Positions 1 to 64,000 are shown, counted from the stretch's first letter. The stretch is 64,000 nucleotides of DNA from a virus (IMGVR_UViG_3300035698_009139); one strand, 5' to 3'. Notes: generated by a model not told the origin, from the sequence alone. Numbers and translations: made by a program.

Positions 1-21
1 TACAAAAAATATGGAGAGAAA

Positions 22-873
22 ATGAACGTCGAGATTAATCTAAAAGATCTACAGAAGTGCAAGATTTTCGTAGCTACGCCAATGTACGGCGGTCAGTGTG
101 GGGGTCAGTATACCAAGTCGTCAACTGATCTTGCAATGATGGCGGTCAAGTACGGCATCGACCTCCGGTTCTTCTATCTGTTTAACGAGAGCTTGATCAC
201 TCGAGCTCGTAATTATCTGGCTGATGAATTCCTTCGCAGCGACTGCACTCATTTGATGTTCATTGATAGTGATATTGGATTTGATCCTCAGGATGTGCTG
301 GCTATTGCAGCCATCGCAGAAGAGGGTTCTGACAAGCACATTGTATGCGGCCCATACCCTAAGAAAACAATCGCTTGGGAAAAGATCAAGATGGCCGTCG
401 ACAAGGGGTATGCGGACGAGAACCCCCAGAACCTGGAACGGTTTGTCGGCGACTATGTATTCAACCCAGTCGCCGGGGTATCAGAGATTCGCGTCGATGA
501 GCCAGTTGAAGTACTGGAAGGTGGAACAGGATTTATGATGATTCAGCGTTCTGTTTTCGAGGCTTTTGATGTAAAGTATCCTGAGTTGAGTTACAAACCT
601 GATCATGTACGAACGGCCAACTTTGATGGATCGCGAGAGATCATGGCCTACTTCGATACGGTGATTGATCCAGCATCCAAGAGATATCTCAGCGAAGACT
701 ACATGTTCTGCCAGTGGGCGATTGCTGCAGGCTTGAAAGTATGGTTGTGCCCTTGGATGCGTCTTACACATATGGGTTCATATATGTTTGGCGGTAGTCT
801 GGTTGATTTGGCTCAGATAGGTGCTTCGGCCACAGCTGATATGAAGCAAGTAGATAAGATGAAAAAGAAATAG
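22..873 (+). CDS. GT-A fold glycosyltransferase-like protein
   Basis: IFVATPMYGG, ESLITRARN, HLMFIDSD (DxD), GTGFMMI, SEDYMFC motifs; GGAGAG RBS. Confidence 0.7.
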   Translation: MNVEINLKDLQKCKIFVATPMYGGQCGGQYTKSSTDLAMMAVKYGIDLRFFYLFNESLITRARNYLADEFLRSDCTHLMFIDSDIGFDPQDVLAIAAIAEEGSDKHIVCGPYPKKTIAWEKIKMAVDKGYADENPQNLERFVGDYVFNPVAGVSEIRVDEPVEVLEGGTGFMMIQRSVFEAFDVKYPELSYKPDHVRTANFDGSREIMAYFDTVIDPASKRYLSEDYMFCQWAIAAGLKVWLCPWMRLTHMGSYMFGGSLVDLAQIGASATADMKQVDKMKKK

Positions 874-880
874 GTGAAAC

Positions 881-1534
881 TTGAAATTTTGTGATGACAC
901 GATTGCGATTCTGAAAAACATAGTAACGATTACTCCCAGCATCTGGTTCGATGAAGGGAATATCGTTACCGTCGGTAACGCAACTGAGACCATTTTAGTG
1001 TCGGCAAATATTGCCGAGAGTTTCGATCAGAGTTTTGGTATTGGGGAGCTGACTATGTTCCTCAATACCCTACTACTATTCGATGAAGCTGATATAGAGC
1101 TCAAAGACAACCACGCAATCATATCAGAAGGCGGCAAGAAGTTGAAGTACTTCTATGCGTCTAAATCCCAACTGAATCTCCCAAGAATCAAAACACTAGA
1201 TATCGACGATTCTGCTATGAAGTTCAGCTTATCTGCTGATATGCTTGCTTCGATCAATAGAGCCGCGGGCACTCTACAATTACCCAATGTTACCTTCATT
1301 GGCGACGGTACAGAGGTTAAGGCCAAAATCACCAACGTTAATGATCAAACGTCTAACACGTTTGATCTGGTGGTGGGGGCTGGAGGCTCGCCGTGCGAGA
1401 TTGTGTTCACGATCGACAACTTCAAAATGATCAACACGGACTATGATGTGAATGTGTCTAGTTCCGGTTTCGCTGAATTCAAATCAACAGATAATACAAT
1501 CACGTATTGGCTGGCTGCTGAGGAAATTAAATAA
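881..1534 (+). CDS. gp45: DNA polymerase sliding clamp
   Basis: 217 aa, TIAILKN...SI N-terminus, YWLAAE C-terminus, directly upstream of the clamp loader; TTG start. Confidence 0.85.
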   Translation: MKFCDDTIAILKNIVTITPSIWFDEGNIVTVGNATETILVSANIAESFDQSFGIGELTMFLNTLLLFDEADIELKDNHAIISEGGKKLKYFYASKSQLNLPRIKTLDIDDSAMKFSLSADMLASINRAAGTLQLPNVTFIGDGTEVKAKITNVNDQTSNTFDLVVGAGGSPCEIVFTIDNFKMINTDYDVNVSSSGFAEFKSTDNTITYWLAAEEIK

Positions 1535-2484
1535 TGACTGAGAAAGTGTTGTGGGTCGAGAAGTATCGACCGGCCACGATCGATGAGTGTGTGCTTCCTG
1601 CGAACATCAAGAAGATGTTCAATCAGTTTGTCACAAAAGGCGAATCTCCCAACCTTCTGCTGAGTGGCGGCCCGGGCGTAGGTAAGACGACGATTGCGAA
1701 AGCTATGTTGGAGCAGATGGGATGCACTTATATGGTTATCAATGCTTCAATGTATGGTAACATCGATGTGCTGCGTACGGATATCAAACGATTCGCCACG
1801 ACGATGTCATTGACTGGCGGCCGCAAGTATGTGATTCTAGATGAGGCAGACTATCTCAACCCTCAATCAACGCAGCCAGCACTTCGAAACTTCATCGAAG
1901 AGTTCTCGGATAACTGTGGCTTCATTCTGACGTGCAACTATCCGGCGAAGATTCTGAAAGAGCTGCGATCACGTTGCACTGAGGTGGAGTTCAAAGTAGG
2001 CGGCCCAGATAAGATGAAGCTGGCCAAGGAGTTCTTTGAAACCGTCAAAAACATCCTAGCTGCAGAACACGTCGAATATGATCCCAAGGTAGTATCCGCG
2101 CTAATCGTGCGTTACTTCCCTGATTTCCGACGTGTTCTCAATGAGTTACAAGGCTACTCTGCGGTAGGATTGATAGATACCGGTATCCTTACACAAGTCG
2201 ACGATATTGCATTCGAGCAGCTAATTACCCATCTACACAAGCGCGACTTTGACGGGATGCGCAAATGGGTTGCCGGAAATGCAGCTGGTGATAGTACGGA
2301 GCTATTTCGCCGACTATTTGATACAGCAGTCAAATACGTCGAGCCGACAGCTATTCCTCAGTTGGTGGTTACGATCGGCGAGTATCAGTATAAGGCTGCA
2401 TTCGTAGCAGATTTGGAGATCAATACAGTGGCCTGTATGACTGAATTGATGAGCGATGTGGCCTTCAAGAAGGTGGGAGCATGA
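1534..2484 (+). CDS. gp44: clamp loader AAA+ subunit
   Basis: LWVEKYRP, GPGVGKTT, ILDEAD, LRSRC, FPDFRR. Confidence 0.95.
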   Translation: MTEKVLWVEKYRPATIDECVLPANIKKMFNQFVTKGESPNLLLSGGPGVGKTTIAKAMLEQMGCTYMVINASMYGNIDVLRTDIKRFATTMSLTGGRKYVILDEADYLNPQSTQPALRNFIEEFSDNCGFILTCNYPAKILKELRSRCTEVEFKVGGPDKMKLAKEFFETVKNILAAEHVEYDPKVVSALIVRYFPDFRRVLNELQGYSAVGLIDTGILTQVDDIAFEQLITHLHKRDFDGMRKWVAGNAAGDSTELFRRLFDTAVKYVEPTAIPQLVVTIGEYQYKAAFVADLEINTVACMTELMSDVAFKKVGA

Positions 2485-2741
2485 GCGATAGAGGGGAAGA
2501 CGTAGATATGCTTCAGTGTGAATTTGACAATGCCAACCGTATCATTGACCAAATGGAGAATGAAATTCTTCGGCTGGAGGAAGAGGTCAATCTGCTGTGG
2601 CAGATCAAGCACGCTGCGGCCGACTTATATTTCGCAGGAACATGGCATCGATCGGCCGGACAACCCGGTCCTACAGATAAAGAATATTGGCAGAAACTAA
2701 AAGACTTAACAGGATGGAGTGTGACTAATGGCCGAACATAA
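2481..2741 (+). CDS. hypothetical coiled-coil protein
   Basis: ATGA overlap with gp44. Confidence 0.55.
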   Translation: MSDRGEDVDMLQCEFDNANRIIDQMENEILRLEEEVNLLWQIKHAAADLYFAGTWHRSAGQPGPTDKEYWQKLKDLTGWSVTNGRT

Positions 2742-2916
2742 ATTTGAAGTAATCCTTCACTTAGAGGATGCAGCCACTAAAGAAGGTAAAGTGATCCAGA
2801 TCAATGCAGACAGGATTTTTGAAACCGCTGGCGATATAGTCTTTTACGCAAACAACAGACAGATTGCTAATGTGTCATGTGGTAGCTGGGTTATGTGGAG
2901 ATTGGTGGATGTCTGA
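2728..2916 (+). CDS. hypothetical protein
   Basis: GGAG RBS, tight packing. Confidence 0.5.
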   Translation: MAEHKFEVILHLEDAATKEGKVIQINADRIFETAGDIVFYANNRQIANVSCGSWVMWRLVDV

Positions 2917-2918
2917 TC

Positions 2919-3314
2919 GTGATTAAGCCCTTTGACTTCGTCTCACAGATCAATGGTGCCAAGAAAAACCTGATAGTAGAATCAGATGATCCTGCACAGG
3001 CCGAAAAGGACTATGTCCCGTATCTAACCAACAGAGCATTATCATACTTCGCAGACGCAATATTCCAGGCGAATAACATGAATATGTATCCGGATTTAGA
3101 TAACCGCTTGCAGTTTGATTTTTTGCTAAATAGTGTAAGACGTCGTAAGCGATTTGCAAAATGGGTTAAGCCAGAGCCAATTGAAGATATAGAAGTAGTC
3201 CAACAATACTACCAATATAGCACTAAACAGGCCCGCCAAGTAATGCACTTGTTTACAGACGAACATATGTCGTCAATGAAACAAGAATTACAAACTGGTG
3301 GAGTGAATGGTTGA
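2919..3314 (+). CDS. gp62: clamp loader subunit
   Basis: YVPYLTNRALSYF, QFDFLLNSVRRRKRFAKW; synteny with gp44 and regA; GTG start chosen. Confidence 0.9.
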   Translation: MIKPFDFVSQINGAKKNLIVESDDPAQAEKDYVPYLTNRALSYFADAIFQANNMNMYPDLDNRLQFDFLLNSVRRRKRFAKWVKPEPIEDIEVVQQYYQYSTKQARQVMHLFTDEHMSSMKQELQTGGVNG

Positions 3315-3714
3315 GCAAAGTGAAGTAATTGCAGATATGGTTTGGGTGACCATTAGTCATCCAGATGATTTTCTGAAAATTAAAGAGACGTTAACACGTA
3401 TTGGTATCGCCAGCAAACAAGATAAGACTCTGTATCAGTCCTGCCATATTCTACACAAGCAGGGCCGTTATGCGATTGTGCATTTCAAAGAGCTATTTGC
3501 ATTAGACGGAAAGCCAACAAATTTCAGCGACATGGATGCCGCCCGGAGAAACACAATTGCTAATCTGTTAGCAGAGTGGGGCCTAGTTGAATTGGAAGAG
3601 CCAGATAAATCTGCCGACCCAGTGGCCCCCATGTCACAAATCAAAATTCTTCCATTTGGGGAGAAGGTGCACTGGACGCTGGTGCCCAAATACAATATCG
3701 GAGTAAAATCATAA
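3307..3714 (+). CDS. regA: translational repressor RegA
   Basis: PDDFLKIKETLTRIGIAS, LYQSCHILHKQGRYAIVHFKELF, WTLVPKYNIG. Confidence 0.97.
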   Translation: MVEQSEVIADMVWVTISHPDDFLKIKETLTRIGIASKQDKTLYQSCHILHKQGRYAIVHFKELFALDGKPTNFSDMDAARRNTIANLLAEWGLVELEEPDKSADPVAPMSQIKILPFGEKVHWTLVPKYNIGVKS

Positions 3715-3911
3715 TGTCTACAAACGACATCCCAACGCCAAATTATATGTATATGTACGGGCAGAATATGTTCCCAGAAGAATCAGCCAAAGGCTGGATC
3801 TGCCCCAAGTGTAATAAATCACTAGCACCATCTGTCACAGAATGTCCATGCAATAAGGCAGAGATGTACAACGGACAAAACCCAACGACCGTCACCCTCT
3901 TAACCGAATAG
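3714..3911 (+). CDS. small Zn-finger protein
   Basis: GWICPKC...ECPC. Confidence 0.55.
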   Translation: MSTNDIPTPNYMYMYGQNMFPEESAKGWICPKCNKSLAPSVTECPCNKAEMYNGQNPTTVTLLTE

Positions 3912-3919
3912 GATATACT

Positions 3920-4234
3920 ATGAGCAACGAGATTATGATTAAAATGATTAACGGCGAAGAACTGATCGCCCAGCGAAAAACGGAAACCGATAGCACGATC
4001 GTCGTATCGCTGCCGGTATCAGTACAGCCTCAAATGGACCCAAATGGCCAAGTAGGTATTGCAATGGCGCCTTGGGTGCCGTTTGCAAAAGACGACAAGA
4101 ATGTTGAGATCAACAAAGATCTTGTGCTGACGGTATATACGCCAGTGGAAGAAATGATCAATCAATACAACACACGCTTCGGCAGCGGGCTAGTTCTGGC
4201 CGCGAACATGCCGAAAGAACTGCTAACTGAGTAG
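3920..4234 (+). CDS. conserved T4-like hypothetical protein (Sm-like)
   Basis: IKMINGEELIA, APWVPF, YNTRFGSGL; typical position before gp43. Confidence 0.7.
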   Translation: MSNEIMIKMINGEELIAQRKTETDSTIVVSLPVSVQPQMDPNGQVGIAMAPWVPFAKDDKNVEINKDLVLTVYTPVEEMINQYNTRFGSGLVLAANMPKELLTE

Positions 4235-4263
4235 TTGAACTCATCTACAAACCGTAGTATAAT
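4235..4263 (+). promoter_or_regulatory. sigma70-type early promoter for gp43
   Basis: gTTGAAC-N17-TATAAT. Confidence 0.65.
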
Positions 4264-4289
4264 ACCCAACTAACTAAGATAAGGGTAAT

Positions 4290-6869
4290 ATGGCTGAGTT
4301 TTATACATCAGTTGAGCAGCAAGGTAACTACATACTACATCGTGGGTATAACGACAATGGCCGCCCCATCCAGGAACGGTTGTTGTACGAACCCACGTTG
4401 TATATGCCTAGCAACAGCGATCACGCTGGAGAGTTCAAAACACTATACGGGCAACTTGTTGAACCAGTACGGCCTGGTAATATGTGGGAATGCCGAGAGT
4501 TCGTTCAGAAGTATGATGGCGTAGCTGGCTTTCAGATATATGGCAACAGCATGTGGACGGATGCTTATATAGCTGAACGATTCGATAGTGACATTACGTT
4601 CGACACATCGATCCTAAACATTACAGATATTGATATTGAGGTGTTGTCTGATGAGGGATTTCCTACGCCGGACAAGGCTGCATACCCAGTAACTGCGATC
4701 ACCGTCCATAACAATCAAGACGACATCTTTTATGCTTGGGGGCTGGATGCGTATGACCCCACCAAGTCCATCATTGAAGACATCACAATTGAATATGTCC
4801 AGTGTAAAGATGAAGCACAGTTGTTGGTCAAATTTCTCAATTGGTGGATAGAGAACTACCCAGACATCGTTACGGGTTGGAATAGCAAGCTATTCGATAT
4901 GACGTATCTGATCAACAGAATCGCCACCATTCTCGGAGAAGATCGAGCTTGGATGATTTCACCTTGGGGTAAGCAGTATAAGGGAAAAGCATTGCCGCGA
5001 CGTGATGTTACGTTTGGGCAATCTGTTCATATGTGTTACAACATCCTCGGCATCCAGCAATTGGATTACATGGACTTGTTCAAAAAGTTCGGCTACGCGT
5101 ATGGTACGCTAGAGTCGTACAAACTGGACCACGTCGCCTTTATCGTATTGGGTGATCGCAAACTGGACTACAGTGAGTACGGATCTCTGAACAGTCTGTA
5201 CCGTGAGAACCACCAACTATTCATCGACTACAACATCAAAGACACGCAGCTTATCACTCGCTTGGAAGACAAGATGGGGCTGATCGATTTGGCGCTGACA
5301 ATTGCATATAAGGCCAAGGTCAACCCATCAGCATGCTTTGGGCCGGTGGCTGTATGGGATTCGCTAATCCATCATACGTTGCTAACTGAGAACATCGTCG
5401 TACCTCCTAAGAAGGACAACTTCCGTTCAAGTGGAATCGACGGCGCTTACGTTAAGTCGCCGATACCAGGAATGTACAGCTGGGTAACGTCGTATGATTT
5501 GGATGGCCTATACCCTCATATCATTATGCAATACAACATGTCGCCTGAAACTATCGTGCAAGAAACAACGCAGGGCGTTACAGTAGATCAATTATTGGAT
5601 CGAATGGAACTAGACATTCCAGAGAACCGCACGATGACCGCAACAGGCCAGCATTTCAATATCGGCTTCAAAGGTATTATGCCACGAATGGTCGAGCAGC
5701 TTTATGGTGAACGCAAAGTAATCAAACAAGCTATGCTTGCGTATGAGCAGGAGAAGGAAAACTGCGACACATCTGATAAGAAGAATGTCACACGGCTGGA
5801 GAAAGCGATCAATCGTTGTGATAATCAGCAGCAGGCAATTAAGATTCTGATGAACTCGTTGTATGGCGCAATGTCCAACCAGTACTTCAGATACTTTGAT
5901 ATCCGTATTGCTGAGTCGATCACAGTTACAGGCCAGCTAACAATTCGGTGGGCCGAACAGGCCATCAATGAGAAGATGAATAAGTGGCTGCAGACAGACG
6001 GCGTCGATTACGTGATTGCAATGGATACGGATAGCCTGTACTTGAACTTTGAGCCTATGCTGGATAAAGTCGAAGGGCTTGATCGGTCCAACACACAGGC
6101 AGTGGTTGACTTCATTGACAATTGTTCCAACACGATCTTCGCTCCGTTGCTTAGCGGTATATATGATGACTTGAAACAGTATTTGAACGCGGCGGAACAG
6201 AAGATGCGGATGTCTCGTGAGGTGATTGCCGACAAGGGCATATGGACGGGCAAGAAGCATTACATTCTCAATGTGTGGGACAATGAGGGTGTGCGATACG
6301 ATACGCCTAAGATGAAGATCAAAGGGATCGAGGCTGTTCGAAGTTCCACCCCAGCAGTGTGCCGTGAGAAGATTAAGCAGGCGTTCAATATCATCATCAA
6401 CGAGGATGAGGCCGCTATCCAGAAGTTCGTCAAAGACTTCCGCGCAGAATTCTATGCGATGCCGGTTGAGGATATTGCATTCCCTCGCACGTCAAATAAT
6501 ATGGCAAAGTACTCAGATTTCAATAAGATCTATGGGCCTAAAACGCCAGTTGCCGTCCGTGGCGCTTTGCTGTATAATCATTACATTGCAGAGATGAAAC
6601 TAGACACTAAGTATGAAAATATACATTCTGGTGATAAGGTCAAGTTTGTGTATTTGAAAGAACCCAACAAATTTAGAGAGAACGTAATATCGTTTCCTCG
6701 TGTGCTGCCAAAAGAATTTGATGGGATTGAGATTGATAGAGAGCTTCAGTTCCAGAAATCATTCTTACAACCATTGGGCAGTATCCTAGATGCCATCAGT
6801 TGGGCGGCCGTCCGGAGAGGGTCACTAAAGGCATTGATAAGTCAACGATTGGAGAACGAAGATGGTTAA
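4290..6869 (+). CDS. gp43: family B DNA polymerase
   Basis: Exo DIE, DLDGLYPHII, KILMNSLYG, MDTDS, KGIEAVRSSTP; no intein visible. Confidence 0.97.
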   Translation: MAEFYTSVEQQGNYILHRGYNDNGRPIQERLLYEPTLYMPSNSDHAGEFKTLYGQLVEPVRPGNMWECREFVQKYDGVAGFQIYGNSMWTDAYIAERFDSDITFDTSILNITDIDIEVLSDEGFPTPDKAAYPVTAITVHNNQDDIFYAWGLDAYDPTKSIIEDITIEYVQCKDEAQLLVKFLNWWIENYPDIVTGWNSKLFDMTYLINRIATILGEDRAWMISPWGKQYKGKALPRRDVTFGQSVHMCYNILGIQQLDYMDLFKKFGYAYGTLESYKLDHVAFIVLGDRKLDYSEYGSLNSLYRENHQLFIDYNIKDTQLITRLEDKMGLIDLALTIAYKAKVNPSACFGPVAVWDSLIHHTLLTENIVVPPKKDNFRSSGIDGAYVKSPIPGMYSWVTSYDLDGLYPHIIMQYNMSPETIVQETTQGVTVDQLLDRMELDIPENRTMTATGQHFNIGFKGIMPRMVEQLYGERKVIKQAMLAYEQEKENCDTSDKKNVTRLEKAINRCDNQQQAIKILMNSLYGAMSNQYFRYFDIRIAESITVTGQLTIRWAEQAINEKMNKWLQTDGVDYVIAMDTDSLYLNFEPMLDKVEGLDRSNTQAVVDFIDNCSNTIFAPLLSGIYDDLKQYLNAAEQKMRMSREVIADKGIWTGKKHYILNVWDNEGVRYDTPKMKIKGIEAVRSSTPAVCREKIKQAFNIIINEDEAAIQKFVKDFRAEFYAMPVEDIAFPRTSNNMAKYSDFNKIYGPKTPVAVRGALLYNHYIAEMKLDTKYENIHSGDKVKFVYLKEPNKFRENVISFPRVLPKEFDGIEIDRELQFQKSFLQPLGSILDAISWAAVRRGSLKALISQRLENEDG

Positions 6870-7188
6870 CACACGAAAGAAGAACCCATCAGCTGAGGAC
6901 ATCAAAATTCTCGATGATTATGCCGCAATGGAAGATTTCGGGTTCACATCAGATAACGGCCAAGAAGATGATCTACTAGAAGAGGTTTCTAGTCTGTGCG
7001 ACACAATTGATGCTTTGCGGAGTGAATGCCAGGACGCTAGAAACCGTCTAGAACAAGTGGAGAAATTGATTATGCCTCTCTTGGCTAATCTGCTAAAGAC
7101 TGCAGACCAAGAGATTATTAAATGGCCTAACAGAGGTCCGCAGCTCGAAAAGAAAATCGACCAACTACTAAAATTAACAAGACCGTAA
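6862..7188 (+). CDS. conserved hypothetical protein
   Basis: DFGFT and IMPLLANL...IKWPNR motifs; lies between gp43 and uvsX. Confidence 0.7.
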   Translation: MVNTRKKNPSAEDIKILDDYAAMEDFGFTSDNGQEDDLLEEVSSLCDTIDALRSECQDARNRLEQVEKLIMPLLANLLKTADQEIIKWPNRGPQLEKKIDQLLKLTRP

Positions 7189-7197
7189 GGAGATACA

Positions 7198-8289
7198 GTG
7201 AGCAAATCAACCAATATGTTTACCGACATGGTGAAAAAGATGGGCGCAGATGTCCACTTTGCATCAGAAGAATTACATAGTGCCCAATACAGCGGTACTA
7301 TGGACACTGGTAGTTACGTGTTAAACGCAGCCACCTCTGGATCTATCTTTGGTGGCATTCCCACTAATAAGGTGGTGCAGTATGCTGGCCCGTCTACTAC
7401 TGGTAAGACGTTCTTTGCGCTGGGAATTGTTACTTCATTCCAGAAAGCAAACCCAGAAGGCGTAGTAATATACTTTGACACAGAAGCGGCCGTAACCAGA
7501 CAGATGATGTCTGATAGAGGCATTGATCCGTCGCGGGTAGTAGTGATCGAACCGGAAACCATTCAAGATTTCCGGATGAGAGCTTTGCAGGCTATCAAGA
7601 TGTATTCAGAAACACCAGTCGAGAAACGTCTGCCAATGATGTTCGTGCTGGATAGCTTGGGCCAGCTATCTTCTATCAAAGAAATGGAAGATTCTGAGTC
7701 AGGTAGCAACACGAGGGATATGACCAAGCAGCAGCTAATTCGTGGTGCATTCAGAACAATTCGTTTGCGTCTGGCTAAGATCGACTGCCCGATGATTATG
7801 ACGAACCACACGTACGAAGTGATCGGCGCGTTTCGGCCCACCCAAACAGCTTCAGGTGGTGGCGGGCCCAAGTTCACGTCGGACATCGTTCAAATGCTGA
7901 GTAAGGCAAAGGATAGAAAAAGCTCAGTCGACCACACAGTCATTGGCAACATCATTACTGTCCGCAATGAGAAAAACCGTATAGCTAAAGAAAATACAGC
8001 CGTCCGAGTTAAGCTGTCGTATGACACGGGCTTAGATCGACACTTCGGATTATTAGATTTGGCACTAGTTGGCGGCCTCGTTAAGAAGACGCCCTCAGGT
8101 AAAAAGTATATTATGCCTAACGGCAAAGAGTACTTTGAAAGCGCAGTATACAAGGACCCTACCAAGCATTTCACCGATGAATTTCTCCAACAGATTGATG
8201 AAGTCGCCCAAAGCATATTTAGCTATGGCGATGACAGTGAGGAATCGGCAGTTGATCTAGACGCCGTTTTGGAGGAAGCTGATGGATAA
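7198..8289 (+). CDS. uvsX: RecA-like recombinase
   Basis: DTGSYVLNA, GPSTTGKTFF, FDTE, LDSLG, TNHTY. Confidence 0.95.
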   Translation: MSKSTNMFTDMVKKMGADVHFASEELHSAQYSGTMDTGSYVLNAATSGSIFGGIPTNKVVQYAGPSTTGKTFFALGIVTSFQKANPEGVVIYFDTEAAVTRQMMSDRGIDPSRVVVIEPETIQDFRMRALQAIKMYSETPVEKRLPMMFVLDSLGQLSSIKEMEDSESGSNTRDMTKQQLIRGAFRTIRLRLAKIDCPMIMTNHTYEVIGAFRPTQTASGGGGPKFTSDIVQMLSKAKDRKSSVDHTVIGNIITVRNEKNRIAKENTAVRVKLSYDTGLDRHFGLLDLALVGGLVKKTPSGKKYIMPNGKEYFESAVYKDPTKHFTDEFLQQIDEVAQSIFSYGDDSEESAVDLDAVLEEADG

Positions 8290-8632
8290 TTCAATTGCGG
8301 AACGAAAGCAGATGTATACTGTTCTGCACAATAATTATAAAGGTGAGGCACTAGCTCGTATCAGGATCGATGAAGGCGCATTCGCGGGGTTGGTGTACCA
8401 TTACAACACCGTTAGCGTCGGCGATACTGAACATGTTAGAGAGGGTACAGATGTCGTCAAATTTTCGTTTGATTATGACGTAGACGAATACCCCGAAAAT
8501 TACCACGAGTTGGATGAATATGAATTGATTGACCTGGAGACGCTGCTCGGCGACATTCTGGTAGCAATCATTCTTGAGAAGGAACAGAATGTCAGTAGAG
8601 CAATTAATAATAACGAATCTGATAACGAATGA
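8282..8632 (+). CDS. gp40: head vertex assembly chaperone-like protein
   Basis: Acidic 116-aa protein in the conserved uvsX-gp40-gp41 position; GDILVAII C-terminus. Confidence 0.6.
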   Translation: MDNSIAERKQMYTVLHNNYKGEALARIRIDEGAFAGLVYHYNTVSVGDTEHVREGTDVVKFSFDYDVDEYPENYHELDEYELIDLETLLGDILVAIILEKEQNVSRAINNNESDNE

Positions 8633-9995
8633 AGAATACAACCGCAAAGTAATCCCGTTCATCGATCCGCTGTACTTTGAAGGCGAAGGATCGAAAATTG
8701 TGTTTGGTAAGATCGTCGAACACATGACCAAATACAACACGCTACCAACACTTGAATCTCTAGTAATCGACTTGGATAACGATGACACGGTTTCTGAGGG
8801 ATCGTTTGAGTTTGCCACCCAAGTGTTGTCAGAAGTATCATCGGATAACCTATCTGACTTGGATTGGATGGTTGATACAACCGAGACTTTTTGCAAAGAT
8901 CGGGCACTATACAACGCCATTAAAGAGTCCATATCTATTATTGACGGTGGCGACAAAGAAGAACGCTCCACCAACGTACTGCCTGATCTGCTATCTGATG
9001 CGCTAGGCGTATCATTCGATCAAGCAATTGGCCACGACTTCCTAGAGGACTGGGAAAACCGATTCGATCTATACCACGAAGCAGTTGACCACATTCCTTT
9101 CGATATCGAAATGTTGAACACAATCACAAAGGGTGGGGTAGTTCGCAAGACGTTGAATGTGTTGATGGCTGGTGTTGGTGTAGGTAAGACATTATCGATG
9201 TGTCATATGGCGGCCGCGAATCTAACGCTCGGCAAGAACGTCTTATACATCACGATGGAGATGTCACAAGAGCGCATTGGCGAGCGCATCGATGCCAATC
9301 TAATGGACATCGATCTCGACGATTTACAAGACATGTCGCGAGAAACATATGAACGCCGGGTAAGTAAGATCCAGAGCAACACATCTGGCAAGCTGATCAT
9401 CAAAGAATACCCAACAGCCGCCGCTGGTGCCGCGCACTTTAGACATCTGTTGAATGAGCTGAAGCTAAAGAAGAAGTTCGTACCAGATATCATCTACATT
9501 GATTATTTGAACATATGCACTTCCACCCGGTTGAACAAGGCCGCGGCATCTGACAGTTACACATACATCAAGCATGTGGCAGAAGAACTTAGAGGCCTAG
9601 CAGTTGAACGCAACGTAGCAATTATTACAGCTACCCAGCTGAATCGATCAGGGTTCACAGATAGTGATCCTGGTATGGAGAGTACTGCAGAAAGCTTCGG
9701 GTTACCAGCGACGGCCGACTTGATGATTGTGCTGGTCAGTACAGAGGAGTTATTGAAATTGCAACAGATCATGTTTAAGCAATTGAAGAATCGCTACCGA
9801 GATGAGAGTCGAGACCAGCGATTTGTGGTCGGCTGCGATAAGAGTCGAATGAAGCTGCATGACGTGGAGCAGGCCGCCCAAAATCTGCAGATGGATGTGC
9901 CGGTGATGGATAACACAGCTTTCGGCGAAGAGATGGAAAATCGACAAATCGCATTAAACAGCAAAACTCGCAAGCGCCTTGGTGATATGAAATGA
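8589..9995 (+). CDS. gp41: replicative DnaB-like helicase
   Basis: AGVGVGKT, YITMEM, IIKEYPT, IDYLNIC, TATQLNR, ESFGLPATAD, KQLKNRY. Confidence 0.97.
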   Translation: MSVEQLIITNLITNEEYNRKVIPFIDPLYFEGEGSKIVFGKIVEHMTKYNTLPTLESLVIDLDNDDTVSEGSFEFATQVLSEVSSDNLSDLDWMVDTTETFCKDRALYNAIKESISIIDGGDKEERSTNVLPDLLSDALGVSFDQAIGHDFLEDWENRFDLYHEAVDHIPFDIEMLNTITKGGVVRKTLNVLMAGVGVGKTLSMCHMAAANLTLGKNVLYITMEMSQERIGERIDANLMDIDLDDLQDMSRETYERRVSKIQSNTSGKLIIKEYPTAAAGAAHFRHLLNELKLKKKFVPDIIYIDYLNICTSTRLNKAAASDSYTYIKHVAEELRGLAVERNVAIITATQLNRSGFTDSDPGMESTAESFGLPATADLMIVLVSTEELLKLQQIMFKQLKNRYRDESRDQRFVVGCDKSRMKLHDVEQAAQNLQMDVPVMDNTAFGEEMENRQIALNSKTRKRLGDMK

Positions 9996-10507
9996 ACATA
10001 GAGATCAGCCGTAAGAGTCGAAAGCGTGGAGAGGTATCCCGTCCCAGCATCCCAGAGATTAGGACTGCTGCCACTCTCTACGGCCGCATCTTGTTTGGAT
10101 ATCGAAAATGGCACGAGGATATAAGTGTGCTTATCACATTGAAGGCGGACCCTACTGATGGAGATTATGGCAGCACTGCTTGGCAAGACCGCAACTATCG
10201 ACCACGAGAATTTCACATATCAATCAACACCGAATTGATCACAAGGAGAGAGGTTTTTAGAACACTAGCACACGAATTCATTCACGTTAACCAATTTGCT
10301 ACTGGCCAAATACAAGATATGGTTAGGAGCAACACAACGAAGTGGGAAGGCAAAAGCTACCACACTTCTGATTGGGACCACAATGAGCATCTGATGGCAC
10401 CGTGGGAAATTGATGCCCGCGGCCGCGAGGAAATATTGTTTTATAATATGGCAGATGCTGCAGGGTGGTTGGACCGCGATTGGGTATTCGATGGAGTGCA
10501 TAAATAA
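9992..10507 (+). CDS. putative zinc metallopeptidase
   Basis: TLAHEFIHVNQ (HExxH) and PWEIDA. Confidence 0.7.
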   Translation: MNIEISRKSRKRGEVSRPSIPEIRTAATLYGRILFGYRKWHEDISVLITLKADPTDGDYGSTAWQDRNYRPREFHISINTELITRREVFRTLAHEFIHVNQFATGQIQDMVRSNTTKWEGKSYHTSDWDHNEHLMAPWEIDARGREEILFYNMADAAGWLDRDWVFDGVHK

Positions 10508-10530
10508 AAGAATAAACAGGAGGAGATAAA

Positions 10531-11301
10531 ATGGTTTCGGTAGCAACACAACAGGGCTACATATATGAGAAGAACGTAAAGGACTTCTTACAACCAATGG
10601 GGCTAGTACCCAAAAACTACACAGCGTCGATGGCAAATAAGGGAAAATCCCCAGACATCACACTGTTCTACGATAACAAATTAGTCGGATGTGAATTGAA
10701 AATGTCTACGGCCTCCGCTGGCTCGCTGGTAATGAAATTCAATCCGAAAGATGGGTGGAGCTTTAATCCACTGGATGACGCAACCGACAAAGAGAAGATT
10801 GTGCTGTCTGAGATTGCAGACCAAGTAGGGCTGTGGAAAACTGTCAACGCCAAGTGGAATCATACGCCATTCAAGATTGATAAAAAGTATCAGGATGTCA
10901 AATGGAAAGCTATAGTCGGCCGACTGTCTAAGCAAGATCAGTATCGCCGCGACAAAGAAGCCTTCCCGGAGCTCAAGGGGGACATTCCCACATCTAAGAT
11001 CGAGCAGTATTACAACATGAAAAACACGTTCTACATAAATGTTGGTACGCACGGCTTTTATTTGCTGGGTAACAAGAATCCTCTGAACTTAACTGGCGTC
11101 CCACGATTCAGTGATTCAGCTAGTGCGTGTTATAGAGCCCGTGTTCAGCCGAAGGGTGGGGGAAGTTATCAGTTTACTTTCGAGATGAATTTTGGTATAA
11201 AGAAGAAGTCTCCTTTCAATATTGCACCGCTGCGCAAGGGTAGCTCGGCGATTGTGGAAAAGGATGCTGACCTCAGACCCTTCAAGGACTTGTATAAATA
11301 A
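10531..11301 (+). CDS. PD-(D/E)xK nuclease-like protein
   Basis: YE...SPDITL...GCELK; CATAAATA at 10499 and AGGAG RBS. Confidence 0.55.
   Translation: MVSVATQQGYIYEKNVKDFLQPMGLVPKNYTASMANKGKSPDITLFYDNKLVGCELKMSTASAGSLVMKFNPKDGWSFNPLDDATDKEKIVLSEIADQVGLWKTVNAKWNHTPFKIDKKYQDVKWKAIVGRLSKQDQYRRDKEAFPELKGDIPTSKIEQYYNMKNTFYINVGTHGFYLLGNKNPLNLTGVPRFSDSASACYRARVQPKGGGSYQFTFEMNFGIKKKSPFNIAPLRKGSSAIVEKDADLRPFKDLYK
11293..11300 (+). promoter_or_regulatory. T4-type late promoter
   Basis: TATAAATA, abutting the next start codon. Confidence 0.45.
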
Positions 11302-12482
11302 TGACCAGCAATGTGCACCTAGAACACGTGGAAGAATTAGTGTTGACCCGCAGCGTTCTAGGTGCAGCCGACACTGTTAGAATTCTTCGCCAAACTGCAA
11401 AATATCTGGCGAATGATCCTTGTGATATTGACTTATCGGTCAAGTGGGACGGGGCCCCGGCCGTGGTGGTTGGTGTCAATGACCGCCACGAGCCATTTGT
11501 AGCCACTAAGAGTTTCTTCAATCAACAGCCCGCATATTACACAACGATATCGGCGATCAAACAATCAACAATGAATGTTGAATTGAAGCACATATTATCG
11601 ACACTTCTTGATATAGTTATCTGGAGCGATATAGATCTAACTAAGCGACAGGCTTATCAGGGTGATGTGTTGTTCCTAAGACGCGATCGCGCAATGCAGA
11701 TAACTCCAGAAACTGTATCTTTTCAACCCAACGTGATAAAATATACGTTGCCACATGACTCTGGCATAATAAGAGCTAATATTGGTGTGGCTTGGCACAC
11801 TGCTTACACTTATGAAGGTGGCAAGATATTCGGCCGGGCCGGAACCGTGCCTCCCTTTTTAGTTTACTTGCAAAACATATGGAACGTTGATGGGCAATCT
11901 TACGTAGATCCAAAAAAATATAGCACGGCCAGCTATAGGGTGTTTGAGGATCAATTATTATGGGCGGCCGATATAATTAAATCCATTGATAGTTCGGTGT
12001 TATCAGAAGCGCTGCACGATGAAGTGCTGATCACCCAAATAAAAAAGGCTATTAATAGCCACTATAGGGGTACGGATCCGGATCGCCCACCTCCATGGGA
12101 AGTATATGCCTCAGCTGTTACCGCCGTCGAATCCTTTTACAATGCAAAAATACAGGATTTGATGACAGCAAAAGCAAAATACCATTGGGCTGACAAAAGA
12201 GAACGCAGCTTATCTTTGCTGTGTGACCACAAAGATGATTGGGTCCAAGTTTTTCTTTTCATGCACATCACTGGTAGTGTTAAGAATGGTTTGGTGTATG
12301 GGCTAAACCAGCGATCAACAATTAGCTGCTCGTTTAAAAAATCCAATGGTGATATGGTCAATACATCCGTTGAAGGGTATGTTGTGGTCGATCACGCCGG
12401 CCGCCAAATTGCAAAGTTGGTTGACCGCGCAATATTCAGCAGAGCTAACTTTTCGGCCGATTATCAGAAGGGCTGGGGTTAG
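11301..12482 (+). CDS. conserved T4-like protein found upstream of the cytidyltransferase (DUF6267-like)
   Basis: NVHLEHVEE, VKWDGAPA, FVATKSFFN, EGYVVV, KLVDR..FSRANF. Confidence 0.75.
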   Translation: MTSNVHLEHVEELVLTRSVLGAADTVRILRQTAKYLANDPCDIDLSVKWDGAPAVVVGVNDRHEPFVATKSFFNQQPAYYTTISAIKQSTMNVELKHILSTLLDIVIWSDIDLTKRQAYQGDVLFLRRDRAMQITPETVSFQPNVIKYTLPHDSGIIRANIGVAWHTAYTYEGGKIFGRAGTVPPFLVYLQNIWNVDGQSYVDPKKYSTASYRVFEDQLLWAADIIKSIDSSVLSEALHDEVLITQIKKAINSHYRGTDPDRPPPWEVYASAVTAVESFYNAKIQDLMTAKAKYHWADKRERSLSLLCDHKDDWVQVFLFMHITGSVKNGLVYGLNQRSTISCSFKKSNGDMVNTSVEGYVVVDHAGRQIAKLVDRAIFSRANFSADYQKGWG

Positions 12483-12488
12483 GTAAAT

Positions 12489-12496
12489 TATAAATA
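12489..12496 (+). promoter_or_regulatory. T4-type late promoter
   Basis: TATAAATA, intergenic. Confidence 0.75.
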
Positions 12497-12532
12497 CGCT
12501 GAAGTCGTAGTTAGCTTGAGGGAAACCTGCGC

Positions 12533-14983
12533 GTGAAAAGAGCAGTAGTAACATACGGGCGGATGAACCCACCCACGGCTGGTCACGAGAAATTGATCAG
12601 AAAAGTGCATCAGGTAGCAGAAATGTCCGCGGCTGATGCATTTGTCTTTACGTCTCATAAGCACGATAGCCGAAACCCTCTACTGCAAGAACAAAAAATC
12701 CAATATTTGAAGAAGATCTCGCCTGCTGGTGTCAATATCAGCGGGTCGTCTGTCGTTCAGCCGTCGATCTGGCATCAGCTATCTAAGTTGCACTTAGAGG
12801 GGTATCGCCACGTGACGTTTGTCGCAGGATCGGATAGAATTCAGGAGTTCTCTGAAAGGCTAAATAAGTACAATGGTGTGGCGGGCTCACACGGTTTTTA
12901 CGACTTCAACAAGATAGAAGTTGTATCGTCTGGTAGTCGGGATGCTGATTCAAGTGGTATCGAAGGCATTTCCGGTACCAAGATGAGAAACCTTGCGGCC
13001 GAAAACAACATCCAAGAATTTACTAAGGGACTGCCAGATAAGCTGAAACCCTTAGCGGAGGCGATAATGCAGCACGTTACTAATTGGGAAGACGAAGACA
13101 ACTACGATTTCACTGATGGTGAATTACAGGAGATTGTCAACGGCATGTCAGTTGAAGACATCGATGATGAGGAATACGACGACGAGCTTTATGAGGCGCC
13201 GCTAACCGAGCGCATCATGACAATTGCTCAACGTCGAACGGCTGGTCGCCGCATGCGCCGCGTCCATCACAAGTATGTCCGTCTGCGTAAGGTAAAGTCG
13301 AAGAGAATGGCGCCACATGACCGCCTACATCTGCGTTCACGCAGAGCTGCCTTAACGGCCGTCCGCGGCCGCGTTGCTGGCAAACGCGGAGCTAATTACA
13401 ACAAGCTATCGCCACAAGAGAAGATCGCGGTTGATAAAATCGTGCAGAAGAAACAGAATCAGGTTGGCGTTATCTCGAAGAGAATGCTGCCAATGATTCG
13501 TAAGAAGGAAATAACGCGTCTGGCTAAGGCTAGAGGTCGATCAACAAATGAGGAAATCAACATGACTTCAATCAACGAAGCCCGCCCACCAATTGAAGAC
13601 GGCGAGAACGCCCGCGAGCACATCGTAATGCAGCTCCGCAAAGTCACTAATGGTGCCAAAAAAGAAGTTCATTTTGATGACAACAAAAAGCACCCTGTTA
13701 GCATTCCTCATGCTCGCAAGGCCTTGCAGATGCATGACGGTATCAAACAGCCTCAACACCGCGCAGATTTTGCATCTAAGATGTCCGGCAGCCATAGCGG
13801 ACTAATGGGAGCAGTATCTGGTAAGGTCAACGAAATGAAATCTCCAGATCATTCAGTTTCCAATAAAACAATTGCGGGCGCCATGAAGGGCGGTAAAGGC
13901 AAGGGTCTTGGTCTCAAGGTTCCTAGCCAGGAGAAGGCCGCTGCATGGATCAAACGCAATCCAGATAAGGTTACAAAGAGCGAGACCAAGTCATTTGAAG
14001 ACATTCGGTCAAACGGATTGAACGAATCATTTGAAGACTTCCTAGAAGGCGACGGCACGCCAGGTATGATGAACGACACTCGTAAGAAAGCTAAGCTTCC
14101 TGGTGAAATGAGCTATGCGACAGAACGCCGCGAAGCTGCTCTTGCTAATCGCGCCAAGCAGAATGATATGACAGAAGATGATATGAACGAGTTGTTCAAC
14201 ATCCTGTACGTTGAGGCAGTACTGACGCTGGACGAAGACGGTGCGTTGACGCCAGAGCAAGCAGCTTTTGACATCATCAACCACCTCGATGAACAAGAAG
14301 GAATGGTGCAGTCGTACGGCAAGTATCGTGATGCTCGTAAGATGGCCCGCGCCGCGCCACAGGGATCTGCTGCTGAGCGCATGTATACTGCAAAAGCTGA
14401 GAAGCATCGCACTGATAATATTGGCCATGCTAAAAAAGCTATGGCAAATGGTTATAACGATAAAGCCAAGTATGCCCGTGAAGCATTCGATATTGGTACC
14501 GATGAAAGTCGTATCAGAGCATCCAATGACACACCAGGGCAGGATGAAGACATCAAGCTAGCATTCGATTACGTTCAGAAGCCAGAGATTGCTCGTTCAG
14601 CATCATCAGTTGTTCGCGAGCGCATGGAAGCGGCCAAGATGAAGCCTGTCACTGAGGGTATCAACCACAATGAGATGTACTTTAAGGCAGCTGCAAAGGA
14701 TGCCAAAACCAAAAAATCTAGTCACTCTGTTGTGCACGACAAAGGAAAGCACACGATGGTGCATCGAGTTGGCAATACAGATCATGGTTTTGCAAGCAAT
14801 GAATATTTTGGCAAGCACCCATCAGGCCACAGCCACACAAATATAGAATCTCGTGATTTGAGAACGCATAACACTGTTCAGGTATACCACAACGTGGCAG
14901 GCCAGAATCCTCATTTGGACGACAGTTGTGTGCGGTCGGCAACAAAAGCAATACTAAAACATGGTAAGGACACCTACAAATGA
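12533..14983 (+). CDS. cytidyltransferase-domain protein fused to a long modular tail (probable processed head polyprotein)
   Basis: YGRMNPPTAGH, VAGSDR, GISGTKMR; tail has many (I/L/V)xE sites. Confidence 0.8.
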   Translation: MKRAVVTYGRMNPPTAGHEKLIRKVHQVAEMSAADAFVFTSHKHDSRNPLLQEQKIQYLKKISPAGVNISGSSVVQPSIWHQLSKLHLEGYRHVTFVAGSDRIQEFSERLNKYNGVAGSHGFYDFNKIEVVSSGSRDADSSGIEGISGTKMRNLAAENNIQEFTKGLPDKLKPLAEAIMQHVTNWEDEDNYDFTDGELQEIVNGMSVEDIDDEEYDDELYEAPLTERIMTIAQRRTAGRRMRRVHHKYVRLRKVKSKRMAPHDRLHLRSRRAALTAVRGRVAGKRGANYNKLSPQEKIAVDKIVQKKQNQVGVISKRMLPMIRKKEITRLAKARGRSTNEEINMTSINEARPPIEDGENAREHIVMQLRKVTNGAKKEVHFDDNKKHPVSIPHARKALQMHDGIKQPQHRADFASKMSGSHSGLMGAVSGKVNEMKSPDHSVSNKTIAGAMKGGKGKGLGLKVPSQEKAAAWIKRNPDKVTKSETKSFEDIRSNGLNESFEDFLEGDGTPGMMNDTRKKAKLPGEMSYATERREAALANRAKQNDMTEDDMNELFNILYVEAVLTLDEDGALTPEQAAFDIINHLDEQEGMVQSYGKYRDARKMARAAPQGSAAERMYTAKAEKHRTDNIGHAKKAMANGYNDKAKYAREAFDIGTDESRIRASNDTPGQDEDIKLAFDYVQKPEIARSASSVVRERMEAAKMKPVTEGINHNEMYFKAAAKDAKTKKSSHSVVHDKGKHTMVHRVGNTDHGFASNEYFGKHPSGHSHTNIESRDLRTHNTVQVYHNVAGQNPHLDDSCVRSATKAILKHGKDTYK

Positions 14984-15330
14984 CAGATAAGATCAACGAA
15001 TCATACTTCGGAGCTTCGCGCAATTTCGGCAGCCCCGAGACGTTAGTAGCTGCAGTCAACTCAGTACTGATGGGCCAGCAAGAGCAGGCGATGGATGAGA
15101 TGCGTAAGAAGAAGGGCAAAGGCGAAGAAGTCGATTGCGCTCCTGAGGACAAATCCCCAGTGCCAAAGGATGTCAAAGAAAGCCAAGACGCACTGAAGAG
15201 TGAAGTCAAGAAGCTGTATGATCGACTTCATAACGAACAGGATCCTGTTAAGAAGAAGAGTATCCGCGGTGAGATTGCCCATATGAAGGGTGCTATGACT
15301 GGCGTTACGAAACGCCCTAACGAGGAATAA
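14980..15330 (+). CDS. putative prohead core/internal protein
   Basis: Charged protein with INES, MDEM, VKES sites; in late operon. Confidence 0.55.
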   Translation: MTDKINESYFGASRNFGSPETLVAAVNSVLMGQQEQAMDEMRKKKGKGEEVDCAPEDKSPVPKDVKESQDALKSEVKKLYDRLHNEQDPVKKKSIRGEIAHMKGAMTGVTKRPNEE

Positions 15331-15331
15331 G

Positions 15332-15859
15332 ATGAAGCGCTTCAAGACATTGCGCGAAGACCACGTTGCTACGGTGGCTAATGGTGCGTTTCGTGGAAAC
15401 ATGAAGCAGACACCCGCCCGCCGCGGCGACAAACGTGGTGGCGAGCAGGTGCTCGATGTGGCCACACGATACAACGGTAAAGCTCCTAGTATGTCTGAAG
15501 CCAGTGCAATCGCTGTGCATTATAGTAAGTATGAAAAGATGATGGGGCAAGCCCATGCTGCTAAGGGTGAAGGACGCCACGCAATTGCAAACGCATTATA
15601 CAAAGCAGCTAATGATGTGCATAAGAAAAATTATGAAGATGCAATCAAAGCTACCGGCCGCGACCCCAAACATTATGGGCCGAACCCAGCACGGACTGAA
15701 TCTATTAAAGAAATGGACGATATCCGCTCATCTATTCGCCACAGCAAGAACATGTTGAACCACCCAACCACATCTCCAGAGGTGCGGGCATTCCACAATA
15801 AGCGGTTGAAGAGCTTGAAAAAGAAGCATAAACCGGCCAATCCCGAACAACAGCAGTAG
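15332..15859 (+). CDS. putative internal head protein
   Basis: MKRFKTLRE N-terminus resembles the T4 capsid targeting sequence. Confidence 0.6.
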   Translation: MKRFKTLREDHVATVANGAFRGNMKQTPARRGDKRGGEQVLDVATRYNGKAPSMSEASAIAVHYSKYEKMMGQAHAAKGEGRHAIANALYKAANDVHKKNYEDAIKATGRDPKHYGPNPARTESIKEMDDIRSSIRHSKNMLNHPTTSPEVRAFHNKRLKSLKKKHKPANPEQQQ

Positions 15860-15877
15860 TTTTTAACTCCTAGGTAT

Positions 15878-15885
15878 TATAAATA
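15878..15885 (+). promoter_or_regulatory. T4-type late promoter
   Basis: TATAAATA, intergenic. Confidence 0.75.
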
Positions 15886-15960
15886 CTTCAGCTACTAATG
15901 AAGTATTTTTGTCATGCAGAGTAGACTAATTTTGGTTGAAACGCGAATAGGAGAGCTAAT

Positions 15961-16596
15961 ATGTCCGGTTGGGGAAAAACAACAGACGCCAGTGCCGCAG
16001 GTAACGTAGACCTGGGTGCTAATAACACACCATTCAGATACAAGGGCGGTTCAAGCCCAGAAGCAGCAACGCAGGCAGCTGAAAAACGTAACGTGATTAT
16101 GACTGATCAGGGGTATGTTCGTCGACTGAATACTGTCGATTTGAACGCCAATCAACGCACACGCGACGAAATCCTTATTGCTCAGGCCGGCGTGCCAGGT
16201 GATGCAGGCTTCCCAAATATCACAGAAATCTACTTGAGCTCCAACGCATCTGGTGGCGTATTATCCGCGGCCGGCGCTGGCAACGTATATGTTGTGTTCA
16301 GCGAGCCTGTTAACTTCAATCTCAACGCCACGGATTTGACGTTGAGCATTGCTAACACAGCTGGTGGTAACCACGCCGTCGCCCGATGTGAGGTAGGCGA
16401 TGCCTTGCTTAATGCCAACAACACATTGGTATTCAAGTTCACATCCGGCGAACGTGGTACATATCAGGTGAACGCACAGTCGATCGGTGTATCTGGTTCC
16501 TTCCAGAACCTAATTTCGCTGAACACATCTGGTGCAACAGCAAACATCGTTATCAGCGGAGCCGTATCAAATAACTTGAGCACGTTCTCTGCGTAA
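15961..16596 (+). CDS. virion structural protein with Ig-like C-terminus
   Basis: MSGWG start, VYVVFSEPV beta motif, N/G/A-rich; late promoter. Confidence 0.6.
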   Translation: MSGWGKTTDASAAGNVDLGANNTPFRYKGGSSPEAATQAAEKRNVIMTDQGYVRRLNTVDLNANQRTRDEILIAQAGVPGDAGFPNITEIYLSSNASGGVLSAAGAGNVYVVFSEPVNFNLNATDLTLSIANTAGGNHAVARCEVGDALLNANNTLVFKFTSGERGTYQVNAQSIGVSGSFQNLISLNTSGATANIVISGAVSNNLSTFSA

Positions 16597-16606
16597 GGAG
16601 TAAGAC

Positions 16607-17017
16607 ATGGCTGACAGTAAGGTATCCCAACTTGCTGCTGTGACGAGTCCCGCTTCGTCTGATTTGATCCTTATCATTGATGATCCGAATGGAACGCCAG
16701 TAAGCAAGAAGATTACGATCAAGAACTTGTTTGGCAACGTGCCGTCCAATACTGTGTTCGAAGCTACAATGACTGCGCAATCAAATGTAACATTCACTGG
16801 CACGACAGCCAACGTTACAGCAAACTTGAATAGCACAGGCATCACCACGCTGAATCGACTGATTGTGGCAAACGATCACATCACTATTTCAAATCGTCAA
16901 ACACCTGCGTCTAATACGGCCGCAGGAGCACAAGGCGAATTTGCTTATGATTCAGGATATATGTATGTGGCGGTAGCTAACAATATTTGGAAAAGGGCAG
17001 CACTGAGTAGTTTCTAA
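16607..17017 (+). CDS. virion structural/fibre-like protein
   Basis: MADSKVSQL...DLILIIDDP...SKKITIKNLF; YMYVAVANNIWKRAALS. Confidence 0.65.
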   Translation: MADSKVSQLAAVTSPASSDLILIIDDPNGTPVSKKITIKNLFGNVPSNTVFEATMTAQSNVTFTGTTANVTANLNSTGITTLNRLIVANDHITISNRQTPASNTAAGAQGEFAYDSGYMYVAVANNIWKRAALSSF

Positions 17018-17380
17018 ATGGATGAATTTGAATTGACCGACACTAATTTAACATTGTTTGCCATGAAATATTATCAGAATTCTGGTTGCACGGACGTGCT
17101 TGAGTTCCACGATGATATGAAGCGAATCAAATACATCAAGAGATTGTTCAAGAAATACAAAGATACGGGCGAGCTGAAAGAGCGGCTGATCCTGAATCAT
17201 TTGATAGTGCTGTATAACGTGTTCCATCATCCCGCAATGACTAAGATGCTGATGCATCGGCTGAAGGGATATGAGGATTTTTTAAAAACGTTCCTTATCT
17301 ATTTGAGCTATTGGCCACCCGAGAGGGGCGTAGAGATTTCAATAGATCAAAGGATAGTGGACGTACTGAGAAGGTTGTAA
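17018..17380 (+). CDS. conserved T4-like hypothetical protein
   Basis: EFHDDMKRIKYIKRLF...KERLILNHLIVLYNVF. Confidence 0.75.
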   Translation: MDEFELTDTNLTLFAMKYYQNSGCTDVLEFHDDMKRIKYIKRLFKKYKDTGELKERLILNHLIVLYNVFHHPAMTKMLMHRLKGYEDFLKTFLIYLSYWPPERGVEISIDQRIVDVLRRL

Positions 17381-17381
17381 T

Positions 17382-18083
17382 ATGGCTAACAAAGGAACAG
17401 ACCTATACGTAGCATACCGGTTCGTCAAAGAGCTGAGTACACCTTTTGATAAAACAGATGCCTTTTCACTTGGGCTGATCGATGCTAAGGGCAAACTGCT
17501 TAAGCGCCCAAAAACACAAGCAGAAAAGAAAGCATACAACCCATTCGTCAGACTGATCTTCAATGTCAAGAGAGCATTGGGGCGAGCTGGTTTGGGCAAT
17601 CGTCTGTCGTCATTCGCCGCGGCAATGTTTCTGATGAAAGAAGAATCATCTGATGATCAGCGGCTGAACTTTTTATGCGACAACGAGTATGTGTTAAATT
17701 CATCTATGCTAAGATGTAGAGCCGAGCTCGGCCGTCTACGCCCAGATCTAGTTATACTTGAAGACGCTCCCACGAACGCAGTTGGTGGTGGAGCAATAGC
17801 GGGAACGGATGACAATCCTCCTGTGCGTAAAAAGCAAAAGAGCTACAGTTTCATCCGCCGCATCAATAATAGTGATGTTTATATGGTTGACAAGAACACG
17901 TTTGCTGCAGCAAAGGTCGGCCGACGCAAAGGATATGCGATGGAAGAAATCAGTGATGAGTTTGCTGAAACGCTAAAAGAGCATCAAGTCAACGACGTAG
18001 GACGCCCGCTAATCATCCAATGCGATGAGACAAACGAATTATTGTTCGTTGCGTATGGGCACAGAAAGCCAAGAGGCATATAA
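17382..18083 (+). CDS. conserved T4-like hypothetical (head-associated) protein
   Basis: DLYVAYRFVKELSTPF...AFSLGLID; EDAPTNAVGGG. Confidence 0.7.
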   Translation: MANKGTDLYVAYRFVKELSTPFDKTDAFSLGLIDAKGKLLKRPKTQAEKKAYNPFVRLIFNVKRALGRAGLGNRLSSFAAAMFLMKEESSDDQRLNFLCDNEYVLNSSMLRCRAELGRLRPDLVILEDAPTNAVGGGAIAGTDDNPPVRKKQKSYSFIRRINNSDVYMVDKNTFAAAKVGRRKGYAMEEISDEFAETLKEHQVNDVGRPLIIQCDETNELLFVAYGHRKPRGI

Positions 18084-18628
18084 TGACACCAGAGCAAATC
18101 ATCAAAGATATCATCCGCCGCGAAGGTGGGTATAACGACATCAAAGAAGATCAAGGTGGTGCTACCAACCTGGGAATCTCTTTGCGGTATGCTAAGGGTG
18201 TCGGGCTGGATATGGACGGCGACGGCGACACAGATAAAGACGACATCAAGATGGTCGACGAGAAGACGGCCACTAAACTGTACAAAAATGACTTCTTTAC
18301 AGGCCCACGAATCAACACGCTACCAGTATCTATCCAAGCGCAGATGTTTGACATAGCTGTTAATGCTGGGCCACCCCGGGCCATTATGATGGCGCAAACT
18401 ATTACTAATCAGGCTGGGTTTGGACCGGTCGACCAAGATGGTGTTATTGGCCCTATGTCACGAGCAGCCATTGAGCGCGCAGTTGATGACATGGGCCCAT
18501 GGTTTGGCAATGCGCTCGTTGAAGAACGGTTGGCACATTATCGCCGAATCATAAAGAACCGTCCATCCCAGCAGAAATTCTGGAACGGTTGGCACAATCG
18601 CGCCATGGAATTTTACAAGGAAATCTAA
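18083..18628 (+). CDS. endolysin, glycoside hydrolase family 108 with peptidoglycan-binding C-terminus
   Basis: EGGY..DQGGATNLGI, FDIAVNAG, DGVIGP, KFWNGWHNR. Confidence 0.9.
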   Translation: MTPEQIIKDIIRREGGYNDIKEDQGGATNLGISLRYAKGVGLDMDGDGDTDKDDIKMVDEKTATKLYKNDFFTGPRINTLPVSIQAQMFDIAVNAGPPRAIMMAQTITNQAGFGPVDQDGVIGPMSRAAIERAVDDMGPWFGNALVEERLAHYRRIIKNRPSQQKFWNGWHNRAMEFYKEI

Positions 18629-19185
18629 TGTCTATTATTGGAAATTTATTTGCAGGTGGTATACAAGGAATAGCTAAGGCCGGCACGCGTGTATACACTG
18701 CAGTTGCCGGTGACCAGGTCCAAAAGGACCAACAGTATCACACTGAGCAAATGGCTACGTCAAGTGCATATATATCAGAGTTTGCTGCTCCAGAGAAGAA
18801 GGGTATATTCAACAGCCTAGTTGATGGGGCTAATAGGCTAGTCCGCCCTATATATACATACAACATCATTGGAATGCTGTGGTGGGCAGTGATTGATCCT
18901 GTGCAATTCACGACGGCCATGGTCGCACTTGCTATTGTGCCAGACATGCTGTGGGGAATATTCTTTACGGTGACCAGTTTCTGGTTCGGTGGGCGATTTA
19001 TTAAAGACTGGCGTGGTAATAAAATTGACGCTACCAAGCAGTTGGAAACGCTTAAAAACTTGCAGAAAATCCAAGGAAAAATCGGCGGCGAAGCTTCATA
19101 CCAAAATGAGCTATCAGATACCTCTAAACCGCTTACCAATTCAGCGATTTTAGAGTGGAACCGAAGACGCCAAGACAATAAATAA
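18628..19185 (+). CDS. holin (3TM/GTA-type)
   Basis: DGANRLVRP, hydrophobic helices, FWFGGR; follows the endolysin. Confidence 0.75.
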   Translation: MSIIGNLFAGGIQGIAKAGTRVYTAVAGDQVQKDQQYHTEQMATSSAYISEFAAPEKKGIFNSLVDGANRLVRPIYTYNIIGMLWWAVIDPVQFTTAMVALAIVPDMLWGIFFTVTSFWFGGRFIKDWRGNKIDATKQLETLKNLQKIQGKIGGEASYQNELSDTSKPLTNSAILEWNRRRQDNK

Positions 19186-19222
19186 TCTATATAAAATAAT
19201 ATAAAAAACAGGTGCCATTGTA

Positions 19223-19441
19223 ATGGACGACAATATACCAGATCATAACCTACTAATCCGAATTGATGAACGCACTAAAAACATCGAAGAAGAGATGAAG
19301 AAATTTCCGGCCAAGTATGTGTCGAAGGAAGAATTCCGCCCCATTAAAGCGTTTGTGTATGGGCTTATGACAGCAGTAATGTTAACGGTATTGGGTGCTG
19401 TTTTAACACTTGTTGTTAATAATGGAGTGCCCGGTGCGTAA
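19223..19441 (+). CDS. small membrane protein
   Basis: LIRIDER coiled coil plus C-terminal TM helix. Confidence 0.6.
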   Translation: MDDNIPDHNLLIRIDERTKNIEEEMKKFPAKYVSKEEFRPIKAFVYGLMTAVMLTVLGAVLTLVVNNGVPGA

Positions 19442-19894
19442 GTTTTTCGCTCATATTTATTCTCTGTGTGCGGTCGCTGTGGTATTAGCGTCGGTGTTAG
19501 TGGGAACGTATTGGGGCACATACGGCTCTAGAGAAATGTTTCAGGTTAATACTACTGAGATAGTAGAGATGACGCCTAATAAATTGGTTATCGATCGCAC
19601 CATAAAGAAGAGCATGATATGCCCAGTGGTATCCATTGATCATTATTTGATGTTTCCTGGCGGGGCCACACTGGGACTCAGAAAAGCCAGCATCATGCTG
19701 ATTACAAAACTAATACGCTGGTAACAATCAGATTTGTATTTGCTCTCCCACCTCAAGTTATAGACGTGTCGGACAAATATGGCCACCGAGTGAAGTTGGC
19801 ATACAGCTGCAACCCCTTCCACCAGCCGGTGTATACGGTTGATTCTAATATTGTTTCAGTGCCACACAAGAAGTTGTCTACCCTTTCAAAATAG
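19434..19894 (+). pseudogene. membrane-anchored protein interrupted by a -1 frameshift (or sequencing error)
   Basis: N-terminal TM; the -1 frame is open from about 19655 to TAG 19894 and reads ...KLAYSCNPF... Confidence 0.5.
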
Positions 19895-19902
19895 CGTATA
19901 AT
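19874..19902 (+). promoter_or_regulatory. sigma70-type promoter for primase
   Basis: gTTGTCT-N17-TATAAT. Confidence 0.6.
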
Positions 19903-19908
19903 ACTTGG

Positions 19909-20946
19909 ATGTCTGTAATGAATGATATCCAGTATGCTAATCTACTATCATCAAGACTAGAGCGATGGGTTGTCAAGAACAACAACCCTTTTCTAGCCAA
20001 TTTCCGTTGCCCAATATGTAGAGATAGCCAAAAGCGCAAGCATAAGAAACGTGGGTTCCTGTTTCAGGTATCTGACGGGCTGATGTTTAAGTGCCACAAC
20101 TGTGGGTCGTCTTGGCCATTCTCTAAGCTACTAGAGACAATAGACCCACAAGCGCATAAAGAATATGTCATGGAGAAGTACAAAGGCACGGGCAAGAAAC
20201 CTAAAGTGCTTATGCCGATGATGCCTCCCAAACCAGCATTCAAAAATCCAGATAGGTTGATAGACCGACTGATGGATCGGGTTGATAGACTCGAGTCTGG
20301 GCATCAAGCAGTCGAGTACTGCGAACATCGACAAATTCCCAGAGAGCAATGGCATCGTCTATACTACGTAGACAATATCAGCAACATCAGCCAGCTGTCG
20401 GACAAGTATAGAGACCGGATCACCACCAAAGAACCTAGGCTGGTGATCCCTACGTTTGATGCAAACGATAAGCTGGTGCATATGACCTGCAGAGCCTTCA
20501 GCGATGACCTGATCAGATATCTGACGGTCAATGTAGCAGAGCCGCCTCACCCACCTTTTGGTATAGACAAGTTTGATCGAACCAAGCGCGGATTCGTAGT
20601 AGAGGGGCCGCTGGATAGTCTGTTCGTTCCAAATAGTGTTGCAAGAGGTACGTCTGATTTGAAGGGTGCCATTCCTTGGGTGATAAAAGAAAATGTCACA
20701 CTGATATTTGACAACCAGCCAAGAAATCGCGAAATTGTAAAACTAATGCAACGCCATATTGATCAAGGGTTTACGTTGATGATTTGGCCCGATGGCACAG
20801 GGCAAAAAGATATCAACAATATAATCATGGAGGGTGAAATGACGGCTAACCAGCTAATGACTGTCATAAATAATAACACGTTCAACGGTCTAGCGTTGCA
20901 GGTTAAATTCAACAAGTGGAAGAAGATTGGTGATGGAATTTCTTAA
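19909..20946 (+). CDS. gp61: DNA primase
   Basis: NFRCPICRDS, FKCHNCG zinc finger; VVEGPLDSLF, FDNQPRN, KDIN (TOPRIM). Confidence 0.95.
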   Translation: MSVMNDIQYANLLSSRLERWVVKNNNPFLANFRCPICRDSQKRKHKKRGFLFQVSDGLMFKCHNCGSSWPFSKLLETIDPQAHKEYVMEKYKGTGKKPKVLMPMMPPKPAFKNPDRLIDRLMDRVDRLESGHQAVEYCEHRQIPREQWHRLYYVDNISNISQLSDKYRDRITTKEPRLVIPTFDANDKLVHMTCRAFSDDLIRYLTVNVAEPPHPPFGIDKFDRTKRGFVVEGPLDSLFVPNSVARGTSDLKGAIPWVIKENVTLIFDNQPRNREIVKLMQRHIDQGFTLMIWPDGTGQKDINNIIMEGEMTANQLMTVINNNTFNGLALQVKFNKWKKIGDGIS

Positions 20947-21586
20947 AGCAACGGTTGAGTATGTCGATCATATGGGTAGCGATCTATCGGTGGTCAATGC
21001 TGCTCGTGTATCCTTTGACAAGCATCACGAGATATTTAAACAGCCTGATGATGAAGGGCTGATCAAATATTTGGCCAGAGAAGGACACTGGAGCCCATTT
21101 GCTCACACGACTATACAGATAAGAGTAAGTTGTTGTTTTGCAATTGCTAAGCAGCTGGCGAAGCACCAGGTGGGGTTTGCATGGAACGAGATCAGTAGAC
21201 GCTACGTTGATTTTGAGCCATCATACTTCAAACCGACCGACTGGCGTTCATCGTCTGCTGACAAGAAGCAAGGTTCTGGTGAGGCTCTAGCTTCACAGAC
21301 TGTGGTGGATAAAGTTTACATGGATGCGATCGCAGACGCCAATGAGGCATATAATAGGTTACTAGCATTGGGCGTATGTGCAGAGCAAGCTAGATTTGTG
21401 ATGCCCCTGGGTGCCATGACGACGTGGTATTGGACGGGGTCTGTTTATGGTTTTGCGCGAGTGTTTAACCAGCGATCAAAAGAAGGGCACAATGCCCAAG
21501 AAGAAGCCGAGGATGTCGCAAAACTGATCGTCCAGATATGCAACCAACACTTTCCAGTCTCTTGGAAGTATCTTACAGGAAAATAA
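20933..21586 (+). CDS. thyX: flavin-dependent thymidylate synthase
   Basis: VVNAARVSF, HWSPF, KHQVG..WNEISRRY, EQARFVMP. Confidence 0.95.
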   Translation: MEFLKATVEYVDHMGSDLSVVNAARVSFDKHHEIFKQPDDEGLIKYLAREGHWSPFAHTTIQIRVSCCFAIAKQLAKHQVGFAWNEISRRYVDFEPSYFKPTDWRSSSADKKQGSGEALASQTVVDKVYMDAIADANEAYNRLLALGVCAEQARFVMPLGAMTTWYWTGSVYGFARVFNQRSKEGHNAQEEAEDVAKLIVQICNQHFPVSWKYLTGK

Positions 21587-21592
21587 CTAAAA

Positions 21593-23380
21593 ATGCAGTA
21601 CGAAGGTATCGAGATCGATTTGTCTCGCGACGAACTATTTGACAAACTTGGCCTGATTCGCCTACAAGAATCATATATGAGAGACGACGAGACCAGCCCA
21701 CAGCATCGATTTGCATACGTGGCTAAACGATTCGGTACAGATATAGCACATTCGCAACGACTGTATGATTATATGTCGAAGCATTGGCTGTCGTGCAGCA
21801 CGCCTATTCTTAGTTACGGCCGCACGGAGCGCGGTCTGCCAATCAGTTGCTATCTAAATTACATTGACGATAGCTCGGCAGGATTGGTGGACACATTATC
21901 TGAGACCAACTGGCTTTCGATGCTCGGCGGAGGGGTTGGAATAGGTTTCGGTATGCGAGCGGCTGGCGAGAAGTCTACTGGCGTCATCCCACATCTTAAA
22001 CTGTATGATGCATCGTCTCTGGCTTATCGTCAAGGCAAAACGCGCCGCGGAAGTTATGCAGCATATCTAAACATCGACCATCCAGACATCACCCAGTTCC
22101 TCGAGATGCGTAAGTCCACGGGCGACCAAAACTTACGTTGCCTGAATCTCCATCACGGTATCAACATCTCCGATAAGTTCATGCAGATCATTGAGAATCT
22201 GATGACAGATCCGAATGCTGATGACACATGGAATCTGATTGACCCACACACCAATAGTGTGACGGAAGTAGTCAGCGCACGTGAGTTGTGGCAGAAGATC
22301 ATGGAATTGCGAATGCAGACCGGCGAACCTTATATGCATTTCATCGACACAAGTAACAAGCATTTACCGCAGTGGCTGAAGGACAGAGGCCTGGAAATAC
22401 GCCAGTCTAATCTGTGTAGTGAAATCATTCTGCCGACCAATGAAGACCGCACTGCAGTATGCTGCTTGAGTTCGCTGAATTTGGAACACTATGACGCGTG
22501 GCGCCGCAACCCTGGCTTCTTGCAGGACGTTGCTGAGATGTTGGACAATGTGCTGCAGTTTTTCATCGACACGGCTCCTGACACAATCAGCCGGGCTATC
22601 TATAGTGCAACACGTGAACGATCGATTGGTATTGGTGCCCTCGGCTTCCACGCATACCTGCAGAAGAATGGTATTCCGTTTGAGAGTGCGATGGCTAAGT
22701 CTGCTAACATCCGTTTATTCAAATACATCCGCACATCACTGGATGCAGCCAATCTTGTGTTGGGCAAGGAACGCGGTGAGGCACCAGACGCAGAGGGAAC
22801 AGGCCTGCGGTTCAGTCATTTGATGGCAATCGCTCCGAACGCATCATCGTCAATTATCATGGGCAACACATCGCCTTCGATTGAACCATATCGGGCTAAT
22901 GCATATCGTCAGGATACATTGTCCGGATCTCATATGAATAAGAATCGCCACTTGGATGCACTGATCAAAAAGCATTGTGAGGGTGATACGGCAATGTATG
23001 ATCGAATTTGGTCGTCGATCATTTCTAATGACGGTAGCTGTCAGCACTTGTCGTGGATGGAAGATTACGACAAAGATGTATATAAGACAGCAATGGAAAT
23101 CGATCAGCGCTGGGTGATAGAACATGCAGCAACCAGGCAGCAATGGATCGATCAAGCACAGTCATTGAACTTATTCTTTCGGCCGGACAGCAACATCAAG
23201 TATTTACATGCGTGCCATTTTCTCGCTTGGAAATCTGGACTAAAGACGCTATACTATTGTAGGTCAGAGAAAATCGGTAAGGCCGATAAGGTCGCAAAGA
23301 AGATCGAGCGACAAATCATCAAAGAATTAGATTTTGAAGCAATCATCGCAGGTGATGATTGCATAGCATGTGAGGGATAA
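21593..23380 (+). CDS. nrdA: class I ribonucleotide reductase alpha subunit (no ATP cone)
   Basis: PISC, QSNLCSEI, AIAPNASSS, KTLYYCR, C-terminal CIACEG. Confidence 0.95.
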   Translation: MQYEGIEIDLSRDELFDKLGLIRLQESYMRDDETSPQHRFAYVAKRFGTDIAHSQRLYDYMSKHWLSCSTPILSYGRTERGLPISCYLNYIDDSSAGLVDTLSETNWLSMLGGGVGIGFGMRAAGEKSTGVIPHLKLYDASSLAYRQGKTRRGSYAAYLNIDHPDITQFLEMRKSTGDQNLRCLNLHHGINISDKFMQIIENLMTDPNADDTWNLIDPHTNSVTEVVSARELWQKIMELRMQTGEPYMHFIDTSNKHLPQWLKDRGLEIRQSNLCSEIILPTNEDRTAVCCLSSLNLEHYDAWRRNPGFLQDVAEMLDNVLQFFIDTAPDTISRAIYSATRERSIGIGALGFHAYLQKNGIPFESAMAKSANIRLFKYIRTSLDAANLVLGKERGEAPDAEGTGLRFSHLMAIAPNASSSIIMGNTSPSIEPYRANAYRQDTLSGSHMNKNRHLDALIKKHCEGDTAMYDRIWSSIISNDGSCQHLSWMEDYDKDVYKTAMEIDQRWVIEHAATRQQWIDQAQSLNLFFRPDSNIKYLHACHFLAWKSGLKTLYYCRSEKIGKADKVAKKIERQIIKELDFEAIIAGDDCIACEG

Positions 23381-23382
23381 TT

Positions 23383-23964
23383 ATGAATTTTCTACCAATA
23401 CAGAAGATGTCGGCTGATAAACTGGTTTTTGCTATGTGTGCTAAATATGCTAAACCTAACGGTCTTGGCTTCTCTATAGAGAAGCATGAGGTGGGGCTAG
23501 ACGTTGAAGCCAATATGTCGAAAGCCGTATCCCAATTGATGCAAGAAAAGTTTGAAATGTTGGACCGGCCAGTTGATATGAAGTGGAACCCACCACATCA
23601 CAACAAATGGCAGAAGATCATCCGCATCATTCGAGGCACAGGAGATGATATACATCCACTTAATCATGCCATACACCGCGCGGGCAACAAAATTGCGAAG
23701 CGGACACGAAGGGGTATAGGTAATGTGTTGATTTATAATCCGGGTTGGACACATTACGGAATGGAATCCTCTCTGACTGGCACCCCGGTCACAAAGATCC
23801 GCCACCCACTATGCCCTCTTGATAAAATGCTCTTGTTGTATATGGGAGAGAATGATTTCGATGCTGGTTATATGTACGTGGAAGGAAGTGGGTTGTTTAA
23901 GCAACCTGATAGATTTTGCAAAGCAGAAGATTATGGCATGTGGATCCAGCTAGACAATGGTTGA
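23383..23964 (+). CDS. condensed gp23/gp24 capsid-like protein
   Basis: GFSIEK, NKIAKRTRRGIGN and YMGENDFDAGYMY resemble gp23 blocks. Confidence 0.6.
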   Translation: MNFLPIQKMSADKLVFAMCAKYAKPNGLGFSIEKHEVGLDVEANMSKAVSQLMQEKFEMLDRPVDMKWNPPHHNKWQKIIRIIRGTGDDIHPLNHAIHRAGNKIAKRTRRGIGNVLIYNPGWTHYGMESSLTGTPVTKIRHPLCPLDKMLLLYMGENDFDAGYMYVEGSGLFKQPDRFCKAEDYGMWIQLDNG

Positions 23965-24547
23965 AATTATTTGGCATCAAAACCCGCTGAGATCAGAAGT
24001 GCTTCTGAACGACAACGACAAGCAGTTGCTCTGGCATAAAGTTAAGATCGAGGAATTGCTGAATGGCATGTGCGGGGCTCACATGTATATACAAGATGCC
24101 CTCAAATCACGTTGGTGGGTACCTGCAGGTATCATAAAGAAGGCCCTCAAAGAGCTGGATTATACTGATGCGATCGATGCCGAAGTTGATCGAATGACAG
24201 AAGTGTGCATCCAAGACTTGAGGGGATGGCATATGGGAGATTGCACTTGTTTCGCAAACAGCTGTGCAAAGTGTCATGCCGAACACATGCTAGGAATTGA
24301 CACCATTAAAGGCTTAGGGAAACATGCTGGGTCCTATGTGTCGTCAGCATTCGACAGCACTGTGCTTGGCGCCCCTGAGCGTACGACTGCTGAGGCGATC
24401 GACGTGTTGATAAATCGAGACGACTCCGAGAAAACGGACACATGGTCTAATTATTCTGATGAGCAATGGGATAAATTAGTTGCCCGATGGAACGGGGAAC
24501 GCAAAGAGGCAATTAAATGGTTAAAGGTCTATCAAGCAAATCTTTAG
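23957..24547 (+). CDS. hypothetical protein with metal-binding motif
   Basis: HMGDCTC..SCAKC. Confidence 0.6.
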   Translation: MVEIIWHQNPLRSEVLLNDNDKQLLWHKVKIEELLNGMCGAHMYIQDALKSRWWVPAGIIKKALKELDYTDAIDAEVDRMTEVCIQDLRGWHMGDCTCFANSCAKCHAEHMLGIDTIKGLGKHAGSYVSSAFDSTVLGAPERTTAEAIDVLINRDDSEKTDTWSNYSDEQWDKLVARWNGERKEAIKWLKVYQANL

Positions 24548-24549
24548 TA

Positions 24550-24777
24550 ATGCCCGTGTGTGACACTAAACGTCACTTGGTGTGCTACCCATACAATAAA
24601 CAAAACCTGCATTTAATGGCCAAGGTTATGGGCATAGGCCGACACTGGTTTCACAAAGACCACTATGATATACCGAAAAGACGGCGACCAGAAATAGAAT
24701 CTAAATGCTTCAAGGTGAGTAGCAAAGAGATCGTACAAATAATAAAAGGCGGAGAGCTAGAATGGCTAAAGATCTAA
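24550..24777 (+). CDS. DUF4031-like protein
   Basis: LHLMAKVMGIGRHWFH..HYDI. Confidence 0.6.
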   Translation: MPVCDTKRHLVCYPYNKQNLHLMAKVMGIGRHWFHKDHYDIPKRRRPEIESKCFKVSSKEIVQIIKGGELEWLKI

Positions 24778-25733
24778 AACTAACAGACGAACGCAATTAC
24801 TTTAAGCCATTCCATTATCCTTGGGCGTACGATGCATGGTTAATGCACGAGCAAAGTCACTGGTTGCACACGGAAGTTCCTATGCTGGATGACGTCAAAG
24901 ACTGGCGCCTGCGTCTGTCAGATGCTGAGAAGCATTTCCTAACTCAGATCTTCCGCTTCTTCACTCAGGGTGATATTGACGTAGCTGATGGGTACGTCAA
25001 TAATTTTCTGCCGTACTTCCCGCAGCCAGAAGTCCGTATGATGCTCGTAGGGTTCGCTGCACGAGAAGCTCTGCATATTGCTGCATACAGCCACCTAATC
25101 GAAACATTGGGAATGCCAGAAAGCACGTACAGTGAGTTCTCCGAATACAAGGAGATGCAGAACAAGCACGATTACATTCAGAAGCTAAGTGGTAAGAGCG
25201 CCAAGAATGTGGCGCAACAGATTGCAGCGTTCTCAGCATTCACAGAAGGGATGCAACTGTTCAGCTCATTCATCATGCTGCTGAATTTTCCTCGCCACGG
25301 CAAGATGAAGGGTATGGGGCAAATCATCACTTGGTCAATCGTTGATGAGACGATGCACGCCGAGTCAATGATCAAGCTGTTCCGAACATTCATTGAAGAG
25401 AATAAAGATATTTGGAACGACGAGCTGAAAGGCGAGATCTACTCCATTGCAGAGAAAATGGTCAGCCTGGAAGACGAGTTCATCGACCTAGCATTCAAGA
25501 TGGGGTCGGTGGAGAATCTGACGGCCGATGAAGTCAAGAAGTACATCAGGTACATCGCCGACCGTCGATTGATTTCACTGGGGATGAAAGGCATCTTCCA
25601 CGTAAGAACGAACCCGTTGCCATGGGTTGAAACAATGATTAATGCACCCACGCATACGAACTTCTTTGAGAACAGGGCAACGGATTATGCTAAGGGTGCG
25701 TTGGAAGGTGACTGGGGAGAGGTGTGGGCGTAA
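24762..25733 (+). CDS. nrdB: ribonucleotide reductase beta subunit
   Basis: FRFFTQGD, EALHIAAYS, EGMQLFSSF, DETMH, NFFENRATDY. Confidence 0.95.
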   Translation: MAKDLKLTDERNYFKPFHYPWAYDAWLMHEQSHWLHTEVPMLDDVKDWRLRLSDAEKHFLTQIFRFFTQGDIDVADGYVNNFLPYFPQPEVRMMLVGFAAREALHIAAYSHLIETLGMPESTYSEFSEYKEMQNKHDYIQKLSGKSAKNVAQQIAAFSAFTEGMQLFSSFIMLLNFPRHGKMKGMGQIITWSIVDETMHAESMIKLFRTFIEENKDIWNDELKGEIYSIAEKMVSLEDEFIDLAFKMGSVENLTADEVKKYIRYIADRRLISLGMKGIFHVRTNPLPWVETMINAPTHTNFFENRATDYAKGALEGDWGEVWA

Positions 25734-25978
25734 GACATTTTGTAAAGTGGCCGCTTAGATTATTCGTTTGGAAGTGGTCTGCTCTTCTTTTAAAACTAGC
25801 AGGGTTCCCTTCTCTTTTAACTAGATATAAAATTGCGAAGGTGCGGAGAGATTTCATGCGCGGACTGCGCAGAGTGTATCCCGGCCTGGTTGCTGAAGAA
25901 TTGATAGGTGTTCAACCAATGACAAAGGATGCCGGCCAAATATTTACAATGAGGGTTAAAAACAATGTACGTGATTAA
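25724..25978 (+). CDS. small protein carrying a gp23 Gol-like segment
   Basis: LRRVYPGLVAEELIGVQPMTKDAGQIFTMR; GGAGAGG RBS. Confidence 0.6.
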   Translation: MGVRHFVKWPLRLFVWKWSALLLKLAGFPSLLTRYKIAKVRRDFMRGLRRVYPGLVAEELIGVQPMTKDAGQIFTMRVKNNVRD

Positions 25979-26492
25979 TATGTTCGGCGGACCGGGCAGC
26001 GGCAAGAGTACAACTGCTGCAGGCCTGTTCCATTTGATGAAGTTGAAGAAATATAATGTTGAGCTAGTAACAGAGTACGCAAAAGATTTGACGTACGAAG
26101 GCCGGTTCACTACACTGAAAAATCAGCTATATGTAACAGGGTGTCAGTTCCAGCGAATGGAGCGGATGAGAGATAAGGTTGATTTCTTAATCACTGATAG
26201 TCCGATGTTGTTTGGCTTGATGTATGCCCCACCAGAATACCCACAATCATTCCGGAACATGGTCGTCGACTTTCACAATATGTTCAACAACATCAATGTG
26301 ATGATAGGCCGGTCTAAGGAGTACACGCCACTTGGCCGAAACCACAATGAAGAGCAAGCTCGGTGGTTAGACAAAGAATGCTTAGAAATACTCCACCATA
26401 AGAAAATCAGGCCCGGCAACTACATCAAGGTGGATGGAGATCCCGACGCGGCCGCAAATATCCTGAAAGCAGTTGAGGCGAAGAAACTATGA
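25965..26492 (+). CDS. P-loop kinase (AAA_28/NadR-like)
   Basis: GGPGSGKST, VTEYAKD, ITDSP. Confidence 0.75.
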   Translation: MYVINMFGGPGSGKSTTAAGLFHLMKLKKYNVELVTEYAKDLTYEGRFTTLKNQLYVTGCQFQRMERMRDKVDFLITDSPMLFGLMYAPPEYPQSFRNMVVDFHNMFNNINVMIGRSKEYTPLGRNHNEEQARWLDKECLEILHHKKIRPGNYIKVDGDPDAAANILKAVEAKKL

Positions 26493-27001
26493 ACAAGTGG
26501 GACCGCCGATATCTTAGCTTGGCCCTATTCGTCAGCACTTGGTCGAAAGATCCAAGTACTCAAACTGGTGCAGTAATTATCCGACCAGACAATAGTATTG
26601 CATCTATCGGGTTCAATGGATTCCCTCGCGGCGAAAATGACGACCCTGAGCTGTATTTGGACAGAGATTATAAATACAAAAACATCATCCATGCCGAGAT
26701 CAACGCCATAGGGAACGCTAATGAAGATGTTGATGGATACACATTGTATCAGTGGCCCGGATACAGTTGCTCGGATTGCGCAACTGTTATTAGAGATCAT
26801 GGCCTTGCCCGTGTGGTTAATTTTGAACCGACAAAAGATTTTATCGACAGGTGGGGCGAAGAGTTTGACAGGGCGTCAGTAATATTCAAAGTCAGTCGCA
26901 TCCAAGTTGATTTGATAGAGCGAACTCTTCTGTTCAATATGCTGGAATCCGTAACACTTAGCATGCAACAATTGACGAAGACGGCGATCAAGTACATGTA
27001 A
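26489..27001 (+). CDS. cd: dCMP deaminase
   Basis: WSKDPSTQTGAVI, GFNGFPRG, HAEINAI, CSDC. Confidence 0.9.
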   Translation: MNKWDRRYLSLALFVSTWSKDPSTQTGAVIIRPDNSIASIGFNGFPRGENDDPELYLDRDYKYKNIIHAEINAIGNANEDVDGYTLYQWPGYSCSDCATVIRDHGLARVVNFEPTKDFIDRWGEEFDRASVIFKVSRIQVDLIERTLLFNMLESVTLSMQQLTKTAIKYM

Positions 27002-27061
27002 AGAATCATCCTATTTGCCATAATTACCCATAGCAGGGAATTAGAATGATAGGATGCACTA

Positions 27062-27508
27062 GTGAGTTACGACAACCCTTGGACGTTTAATGGACAACTT
27101 TTTGACACAGATCAGATCAACAAATCCGAAGGATTCGTTTATATGGTCATCAACCAGCAGACGGGCCAAAAATACATCGGGCGAAAATACTTCTTTGAAA
27201 TACGAAAGGTTCGTGGTAAGCTACGACGTCAACGTAGAGAAAGCAATTGGAAATCTTACTACGGCTCAAGTGAACGCATTAAAGCTGATATCGAAGAGAT
27301 TGGACGAGAAGCTTTCTTACGCACTATACTATCCATACACAAGACACGAGGCGACTGCAACTATGCCGAGGTACGAGAACAATTTTCTCACAACGTGTTG
27401 GAATCCGAAGGCTACTACAACGACAACATATCAGGCAAGTGGCATAATAAACCTCTGCATATCATAGAAGGAAGACGTATATCTAATGGATCAATCTTCA
27501 TTACCTGA
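27062..27508 (+). CDS. GIY-YIG family nuclease
   Basis: GFVY...KYIGRK, YYGSS, YYNDNI. Confidence 0.8.
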   Translation: MSYDNPWTFNGQLFDTDQINKSEGFVYMVINQQTGQKYIGRKYFFEIRKVRGKLRRQRRESNWKSYYGSSERIKADIEEIGREAFLRTILSIHKTRGDCNYAEVREQFSHNVLESEGYYNDNISGKWHNKPLHIIEGRRISNGSIFIT

Positions 27509-28079
27509 ACACCTCGGCGGCCATATGAATAAGACCCATGTGGATGGAGGCGCTCTTCGTCTACTGAGAAAGAAATTCAATATTGAAACAATGCTCGACA
27601 TTGGCTGTGGCACCGGGGGAATGGTGGAGCTGGCTGATAGTTTAGGCATACAAGCGGAAGGAGTAGATGGTGACTTCACATTGGCGAAGCAGTGGGAACA
27701 AGCGAACATATTCGTCCACGTCCACGATTTCAGCAAAGGACCGCCAAACCTATACGAAGGCACCCAATATGATCTCGGCTGGTCTGTCGAATTTCTTGAA
27801 CATGTTGAGCAGCAGTATATGGATAATTATTTTGCTTTCTTTAATGTGTGCCGGTATGTTGTATGTACTGCTGCGCCGCCTGGTTGGGCAGGACACCACC
27901 ACGTAAATTGCCAGACCAAAGAATATTGGATTGAAGAATTCTCGAAGCGCGGCTTTTCATTCGATCAACAGATGACTGATGATATTCATAAAGCATCAAC
28001 AATGACTAAGCCGTTTATGGCGCAGACAGGGATGTTTTTCGAAAACAAAAGCAAGATTTGGCCCGACATAGATGATTAA
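27486..28079 (+). CDS. SAM-dependent methyltransferase
   Basis: LDIGCGTG, WSVEFLEH, GHHHVNCQ..YW. Confidence 0.85.
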   Translation: MDQSSLPEHLGGHMNKTHVDGGALRLLRKKFNIETMLDIGCGTGGMVELADSLGIQAEGVDGDFTLAKQWEQANIFVHVHDFSKGPPNLYEGTQYDLGWSVEFLEHVEQQYMDNYFAFFNVCRYVVCTAAPPGWAGHHHVNCQTKEYWIEEFSKRGFSFDQQMTDDIHKASTMTKPFMAQTGMFFENKSKIWPDIDD

Positions 28080-28851
28080 TGTTCGTGGTGCATTAGGCAC
28101 CCAAGTGATTGAATTACTAGCTGCACTGGCCCGCCTTGCTGAGAATGGTGAGAAGATTGAGAACAGAAGTTCTGGGTGGCGGCCATCGTCATATGGGTTA
28201 TCACGAGAAACGAGCTCAGCCATACCACAAGCCCCGGCGTGGTTCATCAATATCAATGCTGGTGGCGATGTAGTGGACACCGTCCGTGAAGACTATTTAA
28301 GTCAGTTGATATGCAATGTAAGCTGTACGGTTGATCTGAACGGGACTAAGAAAACTGGCGGTTGGAATGTTGAAGACTTCCGGCTGATCAAAAAGCACAA
28401 CGCGGCTATCTGTGATGCGCTGGTGTTCCGTAATATGAACAACAGCGTGTATCTAAAAGAACTGATACACGTTAGAGGCAAGGATCGACAACTGATATCG
28501 ACCAACACGTACATCAAAATGTACGACAAGCTACGGCTGCCAGTTATTGGAGACGACCCGCACATCATAGATATAATGACGTATGAGGATAACTATATAG
28601 GACACGTGCATAGACGTATGGGCATTGACTACACTGCGGCCCAGGATTGGATGACCGTGCTGAATGCAGATGTGGTGCATTGCAGCATTAGTTCGTTTGT
28701 GATCAGTGCACTATTGTTGGACCCAATGAAAGAGGCTCACATCATCCGCCCCACAGAGGGCGCCCCACATAAAGTCAGTTCGCACGTGGTCGACGCAGTA
28801 GAATTTTTAGCGCAGGAGTGGCCGAATGTTACTTTCGATGAGTTTAAATAG
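28072..28851 (+). CDS. GT11-like fucosyl/colitosyltransferase
   Basis: GALGTQ (cf. GGLGNQ), IHVRGKD (cf. HVRRGD), ISSF (cf. STF). Confidence 0.55.
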   Translation: MINVRGALGTQVIELLAALARLAENGEKIENRSSGWRPSSYGLSRETSSAIPQAPAWFININAGGDVVDTVREDYLSQLICNVSCTVDLNGTKKTGGWNVEDFRLIKKHNAAICDALVFRNMNNSVYLKELIHVRGKDRQLISTNTYIKMYDKLRLPVIGDDPHIIDIMTYEDNYIGHVHRRMGIDYTAAQDWMTVLNADVVHCSISSFVISALLLDPMKEAHIIRPTEGAPHKVSSHVVDAVEFLAQEWPNVTFDEFK

Positions 28852-29830
28852 AGCAGTAGTTAAAGGACATTTGTCCAGTGTTGAACTCGAAAAGATCCGG
28901 CGGATAGAAGCCCCGTTTGCTAAAAGGTATGACGAAGGAACGCTATCGCTCAGTGATCTACCTGCACTGTGGATAGCTACGTGCGCGACAGCGGCAGTGA
29001 TTGTTGGCGATAAGTTTTATGGGTTCACACTGAACGGCAGCAAGAACTTATCAGATTCTGATTTGATAGCTGACACAAACATGAATGAGAGAGGCCTACA
29101 CATTATGCGTGTAGTGTATTCCCATTACAACTACATGGCCCGGGCAGGATCTCGAGTGATTCCAACCGGCTTAATGATGTTGAAAGATTTTCTGCCAGAC
29201 GACCAACGTAAGAATGTAGCCAGAGACATTGATCTGACCCATTGGTTCTCTAACAAGCAGCCAGACAACATGCCCAGTACTCCGGCCATTATGCAGATGA
29301 TTGATTCGAGTGGTATGAAAGAGTTTGTAGCAAGAGCAGCGGGCCTGAAGCCCGATGACAAAGAGTTCCAGGCGAACTACAAAAGCAACACGTTTATTCA
29401 GCGGCTGGTTATTCGCCCAGATGACAATGATGAGCAGAAAGTAGCTCATTCTGATATCTTTTTCCCAGCTGTCAAATTCTGGTACTTCCCGGATAGGGTG
29501 GAAGACGGCCTCGGCGCATTCAATTACACAACAGGCCACAACAACCAGCTAACATATAAGATGTTGGACATGTTGTACACCATGTCAGTAGAGGCTTGCT
29601 TTGGGACATACGCACCATGGAGAGGCCGCGGTCACGTAGAGGGTAGTTTCCGATTCAGTCCAGAAGAGTTGGCAGAGTGTGGGATGTCCTGTGATCCGGT
29701 TCCAGTGGAAGCAAATACGTTAGTGATTGCAAATGTGTTCTGGCCGCATCGTCGAGGAGACACAATCAAGAAGGTGACCCGTAGCGCCATACATGGATCG
29801 ATAAGAGTGAAGCAACCGTTTAGGAGTTAA
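28838..29830 (+). CDS. PhyH-like 2OG-Fe(II) dioxygenase
   Basis: AHSDIF (HxD), GAFNY, NTLVIANVFWPHRRG. Confidence 0.65.
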   Translation: MSLNRAVVKGHLSSVELEKIRRIEAPFAKRYDEGTLSLSDLPALWIATCATAAVIVGDKFYGFTLNGSKNLSDSDLIADTNMNERGLHIMRVVYSHYNYMARAGSRVIPTGLMMLKDFLPDDQRKNVARDIDLTHWFSNKQPDNMPSTPAIMQMIDSSGMKEFVARAAGLKPDDKEFQANYKSNTFIQRLVIRPDDNDEQKVAHSDIFFPAVKFWYFPDRVEDGLGAFNYTTGHNNQLTYKMLDMLYTMSVEACFGTYAPWRGRGHVEGSFRFSPEELAECGMSCDPVPVEANTLVIANVFWPHRRGDTIKKVTRSAIHGSIRVKQPFRS

Positions 29831-29833
29831 ATT

Positions 29834-30853
29834 ATGAAGGCGTTTATTACAGGAATCACCGGCCAAGATGGATCGTATCTGGCTGAGTTACTTCTGGCCA
29901 AGGGCTACGAGGTACATGGAATGAAGCGGAGGTCATCTTCATTCAACACCGCACGCATCGACCACATCTTTGATGACCTCCATTTGCATTATGGAGACAT
30001 GACAGACTCAGTAGCCTTGTCCCGCCTGGTCAAGGAAATTCAACCAGATGAAGTATACAACCTGGCTGCACAGAGTCACGTTGCGGTTAGCTTCGAGTCA
30101 CCAGACTACACGGCAACGTGTGATGCGCTGGGTACACTGCGGCTACTGGAGGCTATCAGAGCAGCATCACCAACCCCATTCATTCGGACCAAATTCTATC
30201 AAGCGTCAACGTCTGAGCTGTTTGGTAATTCACCAGCACCTCAGAATGAAGAGACCAGGTTTGCACCAGAGAGTCCGTACGGTACCGCTAAGTTATATGC
30301 ATACCACATCACAAAGAACTATCGCACGGCGTATAATATGTTCGCGGTTAACGGTATTCTATTTAACCACGAGAGTCCCCGCCGAGGAGAGACATTCGTC
30401 ACACGTAAAGTGACGATGGCTGTTGCAGAGTATGCTAGGTTCTCACCCTGGCCCTCCCCAGCCAGCTGGAATCCAATACAGTTAGGCAACACGACTGCTA
30501 AAAGAGATTGGACGCATGCGAAGGACATGGTGGAAGGTATGTGGATGATGCTGCAACGATCTGATCCTGCTGATTTTGTTATGGGGTCCGGCAAGAGCCA
30601 TACTATTCGTGAATTGGTGGATGTGGCTTTCCAATGCATTGGCGTCAAAACTAGATGGAATGAGGCCGGGAATTGTTATGATAATAATTCAGGCACAATG
30701 CTGGTACAAACGAATGCTAGATATAAACGTCCGAATGAGGTATGGAACCTACAGTCAGATCCTTCGAAAGTGAAAGAGGATCTCGGATGGGAACCAAAGA
30801 TTTCATTCAAACAGCTTATCGCAGAAATGGTACAGGCAGATTATGACAGTTAA
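29834..30853 (+). CDS. gmd: GDP-mannose 4,6-dehydratase
   Basis: ITGITGQDGSYLAE, LAAQSHV, QASTSELFG, NHESPRRGETFVTRK. Confidence 0.97.
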   Translation: MKAFITGITGQDGSYLAELLLAKGYEVHGMKRRSSSFNTARIDHIFDDLHLHYGDMTDSVALSRLVKEIQPDEVYNLAAQSHVAVSFESPDYTATCDALGTLRLLEAIRAASPTPFIRTKFYQASTSELFGNSPAPQNEETRFAPESPYGTAKLYAYHITKNYRTAYNMFAVNGILFNHESPRRGETFVTRKVTMAVAEYARFSPWPSPASWNPIQLGNTTAKRDWTHAKDMVEGMWMMLQRSDPADFVMGSGKSHTIRELVDVAFQCIGVKTRWNEAGNCYDNNSGTMLVQTNARYKRPNEVWNLQSDPSKVKEDLGWEPKISFKQLIAEMVQADYDS

Positions 30854-32081
30854 TTATCCACTCGCTATGAATCAATGGCATCCAGCTTCCGTCGAAAAGG
30901 GCGTAGAGGTTTTACGAAGTGGTATGTGCACGATGGGGGAGCAGACGTGGATCTTTGAGCAAGATTTTGCGGCGTTCCATGACGTCAATCACGCAATAAT
31001 GGTCAACAGCGGCAGTAGTGCAAATCTGATTGCATTGGCCGCCCTAGTTGAATTGGATGTAATCGGGCCCGGCGATAAGATTGCCGTTCCTGCAGTCAGT
31101 TGGAGCACTACATACTTTCCGTTGCTGCAACTGGGTCTAGTGCCTTGCTTCGTTGATGTTGATGCTGTCACAATGAATGTCAATGTTGATAAGCTGGCCA
31201 ATTACTTCAATGCAAACCCGGACATCATCGCCATGTTTGCAGTCAACGTGTTGGGATGCCCGAGTGATCTGGTTGGCCTGGTTGATTTGTGCCTCGAACA
31301 CGATGTCATATTGTTTGAAGACAATTGTGAGAGTTTGGGAGCCACCTACGCTCATGGCAAGCGGGCTGGAACTGCCGGCTGGTTTGGCACATCCAGCTTT
31401 TTCTACAGCCATCACATCAGCACAATAGAGGGTGGGATGATTGTAACAAACGATGATGCAATCGCCGCAACGTGTCGGTCACTTAGAGCTCATGGCTGGT
31501 TGAGGGATTCAGATATGGACGCTATGTATGAAGCCACACAAGAGCAGTGCTTCGACCGCGATCAGTATGACGATTTCAAGTTCGCATTCACATTTGCAAC
31601 TCAAGGATACAGCGTCCGCCCGACCGATGTGTCCGCTGCGATCGGCCGAGAAGAGTTGAAGCACTTGCCTTCGTATCTGCACGCCCGAGCCGTCAACCGA
31701 GCCAAGTTCCGCAAGAAATTCGATAACCACCCAGATGTTATGATCCAGCGGAAATCCCATATGTTTGATATGCCGTCATGGTTTGGGCTTGCAATGGTGA
31801 CTAGAGGGAAGTTAACACATAGGCGGATGCGACTATATGATGAGCTGAAGAAACGGGGTATTGCCTCCCGCCCAATCATCGCAGGAGACTTTACCAGACA
31901 GCCAGTGATGAGAAGGTTGCGGCCAGACCAAGACTTCAAGATTGCACCGCATCTGTTCCTGTCATCCAGCGGCACAGATTATATTGATAAGCACGGGTTG
32001 TATGTTGGCTGCTTCAACCACATTATGGACGATGATTTATTTGAAGCAGTAGAGGATGCAATCGATGCGGCCGGAAAATAA
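30843..32081 (+). CDS. colD: GDP-4-keto-6-deoxy-D-mannose 3-dehydratase (DegT family)
   Basis: MVNSGSSANL, EDNCESLG, SSFFYSHHISTIEGG (His replaces the PLP lysine). Confidence 0.8.
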   Translation: MTVNYPLAMNQWHPASVEKGVEVLRSGMCTMGEQTWIFEQDFAAFHDVNHAIMVNSGSSANLIALAALVELDVIGPGDKIAVPAVSWSTTYFPLLQLGLVPCFVDVDAVTMNVNVDKLANYFNANPDIIAMFAVNVLGCPSDLVGLVDLCLEHDVILFEDNCESLGATYAHGKRAGTAGWFGTSSFFYSHHISTIEGGMIVTNDDAIAATCRSLRAHGWLRDSDMDAMYEATQEQCFDRDQYDDFKFAFTFATQGYSVRPTDVSAAIGREELKHLPSYLHARAVNRAKFRKKFDNHPDVMIQRKSHMFDMPSWFGLAMVTRGKLTHRRMRLYDELKKRGIASRPIIAGDFTRQPVMRRLRPDQDFKIAPHLFLSSSGTDYIDKHGLYVGCFNHIMDDDLFEAVEDAIDAAGK

Positions 32082-33030
32082 AAAGGAGTCCGTCACAGAT
32101 AATGAGAACGTTGTTGTATTGGGTACTGGCGGCCTTGTAGGAGGGGCGATCGCCAGAAAGCTTCCACACGCAACGTGGGTCAGAGGGCGCGAGGACTGTG
32201 ATTTAACTAAAGCATATGCTGTCGATGATTTAATGGTCGATCTGCAGCCAGACGTTGTGATACATGCAGCAGGCAATGTCGGTGGTATCTGGAAGAACAT
32301 TGACGACCTCGCAGGGGATATGTACTACGACAATCTAGTGATGGGCGTCAATGTTATGAGAGCCTGTGAGACGTACGATGTGGGTAAGGTGATTAACATT
32401 GGTACATCATGTATGTACCCCATCAACGCGATCCAGCCGTACAAAGAAGAAGATCTGAAACCGGGACTTCTAGAGCCTACAAACCAAGGATATGCATTAG
32501 CCAAACTCGCTGTTGCGGAAATGGCCAAAGCGATTGATGCGAAGCCCGACACAGGTAAGTATGTTACAGTGATACCTCCTAACGTATATGGGCCCGGCGA
32601 TAACTTTGATCCAGTAACGGGCCATGTAATGGCGGGGATGATCCATCGAATATGCTTGGCTAAAATGAACAAATCCGAGACAGTATCGCTGTATAATTCT
32701 GGATGGGTTCAACGAGAGTTCATCCATTGCGATGATTTAGCTGATGGGATCATCAATGTAATTGATCACTATGAAGATACTTTACCTATCAACGTCGGCC
32801 CCGGTTGGGATCATAATTTATGGAACGTTGCAATGATGATTGCGGGTGTGGTTGGTTGGCATGGACGATTCACTGATAATGATTTCAGCGGCAAGGACAC
32901 GTCGGGCGCAAAACGGAAATTGATGGACTGCACCAAGTACCAATCGATGTTTGGTGATCATATTAAAGATGCATCAATGTCTAGCCATTTGACCAGATTA
33001 ATTCTGGGGAAGGAACCATACGAACTATGA
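32056..33030 (+). CDS. GDP-L-fucose/colitose synthase (Fcl/ColC family)
   Basis: GLVGGAI, AAGNVGGI, GTSCMYP, LEPTNQGYALAK, NVYGPGDNF. Confidence 0.9.
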   Translation: MQSMRPENKKESVTDNENVVVLGTGGLVGGAIARKLPHATWVRGREDCDLTKAYAVDDLMVDLQPDVVIHAAGNVGGIWKNIDDLAGDMYYDNLVMGVNVMRACETYDVGKVINIGTSCMYPINAIQPYKEEDLKPGLLEPTNQGYALAKLAVAEMAKAIDAKPDTGKYVTVIPPNVYGPGDNFDPVTGHVMAGMIHRICLAKMNKSETVSLYNSGWVQREFIHCDDLADGIINVIDHYEDTLPINVGPGWDHNLWNVAMMIAGVVGWHGRFTDNDFSGKDTSGAKRKLMDCTKYQSMFGDHIKDASMSSHLTRLILGKEPYEL

Positions 33031-33770
33031 ACTACTATGGCGACGAGCTACCAACAGATGAATTCGTCTTCGCCGCATGTGATGGAATATATTTCCGTCA
33101 GCATGCATCAGCGTTCGCTAGAAGCGTCAGCGCAATTGGGATGCACTCACATATTCACGTAATCAGCCCGACACCAGAGGATTTCACATTGGCCTACATG
33201 TTGAAGGGAGATATCGACAACAGGCTGACGGTAACGTATAGCGATACGATCGTCGACGATCCAAATATTGCTCGAATGTATTACAGTGTAGTCAGGTTCC
33301 TATTCGTCCCGTTGATGCTGCAGCGCGGGGCGCGCAAGATCATGGTGACCGACATCGATTGTATTTTCAACCACTCATGGACTTGGCCAGCAGAAGATGC
33401 GGGATTATTCTTTAGAGAGTCTTTGCCAGGAACTATTGGGTGGGAAAAAGAAGGCACGAAAGTTGCGGCCGGCGCCGTATATTTGACGCCGAAGGCTTTA
33501 CCATTCAGTAAGCTAGTTGCGGACATGATTCAGGATGGCACCAAAGCATGGTTTGCAGATCAAGTAGCCTTACATCGTGCATACATGAAGTGCCGGGACC
33601 ACATATCATTCGCAACGATCACCAACCACTTCATGGATTGGGAGTTTAATGATGGTTCAATCATGTGGACCGGCAAAGGCAATCGCAAAGACAAAGACGC
33701 CAAGTACTTGGCGCGTAAAAAAGAATTAGACGATGTGCACGACGGCGCAGTAGAAAGGTTTTGGAAATGA
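33027..33770 (+). CDS. nucleotide-diphospho-sugar transferase-like protein
   Basis: YYSVVRF, VTDIDC (DxD), WFADQVAL, WTGKG. Confidence 0.6.
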   Translation: MNYYGDELPTDEFVFAACDGIYFRQHASAFARSVSAIGMHSHIHVISPTPEDFTLAYMLKGDIDNRLTVTYSDTIVDDPNIARMYYSVVRFLFVPLMLQRGARKIMVTDIDCIFNHSWTWPAEDAGLFFRESLPGTIGWEKEGTKVAAGAVYLTPKALPFSKLVADMIQDGTKAWFADQVALHRAYMKCRDHISFATITNHFMDWEFNDGSIMWTGKGNRKDKDAKYLARKKELDDVHDGAVERFWK

Positions 33771-34804
33771 GTAGAGATGTATTGATCCTGGCACCACGCC
33801 TCGACACGATGTTTAAAAAGGGCCCGGTTCCTAATGCCCGGGGCCCAATTCCACCCATTCGTATTCCTTGGAAGAACTTTGTTAAGAACGTTGCAGCAGT
33901 TCATACTAAGCGCGGCGACAATGTCCGTATTATCGAACTGCCTTTGTGGCAATTCTCACCATCAACGGTGATGCAATTCAAGCCAGATCTGGCATACATC
34001 CCACATAAACAGAAAGCTCAGTTTTCGTGCCCAAACATCCCGGTGCGATATTACATGCAGATGGTATTTCCTTGGATGTTTTCAGTTGATCCGAAGGGGT
34101 GGTGCGCCGGAGCTGACCATTGGCCAATTGATCCACACCCTGACCCTAAGACATCTCACTTTCTCGATTTACAGAAACGCACCTGGCGTAACGAAAGCAA
34201 ATTTGCTCAACCTGCACCAGATCCGTTAGCCAATGAGAAGTTGCCATCAGATCCGTTCTTGTTCTTTCCATGCCAGATTCCACACGACGAGACAATCAAA
34301 TACCACAGCAACGTGGAAGTGATTCAGGCGCTGCAGGCAACGATCGATTTCGGCAAGCACATAGGGATGCAGGTGGTAGTCAAAAGCCATCCGGTTAATC
34401 CTGGCTCAATGGAAGCACTGAAGGCGGTGACCAAGCAGAACGGCAACGCAATATGGGTTGATAATATTTCGATCCACGATATACTCCGCCGCTGCCATTC
34501 AGTGTTCACTGTCAACAGCGGGGTTGGGATGGAAGCTTTGCTGCACAATAAGCCAGTGTACCTATTCGGCCGCAGCGATTATCAAAGTGTGTGTTACTTC
34601 GTAGGTGAGCCCACCGTCGAATCAATCGAACGTCATTGGTTGAATAATTCGAAACTCGCTCACCTGTACCCAGGGTTCATTCACGAGTATATGGAAACAC
34701 ATTATAACACAGAGGATCCAGCAGACTTCGATAAACTGCCCGATTCACCCACAAAAGAGTTGCGGGAAATGGTACATATGCATAACAAAAGAGTTGTTGA
34801 CTGA
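33767..34804 (+). CDS. KpsS/KpsC-like capsule polysaccharide modification protein
   Basis: FFPCQIPHD, VVKSHP, VFTVNSGVGMEALLHNKPV. Confidence 0.75.
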   Translation: MSRDVLILAPRLDTMFKKGPVPNARGPIPPIRIPWKNFVKNVAAVHTKRGDNVRIIELPLWQFSPSTVMQFKPDLAYIPHKQKAQFSCPNIPVRYYMQMVFPWMFSVDPKGWCAGADHWPIDPHPDPKTSHFLDLQKRTWRNESKFAQPAPDPLANEKLPSDPFLFFPCQIPHDETIKYHSNVEVIQALQATIDFGKHIGMQVVVKSHPVNPGSMEALKAVTKQNGNAIWVDNISIHDILRRCHSVFTVNSGVGMEALLHNKPVYLFGRSDYQSVCYFVGEPTVESIERHWLNNSKLAHLYPGFIHEYMETHYNTEDPADFDKLPDSPTKELREMVHMHNKRVVD

Positions 34805-34825
34805 TATTCGACCCTGTAGTATATT
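34797..34825 (+). promoter_or_regulatory. sigma70-type early promoter
   Basis: gTTGACT-N17-TATATT. Confidence 0.65.
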
Positions 34826-34849
34826 GATGGTTCAACAAGGAGTCACCCA

Positions 34850-35107
34850 ATGTACGCAGCAGCAGCTTTTGTTCCAGATGGAACAGGTGACCCAGCCGTT
34901 TTTCTGGGGGTGTTTGATACAATGGATCTGGCCACTCAGGTGCTCACCAGTCATTTTGACGACGACCAACTGATTCTCGAAAACAACTTTGTGGCCGGTT
35001 ATGTTACCATTGGCACCGAGAGTATCAATATTCCTGGGACGGTGCATTGGGCCTGTGGCCAGGCATTTCACATCAAGCTCAACGACCGTCAACACGTAGA
35101 ATTGTAG
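34850..35107 (+). CDS. hypothetical protein
   Basis: AAGGAG RBS after promoter. Confidence 0.6.
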   Translation: MYAAAAFVPDGTGDPAVFLGVFDTMDLATQVLTSHFDDDQLILENNFVAGYVTIGTESINIPGTVHWACGQAFHIKLNDRQHVEL

Positions 35108-35117
35108 GAGTTACATT

Positions 35118-35354
35118 ATGATCAACATCCACGGCATCTTCGAAGACACCGATGGCAAGTTCTATCATTCGGACGAAGTGTATTCCGATATGTATGGGCC
35201 GTTCTTATCAGAGGCAGAAGCACATGCTGCAATGATAGTTTATGCTCGTTATCATCTCAGCGAAAGCCCTCCTCCGACCACACCCCAGCCACGTTGGGGC
35301 TGCACGCCCGAGCTGAAAGCTGATGTGCATATCGGCAAACCGGTGAAAATCTGA
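35118..35354 (+). CDS. hypothetical protein
   Basis: AGGAG RBS. Confidence 0.55.
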   Translation: MINIHGIFEDTDGKFYHSDEVYSDMYGPFLSEAEAHAAMIVYARYHLSESPPPTTPQPRWGCTPELKADVHIGKPVKI

Positions 35355-36484
35355 TGCTGCCAATTCTATACAAAAAGACCTCACATGGGGCAATCGAACA
35401 ATGGCAGATATCCGTTATCGATGAAACCGGGTTTGATGCAGGCACCATTGTGACAACATATGGCCAGTTGAATTCCGATAAGCTGCAGACGACGGCAGAT
35501 ATTGTCAGTGAGGGTAAAAACGCCGGCAAGAAAAATGAGACAACTGCCTTGCAGCAGGCCGAAAAAGAAGCGAAGTCCAAGTGGACCAAACAGAAGAAAA
35601 AGGGCTATGTTGAGTCACTTGAAGATGCTCAGTCTGGCGCCGTCGATGCAATCGTAGAGGGTGGAATCGTTCCGATGCTTGCCCACAGCTACGAAAAGCA
35701 TCCTCATAAGATTCAGTTTCCCTGCTTTGGCCAGCCGAAGTTGGATGGAATCAGATGCACGGCGATCATTGAAAATGGCAAGTGCACGCTGTGGACGCGG
35801 ACACGCAAACAGATCACCGGTGTGCCCCACATCATAGTGCAGTTGGAAGAAACGTATGCCAACACCCCGCACTTGGTATTAGACGGTGAGCTGTACAACC
35901 ATGCACTAAAGAACGAATTTGAAAAGATTGTGTCGTTCGTGCGACAGACCACTCCCAAGCATGGACATGAAATTGTCGAATACCATGTGTATGATGTGGC
36001 GAAGGATGGTATTTCATTCAAGACAAGGTTTATGAATCGAGTGGAGCCGTCTGTACAAATTCCAGTTCAGTATGTTTGGACAACGATCATCAAGAACGCC
36101 GACGATGTCAAGTCGTACCACGATGCGATGGTTGCTGAGGGCTACGAAGGTGTGATGTTGCGCAACATGGACAGCATGTACAAGCACGGCCGGTCCTACG
36201 ATCTGCAGAAGGTCAAAATGTTCCAGGATGCCGAATTCGAAATCATCGGAGTGGAAGAAGGCCGCGGCAAACTAGCTGGGCGGATCGGCGCATTTGTCTG
36301 CAAGATGGAAGACGGGCAGACGTTCAAAGCTAAAATGTCCGGAACGATGGAAAGCCTCGTGCAATATCTGGAAGACCCATCCACATGGCAAGGCAAGAAG
36401 CTGACCGTCAAATACCAAGAGCTGACCGGCAAGAACGGGGTGCCCAGGTTCCCAGTTGGTGTGGTGGTCCGCGATTATGAGTGA
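35354..36484 (+). CDS. ATP-dependent DNA ligase with WGR-like N-terminus
   Basis: QPKLDGIR, LDGELY, EGYEGVMLR, LQKVK, PRFP. Confidence 0.93.
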   Translation: MLPILYKKTSHGAIEQWQISVIDETGFDAGTIVTTYGQLNSDKLQTTADIVSEGKNAGKKNETTALQQAEKEAKSKWTKQKKKGYVESLEDAQSGAVDAIVEGGIVPMLAHSYEKHPHKIQFPCFGQPKLDGIRCTAIIENGKCTLWTRTRKQITGVPHIIVQLEETYANTPHLVLDGELYNHALKNEFEKIVSFVRQTTPKHGHEIVEYHVYDVAKDGISFKTRFMNRVEPSVQIPVQYVWTTIIKNADDVKSYHDAMVAEGYEGVMLRNMDSMYKHGRSYDLQKVKMFQDAEFEIIGVEEGRGKLAGRIGAFVCKMEDGQTFKAKMSGTMESLVQYLEDPSTWQGKKLTVKYQELTGKNGVPRFPVGVVVRDYE

Positions 36485-36630
36485 TCCAGAACTTGTTCCA
36501 GACAATCCGCCATTTGGTGGTCCAACACCATCTGACCTAGTATGTATGAGATGCGGTGACAATCGAACAGGTTGTGCATTATGTGCTGGCGAAGCGGTTC
36601 GTTTGACCCAAATAGATACGAGGTTGGAAG

Positions 36631-36858
36631 ATGAGCGGGCTCGCATCCTATACTCGTAATCCAGTACAGATCGATGAGATCAATACCGCCGGGCATATCT
36701 TTGCCGATGTTGTGTGGGAAATCAACGGTAGTAAAAGCAACGTGTATGATATACAATTGTTAGATCGTGGAATGACGTGCACATGTCCTCAGTTTGCTTT
36801 CAAAGGCAAACGGTGCAAGCACATCGACCAAGTCATTAATCTGATAACGGGAGAATAA
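36631..36858 (+). CDS. SWIM zinc-finger protein
   Basis: CTCPQF...CKHI. Confidence 0.75.
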   Translation: MSGLASYTRNPVQIDEINTAGHIFADVVWEINGSKSNVYDIQLLDRGMTCTCPQFAFKGKRCKHIDQVINLITGE

Positions 36859-36990
36859 CATGCTAGTATATGTCCATCCATTAATTGTGCTCGTGGCATT
36901 CTTGTGCCTATGTGGGGCAGCAATTATGCTGTTCTTCGGCAGCGCCCTATTTGCAGGGCATCAGCTCAGCGCAGCAATCGGTGTCGGCTG

Positions 36991-37167
36991 ATGGCCGGTT
37001 TGATCAGTAAGCTGATTGGATTTATCGCGTTTGCATCGATCATGGGAATGGTGTTTGGTGTCGATCAATCCGTGTCAATGGTAACGCAGTATCTACCAGA
37101 AAGCGTCGGCGACTGGATTCGCGCGTGGGTGGATTATCTGACGGGATCGGATGGCTTTGATGGATAA
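36991..37167 (+). CDS. small membrane protein
   Basis: Hydrophobic helix; tight overlaps with neighbours. Confidence 0.45.
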   Translation: MAGLISKLIGFIAFASIMGMVFGVDQSVSMVTQYLPESVGDWIRAWVDYLTGSDGFDG

Positions 37168-37603
37168 AGTTGAACTGGTTCCCAACAACGAATTCATTCG
37201 CTTTGATAACGTGCTGGTGAATTTGTCCAAGGTAAGGATGATTCATTACCACAAGGGTACCTTAGGAATGAAGTTGCCGGTGGTATCATGTGGATGGAAT
37301 AAAGCCTTGTATTTGCTGGTTCGAGGTAAGAAATTGCCCTGGAGGATACAAACACAACACCACCACTTCAGCTCTGTAGGTGCTGAAGAATTCATAACGA
37401 AGTTGATAGACAGGGGCAGAATCGCCCGTGGCCGACTGCTCCAATTTAACTCTACTTACAGCAAGTCTGCGCTCACGATTAAGATGTCTAGTGGATCACA
37501 TTACTACATGAGCGGTAATGGAGATGATCTAAAAGATGCCTATGAAAAATTGACGGAGGCTTTGAACATATCATATACGCATATATTCCCAAAAGAAGAA
37601 TAA
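37151..37603 (+). CDS. hypothetical protein
   Basis: 150-aa ORF in operon. Confidence 0.55.
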   Translation: MALMDKVELVPNNEFIRFDNVLVNLSKVRMIHYHKGTLGMKLPVVSCGWNKALYLLVRGKKLPWRIQTQHHHFSSVGAEEFITKLIDRGRIARGRLLQFNSTYSKSALTIKMSSGSHYYMSGNGDDLKDAYEKLTEALNISYTHIFPKEE

Positions 37604-37649
37604 TACCCTTCACGACACATAAATACCGGGACAATATAAGGGAGATATC

Positions 37650-37922
37650 GTGGAGCAGCATCTGACGTCAGAGCAGTGGAAAGAACTCGACCCTCAAATG
37701 TACGAAAAGATGGTCCTAGAAATAGAATCAGGCTGGGCGTTGATGTTTCCGGATAAAGACTACAACAAATGCAAGATATGGGACGTCGTAGTGTTCCCAG
37801 TAACGGTGGAGCAGGATGGGTTCGCGGTTGCGATTGCTACCGGGATCCACGTATGGTTCGAAGACGAGCATATGCAGCCATTCTTCGTACCGTTGGTCCC
37901 ACCCGTATATGATATGATCTAG
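37650..37922 (+). CDS. hypothetical protein
   Basis: CATAAATA at 37618; GGGAG RBS. Confidence 0.55.
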   Translation: MEQHLTSEQWKELDPQMYEKMVLEIESGWALMFPDKDYNKCKIWDVVVFPVTVEQDGFAVAIATGIHVWFEDEHMQPFFVPLVPPVYDMI

Positions 37923-37938
37923 TGTGCTAAAGTAACTG

Positions 37939-38064
37939 TTGTCTGGTAACCCATCTTGCTGTATATTATACAAACTGGTGAGGCGATAGAAAAGACGCCA
38001 GAGAGCAAAAAAGTTGAGAAATCTGAAATTAAATGTTGTCTTAGGATGATAAATAACGTAAGAT
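37939..38064 (+). promoter_or_regulatory. tandem sigma70-type promoters driving the RNA island
   Basis: gTTGTCT-N17-TATATT (37939-37967) and gTTGTCT-N17-TAAGAT (38036-38064). Confidence 0.65.
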
Positions 38065-38380
38065 AGTTAAAGTCAAGGAATGAAACATTGGAGACAATGA
38101 TTAGAAATATTTGGAGCAAGATAGCTCTCAGCGAGAAAGATCACGGGTTTAATCCGTCGACTACTCGCCAGCAAGATGAATACAAAGGATAGCTACGCAC
38201 GAAGATAATTCGTTTGTAGCTCTCCAAGAGAAATCTTCGGAGAGTTTTTTAATACTAACGTGATAGCGGAACGAGGCTGCGACCATCACGATAAGCACTA
38301 GGTCAAACGGGCGGCGACAAGGATGAAACCGGCGGGTGTTAACGTCGAGAGTAAAATCTGTCTGATTGTTGAATAATTAT

Positions 38381-38466
38381 TTCAACGTTGTAAGTGCTGT
38401 TCTAATAGGTAAGATACCGGGATACCGGTGATGGGGGTTCGATTCCCCCGGCGATGAAACGTTGAG
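38381..38466 (+). ncRNA. anticodon-less tRNA-like RNA
   Basis: D arm, CCGG-GATA-CCGG in place of the anticodon arm, GGGGG-TTCGATT-CCCCC T arm, TCAACGTT/AACGTTGA outer stem. Confidence 0.6.
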
Positions 38467-38698
38467 ATTGGGTGCCCTGAACCCCCAGCCCAAGAGCTGG
38501 TGACTGCACAACTCGCAGCCTAATAAATGCAGGGACAATTCAAAAGCGGCGGCCCCACCGGCCGGCGCTTACGTTCGGAGAGCATGACTGCCTGCGTGGA
38601 GCTATAAATGGCTACGAAGCGGGGCGGTGCAAGTAGGGTTGCGATTAATAACTTGTATCAGTTGCTTAACCCCCCGGCTGATATTCTCCGAAACAAAT

Positions 38699-38772
38699 GC
38701 GAGTATGGCAGAATGGCTATGCGCTTGCCTTCCAAGCAAGACACCCCGGTTCGATTCCGGGTACCCGCTCCA
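38699..38772 (+). tRNA. tRNA-Gly(TCC)
   Basis: Cloverleaf with encoded CCA. Confidence 0.9.
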
Positions 38773-38840
38773 AGTTTGACCATCTGTATTCAGCCAGGTG
38801 AAAAGGCGTTTGGGACAACGCTGCTGTGTCAATTAAATTG

Positions 38841-38915
38841 CGCGGGGAGAGCTGCTGTGCTCCGCCCAGGCTCATACCCTGAGGCTTCTAGGTTCAATTC
38901 CTGGCTCCGCAACCA
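38841..38915 (+). tRNA. tRNA-fMet(CAT)
   Basis: C1:A72 mismatch, CAT loop, CCA; atypical D loop. Confidence 0.75.
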
Positions 38916-38929
38916 ACAAAAGGTGATAT

Positions 38930-39208
38930 ATGACAGTGCATTATGTGAAATCGTGGTCGTATCTATATGCGGCCGCCGTGGCTGGTGTCAAGACACATGA
39001 CATCAGAGACAGAACCGAACGGGATTATAAAGTCGGCGACACTTTGGTGTTGCAGGAGTTTGATCAATCCACCGGCCGGTACTCCGGCCGGGAACAACGA
39101 TTCGAAATCACATACATTACTGATCGCGACGTACCATGTGCACTATCCAGTGCGGTGCTGGCGCGGGACTATTGTATCCTAAGTATTACCCTTTTAGGAG
39201 AGGGATAG
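38930..39208 (+). CDS. ASCH/DUF3850 domain protein
   Basis: HYVKSW, GVKTHDIR, RDYKVGDTLVLQEF, ITYI. Confidence 0.8.
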   Translation: MTVHYVKSWSYLYAAAVAGVKTHDIRDRTERDYKVGDTLVLQEFDQSTGRYSGREQRFEITYITDRDVPCALSSAVLARDYCILSITLLGEG

Positions 39209-39250
39209 AGGCAAGTTGGCGGGAATGAACTTTAAACCGCACATTATTAA

Positions 39251-39321
39251 CGCGTTTTAGTCTAAGTTAGGGCAGCACCTGTACGGGTGCAGGTGCAGTA
39301 TCGAATCTGCGAACGCGGCCA
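39251..39321 (+). ncRNA. non-canonical tRNA-like RNA A (6-nt anticodon loop, TATCGAAT T loop)
   Basis: CGCGTTT/GAACGCG acceptor plus GCCA. Confidence 0.65.
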
Positions 39322-39475
39322 AAGGTTGGCGAGGTGAATGCGCCCATGATCTATATCACACCAGGGATCCTTAATGTGATGTTCGCCATGGTCTACGTAA
39401 GTGGAGGCATGTTTCACCGCTCCTGGGTTCGATCGCCAGGAGAGCAGGTTCGACTCCTGTCGCCCGCATTATTAT

Positions 39476-39547
39476 GCGAGTATCGTCTAAGTTAGGACGG
39501 CGTCCCTTTGAGGGCGTTATGGAGTATCGAATCTTCTACTCGCACCA
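39476..39547 (+). ncRNA. non-canonical tRNA-like RNA B (same class as 39251)
   Basis: GCGAGTA/TACTCGC acceptor plus ACCA; D and T loops identical to RNA A. Confidence 0.65.
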
Positions 39548-39620
39548 CTTATAGTGGGGGCGCCGCCATGATATGTTTAAGCCGGCAACGGTGGTAACAC
39601 GAGGCGCATTTTCTAATTGA

Positions 39621-39708
39621 TCCTGTCGGGCTGGCTTGGTGAAGGCTACGGACTGTTAATCCGATGACACCTACGGGTGGTGAGGTTCGAATCCTCAGGC
39701 AGGAGCCA
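39621..39708 (+). tRNA. tRNA-Asn(GTT) with long variable arm
   Basis: CGGA-CTGTTAA-TCCG; CACC-TACG-GGTG variable arm; GCCA. Confidence 0.8.
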
Positions 39709-39718
39709 AATTCAACGT

Positions 39719-39792
39719 GTCGGTTTAGTTCAATGGTAGAACAGCTGCTTCCAAACCAGAAGACGTGGGTTCGATTCCTACAACCCTCGCCA
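39719..39792 (+). tRNA. tRNA-Trp(CCA), mismatched acceptor stem
   Basis: Canonical D and T arms, TTCCAAA loop, GCCA. Confidence 0.75.
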
Positions 39793-40088
39793 AAGTTTTG
39801 CGAACGCCTCCGTTGTGCGGCGTCTCATCTGGTCATGGGAAAGATGGGCGGACCAGTGCCCATTGGAACGCAAATTAAATTTGTAAGAACCACCTGCAGG
39901 TGCATCCCGGTCGAAAGCCCGGGCCCCGCAGCGACTATCGAGGTCAGGTTCTCGCAATCGATGCCGAAAACGGATAGCGTAACTACCTCTGATGAGTATA
40001 GTTGCAACTGTACAATTCAAGTACCGGGTGAATGGGACCGGGGCGGCAAACACTCATTGGCGGCTCCAAACCGCAGGCATCGAAAAGT

Positions 40089-40096
40089 TATAAATA
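40089..40096 (+). promoter_or_regulatory. T4-type late promoter
   Basis: TATAAATA. Confidence 0.65.
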
Positions 40097-40130
40097 CCTC
40101 ATGGAAAAGAAGACGTTCAAAGAGAGGTAT

Positions 40131-40433
40131 ATGATGGCTGTTAAAATAACTACAGCAACACTCGCGCTGATCGGTATGCTGGTCACTGGATGGCTCTCAA
40201 TGGGTTTATCTACACCCGTAATGAGCCATGAATTGGCTCCCATCATACAAGTAGCGGGCAGTTATCTGGACGACAAGATTCACAATTTACGCCGAGAGTC
40301 GTTAGACATTCGCGGCCGCCTAGCTGATGGCGTTAAGAATTCTCAGTACAAAAGATTGCTCAACGACCGCTTGCAGCAGATCAACACAGAGATCCTCAAG
40401 CTGCAAAGGCAGTCTAAACAAATCAAACGTTGA
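40131..40433 (+). CDS. membrane-anchored coiled-coil protein
   Basis: N-terminal TM/signal segment; late promoter; AGAGG RBS. Confidence 0.55.
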   Translation: MMAVKITTATLALIGMLVTGWLSMGLSTPVMSHELAPIIQVAGSYLDDKIHNLRRESLDIRGRLADGVKNSQYKRLLNDRLQQINTEILKLQRQSKQIKR

Positions 40434-40508
40434 CGGTGTAGCCCGTGGCCGGGTATACTAGTTAAGAGAGGGTAGCCCCCTCGTGGTTCGATCCCAACTA
40501 CACCGACC
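40434..40508 (+). ncRNA. degenerate tRNA-like RNA
   Basis: CGGTGTAG/CTACACCG stem, two hairpins, TGG-TTCGATC-CCA T loop. Confidence 0.45.
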
Positions 40509-40515
40509 TAATAAT

Positions 40516-40591
40516 GGCCCCATAGTTTAATGGTTAGAATAATGGTTTTTCATGCCGCAGATCACGGGTTCGATTCCCTGTGGGGCCGCCA
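40516..40591 (+). tRNA. tRNA-Glu(TTC)
   Basis: Cloverleaf with bulged T stem, GCCA. Confidence 0.8.
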
Positions 40592-40606
40592 ATACAGGAG
40601 CGCACA

Positions 40607-40753
40607 ATGGACATAAAAGTCCGGCCGATGACGGCCGAAGAGATGCGCTACATGGAAAAGCTGACACATCGGATACACGAAAGTGCCGAAGAAGAAGCTA
40701 AGAAACGCACCCGCAAATGGGGTGGAGCCAAGAAGAGCGAAACTAGCAGTTGA
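40607..40753 (+). CDS. small basic protein (48 aa)
   Basis: AGGAG RBS; MDIKVRPMTAEEMRY... Confidence 0.5.
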   Translation: MDIKVRPMTAEEMRYMEKLTHRIHESAEEEAKKRTRKWGGAKKSETSS

Positions 40754-40778
40754 CTAGATCCTGTTAGTCGTGTATATT
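40750..40778 (+). promoter_or_regulatory. sigma70-type promoter for the large ncRNA
   Basis: gTTGACT-N17-TATATT. Confidence 0.7.
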
Positions 40779-40784
40779 ATCTAA

Positions 40785-41800
40785 ATCGACAGACACAAAA
40801 CCGACTTTCCTTTGTCATGGACTTCGTAGTGAATGTACTGGATCCGTAACCAGATGTCTGTTAGAATCGGCAGTTTGCAGTCAGTCTGCCTCCTCTCACT
40901 AGCTTCGGCTTGAGGAAATCAAACACTGACCTGAGAGTAGTAATAGTAGAGTAATGGCGGTATGACGTCATTAGGATAACTGCAGCAATGCAGCCAAAGT
41001 TAGGACTTCACAGCCTAGCGCCAGAAATGGCCCTTTCATACAAGCTCAGATCTCCTGGCGACAGGTTATCACCGAAGGGTGGTAATAAGATCAGACAGTC
41101 AGCTGTGTGTCCGAAAGGATACTCCCCAGGCCATCCGGTGAGGGGGAAGCGGCCCGCAAGCTGCACCGCAGATGCAAACTGACCGAAGATTGATGATTAA
41201 TGAGTAGCCATAACAAGAGCACGAGCGATTTCAAGTAAGTGCAAGTGGCAGGACAATCGGTGATGGAATACCCCTTCTTAGGAATGTGGTGTTACTGATT
41301 CGAGAAGGACAGCGGAGTACCTGGGAGGGGAAAGGCAAGACGGTGTGTTGTATTTTGTCGGTAACAACCGGCGAAGCAACTGAGACAGCACATCGCAGTG
41401 ATTTCTAAGAAGCTCGTGGAGAGCATCTGCCTTTAGCAGAAGTGGTGGTTCGATCCTACCTCTTTATTTAAAACGCAAAGCCTGTCTCAGTACGTTGTTA
41501 AAGTCGTCTAATCCTAGAATCCTCGGATAATCTAGGTTGCGGATCCTCGCAAGGGAAAAGCAATTGATGGCCAGAAGGTCGGAAACTTCTAGCGGAGTTG
41601 TACTGCTCGCAAGGCAGACGGTTCGAAGGCTGTTGAGTAGCAACGTGCGATAAGTGAAATGCCACACTTTAAAAAAGGCGACGTTGTTCGCAGACTGCCC
41701 AGATCCTCGCGGAGGGGTAGTGGATAACCGGTTAACCTAGATTGCCAATTTAGGGTACGACTGAAGGTGCGGACGTGAAACGTGTAATCTCAGCGTTCTA
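40785..41800 (+). ncRNA. GOLLD-like giant structured RNA
   Basis: About 1 kb with no credible ORF; many GNRA/UUCG hairpins; ACTGAGACAG (41379) pairs CTGTCTCAGT (41482); AAAAAAGGC and terminal TAATCTCAG motifs recalled from GOLLD; lies among tRNAs. Confidence 0.7.
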
Positions 41801-41881
41801 TCGATTCCCCAGTATGGGTGTAACTAAGCTAGCCGACGCGGATATAGTCGTCGGTTGGTTTAGTCACATTTAGGAGGCACA

Positions 41882-42130
41882 ATGAAATTTATACGAAAGC
41901 CAGTGCCTGTGGAAGCAGTCCAATGGACTGGCGATAACCACAAACAAATGTCATCATTTGTCGGCGACCGACTCGAATACATGTCCTTCTTACAAGGACG
42001 GATTATGGAGCTGACAACGTCAAGGGGAATGATTAAGGTGCAGGTGAATGAATGGCTGGTCGTAGGACCATCCGGAGAGTTCTACGCACGAACGGACGAA
42101 GCGTTCTGGAAAGCACACGAAGAAATTTAA
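41882..42130 (+). CDS. conserved phage protein
   Basis: KFIRKPVPVEAVQWTG...GEFY; AGGAGG RBS. Confidence 0.75.
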   Translation: MKFIRKPVPVEAVQWTGDNHKQMSSFVGDRLEYMSFLQGRIMELTTSRGMIKVQVNEWLVVGPSGEFYARTDEAFWKAHEEI

Positions 42131-42131
42131 T

Positions 42132-42206
42132 GGGCGTGAAGCACAACGGTTGTGCAGGGGATTGTCTATTCCAAGGTTGCGGGTTCGAATCCCGTCTCGC
42201 TCGCCA
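42132..42206 (+). tRNA. tRNA-Asp(GTC)
   Basis: Cloverleaf, GCCA. Confidence 0.85.
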
Positions 42207-42224
42207 ATTTTATGAGGTATCATA

Positions 42225-42395
42225 ATGATATGCAAAAAGTGCCAAAAAGCGATGCATATAGGCCAAGTTATCGATCCGTTCCGGCCAGAAAATGCATTTG
42301 TTGATCCAGCACCCGCACCAATCAATAATGATACACTTGTGATGAAAGACTGTTGGAAATGTCCCACGTGTGGACATTCTGAATGGTTAGAATAA
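42225..42395 (+). CDS. small zinc-ribbon protein
   Basis: CKKC...CPTCGH; GAGG RBS. Confidence 0.6.
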   Translation: MICKKCQKAMHIGQVIDPFRPENAFVDPAPAPINNDTLVMKDCWKCPTCGHSEWLE

Positions 42396-42414
42396 ATTAT
42401 ATAATGGAGGTTAC

Positions 42415-42585
42415 ATGACTAAACTTCACATGTCTGTGGATGTTGCACCCAATACGATGGTATCAATGACCAAAGATGCGTACGACGAAATGCAGGAGGA
42501 TCTGCAAGTGTTGTATGCTCTACAGGCGGCCGGCGTGGATAGCTGGGATGGTTACGACTTCGCAATGGAGTCAATAGAAGATTAA
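42415..42585 (+). CDS. gp5.9-like RecBCD/AddAB inhibitor candidate
   Basis: SMTKDAYDEMQ...ALQAAGVDSWDGY; acidic; GGAGG RBS. Confidence 0.55.
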   Translation: MTKLHMSVDVAPNTMVSMTKDAYDEMQEDLQVLYALQAAGVDSWDGYDFAMESIED

Positions 42586-42586
42586 T

Positions 42587-42662
42587 GCCGCTCTTGTGTA
42601 GATGGTCTGCACGTCTGGTTGAAGTTCAGAAGGTCCGGGTTCGATTCCTGGGGGCGGCACCA
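42587..42662 (+). tRNA. tRNA-Phe(GAA)
   Basis: Cloverleaf, ACCA. Confidence 0.9.
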
Positions 42663-42668
42663 AAATAT

Positions 42669-42753
42669 GCGTCGGGAAAGTTAGTGGTTCTAGCACGAGG
42701 CCTGTAAAGCCTTTCTCTTCGGGGGAGAAGTTCGATTCTTCACCGGCGCACCA
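42669..42753 (+). tRNA. tRNA-Tyr(GTA)
   Basis: Type II variable arm, ACCA. Confidence 0.85.
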
Positions 42754-42759
42754 AACGAC

Positions 42760-42904
42760 GGACTGTTGGCGGAAGAGGCAGACGCACTGGGTTGATAGCC
42801 TGGGTTAGATACCACACGGGTCGGCATAGAAAACCTATCGTAATATCTCGAGTAAAAGCGGCAGTTAGTTTATGTTCTTGGAGGTTCGAATCCTTCACAG
42901 TCCA
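42760..42904 (+). ncRNA. tRNA-like RNA with large insertion in the anticodon arm
   Basis: GGACTGT/ACAGTCC acceptor, Leu-like D arm, GGAGG-TTCGAAT-CCTTC T arm. Confidence 0.65.
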
Positions 42905-42991
42905 CTATTACATCAGAAGTAAAACGAGGCGTTACAGCACGCCTATCCACAGAACGCGACGGCGCGCGGCCGGTAATCAGTCTGCGGAGGA

Positions 42992-43092
42992 CTCGCACAG
43001 CACACAGAAACGGGAAACGTTGGTTCGAATCCAACTGCAGCGGCGTAAGGTCGTTGTATCGTCTAGTGGCTTAGGACGCCCGTATGTGCGAG
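42992..43092 (+). ncRNA. circularly permuted tRNA mimic 1 (YrlA-like Y RNA)
   Basis: Order T arm, closed acceptor stem, D arm; ends pair through the extended anticodon stem. Confidence 0.75.
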
Positions 43093-43111
43093 AAGGATGT
43101 AATGATATTCA

Positions 43112-43196
43112 GCATCGAGGAAGGGGAGGTAGTGGTTCGAGTCCGCTTATTGCTACGGCGATATAGTCCAATTGGTAGGGCGCCCCGTGTCGATGT
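43112..43196 (+). ncRNA. circularly permuted tRNA mimic 2 (YrlA-like Y RNA)
   Basis: Same topology; GCATCGA/TCGATGT terminal stem. Confidence 0.75.
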
Positions 43197-43203
43197 AAAC
43201 AAT

Positions 43204-43277
43204 GAGCCCTTGGCAGAATGGTGATGCGTCGGTCTGCAAAACCGAAGGCTCCGGTTCAATTCCGGAAGGGTTCTCCA
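43204..43277 (+). tRNA. tRNA-Cys(GCA)
   Basis: Cloverleaf, U73, CCA. Confidence 0.92.
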
Positions 43278-43284
43278 AAATAAA

Positions 43285-43368
43285 GCCTCTGTGGTGAAAC
43301 GGCAGACACGCTAGTCTTAGGAACTAGTACCGCAAGGTGTGGGGGTTCGACTCCCTCCAGGGGCACCA
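43285..43368 (+). tRNA. tRNA-Leu(TAG)
   Basis: Type II, ACCA. Confidence 0.92.
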
Positions 43369-43619
43369 ATTCAAGGTATATTATGAAAGAAATTAGTAGA
43401 GAAATAATCAACGACAAATATGCGGCAATACGGTATAAATTAGATGAACCGATAATCCGAAGATATTATCCAATTCAATATGTGACAATTCGAATTGAAC
43501 GGTACGGGTGCCAACCGCTATTAATTTAAGGAAGAAATTAATGGCTCTATCGTCCAACGGTAAAACACTAGATTGTCTATCTTGTAGCCGGGGTTCGACT
43601 CCCTCCAGGGGCACCAATT
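43342..43619 (+). repeat. 30-bp direct repeat of the tRNA-Leu 3' end
   Basis: GGGGTTCGACTCCCTCCAGGGGCACCAATT at 43342-43371 and 43590-43619. Confidence 0.9.
43543..43616 (+). pseudogene. chimeric tRNA (Asp GTC 5' part plus Leu 3' end)
   Basis: Acceptor and T stems mismatched; 3' end identical to tRNA-Leu(TAG). Confidence 0.6.
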
Positions 43620-43622
43620 TCT

Positions 43623-43630
43623 TATAAATA
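43623..43630 (+). promoter_or_regulatory. T4-type late promoter
   Basis: TATAAATA upstream of tRNA-Ala and the internal-protein genes. Confidence 0.7.
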
Positions 43631-43639
43631 GGCAACAAT

Positions 43640-43714
43640 GGGGCGCTAGTGCTAACGGGAACACGTTGGTTTTGCATACCGAAGTTCGGGGTTCGATTCC
43701 CCGGCGCTCCACCA
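43640..43714 (+). tRNA. tRNA-Ala(TGC)
   Basis: G3:U70, ACCA. Confidence 0.93.
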
Positions 43715-43731
43715 ATTTTGAGGGGTTCACA

Positions 43732-44106
43732 ATGCAGCGATTTACACAGTTCACACTAAGTGAGATGGTTGATAAAGATGATACTGAAGATCAGAGCATC
43801 AAAAAGGCCGATCACGCAACGCTGCAGCTTAAGCATCGACACATGCAGAGTAGCTGGTCCGACGATAAAGGATCGCACCACACGTTGTCGCACAATTCAC
43901 ATGACGAAGTATCGAAGCCTAAGATAGACTTTCATCACTTCGTCGGCGGAAAGCATAAGGCCTCATTTAGTGTGCCGATCGATAAGACACAGAGCAGAGA
44001 AGATATAGGCAAAGCTGTTCCAAAGGGAACACATGCATCTGTCGCTGATAAGATTCATCAGCGCCACGCAGCAGACCATTCTTCTTACAACCACTACAAC
44101 TCATAA
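43732..44106 (+). CDS. His-rich putative internal head protein
   Basis: MQRFTQFTLSE, CTS-like N-terminus. Confidence 0.6.
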   Translation: MQRFTQFTLSEMVDKDDTEDQSIKKADHATLQLKHRHMQSSWSDDKGSHHTLSHNSHDEVSKPKIDFHHFVGGKHKASFSVPIDKTQSREDIGKAVPKGTHASVADKIHQRHAADHSSYNHYNS

Positions 44107-44117
44107 AGGACAGTCCT

Positions 44118-44519
44118 ATGGATTTCAGAGATTTCAAGTCATTCAACAGAGAATTTACACCCATCACTCGGTTAACTGAGTCTACAGAGCATGCGAAACT
44201 CCGTTCAGGCGCTAAAGAAGAATTTGGTTATGCTTCTAAGGGCGAGGGTGATTATCTCCCTATCAAAAAGAACGCGACGCATGAAGTACATGCCGGGGGC
44301 GGCCGCGGCGGGGCAACATACTCGGGCCGGCACAAGCCAGTCGGAAATGCATCACGGACAGACCATTCACACACAACAATTGATCATCCAGAAGACGGCG
44401 GCAGCCCAAACAAGGCTGACATTCATCGTCAGGTCACAAAACAGAATCCACATCTAGCGGTTGATCATCAAAAGGCTCTGACGCAGATCATTCATCACGA
44501 TGTGAAAGAGAATTACTAA
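44118..44519 (+). CDS. His-rich putative internal head protein
   Basis: FKSF...LTE leader; QNPHL module shared with the 12533 protein. Confidence 0.6.
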   Translation: MDFRDFKSFNREFTPITRLTESTEHAKLRSGAKEEFGYASKGEGDYLPIKKNATHEVHAGGGRGGATYSGRHKPVGNASRTDHSHTTIDHPEDGGSPNKADIHRQVTKQNPHLAVDHQKALTQIIHHDVKENY

Positions 44520-44526
44520 AAACAAA

Positions 44527-44612
44527 GCCGATGTGGTGAAACGGTAGACGCAGCTGCTTCAAACGTAGCCGAGAGCGATCTCATGGGGGTTCGAATCCCT
44601 TCATCGGCACCA
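44527..44612 (+). tRNA. tRNA-Leu(CAA)
   Basis: GCTGC-TTCAAAC-GTAGC, type II. Confidence 0.88.
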
Positions 44613-44623
44613 ATTAGAACAAT

Positions 44624-44716
44624 GGAAGGTGAACCAGCCAGGGGTTGGACCGGTCTTGAAAACCGTGGGAACCTGCGAGAGCAGGTTTGGGCTTCGAGTG
44701 CACCCGCCTTCCTCCA
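44624..44716 (+). tRNA. tRNA-Ser(TGA)
   Basis: Long variable arm, CCA. Confidence 0.85.
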
Positions 44717-44730
44717 ACACGGAGTACATT

Positions 44731-45075
44731 ATGAAAGCACCAAGTCGCATATCAATTCGGGTCAGAAAGACGGAATATTTGGCTGGCAGCCTATCAGAGG
44801 TCGCAAAGTTGATACAGACATGGATAGAGCAATATGGTCCCGAAGCGTATCTGGACATTGATATGGAGCATGAGTTTTACGGCAATGAATACGCAACAGC
44901 CGTAATCAATTACGACCGAGTGGAAAATGATTCCGAGTACAAGAAACGATGCGATAGAATAGATATCGATCGGCGGAAGGCCGAGCGAGCGGCCAAGAAG
45001 CAAAAAGCTGTCGATCTGAACACGTACAAACGCATAAAGAAAGAAATCGAAGCAGACAAACAATCCGGGGTGTAG
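44731..45075 (+). CDS. hypothetical protein
   Basis: GGAG RBS; stop codon lies inside tRNA-Pro. Confidence 0.6.
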   Translation: MKAPSRISIRVRKTEYLAGSLSEVAKLIQTWIEQYGPEAYLDIDMEHEFYGNEYATAVINYDRVENDSEYKKRCDRIDIDRRKAERAAKKQKAVDLNTYKRIKKEIEADKQSGV

Positions 45076-45143
45076 CTCAGGCTGGCCAGAGCTTTCCGTT
45101 TGGGGCGGAAAAGTCGTAGGTTCGAATCCTATCACCCCGACCA
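45066..45143 (+). tRNA. tRNA-Pro(TGG)
   Basis: Cloverleaf, ACCA. Confidence 0.92.
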
Positions 45144-45249
45144 ATTTGAGGAGAATGTGATGAACTGGTGGAAACCAATAATCTGACAAAGAAACAGTAA
45201 CATCAATACTAAGATCGCCGATGTTAGTATGCAGAATTAAAGTTATAAT

Positions 45250-45324
45250 GGTCGGGTGGCTTGAATGGGAAGCAACGTCTTTACATGGCGTGATATGTGG
45301 GTTCGAATCCCTCGCCGATCACCA
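45250..45324 (+). tRNA. tRNA-Val(TAC)
   Basis: ACGTC-TTTACAT-GGCGT, ACCA. Confidence 0.85.
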
Positions 45325-45436
45325 ATTTGGGAATTAACGCCAATTTCGAAGATAGGATCCGGAGCCGAAACGTGGGTAGTGAGAACCACTTCTTCCTGGA
45401 AGACGACGGACTGTTCTTCCAGCCAAATCAATTTAC

Positions 45437-45566
45437 GTCGGGTATCGCATAGTTGCGGTCGGTCTGATTATAACAGTTGTAAGCGCATGGTCAGTAGACG
45501 AATGGATAAAATAGAGTTTGATTGTACATGATGATTCTAGGGTGCAATAACCCCCGCCAGACACCA
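45437..45566 (+). ncRNA. CCA-terminated tRNA-like RNA with expanded core
   Basis: GTCGGGT/GCCAGAC plus ACCA; GGGTGCAATAACCC T-like arm. Confidence 0.45.
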
Positions 45567-45570
45567 GTTT

Positions 45571-45662
45571 AGTAACCGAGCCTCGTAGCTAGAGGTCCGC
45601 GGATGGATAAGCGACGGCGAAACGGTTCGACTCCGTATGTGACGGATACGTCACCGGTTACT
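45571..45662 (+). ncRNA. multi-branch RNA with D- and T-loop motifs
   Basis: AGTAACCG/CGGTTACT closing stem; ACGG-TTCGACT-CCGT; GTGACG-GATA-CGTCAC. Confidence 0.55.
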
Positions 45663-45674
45663 GATTTAACAAAT

Positions 45675-45746
45675 GGCTGATGTGATGGATCTGGCATGTG
45701 CCTCATACGCGCGTCGCACCCGGTCCGATTCCGGGATCAGCCACCA
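45675..45746 (+). tRNA. tRNA-Met(CAT) with degenerate D arm
   Basis: GGCTGAT/ATCAGCC, CTCATAC loop, ACCA. Confidence 0.7.
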
Positions 45747-45748
45747 AG

Positions 45749-45925
45749 TTTGCTGTCCGCTAATAACTGGATGAGGCTAGTTCAGTAAGCGACCGGCGTG
45801 TAGCCGGAGAATGGTGTGCAGAAATATCTATCGACTTCTAGTACGATACATATTATGCTGAATGATATACTGATAACTGGGTCTTTAACTCAACTTCGGT
45901 CTATTAGTTCAACCCAGCAAAGCCA
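45749..45925 (+). ncRNA. structured RNA ending in GCCA
   Basis: TTTGCTG/CAGCAAA terminal stem with internal hairpins. Confidence 0.45.
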
Positions 45926-45930
45926 ATTAT

Positions 45931-46005
45931 GGTTCTATAGTTCAATGGCAGAACGTTCGGCCGATAACCGAAAGAAGATGGGTTCAATTCCCTCTAGGAC
46001 TACCA
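45931..46005 (+). tRNA. tRNA-Ile(GAT)
   Basis: Cloverleaf (C33), ACCA. Confidence 0.87.
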
Positions 46006-46021
46006 ATTTGAGGATTATATA

Positions 46022-46291
46022 ATGAGCACTCTGACCAAAAATTATGCTATCTTGGTTTCGTACCGGGACAACAGCTATCGCTGGAGCACAACTAGGTTTG
46101 AGGCGAGCGTCGCTGATGATTTCATCACTAGAGTGTTTGACTCACTTGTGCAGTTGCCAGATATCCGCGAGGTGAAAATCTTCGAGGTGGCCGCCCGCCC
46201 AATGTTTCACACACATGCAACATTTGAAGAAGATCTCACATCAGACGCAATGATGGAGAAATTAGAGATATTGAAAGGATCATTACAATGA
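46022..46291 (+). CDS. hypothetical protein
   Basis: GAGG RBS. Confidence 0.55.
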   Translation: MSTLTKNYAILVSYRDNSYRWSTTRFEASVADDFITRVFDSLVQLPDIREVKIFEVAARPMFHTHATFEEDLTSDAMMEKLEILKGSLQ

Positions 46292-46752
46292 ACGTCCACC
46301 AATTCTATTTCGTCAGAGATGATCTCGAGTCAATGAATCCCGGCAAGATGGCCGCACAGGTATCGCACGCCGCAGCTATGTTGGCTGAGCGTGGGCTGTG
46401 CTCAGGTAATTCTACGTTCTATGATTTATACAAGTCGTGGATGAATCAGACGACAGATAACTTCGGGGTCGCTCACACGAGGGCCGCTGATCCTCATGAT
46501 ATTTTTGACATGGGTGCTGATCTGGATGATGACTATGAATCCCAGTTGTCGGCGATCATCAACAATGCTACCTTAGAGGGAGCGGTACCTAACATTATTG
46601 ATGTTACTGTAACAGACCCGGAATATCCATTGAAAGATGGCCGCACGGTTCATCACTTTCCAATGCAGACTGTTCGGGCCGTGATGTTTGATGTAGACAA
46701 ACATCCTACACTCGGCGCCGCATTCCAGAAGATGTCCTACAGGCATCCATAA
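46288..46752 (+). CDS. peptidyl-tRNA hydrolase, Pth2 family
   Basis: VRDDLESMNPGKMAAQVSHAA; VTDP. Confidence 0.75.
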   Translation: MNVHQFYFVRDDLESMNPGKMAAQVSHAAAMLAERGLCSGNSTFYDLYKSWMNQTTDNFGVAHTRAADPHDIFDMGADLDDDYESQLSAIINNATLEGAVPNIIDVTVTDPEYPLKDGRTVHHFPMQTVRAVMFDVDKHPTLGAAFQKMSYRHP

Positions 46753-46756
46753 CAAT

Positions 46757-46831
46757 CTCCCTGTCGTCTAGTGGCTAGGACGCTACCCTCTCAAGGTAGA
46801 AACGTCGGTTCAAGTCCGATCAGGGGGCCCA
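46757..46831 (+). tRNA. tRNA-Glu(CTC)
   Basis: Cloverleaf, CCA. Confidence 0.88.
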
Positions 46832-46877
46832 ATTAACCGGTATAGACCGTGGCAATCGTCCCCAGTGGAATTTTAAT

Positions 46878-46961
46878 GGGCCGCTGAAGCTGAAACTAAG
46901 TCTGGGACAGGAGCGGTCTTTTAAACCGTATGCGTGGGTTCGATTCCCCGGCGGCCCCCCA
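46878..46961 (+). tRNA. tRNA-Lys(TTT) with enlarged atypical D region
   Basis: GCGGT-CTTTTAA-ACCGT; GGGCCGC/GCGGCCC; CCA. Confidence 0.7.
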
Positions 46962-46967
46962 AACAAT

Positions 46968-47042
46968 CGCCGGCGTAGTGTAATGGTAACACGACAGGTT
47001 GTGGTCCTGTTAATGAGAGTTCGATCCTCTCCGTCGCGACCA
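46968..47042 (+). tRNA. tRNA-His(GTG), A73, no G-1
   Basis: ACAGG-TTGTGGT-CCTGT, ACCA. Confidence 0.85.
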
Positions 47043-47050
47043 ATTAGATG

Positions 47051-47079
47051 TTGACCTCTATATGAGGTTGATGTAAGAT
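47051..47079 (+). promoter_or_regulatory. sigma70-type early promoter
   Basis: gTTGACC-N17-TAAGAT. Confidence 0.6.
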
Positions 47080-47099
47080 GAGTTAACATTCAGCATGAG

Positions 47100-47303
47100 G
47101 TGATTATGATTATCGATTCACGAGGACCAGATGGCAATGCCTTTACAATCATGGGCCAGGTCAAAGTACTTCTGAAACAAATTGGCCGATCGGATGAATG
47201 GGAAGATATTCGGGAACGGATGTTCAGCGGATCGTATGATGAGCTTTGCGACATTGCAGAAGAAGTCACTAACGGCTCAATTGTCGTCACAAATCGTGGA
47301 TAG
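47100..47303 (+). CDS. conserved phage hypothetical protein
   Basis: GPDGNAFTIMG...SGSYD. Confidence 0.7.
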   Translation: MIMIIDSRGPDGNAFTIMGQVKVLLKQIGRSDEWEDIRERMFSGSYDELCDIAEEVTNGSIVVTNRG

Positions 47304-47455
47304 CCGCCAGCGAATTTTTGCGCAGAGGATGACTGAAGTCAGCCACCGTCGGCAAGAATTCAAGTGTGATACCGCCAGAAGAATGGCGGCCGAATATATA
47401 AGACGGCTTGACAAAGAGCGGTCGGATAAACTGTTGAAAGATAAGGACGGTGACA

Positions 47456-47626
47456 ATGGCGTATGACCACACGACGTACTATAAGCCTGTGACGCATTCA
47501 CGCCGCAAGGACGGATGCCCAAAATGCCATAGCACCGCAGATTACGTTGAAGCTATTGGTTTTGAACAGTGCGGGGCCTGCGGATACTTCGTAGACTATC
47601 ACCGCGGAACAGTGGAGAATGCATGA
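47456..47626 (+). CDS. small zinc-ribbon protein
   Basis: CPKC...CGACG. Confidence 0.55.
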   Translation: MAYDHTTYYKPVTHSRRKDGCPKCHSTADYVEAIGFEQCGACGYFVDYHRGTVENA

Positions 47627-48113
47627 TGAACGACGCATATCAAGATCCGATGGTGACGGTGGCGATTTATCTCGCAATCGCCACGACCACGGCTAAGATC
47701 TTTCACAGAGGACAAGTGCGCTGGGATGGTTCCGATTATTTCGACAACCACATCCAGCAAGTGACGGAAGATGTGTGTGTAAAGCACTCAGGCCACGTCG
47801 ATGGACCAACGCTCGCCGCGATTGCGTTGCTGCACGATATCATCGAGGACACCGCATGTGACGAAGAGATGTTACGGTCCCTCGGATTTGATGACCGTGT
47901 GATGGATGGCGTGCTGGCGATTACGAAAGTATATGATGGGTCAGAGGATTACTGGCAGTATCTGGAACGCGTCAAACGCAACCCAGACGCCCGCGCCGCG
48001 CCGTCAAGATCTGTGACATCGGCAATAACCTTGCTGACATTATGGAAAACTATCCGAACAAGACAAAATCAATCACGAAATACAACAAAGCGTTGGATTT
48101 CCTAAACAGTTAA
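47623..48113 (+). pseudogene. Mesh1/SpoT-like HD hydrolase frameshifted by a 5-bp duplication
   Basis: HRGQVR..Y..H, ALLHDIIEDT; removing one CGCGC copy at 47992 restores ARAVKICDIGNNL. Confidence 0.7.
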
Positions 48114-48114
48114 T

Positions 48115-48188
48115 AGCGCTGAAGCCAACTGGTGCGGCGGCAGGCTTTGACCCTGCTTTAGAAGGTTCGATTCCTTCCAGTGCTTCCA
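48115..48188 (+). tRNA. tRNA-Gln(TTG)
   Basis: Cloverleaf, CCA. Confidence 0.88.
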
Positions 48189-48193
48189 ATTTA

Positions 48194-48325
48194 TGGCGAT
48201 GCAGAGCATTCTAATGGATAATGCGCCAGAGACTTAATGTACATACCATAGCGTTGCCACGCAGTACGGTGGTGGCAGGAGGTTGTCTCAGGAGATAAGG
48301 GGGTTCGATTCCCTCCATCGTCACA
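48194..48325 (+). ncRNA. tRNA-like RNA with expanded anticodon arm
   Basis: TGGCGATG/CATCGTCA; GCATT/AATGC D arm; GAGAC/GTCTC flanking an insert; TTCGATT T loop. Confidence 0.65.
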
Positions 48326-48335
48326 GTTTTAATAT

Positions 48336-48414
48336 GCACCTGTATGCCGCCGGTCTTCGAAACCGGAGAAAGCTAACTGGATACATGGAGGTTCGACTCC
48401 TCTCAGGTGCGCCA
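48336..48414 (+). tRNA. D-armless tRNA-Arg(TCG) with D-loop sequence in the variable region
   Basis: GCACCTG/CAGGTGC, CCGGT-CTTCGAA-ACCGG, T arm, GCCA. Confidence 0.7.
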
Positions 48415-48426
48415 ATTATTCTAACT

Positions 48427-48434
48427 TATAAATA
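48427..48434 (+). promoter_or_regulatory. T4-type late promoter for the HNH gene
   Basis: TATAAATA. Confidence 0.7.
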
Positions 48435-48460
48435 CTCCAGAATCTACAGGAGATTGTTAT

Positions 48461-48880
48461 ATGAAGAAGTGCACTAATTGTAAAGAAGAAAAATCAGAAG
48501 AGCACTTTGCTTGGAAAAATAAAGCTAAAGGCTTGAGACAAAACAAGTGCAAAATATGTTACAGCGCCTACAACAGAACATATTACCATTCTGGTGAAAA
48601 GCATAAACAAAAAGCACGAGTGAGGGCCAATATTGAAAAAACTGCTCAAAAGTATCGAGCATGGAAGGACTTACAATCCTGTAATGAATGTGATGAATCT
48701 GCCGCAGAGTGTTTAGACCTTCACCACCTAGATCCGACAAAAAAGGATTTTTCATTGTCAGGATCATACCAAATGTATACCTGGGAACGTATACAGAAAG
48801 AATTACATAAGTGTGTGGTGTTATGTGCCAACTGCCATCGAAAAGTCCACACTGGCCGAATACAAATATTGGACCCGTAG
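48461..48880 (+). mobile_element. free-standing HNH endonuclease gene
   Basis: CxxC pairs, LDLHH.DP, CVVLCANCHRKVH; AT-rich; between two tRNA-Arg genes. Confidence 0.75.
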
Positions 48881-48947
48881 CACAACTGGATAGTGCATCG
48901 ATCTTCTAAATCGAGGGTTGCAGGTTCAAGTCCTGCCGGGTCCACCA
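48871..48947 (+). tRNA. tRNA-Arg(TCT)
   Basis: Cloverleaf, A20, ACCA. Confidence 0.92.
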
Positions 48948-49128
48948 ACATAGGAATAGTTATGGAAGATGCAGAACGGATTAAACGGATTAAAGAATGG
49001 ATCGGGGAATCTTCTTTGGAAGATGTTATCGACACCGCGATGAATCGTCACACAGTCCGCGTCGGCCGCCGCAAACATATCGCCGCGATAGTACGGGAGG
49101 CGTTTGAAATCGTCTCTACTATCAGCGA

Positions 49129-49725
49129 ATGAGATTCATCGGAGACATACACGGCAACTTTATGCAATACTGTGGGATCGCCCAACAGGTGGGTCACTCA
49201 GTGCAGGTTGGCGACTATGGCGCCGGGTTTTCATATCCGTATCCTGAATTCGATGAAAACAATCACCGATTCATCCGAGGCAATCACGATAGTCCGGAGG
49301 AGTGCAGGCGACATCCAAATTGGATTAACGATGGTCGCGTTGAAGAAACGATTCACTCCGGCGCAATCATGTATGTGGGTGGTGCTAGGTCAATTGATCA
49401 AGAGTGGCGCACTGAAGGTCACAACTGGTGGCCTGAAGAAGAGCTGTCGATAGCAGAGCTTGGGCGGATGGTCGACAGGTACATCGACCTGAAACCGGCC
49501 GTGATGGTTACACACGATTGCCCAGAAGCAGTTGTTCATCCATTCTTCGGAAGTTTAGCAGTATCAGAAGATACGCGCACCCGGCAAGCATTTCAGTCGA
49601 TGTGGGAAGCTCACAAGCCAGATCTTTGGATCTTTGGCCACTGGCATTACGCAGTTGACCAGAAAGTATTAGGTACAAGATTTATATGCCTAGATCAGTT
49701 AACATATGTTGACCTCGACTTATAA
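49129..49725 (+). CDS. calcineurin-like metallophosphoesterase
   Basis: GDIHG, VGD, RGNHD, THDCP, FGHWH. Confidence 0.88.
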   Translation: MRFIGDIHGNFMQYCGIAQQVGHSVQVGDYGAGFSYPYPEFDENNHRFIRGNHDSPEECRRHPNWINDGRVEETIHSGAIMYVGGARSIDQEWRTEGHNWWPEEELSIAELGRMVDRYIDLKPAVMVTHDCPEAVVHPFFGSLAVSEDTRTRQAFQSMWEAHKPDLWIFGHWHYAVDQKVLGTRFICLDQLTYVDLDL

Positions 49726-49744
49726 ATCGGGTATGATAATGTAA

Positions 49745-49830
49745 GCCTGTTTGGTGGAATGGAATACGCAGCAGCTTTAAACCCTGCCGGCCTAACGGCC
49801 ATGAGAGTTCGAATCTCTCAACGGGCACCA
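49745..49830 (+). tRNA. tRNA-Leu(TAA)
   Basis: Type II, ACCA; promoter gTTGACC-N17-TATGAT at 49709. Confidence 0.85.
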
Positions 49831-49836
49831 ATTTGT

Positions 49837-49912
49837 ATCCCTGTAGTTCAGTGGTAGCAACGTTCCGCTCATAACGGAAATGTCGGGGGTTCGATTCCCT
49901 CCGGGGATACCA
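49837..49912 (+). tRNA. tRNA(CAT), probably Ile2
   Basis: TTCCG-CTCATAA-CGGAA, ACCA. Confidence 0.8.
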
Positions 49913-49931
49913 ATTTATGATGGAGACTAAT

Positions 49932-50159
49932 ATGAAAGATGATTTTCTGACGACGCTGCAAGCAGTGGACTGGGAAGATATGGATCTGGATGATTGCAAG
50001 GACAAGTTCAAAGAGCTTGCAGCCTTATGGGACTTCCAGGCGAAGCGAGACGAATATTGCCGCGCTGTCGACGGATGCAGAACCAAGAAGCGAGTGATCT
50101 CGTTCATCTGGAGCATCTGCCTTTCCGGCCTGCAGAAGAAGAATACGTACGCACGATGA
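49932..50159 (+). CDS. hypothetical protein
   Basis: GGAG RBS. Confidence 0.55.
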   Translation: MKDDFLTTLQAVDWEDMDLDDCKDKFKELAALWDFQAKRDEYCRAVDGCRTKKRVISFIWSICLSGLQKKNTYAR

Positions 50160-50386
50160 CGCTACAACAATGCCAGCCAATCGTAGACAAGTTCTGCGGT
50201 GACAAAGAAGACTGGCTGGATGCAGTAGAAGCGTTGGGCGTCCGAGGATTTTATTGGAACGGTAACCACAAAGCGTTCCTAGGATTACACCACCGAACAA
50301 ATGCAGTCGTTGCAGTATTTGAAACGAAAGCTGAGTGCGATAAGTGGTGCGAATACGTTAACGATCTATTTGATCATAGCCTCTAA
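50156..50386 (+). CDS. hypothetical protein
   Basis: ATGA overlap; stop inside tRNA-Thr. Confidence 0.5.
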   Translation: MTLQQCQPIVDKFCGDKEDWLDAVEALGVRGFYWNGNHKAFLGLHHRTNAVVAVFETKAECDKWCEYVNDLFDHSL

Positions 50387-50453
50387 AGCATAAATGGCGA
50401 TGCGCGGGTTTCGTAAACCTGATAACTCAGTTCGATTCTGGGTGGAGGCACCA
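50379..50453 (+). tRNA. tRNA-Thr(CGT)
   Basis: Cloverleaf, ACCA. Confidence 0.88.
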
Positions 50454-50470
50454 ATTTGAGGAGTTTGATT

Positions 50471-50950
50471 ATGCACTATGCGATGTATTCAGAGGACTAC
50501 GATGGAACTGACACCAGCAATTATCGCACCTATAATAGAGGTGATATGTATTTGGCCAGTGCTGATACGTATGATGAGCTGATAGATAAACTGGCTATAG
50601 AGCAGATTCGATTGAACGAGATTCGCCGAGACCATCCTGGGTCAACCGAATACTATATCAGCACTCACTGGTGTTTTCGAGCGGACATTCATGTATCATC
50701 TAGTTGCAATGATGGCATTGAATTGTTTGGTGCTGATGTAGGTGTCGAGGGAGCACACCTTGAATCAGACATATATAAGAAGTCGGCCGCATGGAAGGCT
50801 TATTTAGATAAGACTGCCAAAGAAAAGAAAAAGGCCCTGTCAATAAAGAAGGCGGCTAATACCCGCGCCCAGAATAAAAAAGATGCCGATAGAGAAAATA
50901 AGGAACGGAAGTTGCTTGCTGAGCTAAAGGAGCGATATGAAAAGGAATGA
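50471..50950 (+). CDS. hypothetical protein
   Basis: GAGGAG RBS; basic C-terminal helix. Confidence 0.6.
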   Translation: MHYAMYSEDYDGTDTSNYRTYNRGDMYLASADTYDELIDKLAIEQIRLNEIRRDHPGSTEYYISTHWCFRADIHVSSSCNDGIELFGADVGVEGAHLESDIYKKSAAWKAYLDKTAKEKKKALSIKKAANTRAQNKKDADRENKERKLLAELKERYEKE

Positions 50951-51200
50951 GGAACGCCAACTGGCGATGACTGCATTCGACGCGCTTCCAATACTGCTCA
51001 GAGACAAGATCAATTACTGTTTTGAGAGCCTGCCATATAAATATATATTGGACGTATATGTTTGGTGGCAGGACGGCCAACCCATCGGCCGAATAGCAGA
51101 TGAGATCGATACGATAGCCAGAACTAACACAATTGCGTTTCGAGAAACACAGCGAATCAGAGACATGATACGAAAAAGAAATAACGCTTCCAAAGCATAA
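50937..51200 (+). CDS. hypothetical protein
   Basis: AAGGAG RBS; stop inside tRNA-Thr. Confidence 0.55.
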   Translation: MKRNEERQLAMTAFDALPILLRDKINYCFESLPYKYILDVYVWWQDGQPIGRIADEIDTIARTNTIAFRETQRIRDMIRKRNNASKA

Positions 51201-51260
51201 GTGGCGATGCAGGGGTTTTGTAATCCTCAGAACTCGGTTCGATTCCGGGTGGGAGCACCA
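51186..51260 (+). tRNA. tRNA-Thr(TGT)
   Basis: Cloverleaf, ACCA. Confidence 0.9.
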
Positions 51261-51274
51261 ATTAGGAGAGCACT

Positions 51275-51462
51275 ATGAAGATGTGTGAAGAATGTGGAGG
51301 ATCCGGCAGCCTGCTGGTCAGGGTTAAACCCCTGGCAATTGCAGACTGCCCGATATATGCTGGGGTTGTGGTACTTGGCCACCTCCGGACAGGCCACTGA
51401 ATTTCACGATTCAGATGCATCCTTTCAAACGAAAGAAGCCAAGGAAAAAGAAGCACCCGTAG
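51275..51462 (+). pseudogene. DnaJ-type zinc-finger mini-protein frameshifted by an extra AT
   Basis: CEECGGSG; removing AT at 51353-51358 gives CPICWGCG. Confidence 0.55.
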
Positions 51463-51529
51463 CTCAGCTGGATAGAGCGCCGCCCTGCGAAGGCGGAGGC
51501 CACAAGTTCGAATCTTGTCGGATGCACCA
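51453..51529 (+). tRNA. tRNA-Arg(GCG)
   Basis: CCGCC-CTGCGAA-GGCGG, A20, ACCA. Confidence 0.9.
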
Positions 51530-51703
51530 ATTTAGAAAGTGATATTATGACTGATGATGAAGTTGCAATGATTGCGGCACGATTTTTTATCGATGAATTC
51601 GAAAATGATCCAACAGCCGTTGCTGAGTGGGTTGAATCTGCCAACCTCAATGTAGAGGAATTCATCACCCACGCAATAAAGCTTGCACAGAAATAGATAA
51701 CAT

Positions 51704-51780
51704 GCGGGCCAGGTAGCACTGGGTCAATGCGTCGCGTTGCCAACGCGAAGAGGTGGGTTCGATTCCCACGGTCCGCGCCA
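51704..51780 (+). tRNA. tRNA-Gly(GCC)
   Basis: TCGCG-TTGCCAA-CGCGA; atypical D arm and G73. Confidence 0.8.
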
Positions 51781-51784
51781 AAAT

Positions 51785-51941
51785 TTGAAGTCGCTTGTCC
51801 CTATTAATGGGCGGCTCCATAACGAGACTAGTTCCATGACCTGTAGGGGGTCGCAAAAGAATTCCGGGCTCATAATCCGGAGATGCGGGGTTGGTATGCC
51901 CGCCGGCGCTTCGGCGTCGTAGTTCAAGGTCTCTAGGAACA
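51785..51941 (+). ncRNA. circularly permuted tRNA(CAT) mimic with UUCG-sealed acceptor stem
   Basis: GAAT, CCGGG-CTCATAA-TCCGG, AGAT, GCGGG/CCCGC, CGGCGC-TTCG-GCGTCG, TA, GTTC. Confidence 0.65.
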
Positions 51942-51943
51942 AC

Positions 51944-52021
51944 GGATAGGTAGTAGTGTTGGCTATACGAACGGTCTCTTAAACCGCCTAGGCGTGGGTT
52001 CGATTCCCACCCTATCCACCA
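51944..52021 (+). tRNA. tRNA-Lys(CTT)
   Basis: GGATAGG/CCTATCC, CTCTTAA loop, ACCA. Confidence 0.85.
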
Positions 52022-52034
52022 ATTGAACTAACTG

Positions 52035-52063
52035 TTGTAATCGATTACAAAGTCGTGTATAAT
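52035..52063 (+). promoter_or_regulatory. sigma70-type promoter
   Basis: gTTGTAA-N17-TATAAT. Confidence 0.55.
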
Positions 52064-52090
52064 TATTACAGCAACTGAGAGGAGGCACAG

Positions 52091-52654
52091 ATGATCGGAT
52101 TACGTACACTTGTTCTAAACAACAATTACATCCCCATCAGCATGTACCCCCTTCATCACATCCCAGCAGAGGATGCTATGACACGCGTATACAATGAAAC
52201 GTGTTATGTTGTGCTCGAATACGATCGACCAATTTTGACGCAGCAGACAGGCTTAAAATGGCCTAGCGTGATTGCCAGGATAGCCACCGACTATGTATCG
52301 ACGGCCGTTAAGCTCCGGCCCGAATCTCTGTATTACCGAGATCATGGAAAGTGTCAATACTGCCACGAACCTGTTACAGTTAATGCAATGACATGCGATC
52401 ACGTTGTCCCTCAATCTCTTGGAGGCCCATTCACTTGGGAAAACATCGTTACAGCATGTTCCAGGTGTAACGGAGCTAAAGGTAACCACCGGCCGGAGGG
52501 CCGTTGGAAACTTCCGTACAAGCCGAAGAAGCCGACGTATCATCAACTATTGAAGAACCGAAGACAGTTTCCTATTACGGTTGGCGATATTAATTGGATG
52601 CAATTCCTAGGCGACTGGGATGGGCAAGTAAACATTAACGCTGCTGGGGCTTAG
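52091..52654 (+). CDS. HNH endonuclease (McrA/HNH_5 type)
   Basis: TLVLN..Y.PI, RD..CQYC, DHVVPQS.GG..WENIVTACSRCN. Confidence 0.9.
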   Translation: MIGLRTLVLNNNYIPISMYPLHHIPAEDAMTRVYNETCYVVLEYDRPILTQQTGLKWPSVIARIATDYVSTAVKLRPESLYYRDHGKCQYCHEPVTVNAMTCDHVVPQSLGGPFTWENIVTACSRCNGAKGNHRPEGRWKLPYKPKKPTYHQLLKNRRQFPITVGDINWMQFLGDWDGQVNINAAGA

Positions 52655-52676
52655 GTCTCAGTAGCCGGAGTACATT

Positions 52677-53351
52677 ATGTTACATAAGCGATTTAGTATG
52701 AACAAACTCGGCCGCGACTTTGTCGTTGGCGACCTTCACGGTTGCTTTGGCCAATTGTTGGACGAGCTGAGTAAGATCGAGTTCAATGACCGGGCGGATC
52801 GGATGTTCTCTGTCGGTGATCTGATTGATCGCGGCAAGGAGAATATCCAATGCGCCGAACTGCTGCACGCACCCTGGTTTTTCTCAGTCAAAGGCAACCA
52901 CGAGGACATGTTCGTGGCTGCAATGAATTCAAACGCCGGCACACACGACATGATGATGTATTTTCAAAATGGCGGCAACTGGGTATACGATGAGTTGGAC
53001 AATGCTATCAATGCCCCAGCTGACAAAGCACAGTGGATCGCCGAATTCGTCAGATTGTTTTCACAACTACCGCTGTCAATCACCGTCCCTACGAGTAACG
53101 GACTGGTCGGTATCTGTCATGCACAGCCTCCAGAGGACTGGGAGCAGGTGCAGTTCGAAACAGAAGCTAAGCTGCTATGGGCAAGACAAGTTGTCCAAAT
53201 GACGGCTCCGATCTTTCGCGTCGACAATGTGTGGAAGACGTACCACGGCCATACACCACTCGATGAGAAAAAAGTCGTCGGCAATGCACACTTTATTGAC
53301 ACCGGCGCTGTGTTCGATGGTGGTAAGCTGACCGTTGAAAGGATTCACTGA
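52677..53351 (+). CDS. Ser/Thr protein phosphatase (lambda NinI/PrpA family)
   Basis: GDLHG, VGDLIDRG, GNHE, HGHT, IDTG. Confidence 0.9.
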   Translation: MLHKRFSMNKLGRDFVVGDLHGCFGQLLDELSKIEFNDRADRMFSVGDLIDRGKENIQCAELLHAPWFFSVKGNHEDMFVAAMNSNAGTHDMMMYFQNGGNWVYDELDNAINAPADKAQWIAEFVRLFSQLPLSITVPTSNGLVGICHAQPPEDWEQVQFETEAKLLWARQVVQMTAPIFRVDNVWKTYHGHTPLDEKKVVGNAHFIDTGAVFDGGKLTVERIH

Positions 53352-53528
53352 TGAAAACCATTGAGGTCACTGATCAGAATGCTATATATGTTGATGGTAC
53401 CAGAATCACTAACCGTTCGACAAAATGGGGAAGGCATCGAGTCATCTCCTGTTTCAAAGGCCATAACGTAGAAGATGCTCTAAAGTCTGCCGGCTTCGAG
53501 CATCTGCTAAAATTTATAGGAGACTGAT

Positions 53529-53972
53529 ATGTCGCTACATGGTAATGTGATTGATAGCTTCTCCGGCGAAAATCGCTTCCTGAGTAATTTTCAGCTGTGC
53601 AGCGTGACAATGGACGAGGAGTGGTATGGTTCTACTGAGCATGCATACCAGGCCGCGAAGACGCTGGACTTAAATAAACGAAAGATATTCCGCGGCTCTA
53701 CGTCTTGTGGAACCGCAAAACGATTAGGGCAAACTCTTGTGTTGCGTCCCGACTGGGAAGAGGTTAAAATACCTGTGATGAAAGGATTGCTCGACCAAAA
53801 GTTTTGCATCCCTATTCTCAGGGCGTGTCTGATGGAAACTGGCGATGCTACCCTGATTGAAGGCAACGGCTGGAATGACACATTCTGGGGCGTATGCAAA
53901 GGAAAAGGACACAATCACCTTGGCATCCTGTTGATGCAGGTGCGGGATGAAATTAGAAATATGGATGGTTAA
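53529..53972 (+). CDS. NADAR (YbiA-like) glycosidase/ADP-ribosylhydrolase
   Basis: FLSNF, TEHAYQAAK, KF, EGN.W.DTFWG, NHLG..LM.VR. Confidence 0.9.
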   Translation: MSLHGNVIDSFSGENRFLSNFQLCSVTMDEEWYGSTEHAYQAAKTLDLNKRKIFRGSTSCGTAKRLGQTLVLRPDWEEVKIPVMKGLLDQKFCIPILRACLMETGDATLIEGNGWNDTFWGVCKGKGHNHLGILLMQVRDEIRNMDG

Positions 53973-54053
53973 CTAGCCAGGGTGCTAGACCTGCCTGCTA
54001 AGCAGTGGGAGCCTCGGAAGAGGCTTGAGTTTCGAGTACTCAGCCATCCGCCA
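53963..54053 (+). tRNA. tRNA-Ser(GCT)
   Basis: Long variable arm, GCCA. Confidence 0.88.
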
Positions 54054-54056
54054 ATT

Positions 54057-54130
54057 AGCCGCTTCGTATAAAGGCATTACTGCTGGTTCTGAGCCAGTTG
54101 ATCTGGGTTCGATTCCTAGAGCGGCTTCCA
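54057..54130 (+). tRNA. tRNA-Gln(CTG)
   Basis: Cloverleaf, CCA. Confidence 0.88.
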
Positions 54131-54322
54131 ATTTGAGGAGTATATTATGGCGAGAGTTGAAATAGGTCTTGAGAGTGATGGATGGTCAGTATTCATCGAC
54201 GACGGTGAAGGTAGCGGCCGTTCCTACACTTGGAACCATAACGACGAGGATATGGGTACTTCTGGTATCAAAGCGATGCTAGAAGACCTCGGTCACGAAG
54301 TGACCGTAGAGGAGTGGATGTG

Positions 54323-54805
54323 ATGATGGGCTACTTTCACGTAGGCTTCACAGGAACCCGCTTCGACCCAGCACCGCTCCAAAAGATAGCGCTGATGTCC
54401 ACTATTAAAAATATGGATCTGGTTTGGGGCTCGGGCGCAGGCAAAGGATATTTTAACGGAAATGATTCCGCACACCGAATATGTTTTCACCATGGCTGTT
54501 GCGTCGGCGCAGATGAATTCGCTCATTATGCAGCAGACTTAGCTGACTGGGCAATTGAATTGCACCCACCAGTCGATGAATCGGATATGGTCAAGCCAAC
54601 CAGTTATGACAATTGTCGCACACCGCTGACATATATGAAACGCAACAAAGCAATTGTTGATGTGGCTAAAATGATGCTAGTGGTTCCCAACACGATGACG
54701 GAACAGCAACGCAGTGGAACATGGGCGACATATCGAATGGCCAAGAAGAAGGGCATCGAACGAGTACTAGTGCTTCCGGACGGAACAGTTATTATCGAGC
54801 GCTAA
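54323..54805 (+). CDS. SLOG-superfamily nucleotide-binding protein
   Basis: VGFTGTR, HHGCCVGAD, RNKAIVD, SGTWATYRMA. Confidence 0.7.
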   Translation: MMGYFHVGFTGTRFDPAPLQKIALMSTIKNMDLVWGSGAGKGYFNGNDSAHRICFHHGCCVGADEFAHYAADLADWAIELHPPVDESDMVKPTSYDNCRTPLTYMKRNKAIVDVAKMMLVVPNTMTEQQRSGTWATYRMAKKKGIERVLVLPDGTVIIER

Positions 54806-54826
54806 CAGCAATCAGACAGATGTCGA

Positions 54827-55105
54827 ATGAAAAAATCTAAAGAAAAGAATCAAGCGCTAGCTGACTCTATACGCTGGCCTAAGGAGCTCTACGTTGTTAG
54901 AGGTTTCCGACAACTGCTTGCGCCTAATCGTGAAATGTACTTTGATGAGTATGATGATGCGTACGAGTACTTTGACCTCGTGTGGATGACCGACGCACTC
55001 GTCACAGACCTATTGATGACAAGGCAGTGGGGCCCCGGCGGATATGATCTTAAAATGTGGCAGATTGTCCGCCGGTCGTTTAGGGATGGCGCATTTTACC
55101 GTTGA
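54827..55105 (+). CDS. hypothetical protein
   Basis: ORF in operon. Confidence 0.5.
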   Translation: MKKSKEKNQALADSIRWPKELYVVRGFRQLLAPNREMYFDEYDDAYEYFDLVWMTDALVTDLLMTRQWGPGGYDLKMWQIVRRSFRDGAFYR

Positions 55106-55184
55106 CAGGTTTTGATACATTAGAAGTAAGATGCAAGCAATTGGGATGGTCTCAATTGCACATCAATCGATAAGGAGTCTAAAC

Positions 55185-56606
55185 ATGAGTATCAATCCGG
55201 ATGGAATGTCCACCCGAGACAGAGAAGAGGCGAGGGTCAAAGATCTGATCCGACGTGTCGCAAAATGGGGGTTTGGAGCCGCGTTCTTCCTGTTCTTCGT
55301 GATGGGATCCTGGTTTACGACCGACGCCGGTTATATCTATGTTGTGCAGGATACGGCCTTTGGCTCGCTGCGCACATACACAACGCCGGGCGTCCGCTTC
55401 AAGGTTCCGTTTTTGACGCAGACCACGGAATACAAGCAAGTCGCAACGATCGGCACCGTTGACAAAAACGACCCGGCCCGTTTCACACGGAATATGCCGC
55501 TCGTCAATGTCCAGTTTGCTGACACGTACACTGGCGACATTCCTGTCACTTTCCGCTTTAAACTGCCGCTCGGCAGAAAGCAGATCCTGCAGATGCATAA
55601 CGAATTCCGGTCTTTCGGAAATCTCGTTGACAGTTTGCTGGTCAAAAATGCGAAGAACGTCACCGTCGTGACGGCAACCCAATACACTGGTGAAGAATTC
55701 TTCCAGGGTGGGGTCAACCAGTATAAGACGCGACTGGAAGATCAGCTTCGTAACGGCCTATATGAGACCAACCGTGAGCAGGTGGAACAGAAGACCACCG
55801 GCTTCGCAGCGGTCTCATCCGAGCAATCGAACGGCAATCTGAAAGAAGAGCAAACGCGGCTCGTCTGGAAGAATGTCATCAAACTGGATGCGAAAGGCAA
55901 AGCGGTTCGCCTGAACAATCCTTTGGATCTGTATGGTATCAATGTCACGCAGGTTACGATCGGCAAGCCAAACCCGGACAAGCGGCTTGATACGCTACTG
56001 GATGATAAACGTCGTCTGGTCGGTAAACGTATCTCCGCTGTTCAGCAGATCGAAACGGCCAAAGCTGAGGCCCGCGCAGTTCAACAGACCGTTGAAATCG
56101 CGAAGCGGAAAGCTATTCAAATCGCCCAGAAAGACAAAGACCTCGCTGTAATCGCCGGTCAGAAACGGGTCGAAGTTGAACAGCAGCAGACGCGACTGGA
56201 ACTTGTCAAGCAGCAGAAAGAAAAGGACGTTGCTGTCATCCAGAAGCTGAAAGAGCAGGAAATTGCACTGGCGAACCGAGGTATTCAGAAAGCTAATGCT
56301 GATGCCGCGATCTTCCAGGCCAGAGCTGTTCTTGCGGTCGGACTTGCAGAAGCGAAGGTTGAGGCTGCAAAGCTGAAAGCGAAGCAGGATGCTGGTCCGG
56401 TGTATATGGCCGAGCTGGCACGTGATAAAGCTCTGTCGCTTCATCGCAATCTGAAGGACTTCCGGGTCCAGATGCCTACCAACTACATCAACCAGGGTGG
56501 AGCTGGTCAAGGTGGACTGAAATCGAATCTGGATGTGCTCAGCGCATTCGGGGCGATCGGGGTCATGGAAGGCATGAAAGAAGCTGCGAAACCAGCAACC
56601 AAGTAA
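55185..56606 (+). CDS. SPFH/Band-7 (flotillin-like) membrane protein
   Basis: N-terminal TM, PGVRFKVPF, long A/E/K/Q coiled coil; AAGGAG RBS. Confidence 0.8.
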   Translation: MSINPDGMSTRDREEARVKDLIRRVAKWGFGAAFFLFFVMGSWFTTDAGYIYVVQDTAFGSLRTYTTPGVRFKVPFLTQTTEYKQVATIGTVDKNDPARFTRNMPLVNVQFADTYTGDIPVTFRFKLPLGRKQILQMHNEFRSFGNLVDSLLVKNAKNVTVVTATQYTGEEFFQGGVNQYKTRLEDQLRNGLYETNREQVEQKTTGFAAVSSEQSNGNLKEEQTRLVWKNVIKLDAKGKAVRLNNPLDLYGINVTQVTIGKPNPDKRLDTLLDDKRRLVGKRISAVQQIETAKAEARAVQQTVEIAKRKAIQIAQKDKDLAVIAGQKRVEVEQQQTRLELVKQQKEKDVAVIQKLKEQEIALANRGIQKANADAAIFQARAVLAVGLAEAKVEAAKLKAKQDAGPVYMAELARDKALSLHRNLKDFRVQMPTNYINQGGAGQGGLKSNLDVLSAFGAIGVMEGMKEAAKPATK

Positions 56607-56622
56607 CGCTGGATAAATCGAT

Positions 56623-56655
56623 AGGGGCCCCCGCTATAGCGGGGGCCCCTTTTTT
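56623..56655 (+). terminator. Rho-independent terminator
   Basis: GGGGCCCCCGC-TATA-GCGGGGGCCCC followed by T6. Confidence 0.9.
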
Positions 56656-56856
56656 ATGGGGAATCATATGCGTGAACAAATTGCTAGAATGCTGTGCGAA
56701 ACGAATGGTATCAATCCGGATGCAGATGGTGTAGGATTAGGAAAATGTATGAAGCTCGGACGACAATACAAACTGTGGGAATTTCAAGCAGAGCAGTATG
56801 TCGATCCAATTCTGAAATATATGAAAGCGCAAGATGAAACGTCTAAAAACATATGA
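56656..56856 (+). CDS. hypothetical protein
   Basis: ORF after terminator. Confidence 0.5.
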   Translation: MGNHMREQIARMLCETNGINPDADGVGLGKCMKLGRQYKLWEFQAEQYVDPILKYMKAQDETSKNI

Positions 56857-57113
56857 TGAGATGGCCACGATGATCGGTGAAGTGGGCGGCATTGCGACCA
56901 TGGTTGTGGGCGTTTTCGCGGGTGTTGGATGGCTCATATTGACGTTTGAGATGCTGATCTATATATTGCCGCCAGAAACAACATCACCGCCATGGTCCCT
57001 TACTGTCACGCAAGCAAATTTATACGGGACAATTGTATTGGGGATTAATGGCAGCAGCGTTCTTCGCTTTCTGCATATACCGAGCGATTACGACGGAGGC
57101 AGAGGATGTTTGA
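56834..57113 (+). pseudogene. two-TM membrane protein with frameshift in a G4 run
   Basis: Shifted frame gives LMAAAFFAFCIYRAITTEAEDV*, matching the paralog at 57106. Confidence 0.55.
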
Positions 57114-57378
57114 AGGTTGTCGAATTCGGACGTCATCCGAAATAGCGAATGTGTTACGCGGCGTTTGGTTCCCGGTTATATCCATCTGCTCTATCGCATT
57201 CATAGCCGTGTGGTCGCTTGCATTGCTGATATATATGGCTGGGCCGGATCAAAGACCCGCTCCGTTTTGGTTAACGGCAGAGCAAGCTTATTTATGCGGA
57301 ACAATTACATTCGCGATTGAGGGTGTCCTATTAGCCATCTTCATACTTTACAAAACAATAGTAACGGAAAGGGACTAA
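57106..57378 (+). CDS. two-TM membrane protein
   Basis: LLIY...LT..QA.L.GTI shared with the 56834 gene. Confidence 0.6.
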   Translation: MFEGCRIRTSSEIANVLRGVWFPVISICSIAFIAVWSLALLIYMAGPDQRPAPFWLTAEQAYLCGTITFAIEGVLLAIFILYKTIVTERD

Positions 57379-57379
57379 C

Positions 57380-57880
57380 ATGTACGACATAATTTGCGAC
57401 ATCGACGGAACAATTGCCGATATCGGACACCGTCTGCACCACATCGAAAACAAGCCGACCAACTGGCCCGAGTTTAACAAACTATGCGTTGACGACGCAC
57501 CAATTTGGCCAACAATCAAAACAGTTGGTGCTATGTGGCGCATGGGTGCTCGTATCATCATGGTCTCGGCGCGCAAAGAGCATCAGCGTGATATAACCGG
57601 CAACTGGATGGAGACATTTGGGATGCATGATGTCAACGATTCATACGCTGAGCCCGCAATGTTCAAACCGGCCATAAAGTTTCTGTACGAGCGGATGTAT
57701 ATGCGGCCGGACGATAACAATCAGAAGGACGATGAGTTCAAATCGGACACCCTTGTGGATATCATTGCAGACGGTTACCGCCCATCTGTTGTGTTCGATG
57801 ATCGGACCGGCGTAGTTAAGATGTGGCGGGCAAAAGGCCTGTTCGTGTTCGACACAAACCAATCTGGAAAGGAATATTGA
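57380..57880 (+). CDS. HAD-family PNK 3'-phosphatase-like protein
   Basis: DIDGTIAD, VSAR, MRP.D...D..FK, FDDR..VV.MWR. Confidence 0.8.
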   Translation: MYDIICDIDGTIADIGHRLHHIENKPTNWPEFNKLCVDDAPIWPTIKTVGAMWRMGARIIMVSARKEHQRDITGNWMETFGMHDVNDSYAEPAMFKPAIKFLYERMYMRPDDNNQKDDEFKSDTLVDIIADGYRPSVVFDDRTGVVKMWRAKGLFVFDTNQSGKEY

Positions 57881-57881
57881 T

Positions 57882-58127
57882 ATGATCGAGTTTACATCGT
57901 TGCACGGCCGCAAGCCGGTACTGTTTACTGATCCACGTGACATCAGCCTGGTACGGCAAGATCCCGTCTCGGGCAGCACAGTGATTTTGTTCACTCCGAT
58001 CAGCGGGGCCCGGGAGGAAATCGAAGTCTTCCAGTCATACACCGTGGTTCGAACAGCCATACAGGAATGGCACCGGCAAGCACATGGCGGTGAAGTGGTG
58101 ACGATCAATATTCCGGAAGACGACTGA
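57882..58127 (+). CDS. hypothetical protein
   Basis: AAGGA RBS. Confidence 0.5.
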   Translation: MIEFTSLHGRKPVLFTDPRDISLVRQDPVSGSTVILFTPISGAREEIEVFQSYTVVRTAIQEWHRQAHGGEVVTINIPEDD

Positions 58128-58249
58128 TGGCTGTTGCATCAAGTAGAGCAAAGATTAATAGTTGTCATTTGATTGATGAATGATATATAATAGTTATAAT
58201 AGTATCGATGACAGACATCGGTAATCATAACCAGTAAGGGAGTCTTACT

Positions 58250-59299
58250 ATGCCAACCAAGCAATACAGCACGCTCGTATTCATCGGGCGCTTTCAACCT
58301 TTCCACTACGGACATGCACGAGTCGTTGAACGAGCACGAGAGCTCGCCGATAATGTACTGATCCTGGTCGGGTCTTCTAACAGATCCCGGTCGATGCGGA
58401 ACCCCTGGACATTCAAAGAACGCCGCGAGATGATTCGCAACACTTACCCTGGTGATGATCTTACGATCGCCCCGTTGGATGACGTCATGTATAATGACGA
58501 GCGATGGTGCGAGCATGTTCAATCAGTCGTTCAAGAAAACCTTCTGGAAATTGCCAATCGCGGCGCGCCAGGACTATCGCTGTCCGGCATGCGCGACATC
58601 AAGTTCGCGCTGATCGGCTGCGAGAAAGACGGCACCAGTTACTATCTGAAAAAGTTCCCAACATGGGACAGCGAGAGCGTTCATTTCCTCAACCCGATCA
58701 ATGCAACAGATGTTCGCCACGCATTCTTCAAAGGCAACGTCGAGGACTGGACCACGGCCGTCCCCCTTGCCGTCAAAGAATACCTGGACGAGTTCTATCT
58801 GTCCGAGGAGTTCATACAACTGCATTGGGAGCAGGACTTCGTTTCCAACTACCAATACAATGTCGCAAAATATCCTCGGATCGAGCACACAGTCGATGCA
58901 GTTGTTATCCAGTCCGGCCACGTGCTGCTGATACGCCGCCGCGCAGAGCCTGGTAAAGGTATGTGGGCGATGCCCGGCGGTTTCCTCAACCAGTACGAAA
59001 CGATGTTCGATGGGGCAATCCGTGAGCTTCGGGAAGAAACCAAGATTCGTGTGCCGGAAGCTGTGCTCCGTGGAAGCGTCGTGGCATCAAAACCATATGA
59101 CGACCCGCATCGGTCAGATCGCGGCCGCCTGATTACGCAGGCGTATCTGATCCACTTGGCAGAAACTGAAGAGCTGCCGAAGGTACGAGGCGCCGACGAT
59201 GCAGACAAAGCAAAATGGGTTCCGTTGAGCGAGCTGTCCGCAGTCAATATGTTCGAAGATCACTACTTTATTATTCAAGACCTTTTGGGAGACGTGTGA
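58250..59299 (+). CDS. nadM: bifunctional NMN adenylyltransferase / Nudix ADP-ribose pyrophosphatase
   Basis: IGRFQPFHYGH; GGFL...AIRELREET Nudix box; FEDH. Confidence 0.93.
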   Translation: MPTKQYSTLVFIGRFQPFHYGHARVVERARELADNVLILVGSSNRSRSMRNPWTFKERREMIRNTYPGDDLTIAPLDDVMYNDERWCEHVQSVVQENLLEIANRGAPGLSLSGMRDIKFALIGCEKDGTSYYLKKFPTWDSESVHFLNPINATDVRHAFFKGNVEDWTTAVPLAVKEYLDEFYLSEEFIQLHWEQDFVSNYQYNVAKYPRIEHTVDAVVIQSGHVLLIRRRAEPGKGMWAMPGGFLNQYETMFDGAIRELREETKIRVPEAVLRGSVVASKPYDDPHRSDRGRLITQAYLIHLAETEELPKVRGADDADKAKWVPLSELSAVNMFEDHYFIIQDLLGDV

Positions 59300-60729
59300 T
59301 GAACGACAATCTACTTCTGATGACGGATAGCTACAAAGCTAGCCATCACTTGCAATACCCGCCGGGCACTCTGTTCGTAAGCTCGTACATCGAGAGCCGC
59401 GGCGGCAAATGGGACAAAGCTGTATTCTTCGGCCTGCAGATGTTCATTGATCAGTACTTGACCAAGCCGATTACTGTTTCAGACATCGACGAAGCGGAAG
59501 CTGTTTGGGAGTTGCACGGAGAGCCGTTTAACCGAGCGAACTGGATGCACATCATTGATCAACATGATGGATATCTGCCGATCAGTATCCAGGCCGTACC
59601 AGAAGGCACATTGGTCGAAAACCACAATGTGTTGGTGCAAGTGGTTAACACAGACCCACATGTACCCTGGCTGACTAGCTTCTTGGAAACGATTCTGCTA
59701 CGTGCAGTGTGGTATCCGACGACCGTAGCAACTAACAGCTACGCTTGCAAGCAGGTGATTTGGGATGCACTGGTTAAGACAGGTGGCATCGCACCGGCCG
59801 AAGAGATCGGTTTCAAAATGCATGACTTTGGTGCAAGAGGCGTCAGCAGCCACGAGAGCGCCGCAATTGGTGGGGCCGCGCATTTGGTCAACTTCATGGG
59901 CACTGACACGATCGAAGGCGTTATGGCTGCTCGTAAATATTATGGTGCTGAAATGGCTGGTTTCTCGGTCCCTGCATCAGAGCATGCCACGATTACTAGC
60001 TGGTCCAGATCTGGTGAAGTCGACGCGTACAGAAATATGCTCGACATGTTTGCAAAGCCCGGCCGGGTGGTCGCATGTGTGTCGGACTCGTATGATATCT
60101 ACCACACATGCGAGCATCACTGGGGCGGCATTTTGAAGCAGAAGATCATTGACAGCGGTGCGACACTCGTTGTACGACCCGACAGCGGTGATCCTGTTGA
60201 GGTACCGATCAAATGTATCGAAATCCTAATGGAGCAGTTCGGATACGAGTGGAACAGCAAGGGGTATCGAGTGCTACCAGCATGCATCCGCGTCATTCAA
60301 GGTGATGGAATAACTGTTGACACTGTTAAGGTTATACTGGATACTATGGAGGCCCGCGGACTGAGCGCAAGTAACATCGGTTTCGGTCAGGGTGGAGGAC
60401 TGCTACAGATGGTTGATCGTGACACGCTAAAGTTTGCAATGAAGTGTAGCGCTATCAAAATTGCTATTGGTGGTGTGATGAGTACAGATGAAATCTCGGC
60501 TGGATACTGGCGCGACGTCCACAAGGATCCTATAACGGATACCGGCAAACGAAGCAAACGTGGCCGCCTAGCATTAATCAAGGATGCAGATGGGTCATAC
60601 GTGACGGTTGGTGGCTGGGAGTGCGGCTACGAGGAAAATGAACTACGGGAAGTGTTCCGCGACGGCCAAGCACTGATATACCAGAATTTTGATGAAATTC
60701 GAAAACGAGCAAATGAGGAGTTTGTATAA
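59299..60729 (+). CDS. nadV: nicotinamide phosphoribosyltransferase (NAMPT)
   Basis: TDSYKASH, HDFGARG, VPASEH, VSDSYD, RPDSGDP, IQGDG, KDPITD..KRSKRG. Confidence 0.95.
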   Translation: MNDNLLLMTDSYKASHHLQYPPGTLFVSSYIESRGGKWDKAVFFGLQMFIDQYLTKPITVSDIDEAEAVWELHGEPFNRANWMHIIDQHDGYLPISIQAVPEGTLVENHNVLVQVVNTDPHVPWLTSFLETILLRAVWYPTTVATNSYACKQVIWDALVKTGGIAPAEEIGFKMHDFGARGVSSHESAAIGGAAHLVNFMGTDTIEGVMAARKYYGAEMAGFSVPASEHATITSWSRSGEVDAYRNMLDMFAKPGRVVACVSDSYDIYHTCEHHWGGILKQKIIDSGATLVVRPDSGDPVEVPIKCIEILMEQFGYEWNSKGYRVLPACIRVIQGDGITVDTVKVILDTMEARGLSASNIGFGQGGGLLQMVDRDTLKFAMKCSAIKIAIGGVMSTDEISAGYWRDVHKDPITDTGKRSKRGRLALIKDADGSYVTVGGWECGYEENELREVFRDGQALIYQNFDEIRKRANEEFV

Positions 60730-61052
60730 TGGATGTTAAGATGAAGAAGGCAACTGCCAAGGCTCTTGAGCTATCGATCACGCATTGGGAAGAAAACGTC
60801 CGAACACATCCGCAGGATGTCAGCCTCAGCGCAGACAAATGTGCTTTATGTGACTTGTTTTGGGGCATCCAATGCATTGGATGCCCGGTCATGGAATCTA
60901 CTGGGCGTGAACGGTGCGGCGGATCACCGTATCAAGATACTCCCCGTGCGCTTCTCCTGGCCCGCCGCGGAGATTACGACCGGCACGGGACTACTTGGAG
61001 AGAGGCCGCTACTAAGGAACTGAACTTCTTGAAAGGGCTGCGTGATGTATAA
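60729..61052 (+). CDS. Cys-rich hypothetical protein (paralog 1)
   Basis: LELSITHWE, CALC, C.GCPV, ELNFLKGL. Confidence 0.65.
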   Translation: MDVKMKKATAKALELSITHWEENVRTHPQDVSLSADKCALCDLFWGIQCIGCPVMESTGRERCGGSPYQDTPRALLLARRGDYDRHGTTWREAATKELNFLKGLRDV

Positions 61053-61386
61053 GTTGAGCCCAGAAGCCGCCAAAACCCTTGAGCTGTCGATCGCCCACTG
61101 GGAAGCAAATGTGGCAGCAGAAGAGCCAAAGGATGCTTCAATAGACTCGGCTGATTGTGCTCTATGTGTTGTATACGCTCGTGGTGGGTGTGGTGGGTGT
61201 CCTGTAAAAGAAACAGTTAATGCCTCATGTTGTGAGCTGACCCCTTACGACGCAGCTTTCCAGGCCTGGGATAATTGGGCTATCAGAGGGGTACCTGGTG
61301 TCCGTCGCGAAGAGCTCAAGGCTATATGGACCAAAGCAGCACAAGCTGAGCTGGACTTCTTGAAAGGACTGCGCAATGGTGTATAG
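61045..61386 (+). CDS. Cys-rich hypothetical protein (paralog 2)
   Basis: LELSIAHWE, CALC, C.GCPV, ELDFLKGL. Confidence 0.65.
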   Translation: MYKLSPEAAKTLELSIAHWEANVAAEEPKDASIDSADCALCVVYARGGCGGCPVKETVNASCCELTPYDAAFQAWDNWAIRGVPGVRREELKAIWTKAAQAELDFLKGLRNGV

Positions 61387-61693
61387 AGAGATTCGGGAAG
61401 GTGACGACCCGAACAAAGGCCGTTTTGGTGGTTGCTGTAACCGCCGCGGATGCATGGTGAAACACAGTGAGGTGACACCCGTAACGTGGTACAACCATGG
61501 CACCGGATCATACTATTGCCCGCGCTGCGCCCGGCTTCTGAACGGATCCAATGTGTTGGATCATACAATGCAGACGTATTATGGTTCTCACGCCATCTGC
61601 TCCTTATCGACACCGGAACAGGTGATGACCGGCCCAAACAATCACGGCCAATCCGTAACAGATTTACATAGGTCAGACCATGAAATCGTATGA
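61376..61693 (+). CDS. zinc-binding hypothetical protein
   Basis: CNRRGC...YYCPRCA. Confidence 0.6.
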   Translation: MVYREIREGDDPNKGRFGGCCNRRGCMVKHSEVTPVTWYNHGTGSYYCPRCARLLNGSNVLDHTMQTYYGSHAICSLSTPEQVMTGPNNHGQSVTDLHRSDHEIV

Positions 61694-62060
61694 TGAAATA
61701 TGCAAGGTAGTTGAAGACTGCCGATTCAACGATTGGCGATTCAAAGTCGTCAATCAGCCCAGCAAAATGTATCTGCAGGTTGTTGCTCCAGGTGACACAT
61801 GCAACGTCACCGGCAACACCATGCCATGGCAGGGCCGCAAGTGGTTTATATCGATCCATATGACGACGACGGAGCTGGTACAGACGGCATTCAAAGCGGT
61901 ACAGACAGCGATGGAGCACGAGCTACGAGAGCAGTTCACATACAAGCAGGCAATGATCTTCGGCCCTCACTGGGACGTTGATCACCTCGCGGACTCGCTG
62001 AACGCGAAGCCTTCGCTGGGCGAAGATGCCCGCGCCACTATTGTTGACCTCAGCGCATAG
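61680..62060 (+). CDS. conserved phage hypothetical protein
   Basis: GRKW.IS.HMT..ELVQTAFKA...EHELREQF...IFGPH. Confidence 0.7.
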   Translation: MKSYDEICKVVEDCRFNDWRFKVVNQPSKMYLQVVAPGDTCNVTGNTMPWQGRKWFISIHMTTTELVQTAFKAVQTAMEHELREQFTYKQAMIFGPHWDVDHLADSLNAKPSLGEDARATIVDLSA

Positions 62061-62072
62061 GTAGCGTATAAT
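62044..62072 (+). promoter_or_regulatory. sigma70-type early promoter
   Basis: gTTGACC-N17-TATAAT. Confidence 0.65.
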
Positions 62073-62104
62073 GGATTCCAGACGATTGAATAGGATTAGA
62101 CACC

Positions 62105-62449
62105 GTGCTAACTGAGCTAGATGAAGTTGAGCAGATTCTCCGCAGGTTCGGCGTGACATGGAAAAACATCTGGGACGATCCAGAAGTGATCGAACGAGAC
62201 ACGGGTGCTCCAGGAGCCAGCGAGTTGCCATTTGAACTATATTCATATTTCTGTAACACAGGAGATATGCCATATGGTACAATGAAGGCGCGAGATGGCG
62301 ACCCCACTGAGTGGGTAGCAGATCGGATGTTCGAAATGACCATGGAAGCGCTTGGTTACAAAATGAAGACGACATCTGGGCCTCCCCGCGCCTTCGGACC
62401 ACCGCACTCGGTAGAATTCATTGACAAAAATGGTAACATAGTATTGTGA
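62105..62449 (+). CDS. conserved phage hypothetical protein
   Basis: GDMPYGTMKARDGDP.EW. Confidence 0.65.
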   Translation: MLTELDEVEQILRRFGVTWKNIWDDPEVIERDTGAPGASELPFELYSYFCNTGDMPYGTMKARDGDPTEWVADRMFEMTMEALGYKMKTTSGPPRAFGPPHSVEFIDKNGNIVL

Positions 62450-62617
62450 CTCAGGGCAAAACACCCAAGGCAGCAAATAAAGCCATTGATAATCGAAAAA
62501 TACGTCATGCTGAAAAGCAAAGCACTACGCAGCCTACCAAAGATAAAATGATGGGCAAAGCAGCGCGGCGCGGGTATGGCGGCGGAAAAGCTTCATAACT
62601 AAGGAACTGAATACATT

Positions 62618-62851
62618 ATGGGTAAGAAGAAATCTCGGGCACACTCGGTGTCCAAAGGCGAGCGCCGAAATGTCGTTAATGGACTCGCTGGCCAGACGTC
62701 CGATATTGACCGGATGATGAATAAGCTGTCCGCCTGGAAGAAAGGCAAGCCTGTTACCGTACTCGATGCAGAGGGTAAAAAAGGGCCCGCAAATCTTATA
62801 TGGGGCCGCCCCGGCAAAGCTAATGTGATGAGCGATCGTGGCAAAGGCTAG
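62618..62851 (+). CDS. basic hypothetical protein
   Basis: MGKKKSR...SKGERRNV...AWKKGK. Confidence 0.6.
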   Translation: MGKKKSRAHSVSKGERRNVVNGLAGQTSDIDRMMNKLSAWKKGKPVTVLDAEGKKGPANLIWGRPGKANVMSDRGKG

Positions 62852-62982
62852 GGGAGCATTCGCACGATGGATCCGAAAGAAGCTCGGACCTTCATGGCGT
62901 AACTATCCTAACTGCGTCGGCTTCGCTGCAGAGACGGATATATATCTAACACAACGCAGGAAAGGCAGCACAGTGGCTGTAA

Positions 62983-63237
62983 ATGAAAATGGAAAATGAT
63001 TTAATCGACCTACTTCACAAAGGCGAGGTGCTGGTCCGCTTCAAGAAAGCTGACGACACTATCCGATCAATGCGGTGCACGCTGCAACAGAGTCGGCTAC
63101 CTCCGATAACGGAGAAGGCAGATCCAGTCGTTAAGCGGGCCCCAGTTCCTGGCAAGGTGACGGCGTTTGATTTGGACATCAACGCGTGGCGAGCTTTTCG
63201 CGTTGAACGGATTATAGACTTCAAGGTATGGGAATAA
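62983..63237 (+). CDS. WYL_2/SH3-like protein
   Basis: VRFKKAD..RSMRCTL, FDLD..AWRAFR. Confidence 0.75.
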   Translation: MKMENDLIDLLHKGEVLVRFKKADDTIRSMRCTLQQSRLPPITEKADPVVKRAPVPGKVTAFDLDINAWRAFRVERIIDFKVWE

Positions 63238-63238
63238 T

Positions 63239-64000
63239 ATGCCACTAACGATTCTTGACGATGCAGCCGACGCCAACTTCCAAGCTGTAGACGAGCTGCC
63301 AAGAAGCCCCGCAGCAGGTGGGACTGAGTTGATGATGGCCGGATTGAAACGAAATGTTGATCCCATTCTTCTGGATCAGTTTCAGATCATTCCTTCTCGC
63401 GTCAAAGAACTTGATGGCCGCCCTGCTGTACTGTGGTTGCATGATCTGTATAATGACCCTGAATCAGCACATTTGCAGGATGAGTTGTCGAGGTCATTGC
63501 GATTTGCAAAATTGATATTCGTCAGCTATTGGCAGATGCAATCATTCCAGATGGCTTACAATATCAGGCCGTCCGAATGCCTGGTGTTGCAAAACGCTGT
63601 CGACCCAATCGAGTTCGTCGAGAAGGATAAGGACCAGGTCAATCTGATCTACCACACGACCCCACATCGCGGCCTGGAGATACTCGTTCCAGTGTTTGAA
63701 AAGCTGACGGAGACGTTCTCCAATATCCATTTGGACGTGTACAGCAGCTTTAATGCGTATGGGTGGGGTGAGCGTGACAAGCCCTACGAAGAACTTTTCG
63801 AGCGATGCAAATCTCACCCACAAATCACGTATCACGGCTTCCAGCCAAATGATGTGATTCGTACTGCGCTGCAGAAAGCTCACATCTTTGCCTACCCCAG
63901 TATATGGCAGGAAACGTCGTGCATATCAGCCATCGAAGCAATGAGTGCTGGGTGTGAGGTTGTATGCTCCTCTTTAGCAGCTTTACCCGAGACGACCGCT
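63239..64000 (+). CDS. GT-B (GT4-like) glycosyltransferase, truncated by window end
   Basis: GGTE, LWLHD, YHTTPHRGL, FAYPSIWQETSCISAIEAM; no stop before 64000. Confidence 0.85.
   Translation, partial: MPLTILDDAADANFQAVDELPRSPAAGGTELMMAGLKRNVDPILLDQFQIIPSRVKELDGRPAVLWLHDLYNDPESAHLQDELSRSLRFAKLIFVSYWQMQSFQMAYNIRPSECLVLQNAVDPIEFVEKDKDQVNLIYHTTPHRGLEILVPVFEKLTETFSNIHLDVYSSFNAYGWGERDKPYEELFERCKSHPQITYHGFQPNDVIRTALQKAHIFAYPSIWQETSCISAIEAMSAGCEVVCSSLAALPETTA

Follow-up and report, generated by a model that had tools for sequence, protein, structure and literature searches.

The 64-kb window, by which we mean the whole stretch of DNA analyzed, derives from a large, uncultured T4-like phage. Its genes include a family B DNA polymerase (46% identity to T4-like cyanophage polymerases), UvsX/RecA, a DnaB-type helicase, a sliding clamp, a clamp loader, ribonucleotide reductase, ThyX, NAMPT, and a DNA ligase. 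The region of interest, 42906-43199, is part of a tRNA island with the following surroundings:

~38.7-54.1 kb, + strand throughout: tRNA island, with 25 tRNAs called by ARAGORN and a few more added by Rfam
41340-41796, within the tRNA island: GOLLD RNA (Rfam, 163 bits)
42760-42904: tRNA-like gene with a 70-nt insert, 5' neighbor of unit 1 (Rfam, relaxed thresholds)
From 43204: tRNA-Cys, 3' neighbor of unit 2 (ARAGORN)
57380-57880: PNKP-type phosphatase (window ORF scan)

Unit 1 starts 1 to 2 nt past the end of the tRNA-like gene, and 4 nt separate the end of unit 2 from tRNA-Cys at 43204. A promoter and terminator scan gave no signal delimiting units 1 and 2. Each unit carries one tRNA-like element within its closing stems, and the parts are distributed as follows:

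42906-43104, + strand: probable extent of unit 1, putative Y-like RNA 1 (298-nt fold, inverted repeat I3)
42906-42914/43096-43104, + strand: outer stem or handle of unit 1, 9 bp (298-nt fold, inverted repeat I3)
43096-43104, + strand: 3' strand of the outer handle of unit 1, GAUGUAAUG, which includes GAUGUAA
42911-42919, + strand: 5' handle of unit 1, CAUC-A-GAAG, with its counterpart at 43113-43123 in unit 2
42927-42942, + strand: leader hairpin GGCGU/ACGCC of unit 1, bearing the first ACAGCAC
42992-42999/43085-43092, + strand: inner closing stem of unit 1, 8 bp (perfect inverted repeat I4, MFE fold)
43010-43083, + strand: core of element 1, a sealed, permuted tRNA-Glu-like module (MFE, R2 score, covariation)
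43010-14/43079-83, + strand: anticodon-like stem of element 1 (MFE fold)
43015-18, + strand: variable loop AAAC of element 1
43019-35, + strand: T arm of element 1 (MFE fold)
43036-58, + strand: acceptor hairpin of element 1, 9 bp with a GUAAG cap (MFE fold)
43059-60, + strand: U8-C9 of element 1
43061-77, + strand: D arm of element 1 (MFE fold)
43112-43199, + strand: unit 2, putative Y-like RNA 2 of the classical YrlA type (MFE, Rfam YrlA, R2)
43112-18/43190-96, + strand: closing stem of unit 2, 7 bp, with a GGAA junction inside
43123-43186, + strand: module of unit 2 (MFE fold)
43131-47, + strand: T arm of element 2 (MFE fold)
43148-63, + strand: acceptor hairpin of element 2, either 6 bp with a UACG tetraloop or 7 bp with AC between (MFE fold)
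43166-81, + strand: D arm of element 2 (MFE fold)
43192-98, + strand: 3' GAUGUAA of unit 2

The first-pass annotation had described two tandem, circularly permuted tRNA mimics at this position, and folding bears this out: the MFE fold of each element is a permuted cloverleaf in which every helix previously listed for elements 1 and 2 is found in its place. Read from 5' to 3', each chain begins with the 3' strand of the anticodon stem, a 4-nt variable loop, the T arm, the 3' strand of the acceptor stem, and a short cap, and continues with the 5' acceptor strand, positions 8-9, the D arm, G26, and the 5' strand of the anticodon stem. An additional stem closes the 5' and 3' ends in both. With its T arm, sealed acceptor hairpin, and D arm in succession and an extended stem from which the ends emerge, this arrangement has the YrlA topology that had been claimed, and it matches the published one (PMC4201824). 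The fold energies are -36.0 kcal/mol for element 1 (42993-43093; z = -2.0) and -33.0 kcal/mol for element 2 (43112-43199; z = -2.8). Tertiary signatures are intact in both elements (U8, A14, G18G19, the T-loop UUCGA(A/G)U, and G26/A44), and the Levitt pair differs between them in a compensated manner, G15-C48 in element 1 versus A15-U48 in element 2. The arm order and tertiary-pair nucleotides by which the YrlA tRNA-like domain is recognized are thus present in the folds, the covariation, and the signatures.

The helices of element 1 stood as first described, but its extent had to be corrected, as the 298-nt fold places an outer 9-bp stem around element 1 and an 85-nt leader holding two hairpins, so that unit 1 probably spans 42906-43104. 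When folded alone, the leader (42906-42992) is not significant (z = -1.3 to -1.6). The counterpart of the closing stem of element 2 is the outer stem of unit 1, not the inner one. The leader also contains ACAGCAC twice, as had been noticed before, at 42934-42940 and 42997-43003; the second copy overlaps the inner stem of unit 1. The motif is locally enriched, with 2 copies in 64 nt versus 29 ACAGCAM on both strands of the 64-kb window, and it occurs in unit 1 only, not in unit 2.

Units 1 and 2 have a handle in common, with CAUC-N1-3-GAAG as its 5' part and GAUGUAA as its 3' part. Across both strands of the 64 kb, the combination CATC-N1-3-GAAG ... GATGTAA has just two occurrences, 42911-43102 and 43113-43198, where shuffling predicts about 0.11 per window; the pattern was defined after both units had been seen. 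The common handle argues that the outer stem is real, that there are two separable units, and that one partner reads both. End-to-end stems, the place of the presumed Ro60 site, are present in both units. The Ro60 motif GNCGAAN0-1G itself is unmatched, the corresponding sequences being AUCGAGG in unit 2 (5/7) and AUCAGAAG in unit 1. A search of viral_contigs with the handle pattern CATCGAGGAAG-N50-80-GATGTAA returned 52 matches, none with a T loop and all attributable to chance, and the handle expression had no match over the fetched loci (0.64 Mb).

Rfam calls nothing at 42906-43199 at its curated cut-offs. The comparison with the YrlA model (RF02553) by cmsearch, which the first-pass annotation had proposed, gave element 2 30.6 bits (E = 1.6e-4 on 801 nt), covering model positions 1-114 with the middle helix deleted, but element 1 has no match at E <= 10, and neither element reaches the gathering cut-off of 69 bits. 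TROVE-adjacent candidates in other phages score 33-47 bits, likewise below that value, and the cut-off is therefore strict for phage forms. Weak YrlA matches alone are not diagnostic, since tandem tRNAs also produce them, in 13/14 control genomes at E <= 1, and the authors of the YrlA family caution about weak matches derived from tRNAs (PMC4201824).

Two further covariance models were used. The first, R1, was built from element 1 alone and gives 37-62 bits for relatives and 20-37 bits for tandem tRNAs. The second, R2, was built from TROVE-linked loci only, with no window sequence in its training. In the window, R2 ranks element 1 first (74.9 bits, E = 1e-17) and element 2 second (43.4 bits, E = 2e-9), and its best remaining match is a tandem tRNA-like pair at 26.2 bits. 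By this score and by the alignments, element 1 has the features with which we provisionally define a Glu-type sealed module, namely, a UC-GUC-UAGUGG..AGGAC-G D arm, a 4-nt variable loop (A/G)AAC, a T arm, and a capped acceptor hairpin between the arms.

Relatives were sought with degenerate patterns taken from the T loop and D loop of element 1. The first patterns retrieved the sealed permuted module from two viral and five metagenome contigs; a second one added approximately 25 further IMG/VR phages, together with 8 tandem-tRNA false positives whose records served as a control set. In total, relatives of element 1 with compensatory changes are present in about 30 other phage contigs, and a chance fold is excluded because the architecture recurs with such changes. 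Three structure-guided alignments, with A4 made of phage and metagenome sequences and A6 taking in the TROVE-linked loci, summarize the pairing:

A4: 7 sequences, 95.3% of cells paired (slid partners 32-53%), both-side changes at 16/23 pairs
A5: 12 sequences, 95.1% of cells paired (slid partners 37-49%), both-side changes at 18/23 pairs
A6: 16 sequences, 95.7% of cells paired (slid partners 35-50%), both-side changes at 18/23 pairs

These alignments were fitted to the model, and the D-arm pairs are uninformative in them, as the D arm was fixed by the search patterns; no such constraint applied to the T, acceptor, and anticodon-like stems. Gathering relatives with patterns and a model derived from element 1 also biases the sample toward its D arm. 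The acceptor hairpin is the feature that separates a sealed mimic from two adjacent tRNAs, and in A6 it is 98% paired, with 8/9 pairs covarying. This hairpin also weighs against the non-permuted fold that had been named as the competing possibility, a tRNA at 43050-43162 composed of the 5' half of element 1 and the 3' half of element 2. That candidate scores 14.5 bits (E = 7.2) with no acceptor stem, its acceptor strands forming 5/7 pairs, three of them G-U, and it is disfavored.

Searches for closer relatives of the locus were negative. Megablast of 10.7 kb against GenBank phages gave no match, blastn with the region gave matches to tRNA-Leu only, and exact 35-36-nt pieces of elements 1 and 2 had no match in viral_contigs, where an element-2-specific pattern also returned 0 matches. 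A search with the DNA ligase identified relatives that are at best 44-46% identical; their flanks and whole records contain no homologous elements, and the weak YrlA matches in those records are ordinary tandem tRNAs. No orthologue of this exact tandem or of its handle was found in viral_contigs, GenBank phages, or the fetched loci.

By sequence comparison, the body of element 1 and its relatives is that of a tRNA-Glu. Among the tRNAs of the window, element 1 most resembles the tRNA-Glu(CUC) of the phage itself (46757-46831), whose U8-C9, D arm, and AAAC variable loop are identical to those of element 1, and 16 of the best 30 matches of element 1 among 323 phage tRNAs are Glu. It is not a recent duplicate of tRNA-Glu, since every stem has diverged with compensation. 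The module retains U11-A24, U13-G22, and the 4-nt variable loop. These features make up the "augmented D helix" that is read by Escherichia coli GluRS. Major GluRS determinants have been assigned to the augmented D stem (PMC2777447). The D arm of element 2 is the generic UAG(C/U)YC-A..UGGUA-GRGC, as in classical YrlA, and comparison with phage tRNAs gave no clear isotype match for this element.

In other phages, the module is associated with Ro60-type genes. In whole IMG/VR records, TROVE (PF05731) is present in 13/27 module-bearing virus records versus 0/8 tandem-tRNA controls (Fisher p = 0.014). In 8 records (G011, G014, G018, G020, G023, G024, G025, and G032), module and TROVE gene share a strand and are no more than about 1 kb apart; in another (G026), the distance is 5 kb. 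Three phages of 345-465 kb (G007, G009, and G017) have the module more than 100 kb from TROVE, inside a tRNA island. Furthermore, four loci (L064, L069, L085, and L092) have a YrlA-type element 70-150 nt downstream of the Glu-type module, in the order seen in the window; these second elements were recognized with the full YrlA model at 33-47 bits, which is sub-threshold. In L079 the second element is upstream of the Glu-type module. The Glu-type plus YrlA-type tandem thus occurs in at least 4 of the 8 records with the module near TROVE and, given the arrangement in L064, L069, L085, and L092, constitutes a recurrent pair beside Ro60 genes. Such a pair matches the published tandem YrlA/YrlB upstream of rsr (PMC4201824) and with Yrl1/Yrl2 of phage phiLo (PMC12135203).

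The window itself contains no Ro60/TROVE gene, a claim of the first-pass annotation that Pfam, PHROGs, and tblastn with a phage TROVE protein all corroborate. Among the ~60 window ORFs scanned, none matches TROVE, DUF2828/DUF7788, vWA, DUF7873, or RtcB, and tblastn with the DUF2828/DUF7788 protein of G031 had no match in the window. The location of a Ro60/TROVE gene within ~4 kb on the same strand, expected for YrlA, is therefore lacking within the window; relatives of both module types show it in other phages. Ro60 is not obligatory for the module, as 7/13 complete module-bearing phage genomes are without Pfam TROVE, and 6 of those 7 are also without DUF7788. Among complete genomes with the module in a tRNA island, TROVE is found elsewhere in 3/7, and on this basis we put the chance that the present phage encodes its own Ro60-like gene near one half.

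Within a single phage, the units have a common closing handle, and the handles recovered are as follows:

NGGGUCG ... UUAUCCN: L069 and L092
GYGGUG..UACUUCG ... CUGUUCCC: L064, L085, and L033
7-bp stem followed by (A/U)CAGCA(A/U): L036, G008, and G031

In L092, the second unit has GUCGAACG, which fits GNCGAAN0-1G exactly. The UUACUUCG handle carried by RNAs of G006, G007, and L033 is not enriched in the window. Two of the genomes with the (A/U)CAGCA(A/U) handle, G008 and G031, are without Pfam TROVE and encode a DUF2828/DUF7788 protein near the RNA array. In two TROVE ORFs, the C-terminal part is weakly matched by DUF7788, a hint of a Ro60-like relative. In L017, L060, and L091, ACAGCA(A/U) precedes the same module where unit 1 has ACAGCAC, and in unit 1 the motif is preceded by GGAC-UCGC, resembling AGGAC-GCUC in G031. 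Unit 1, in which one ACAGCAC lies immediately 5' of the junction with the Glu-type module, may belong with the (A/U)CAGCA(A/U) cassettes (G008, G031, and L036). However, the motif in the cassettes is unpaired after a 7-bp stem and 2-4 nt, whereas in unit 1 it overlaps the inner stem; units 1 and 2 use a different common handle, and the window has no DUF2828/DUF7788 homologue.

Y RNAs of the YrlA kind are among the closest known systems. In 254 bacteria and 22 phages, YrlA-like RNAs adjoin Ro60 (Chen et al. 2014, PMC4201824); where YrlA and YrlB occur in tandem, a single precursor yields both, and the presumed Ro60 site of YrlA is GNCGAAN0-1G near the 5' end, in the end-to-end stem (PMC4201824). 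Our elements resemble YrlA (RF02553) in the permuted order of T arm, closed acceptor-like hairpin, and D arm; in the kept elbow and Levitt pair; in the ends that form a stem; in the frequent occurrence of two RNAs in tandem from one precursor in that family; and in having relatives of both modules beside TROVE genes on the same strand. The 7-bp acceptor of element 2, with A-C after it, recalls the Mycobacterium smegmatis YrlA, which is cut by RNase P and then given CCA. On the contrary, element 2 scores 30.6 rather than 69 bits and element 1 goes undetected; GNCGAAN0-1G is replaced by AUCGAGG in unit 2 and by AUCAGAAG in unit 1; unit 1 has a tRNA-Glu body, a 4-nt variable loop, and a two-tier stem; and the pair lies in the tRNA island of a T4-like phage, the 42.9 kb upstream and the 20.8 kb downstream being free of Ro60 genes.

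A second comparison is offered by the Thermus phage phiLo, whose Ro60 binds two phage Y-like RNAs and the host PNPase (NAR 2025, PMC12135203). Yrl1 and Yrl2 are also two tandem phage Y-like RNAs, proposed as a scaffold for Ro60 and host PNPase (PMC12135203). Unlike units 1 and 2, they are stem-bulge-stem RNAs with a CGAA motif, directly upstream of the Ro60 gene, and the term tRNA-like is absent from the main text of that paper (PMC12135203). Units 1 and 2 are full tRNA bodies, with CGAA only in the T loop and no adjacent Ro60 gene.

Taken as a whole, we consider it probable, at roughly 0.62, that 42906-43199 specifies two small RNAs in tandem that resemble Y RNAs and belong to the YrlA class. 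Most likely, the elements are phage representatives of the YrlA kind of Y RNA already described, with no Ro60 gene visible in this window. Each unit is a complete tRNA body, with an elbow, both the T and D arms, and an acceptor helix; its acceptor end is closed by a loop, its chain is opened at the position of the anticodon loop, and its two ends are paired into the closing stem. Unit 1 has a tRNA-Glu-type body on a long two-tier stem, and unit 2 a generic YrlA-type body on a 7-bp stem. The enzymes processing the neighboring tRNAs may excise both RNAs from the tRNA-island transcript, with the end of the tRNA-like gene at ~42905 and the RNase P cut at tRNA-Cys (43204) as the presumptive processing bounds. 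The common handle would bind one partner, most likely a Ro60-type ring protein encoded elsewhere in the phage genome or by the host, and the exposed tRNA-shaped domain could, by analogy, recruit a tRNA- or RNA-handling enzyme. In Deinococcus, a Y RNA tethers Rsr to PNPase. The outcome may be a reshaping of RNA decay or tRNA surveillance during infection.

The best-surviving alternative is that the two elements work independently of Ro60 as tRNA decoys, that is, as sealed, anticodon-less bodies that are released from the tRNA-island transcript and, on their own, soak up or lure a host protein able to read the core of a tRNA. Possible targets include a tRNA-targeting defense nuclease or sensor, GluRS, glutamyl-tRNA reductase, RNase P, and modification enzymes. 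This would fit a window that is a tRNA island without a Ro60 gene, as well as the 6/13 complete module-bearing genomes with neither TROVE nor DUF7788. Many modules are bare between tRNAs and without a handle (L013, L014, L022, and L071); the first three have no closing stem past the 5-6 bp anticodon-like stem and therefore offer no Ro60 site. The Glu-type D arm and AAAC loop stay constant against a background of drift in every other stem. Unit 1 retains the tRNA-Glu core (U11-A24, U13-G22, and the 4-nt variable loop), and the augmented D stem holds major GluRS determinants (PMC2777447). However, the same module is tightly linked to TROVE in 8-9 records, the long handle common to units 1 and 2 would be superfluous for a bare decoy, and the conservation of the D arm was partly imposed by the search patterns. 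We therefore consider the decoy explanation unlikely. The more specific proposal, in which unit 1 and perhaps unit 2 acts without a Ro60-type protein as a phage-made bait for a host factor that reads the tRNA core, seems rather doubtful as well; its targets may be a tRNA-directed defense nuclease or sensor, or GluRS/glutamyl-tRNA reductase.

Another possibility is a single double tRNA-mimic RNA of ~300 nt (42906-43203) working with a DUF7873 protein instead of Ro60. The two modules lie between tRNA processing sites with no promoter or terminator in between, and a 7-bp complementarity (I2) joins 42989-42995 to the T loop of element 2. No DUF7873 match exists among the window ORFs scanned, however, and the modules have separate closing stems bearing the same handle, as would befit two separable units. 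We regard a single RNA as quite improbable.

It is very improbable that the elements are non-functional debris of tRNA rearrangement, or a dimeric-tRNA artifact formed by two decayed tRNA halves. The region is a dense tRNA array, and tandem tRNAs are the very source of weak YrlA-like matches in the 13/14 control genomes mentioned above. Here, though, the acceptor strands pair across a 4-5 nt cap with 9/9 and 7/7 pairs, the closing stems reach 7-9 bp, every helix has compensatory changes across ~30 phages, and R2 sets elements 1 and 2, at 75 and 43 bits, apart from tandem tRNAs, which reach 26 bits at most. Although element 1 has the D arm of the phage tRNA-Glu, compensated divergence has reached every one of its stems. 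The covariation excludes decay products.

In Cyanidioschyzon merolae, circularly permuted tRNA genes give rise to decoding tRNAs by way of a circular intermediate; there, too, the 3' half is encoded ahead of the 5' half, and a short linker joins the acceptor strands, whereas our elements have no conserved anticodon loop and their ends are locked in a stem. The reading of units 1 and 2 as true permuted tRNA genes, with ligated ends and a removed acceptor cap, could draw on a U33-like residue and GUG (element 1) or GUC (element 2) after the 5' anticodon-stem strand, on the fact that ARAGORN calls no tRNA-Asp in the window, and on the PNKP-type phosphatase, but it is the least credible of all, as the tails of relatives (7, 10, and 5 nt) vary in sequence with no conserved U33/R37, the would-be anticodon-loop residues in the window are paired in the closing stems, the body of element 1 is Glu and not His, and no splicing-type endonuclease or RtcB is seen in the window.

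Our literature search yielded no publication that deals with Glu-bodied sealed modules, with handles specific to each phage, or with DUF2828/DUF7873 partners. What was known are tRNA-like Y RNAs beside Ro60 in bacteria and a few phages; to this, the interpretation of units 1 and 2 as Y RNAs adds a second, Glu-bodied module type, which the Rfam model misses and which many uncultured phages carry, some immediately next to Ro60 genes and others inside tRNA islands with a distant Ro60 gene or none. It also adds private handles, in that the units of each phage carry their own common closing handle. For annotation, the consequence is that such elements escape tRNA finders and Rfam at its cut-off. 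Two different tRNA bodies on one handle make a compact system in which to look for the partners of the tRNA-shaped domain and for any requirement for Ro60. If the Ro60-independent bait proposal were true, these RNAs would represent a new class of RNA-based counter-defense or metabolic takeover inside phage tRNA islands.

Unit 1 (42906-43104), the Y-RNA-like RNA with a sealed, permuted tRNA-Glu-type module, lies directly 3' of a tRNA-like gene with an insert, which is itself preceded by a probable tRNA-Tyr:

42668-42750, plus strand, candidate tRNA-Tyr, anticodon GUA, with a long variable arm
42760-42904, plus strand, tRNA-like gene with insert (Rfam tRNA, 32.3 bits)

The first is likely a tRNA-Tyr (GUA); it receives no call from ARAGORN, and the sole Rfam report there is a tRNA-Sec match below threshold (33.2 bits). 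The second has a perfect 7-bp acceptor stem and both D and T arms, with an insert of ~70 nt replacing the expected anticodon/variable region, and its fold is no better than those of shuffled sequences (z = +0.25). Within the tandem, GGACUCG (42989-42995), immediately 5' of the inner stem of unit 1, is complementary to CGAGUCC (43137-43143), part of the T stem-loop of element 2, the YrlA-type permuted tRNA mimic of unit 2 (inverted repeat I2, 90% over 10 nt). This complementarity may represent a contact between the units, or chance.

Handles, the stems closing the ends of a unit, are also shared among RNAs of other phage or metagenome loci, and a relative of the Glu-type body occurs in non-permuted form. 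(A/U)CAGCA(A/U) cassettes form arrays in two phage records:

L033 188-323 and 372-501 (metagenome contig Ga0326727_10510512), tandem pair of sealed tRNA mimics
G007 227-241 kb and G006 102-118 kb, AG(U/A)UACUUCG-handle RNAs (e.g., L050 1038-1090, 1487-1559)
L027 957-1159 (JAANMV010000033.1), non-permuted relative
L093 5700-9250 (G031) and L094 1300-7800 (G008), cassette arrays

One L033 mimic is generic and the other Glu-type, both are enclosed by a near-identical long handle, CCGGUGGUGUAGGGAACGGUUACUUCGCC ... GUCCGUACCCGCUUGUUCCCCGG, and a third copy of this handle starts near position 955. The tRNA islands of the two large phages G007 and G006 encode several RNAs with a common AG(U/A)UACUUCG handle; G007 carries a gene for TROVE (the Ro60 protein family, PF05731) ~100 kb from these RNAs. 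The L027 relative shares the D arm and AAAC loop of the Glu-type body, with a normal acceptor stem and a long hairpin in place of the anticodon loop. Each array holds ~8-9 cassettes, in which (A/U)CAGCA(A/U) comes after a 7-bp stem; a 582-aa DUF2828 and DUF7788 protein is encoded 1.4 kb downstream in G031 (L093 10640-12385), and a DUF7788 ORF lies ~9 kb downstream of the module in G008.

The tRNA island of the window contains other RNA elements, and genes with roles in RNA or tRNA handling are dispersed across it and just past its end:

41340-41796, GOLLD RNA (RF02032; 163 bits, full model)
51785-51941, third rotated tRNA-like element
46288-46752, 49129-49725, 52677-53351 and 57380-57880, RNA-/tRNA-handling genes

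These genes comprise a PTH2-like peptidyl-tRNA hydrolase, two calcineurin-like phosphoesterases and a PNKP-type HAD phosphatase. The GOLLD RNA lies 1.1 kb upstream of the tandem units. The third rotated element has a helix capped by UUCG (GGCGC-UUCG-GCGUC) and lacks the CAUC..GAAG/GAUGUAA handle of units 1 and 2. At 39438-39503 and 46925-46998, R2, the covariance model from TROVE-linked loci only, gives hits of 26 and 24 bits, respectively. Plus-strand GTTCRANTC T-loop motifs without a called tRNA occur at 38437, 39448, 43593, 45625, 46938 and 48303, which therefore points to more tRNA-like elements in the island.
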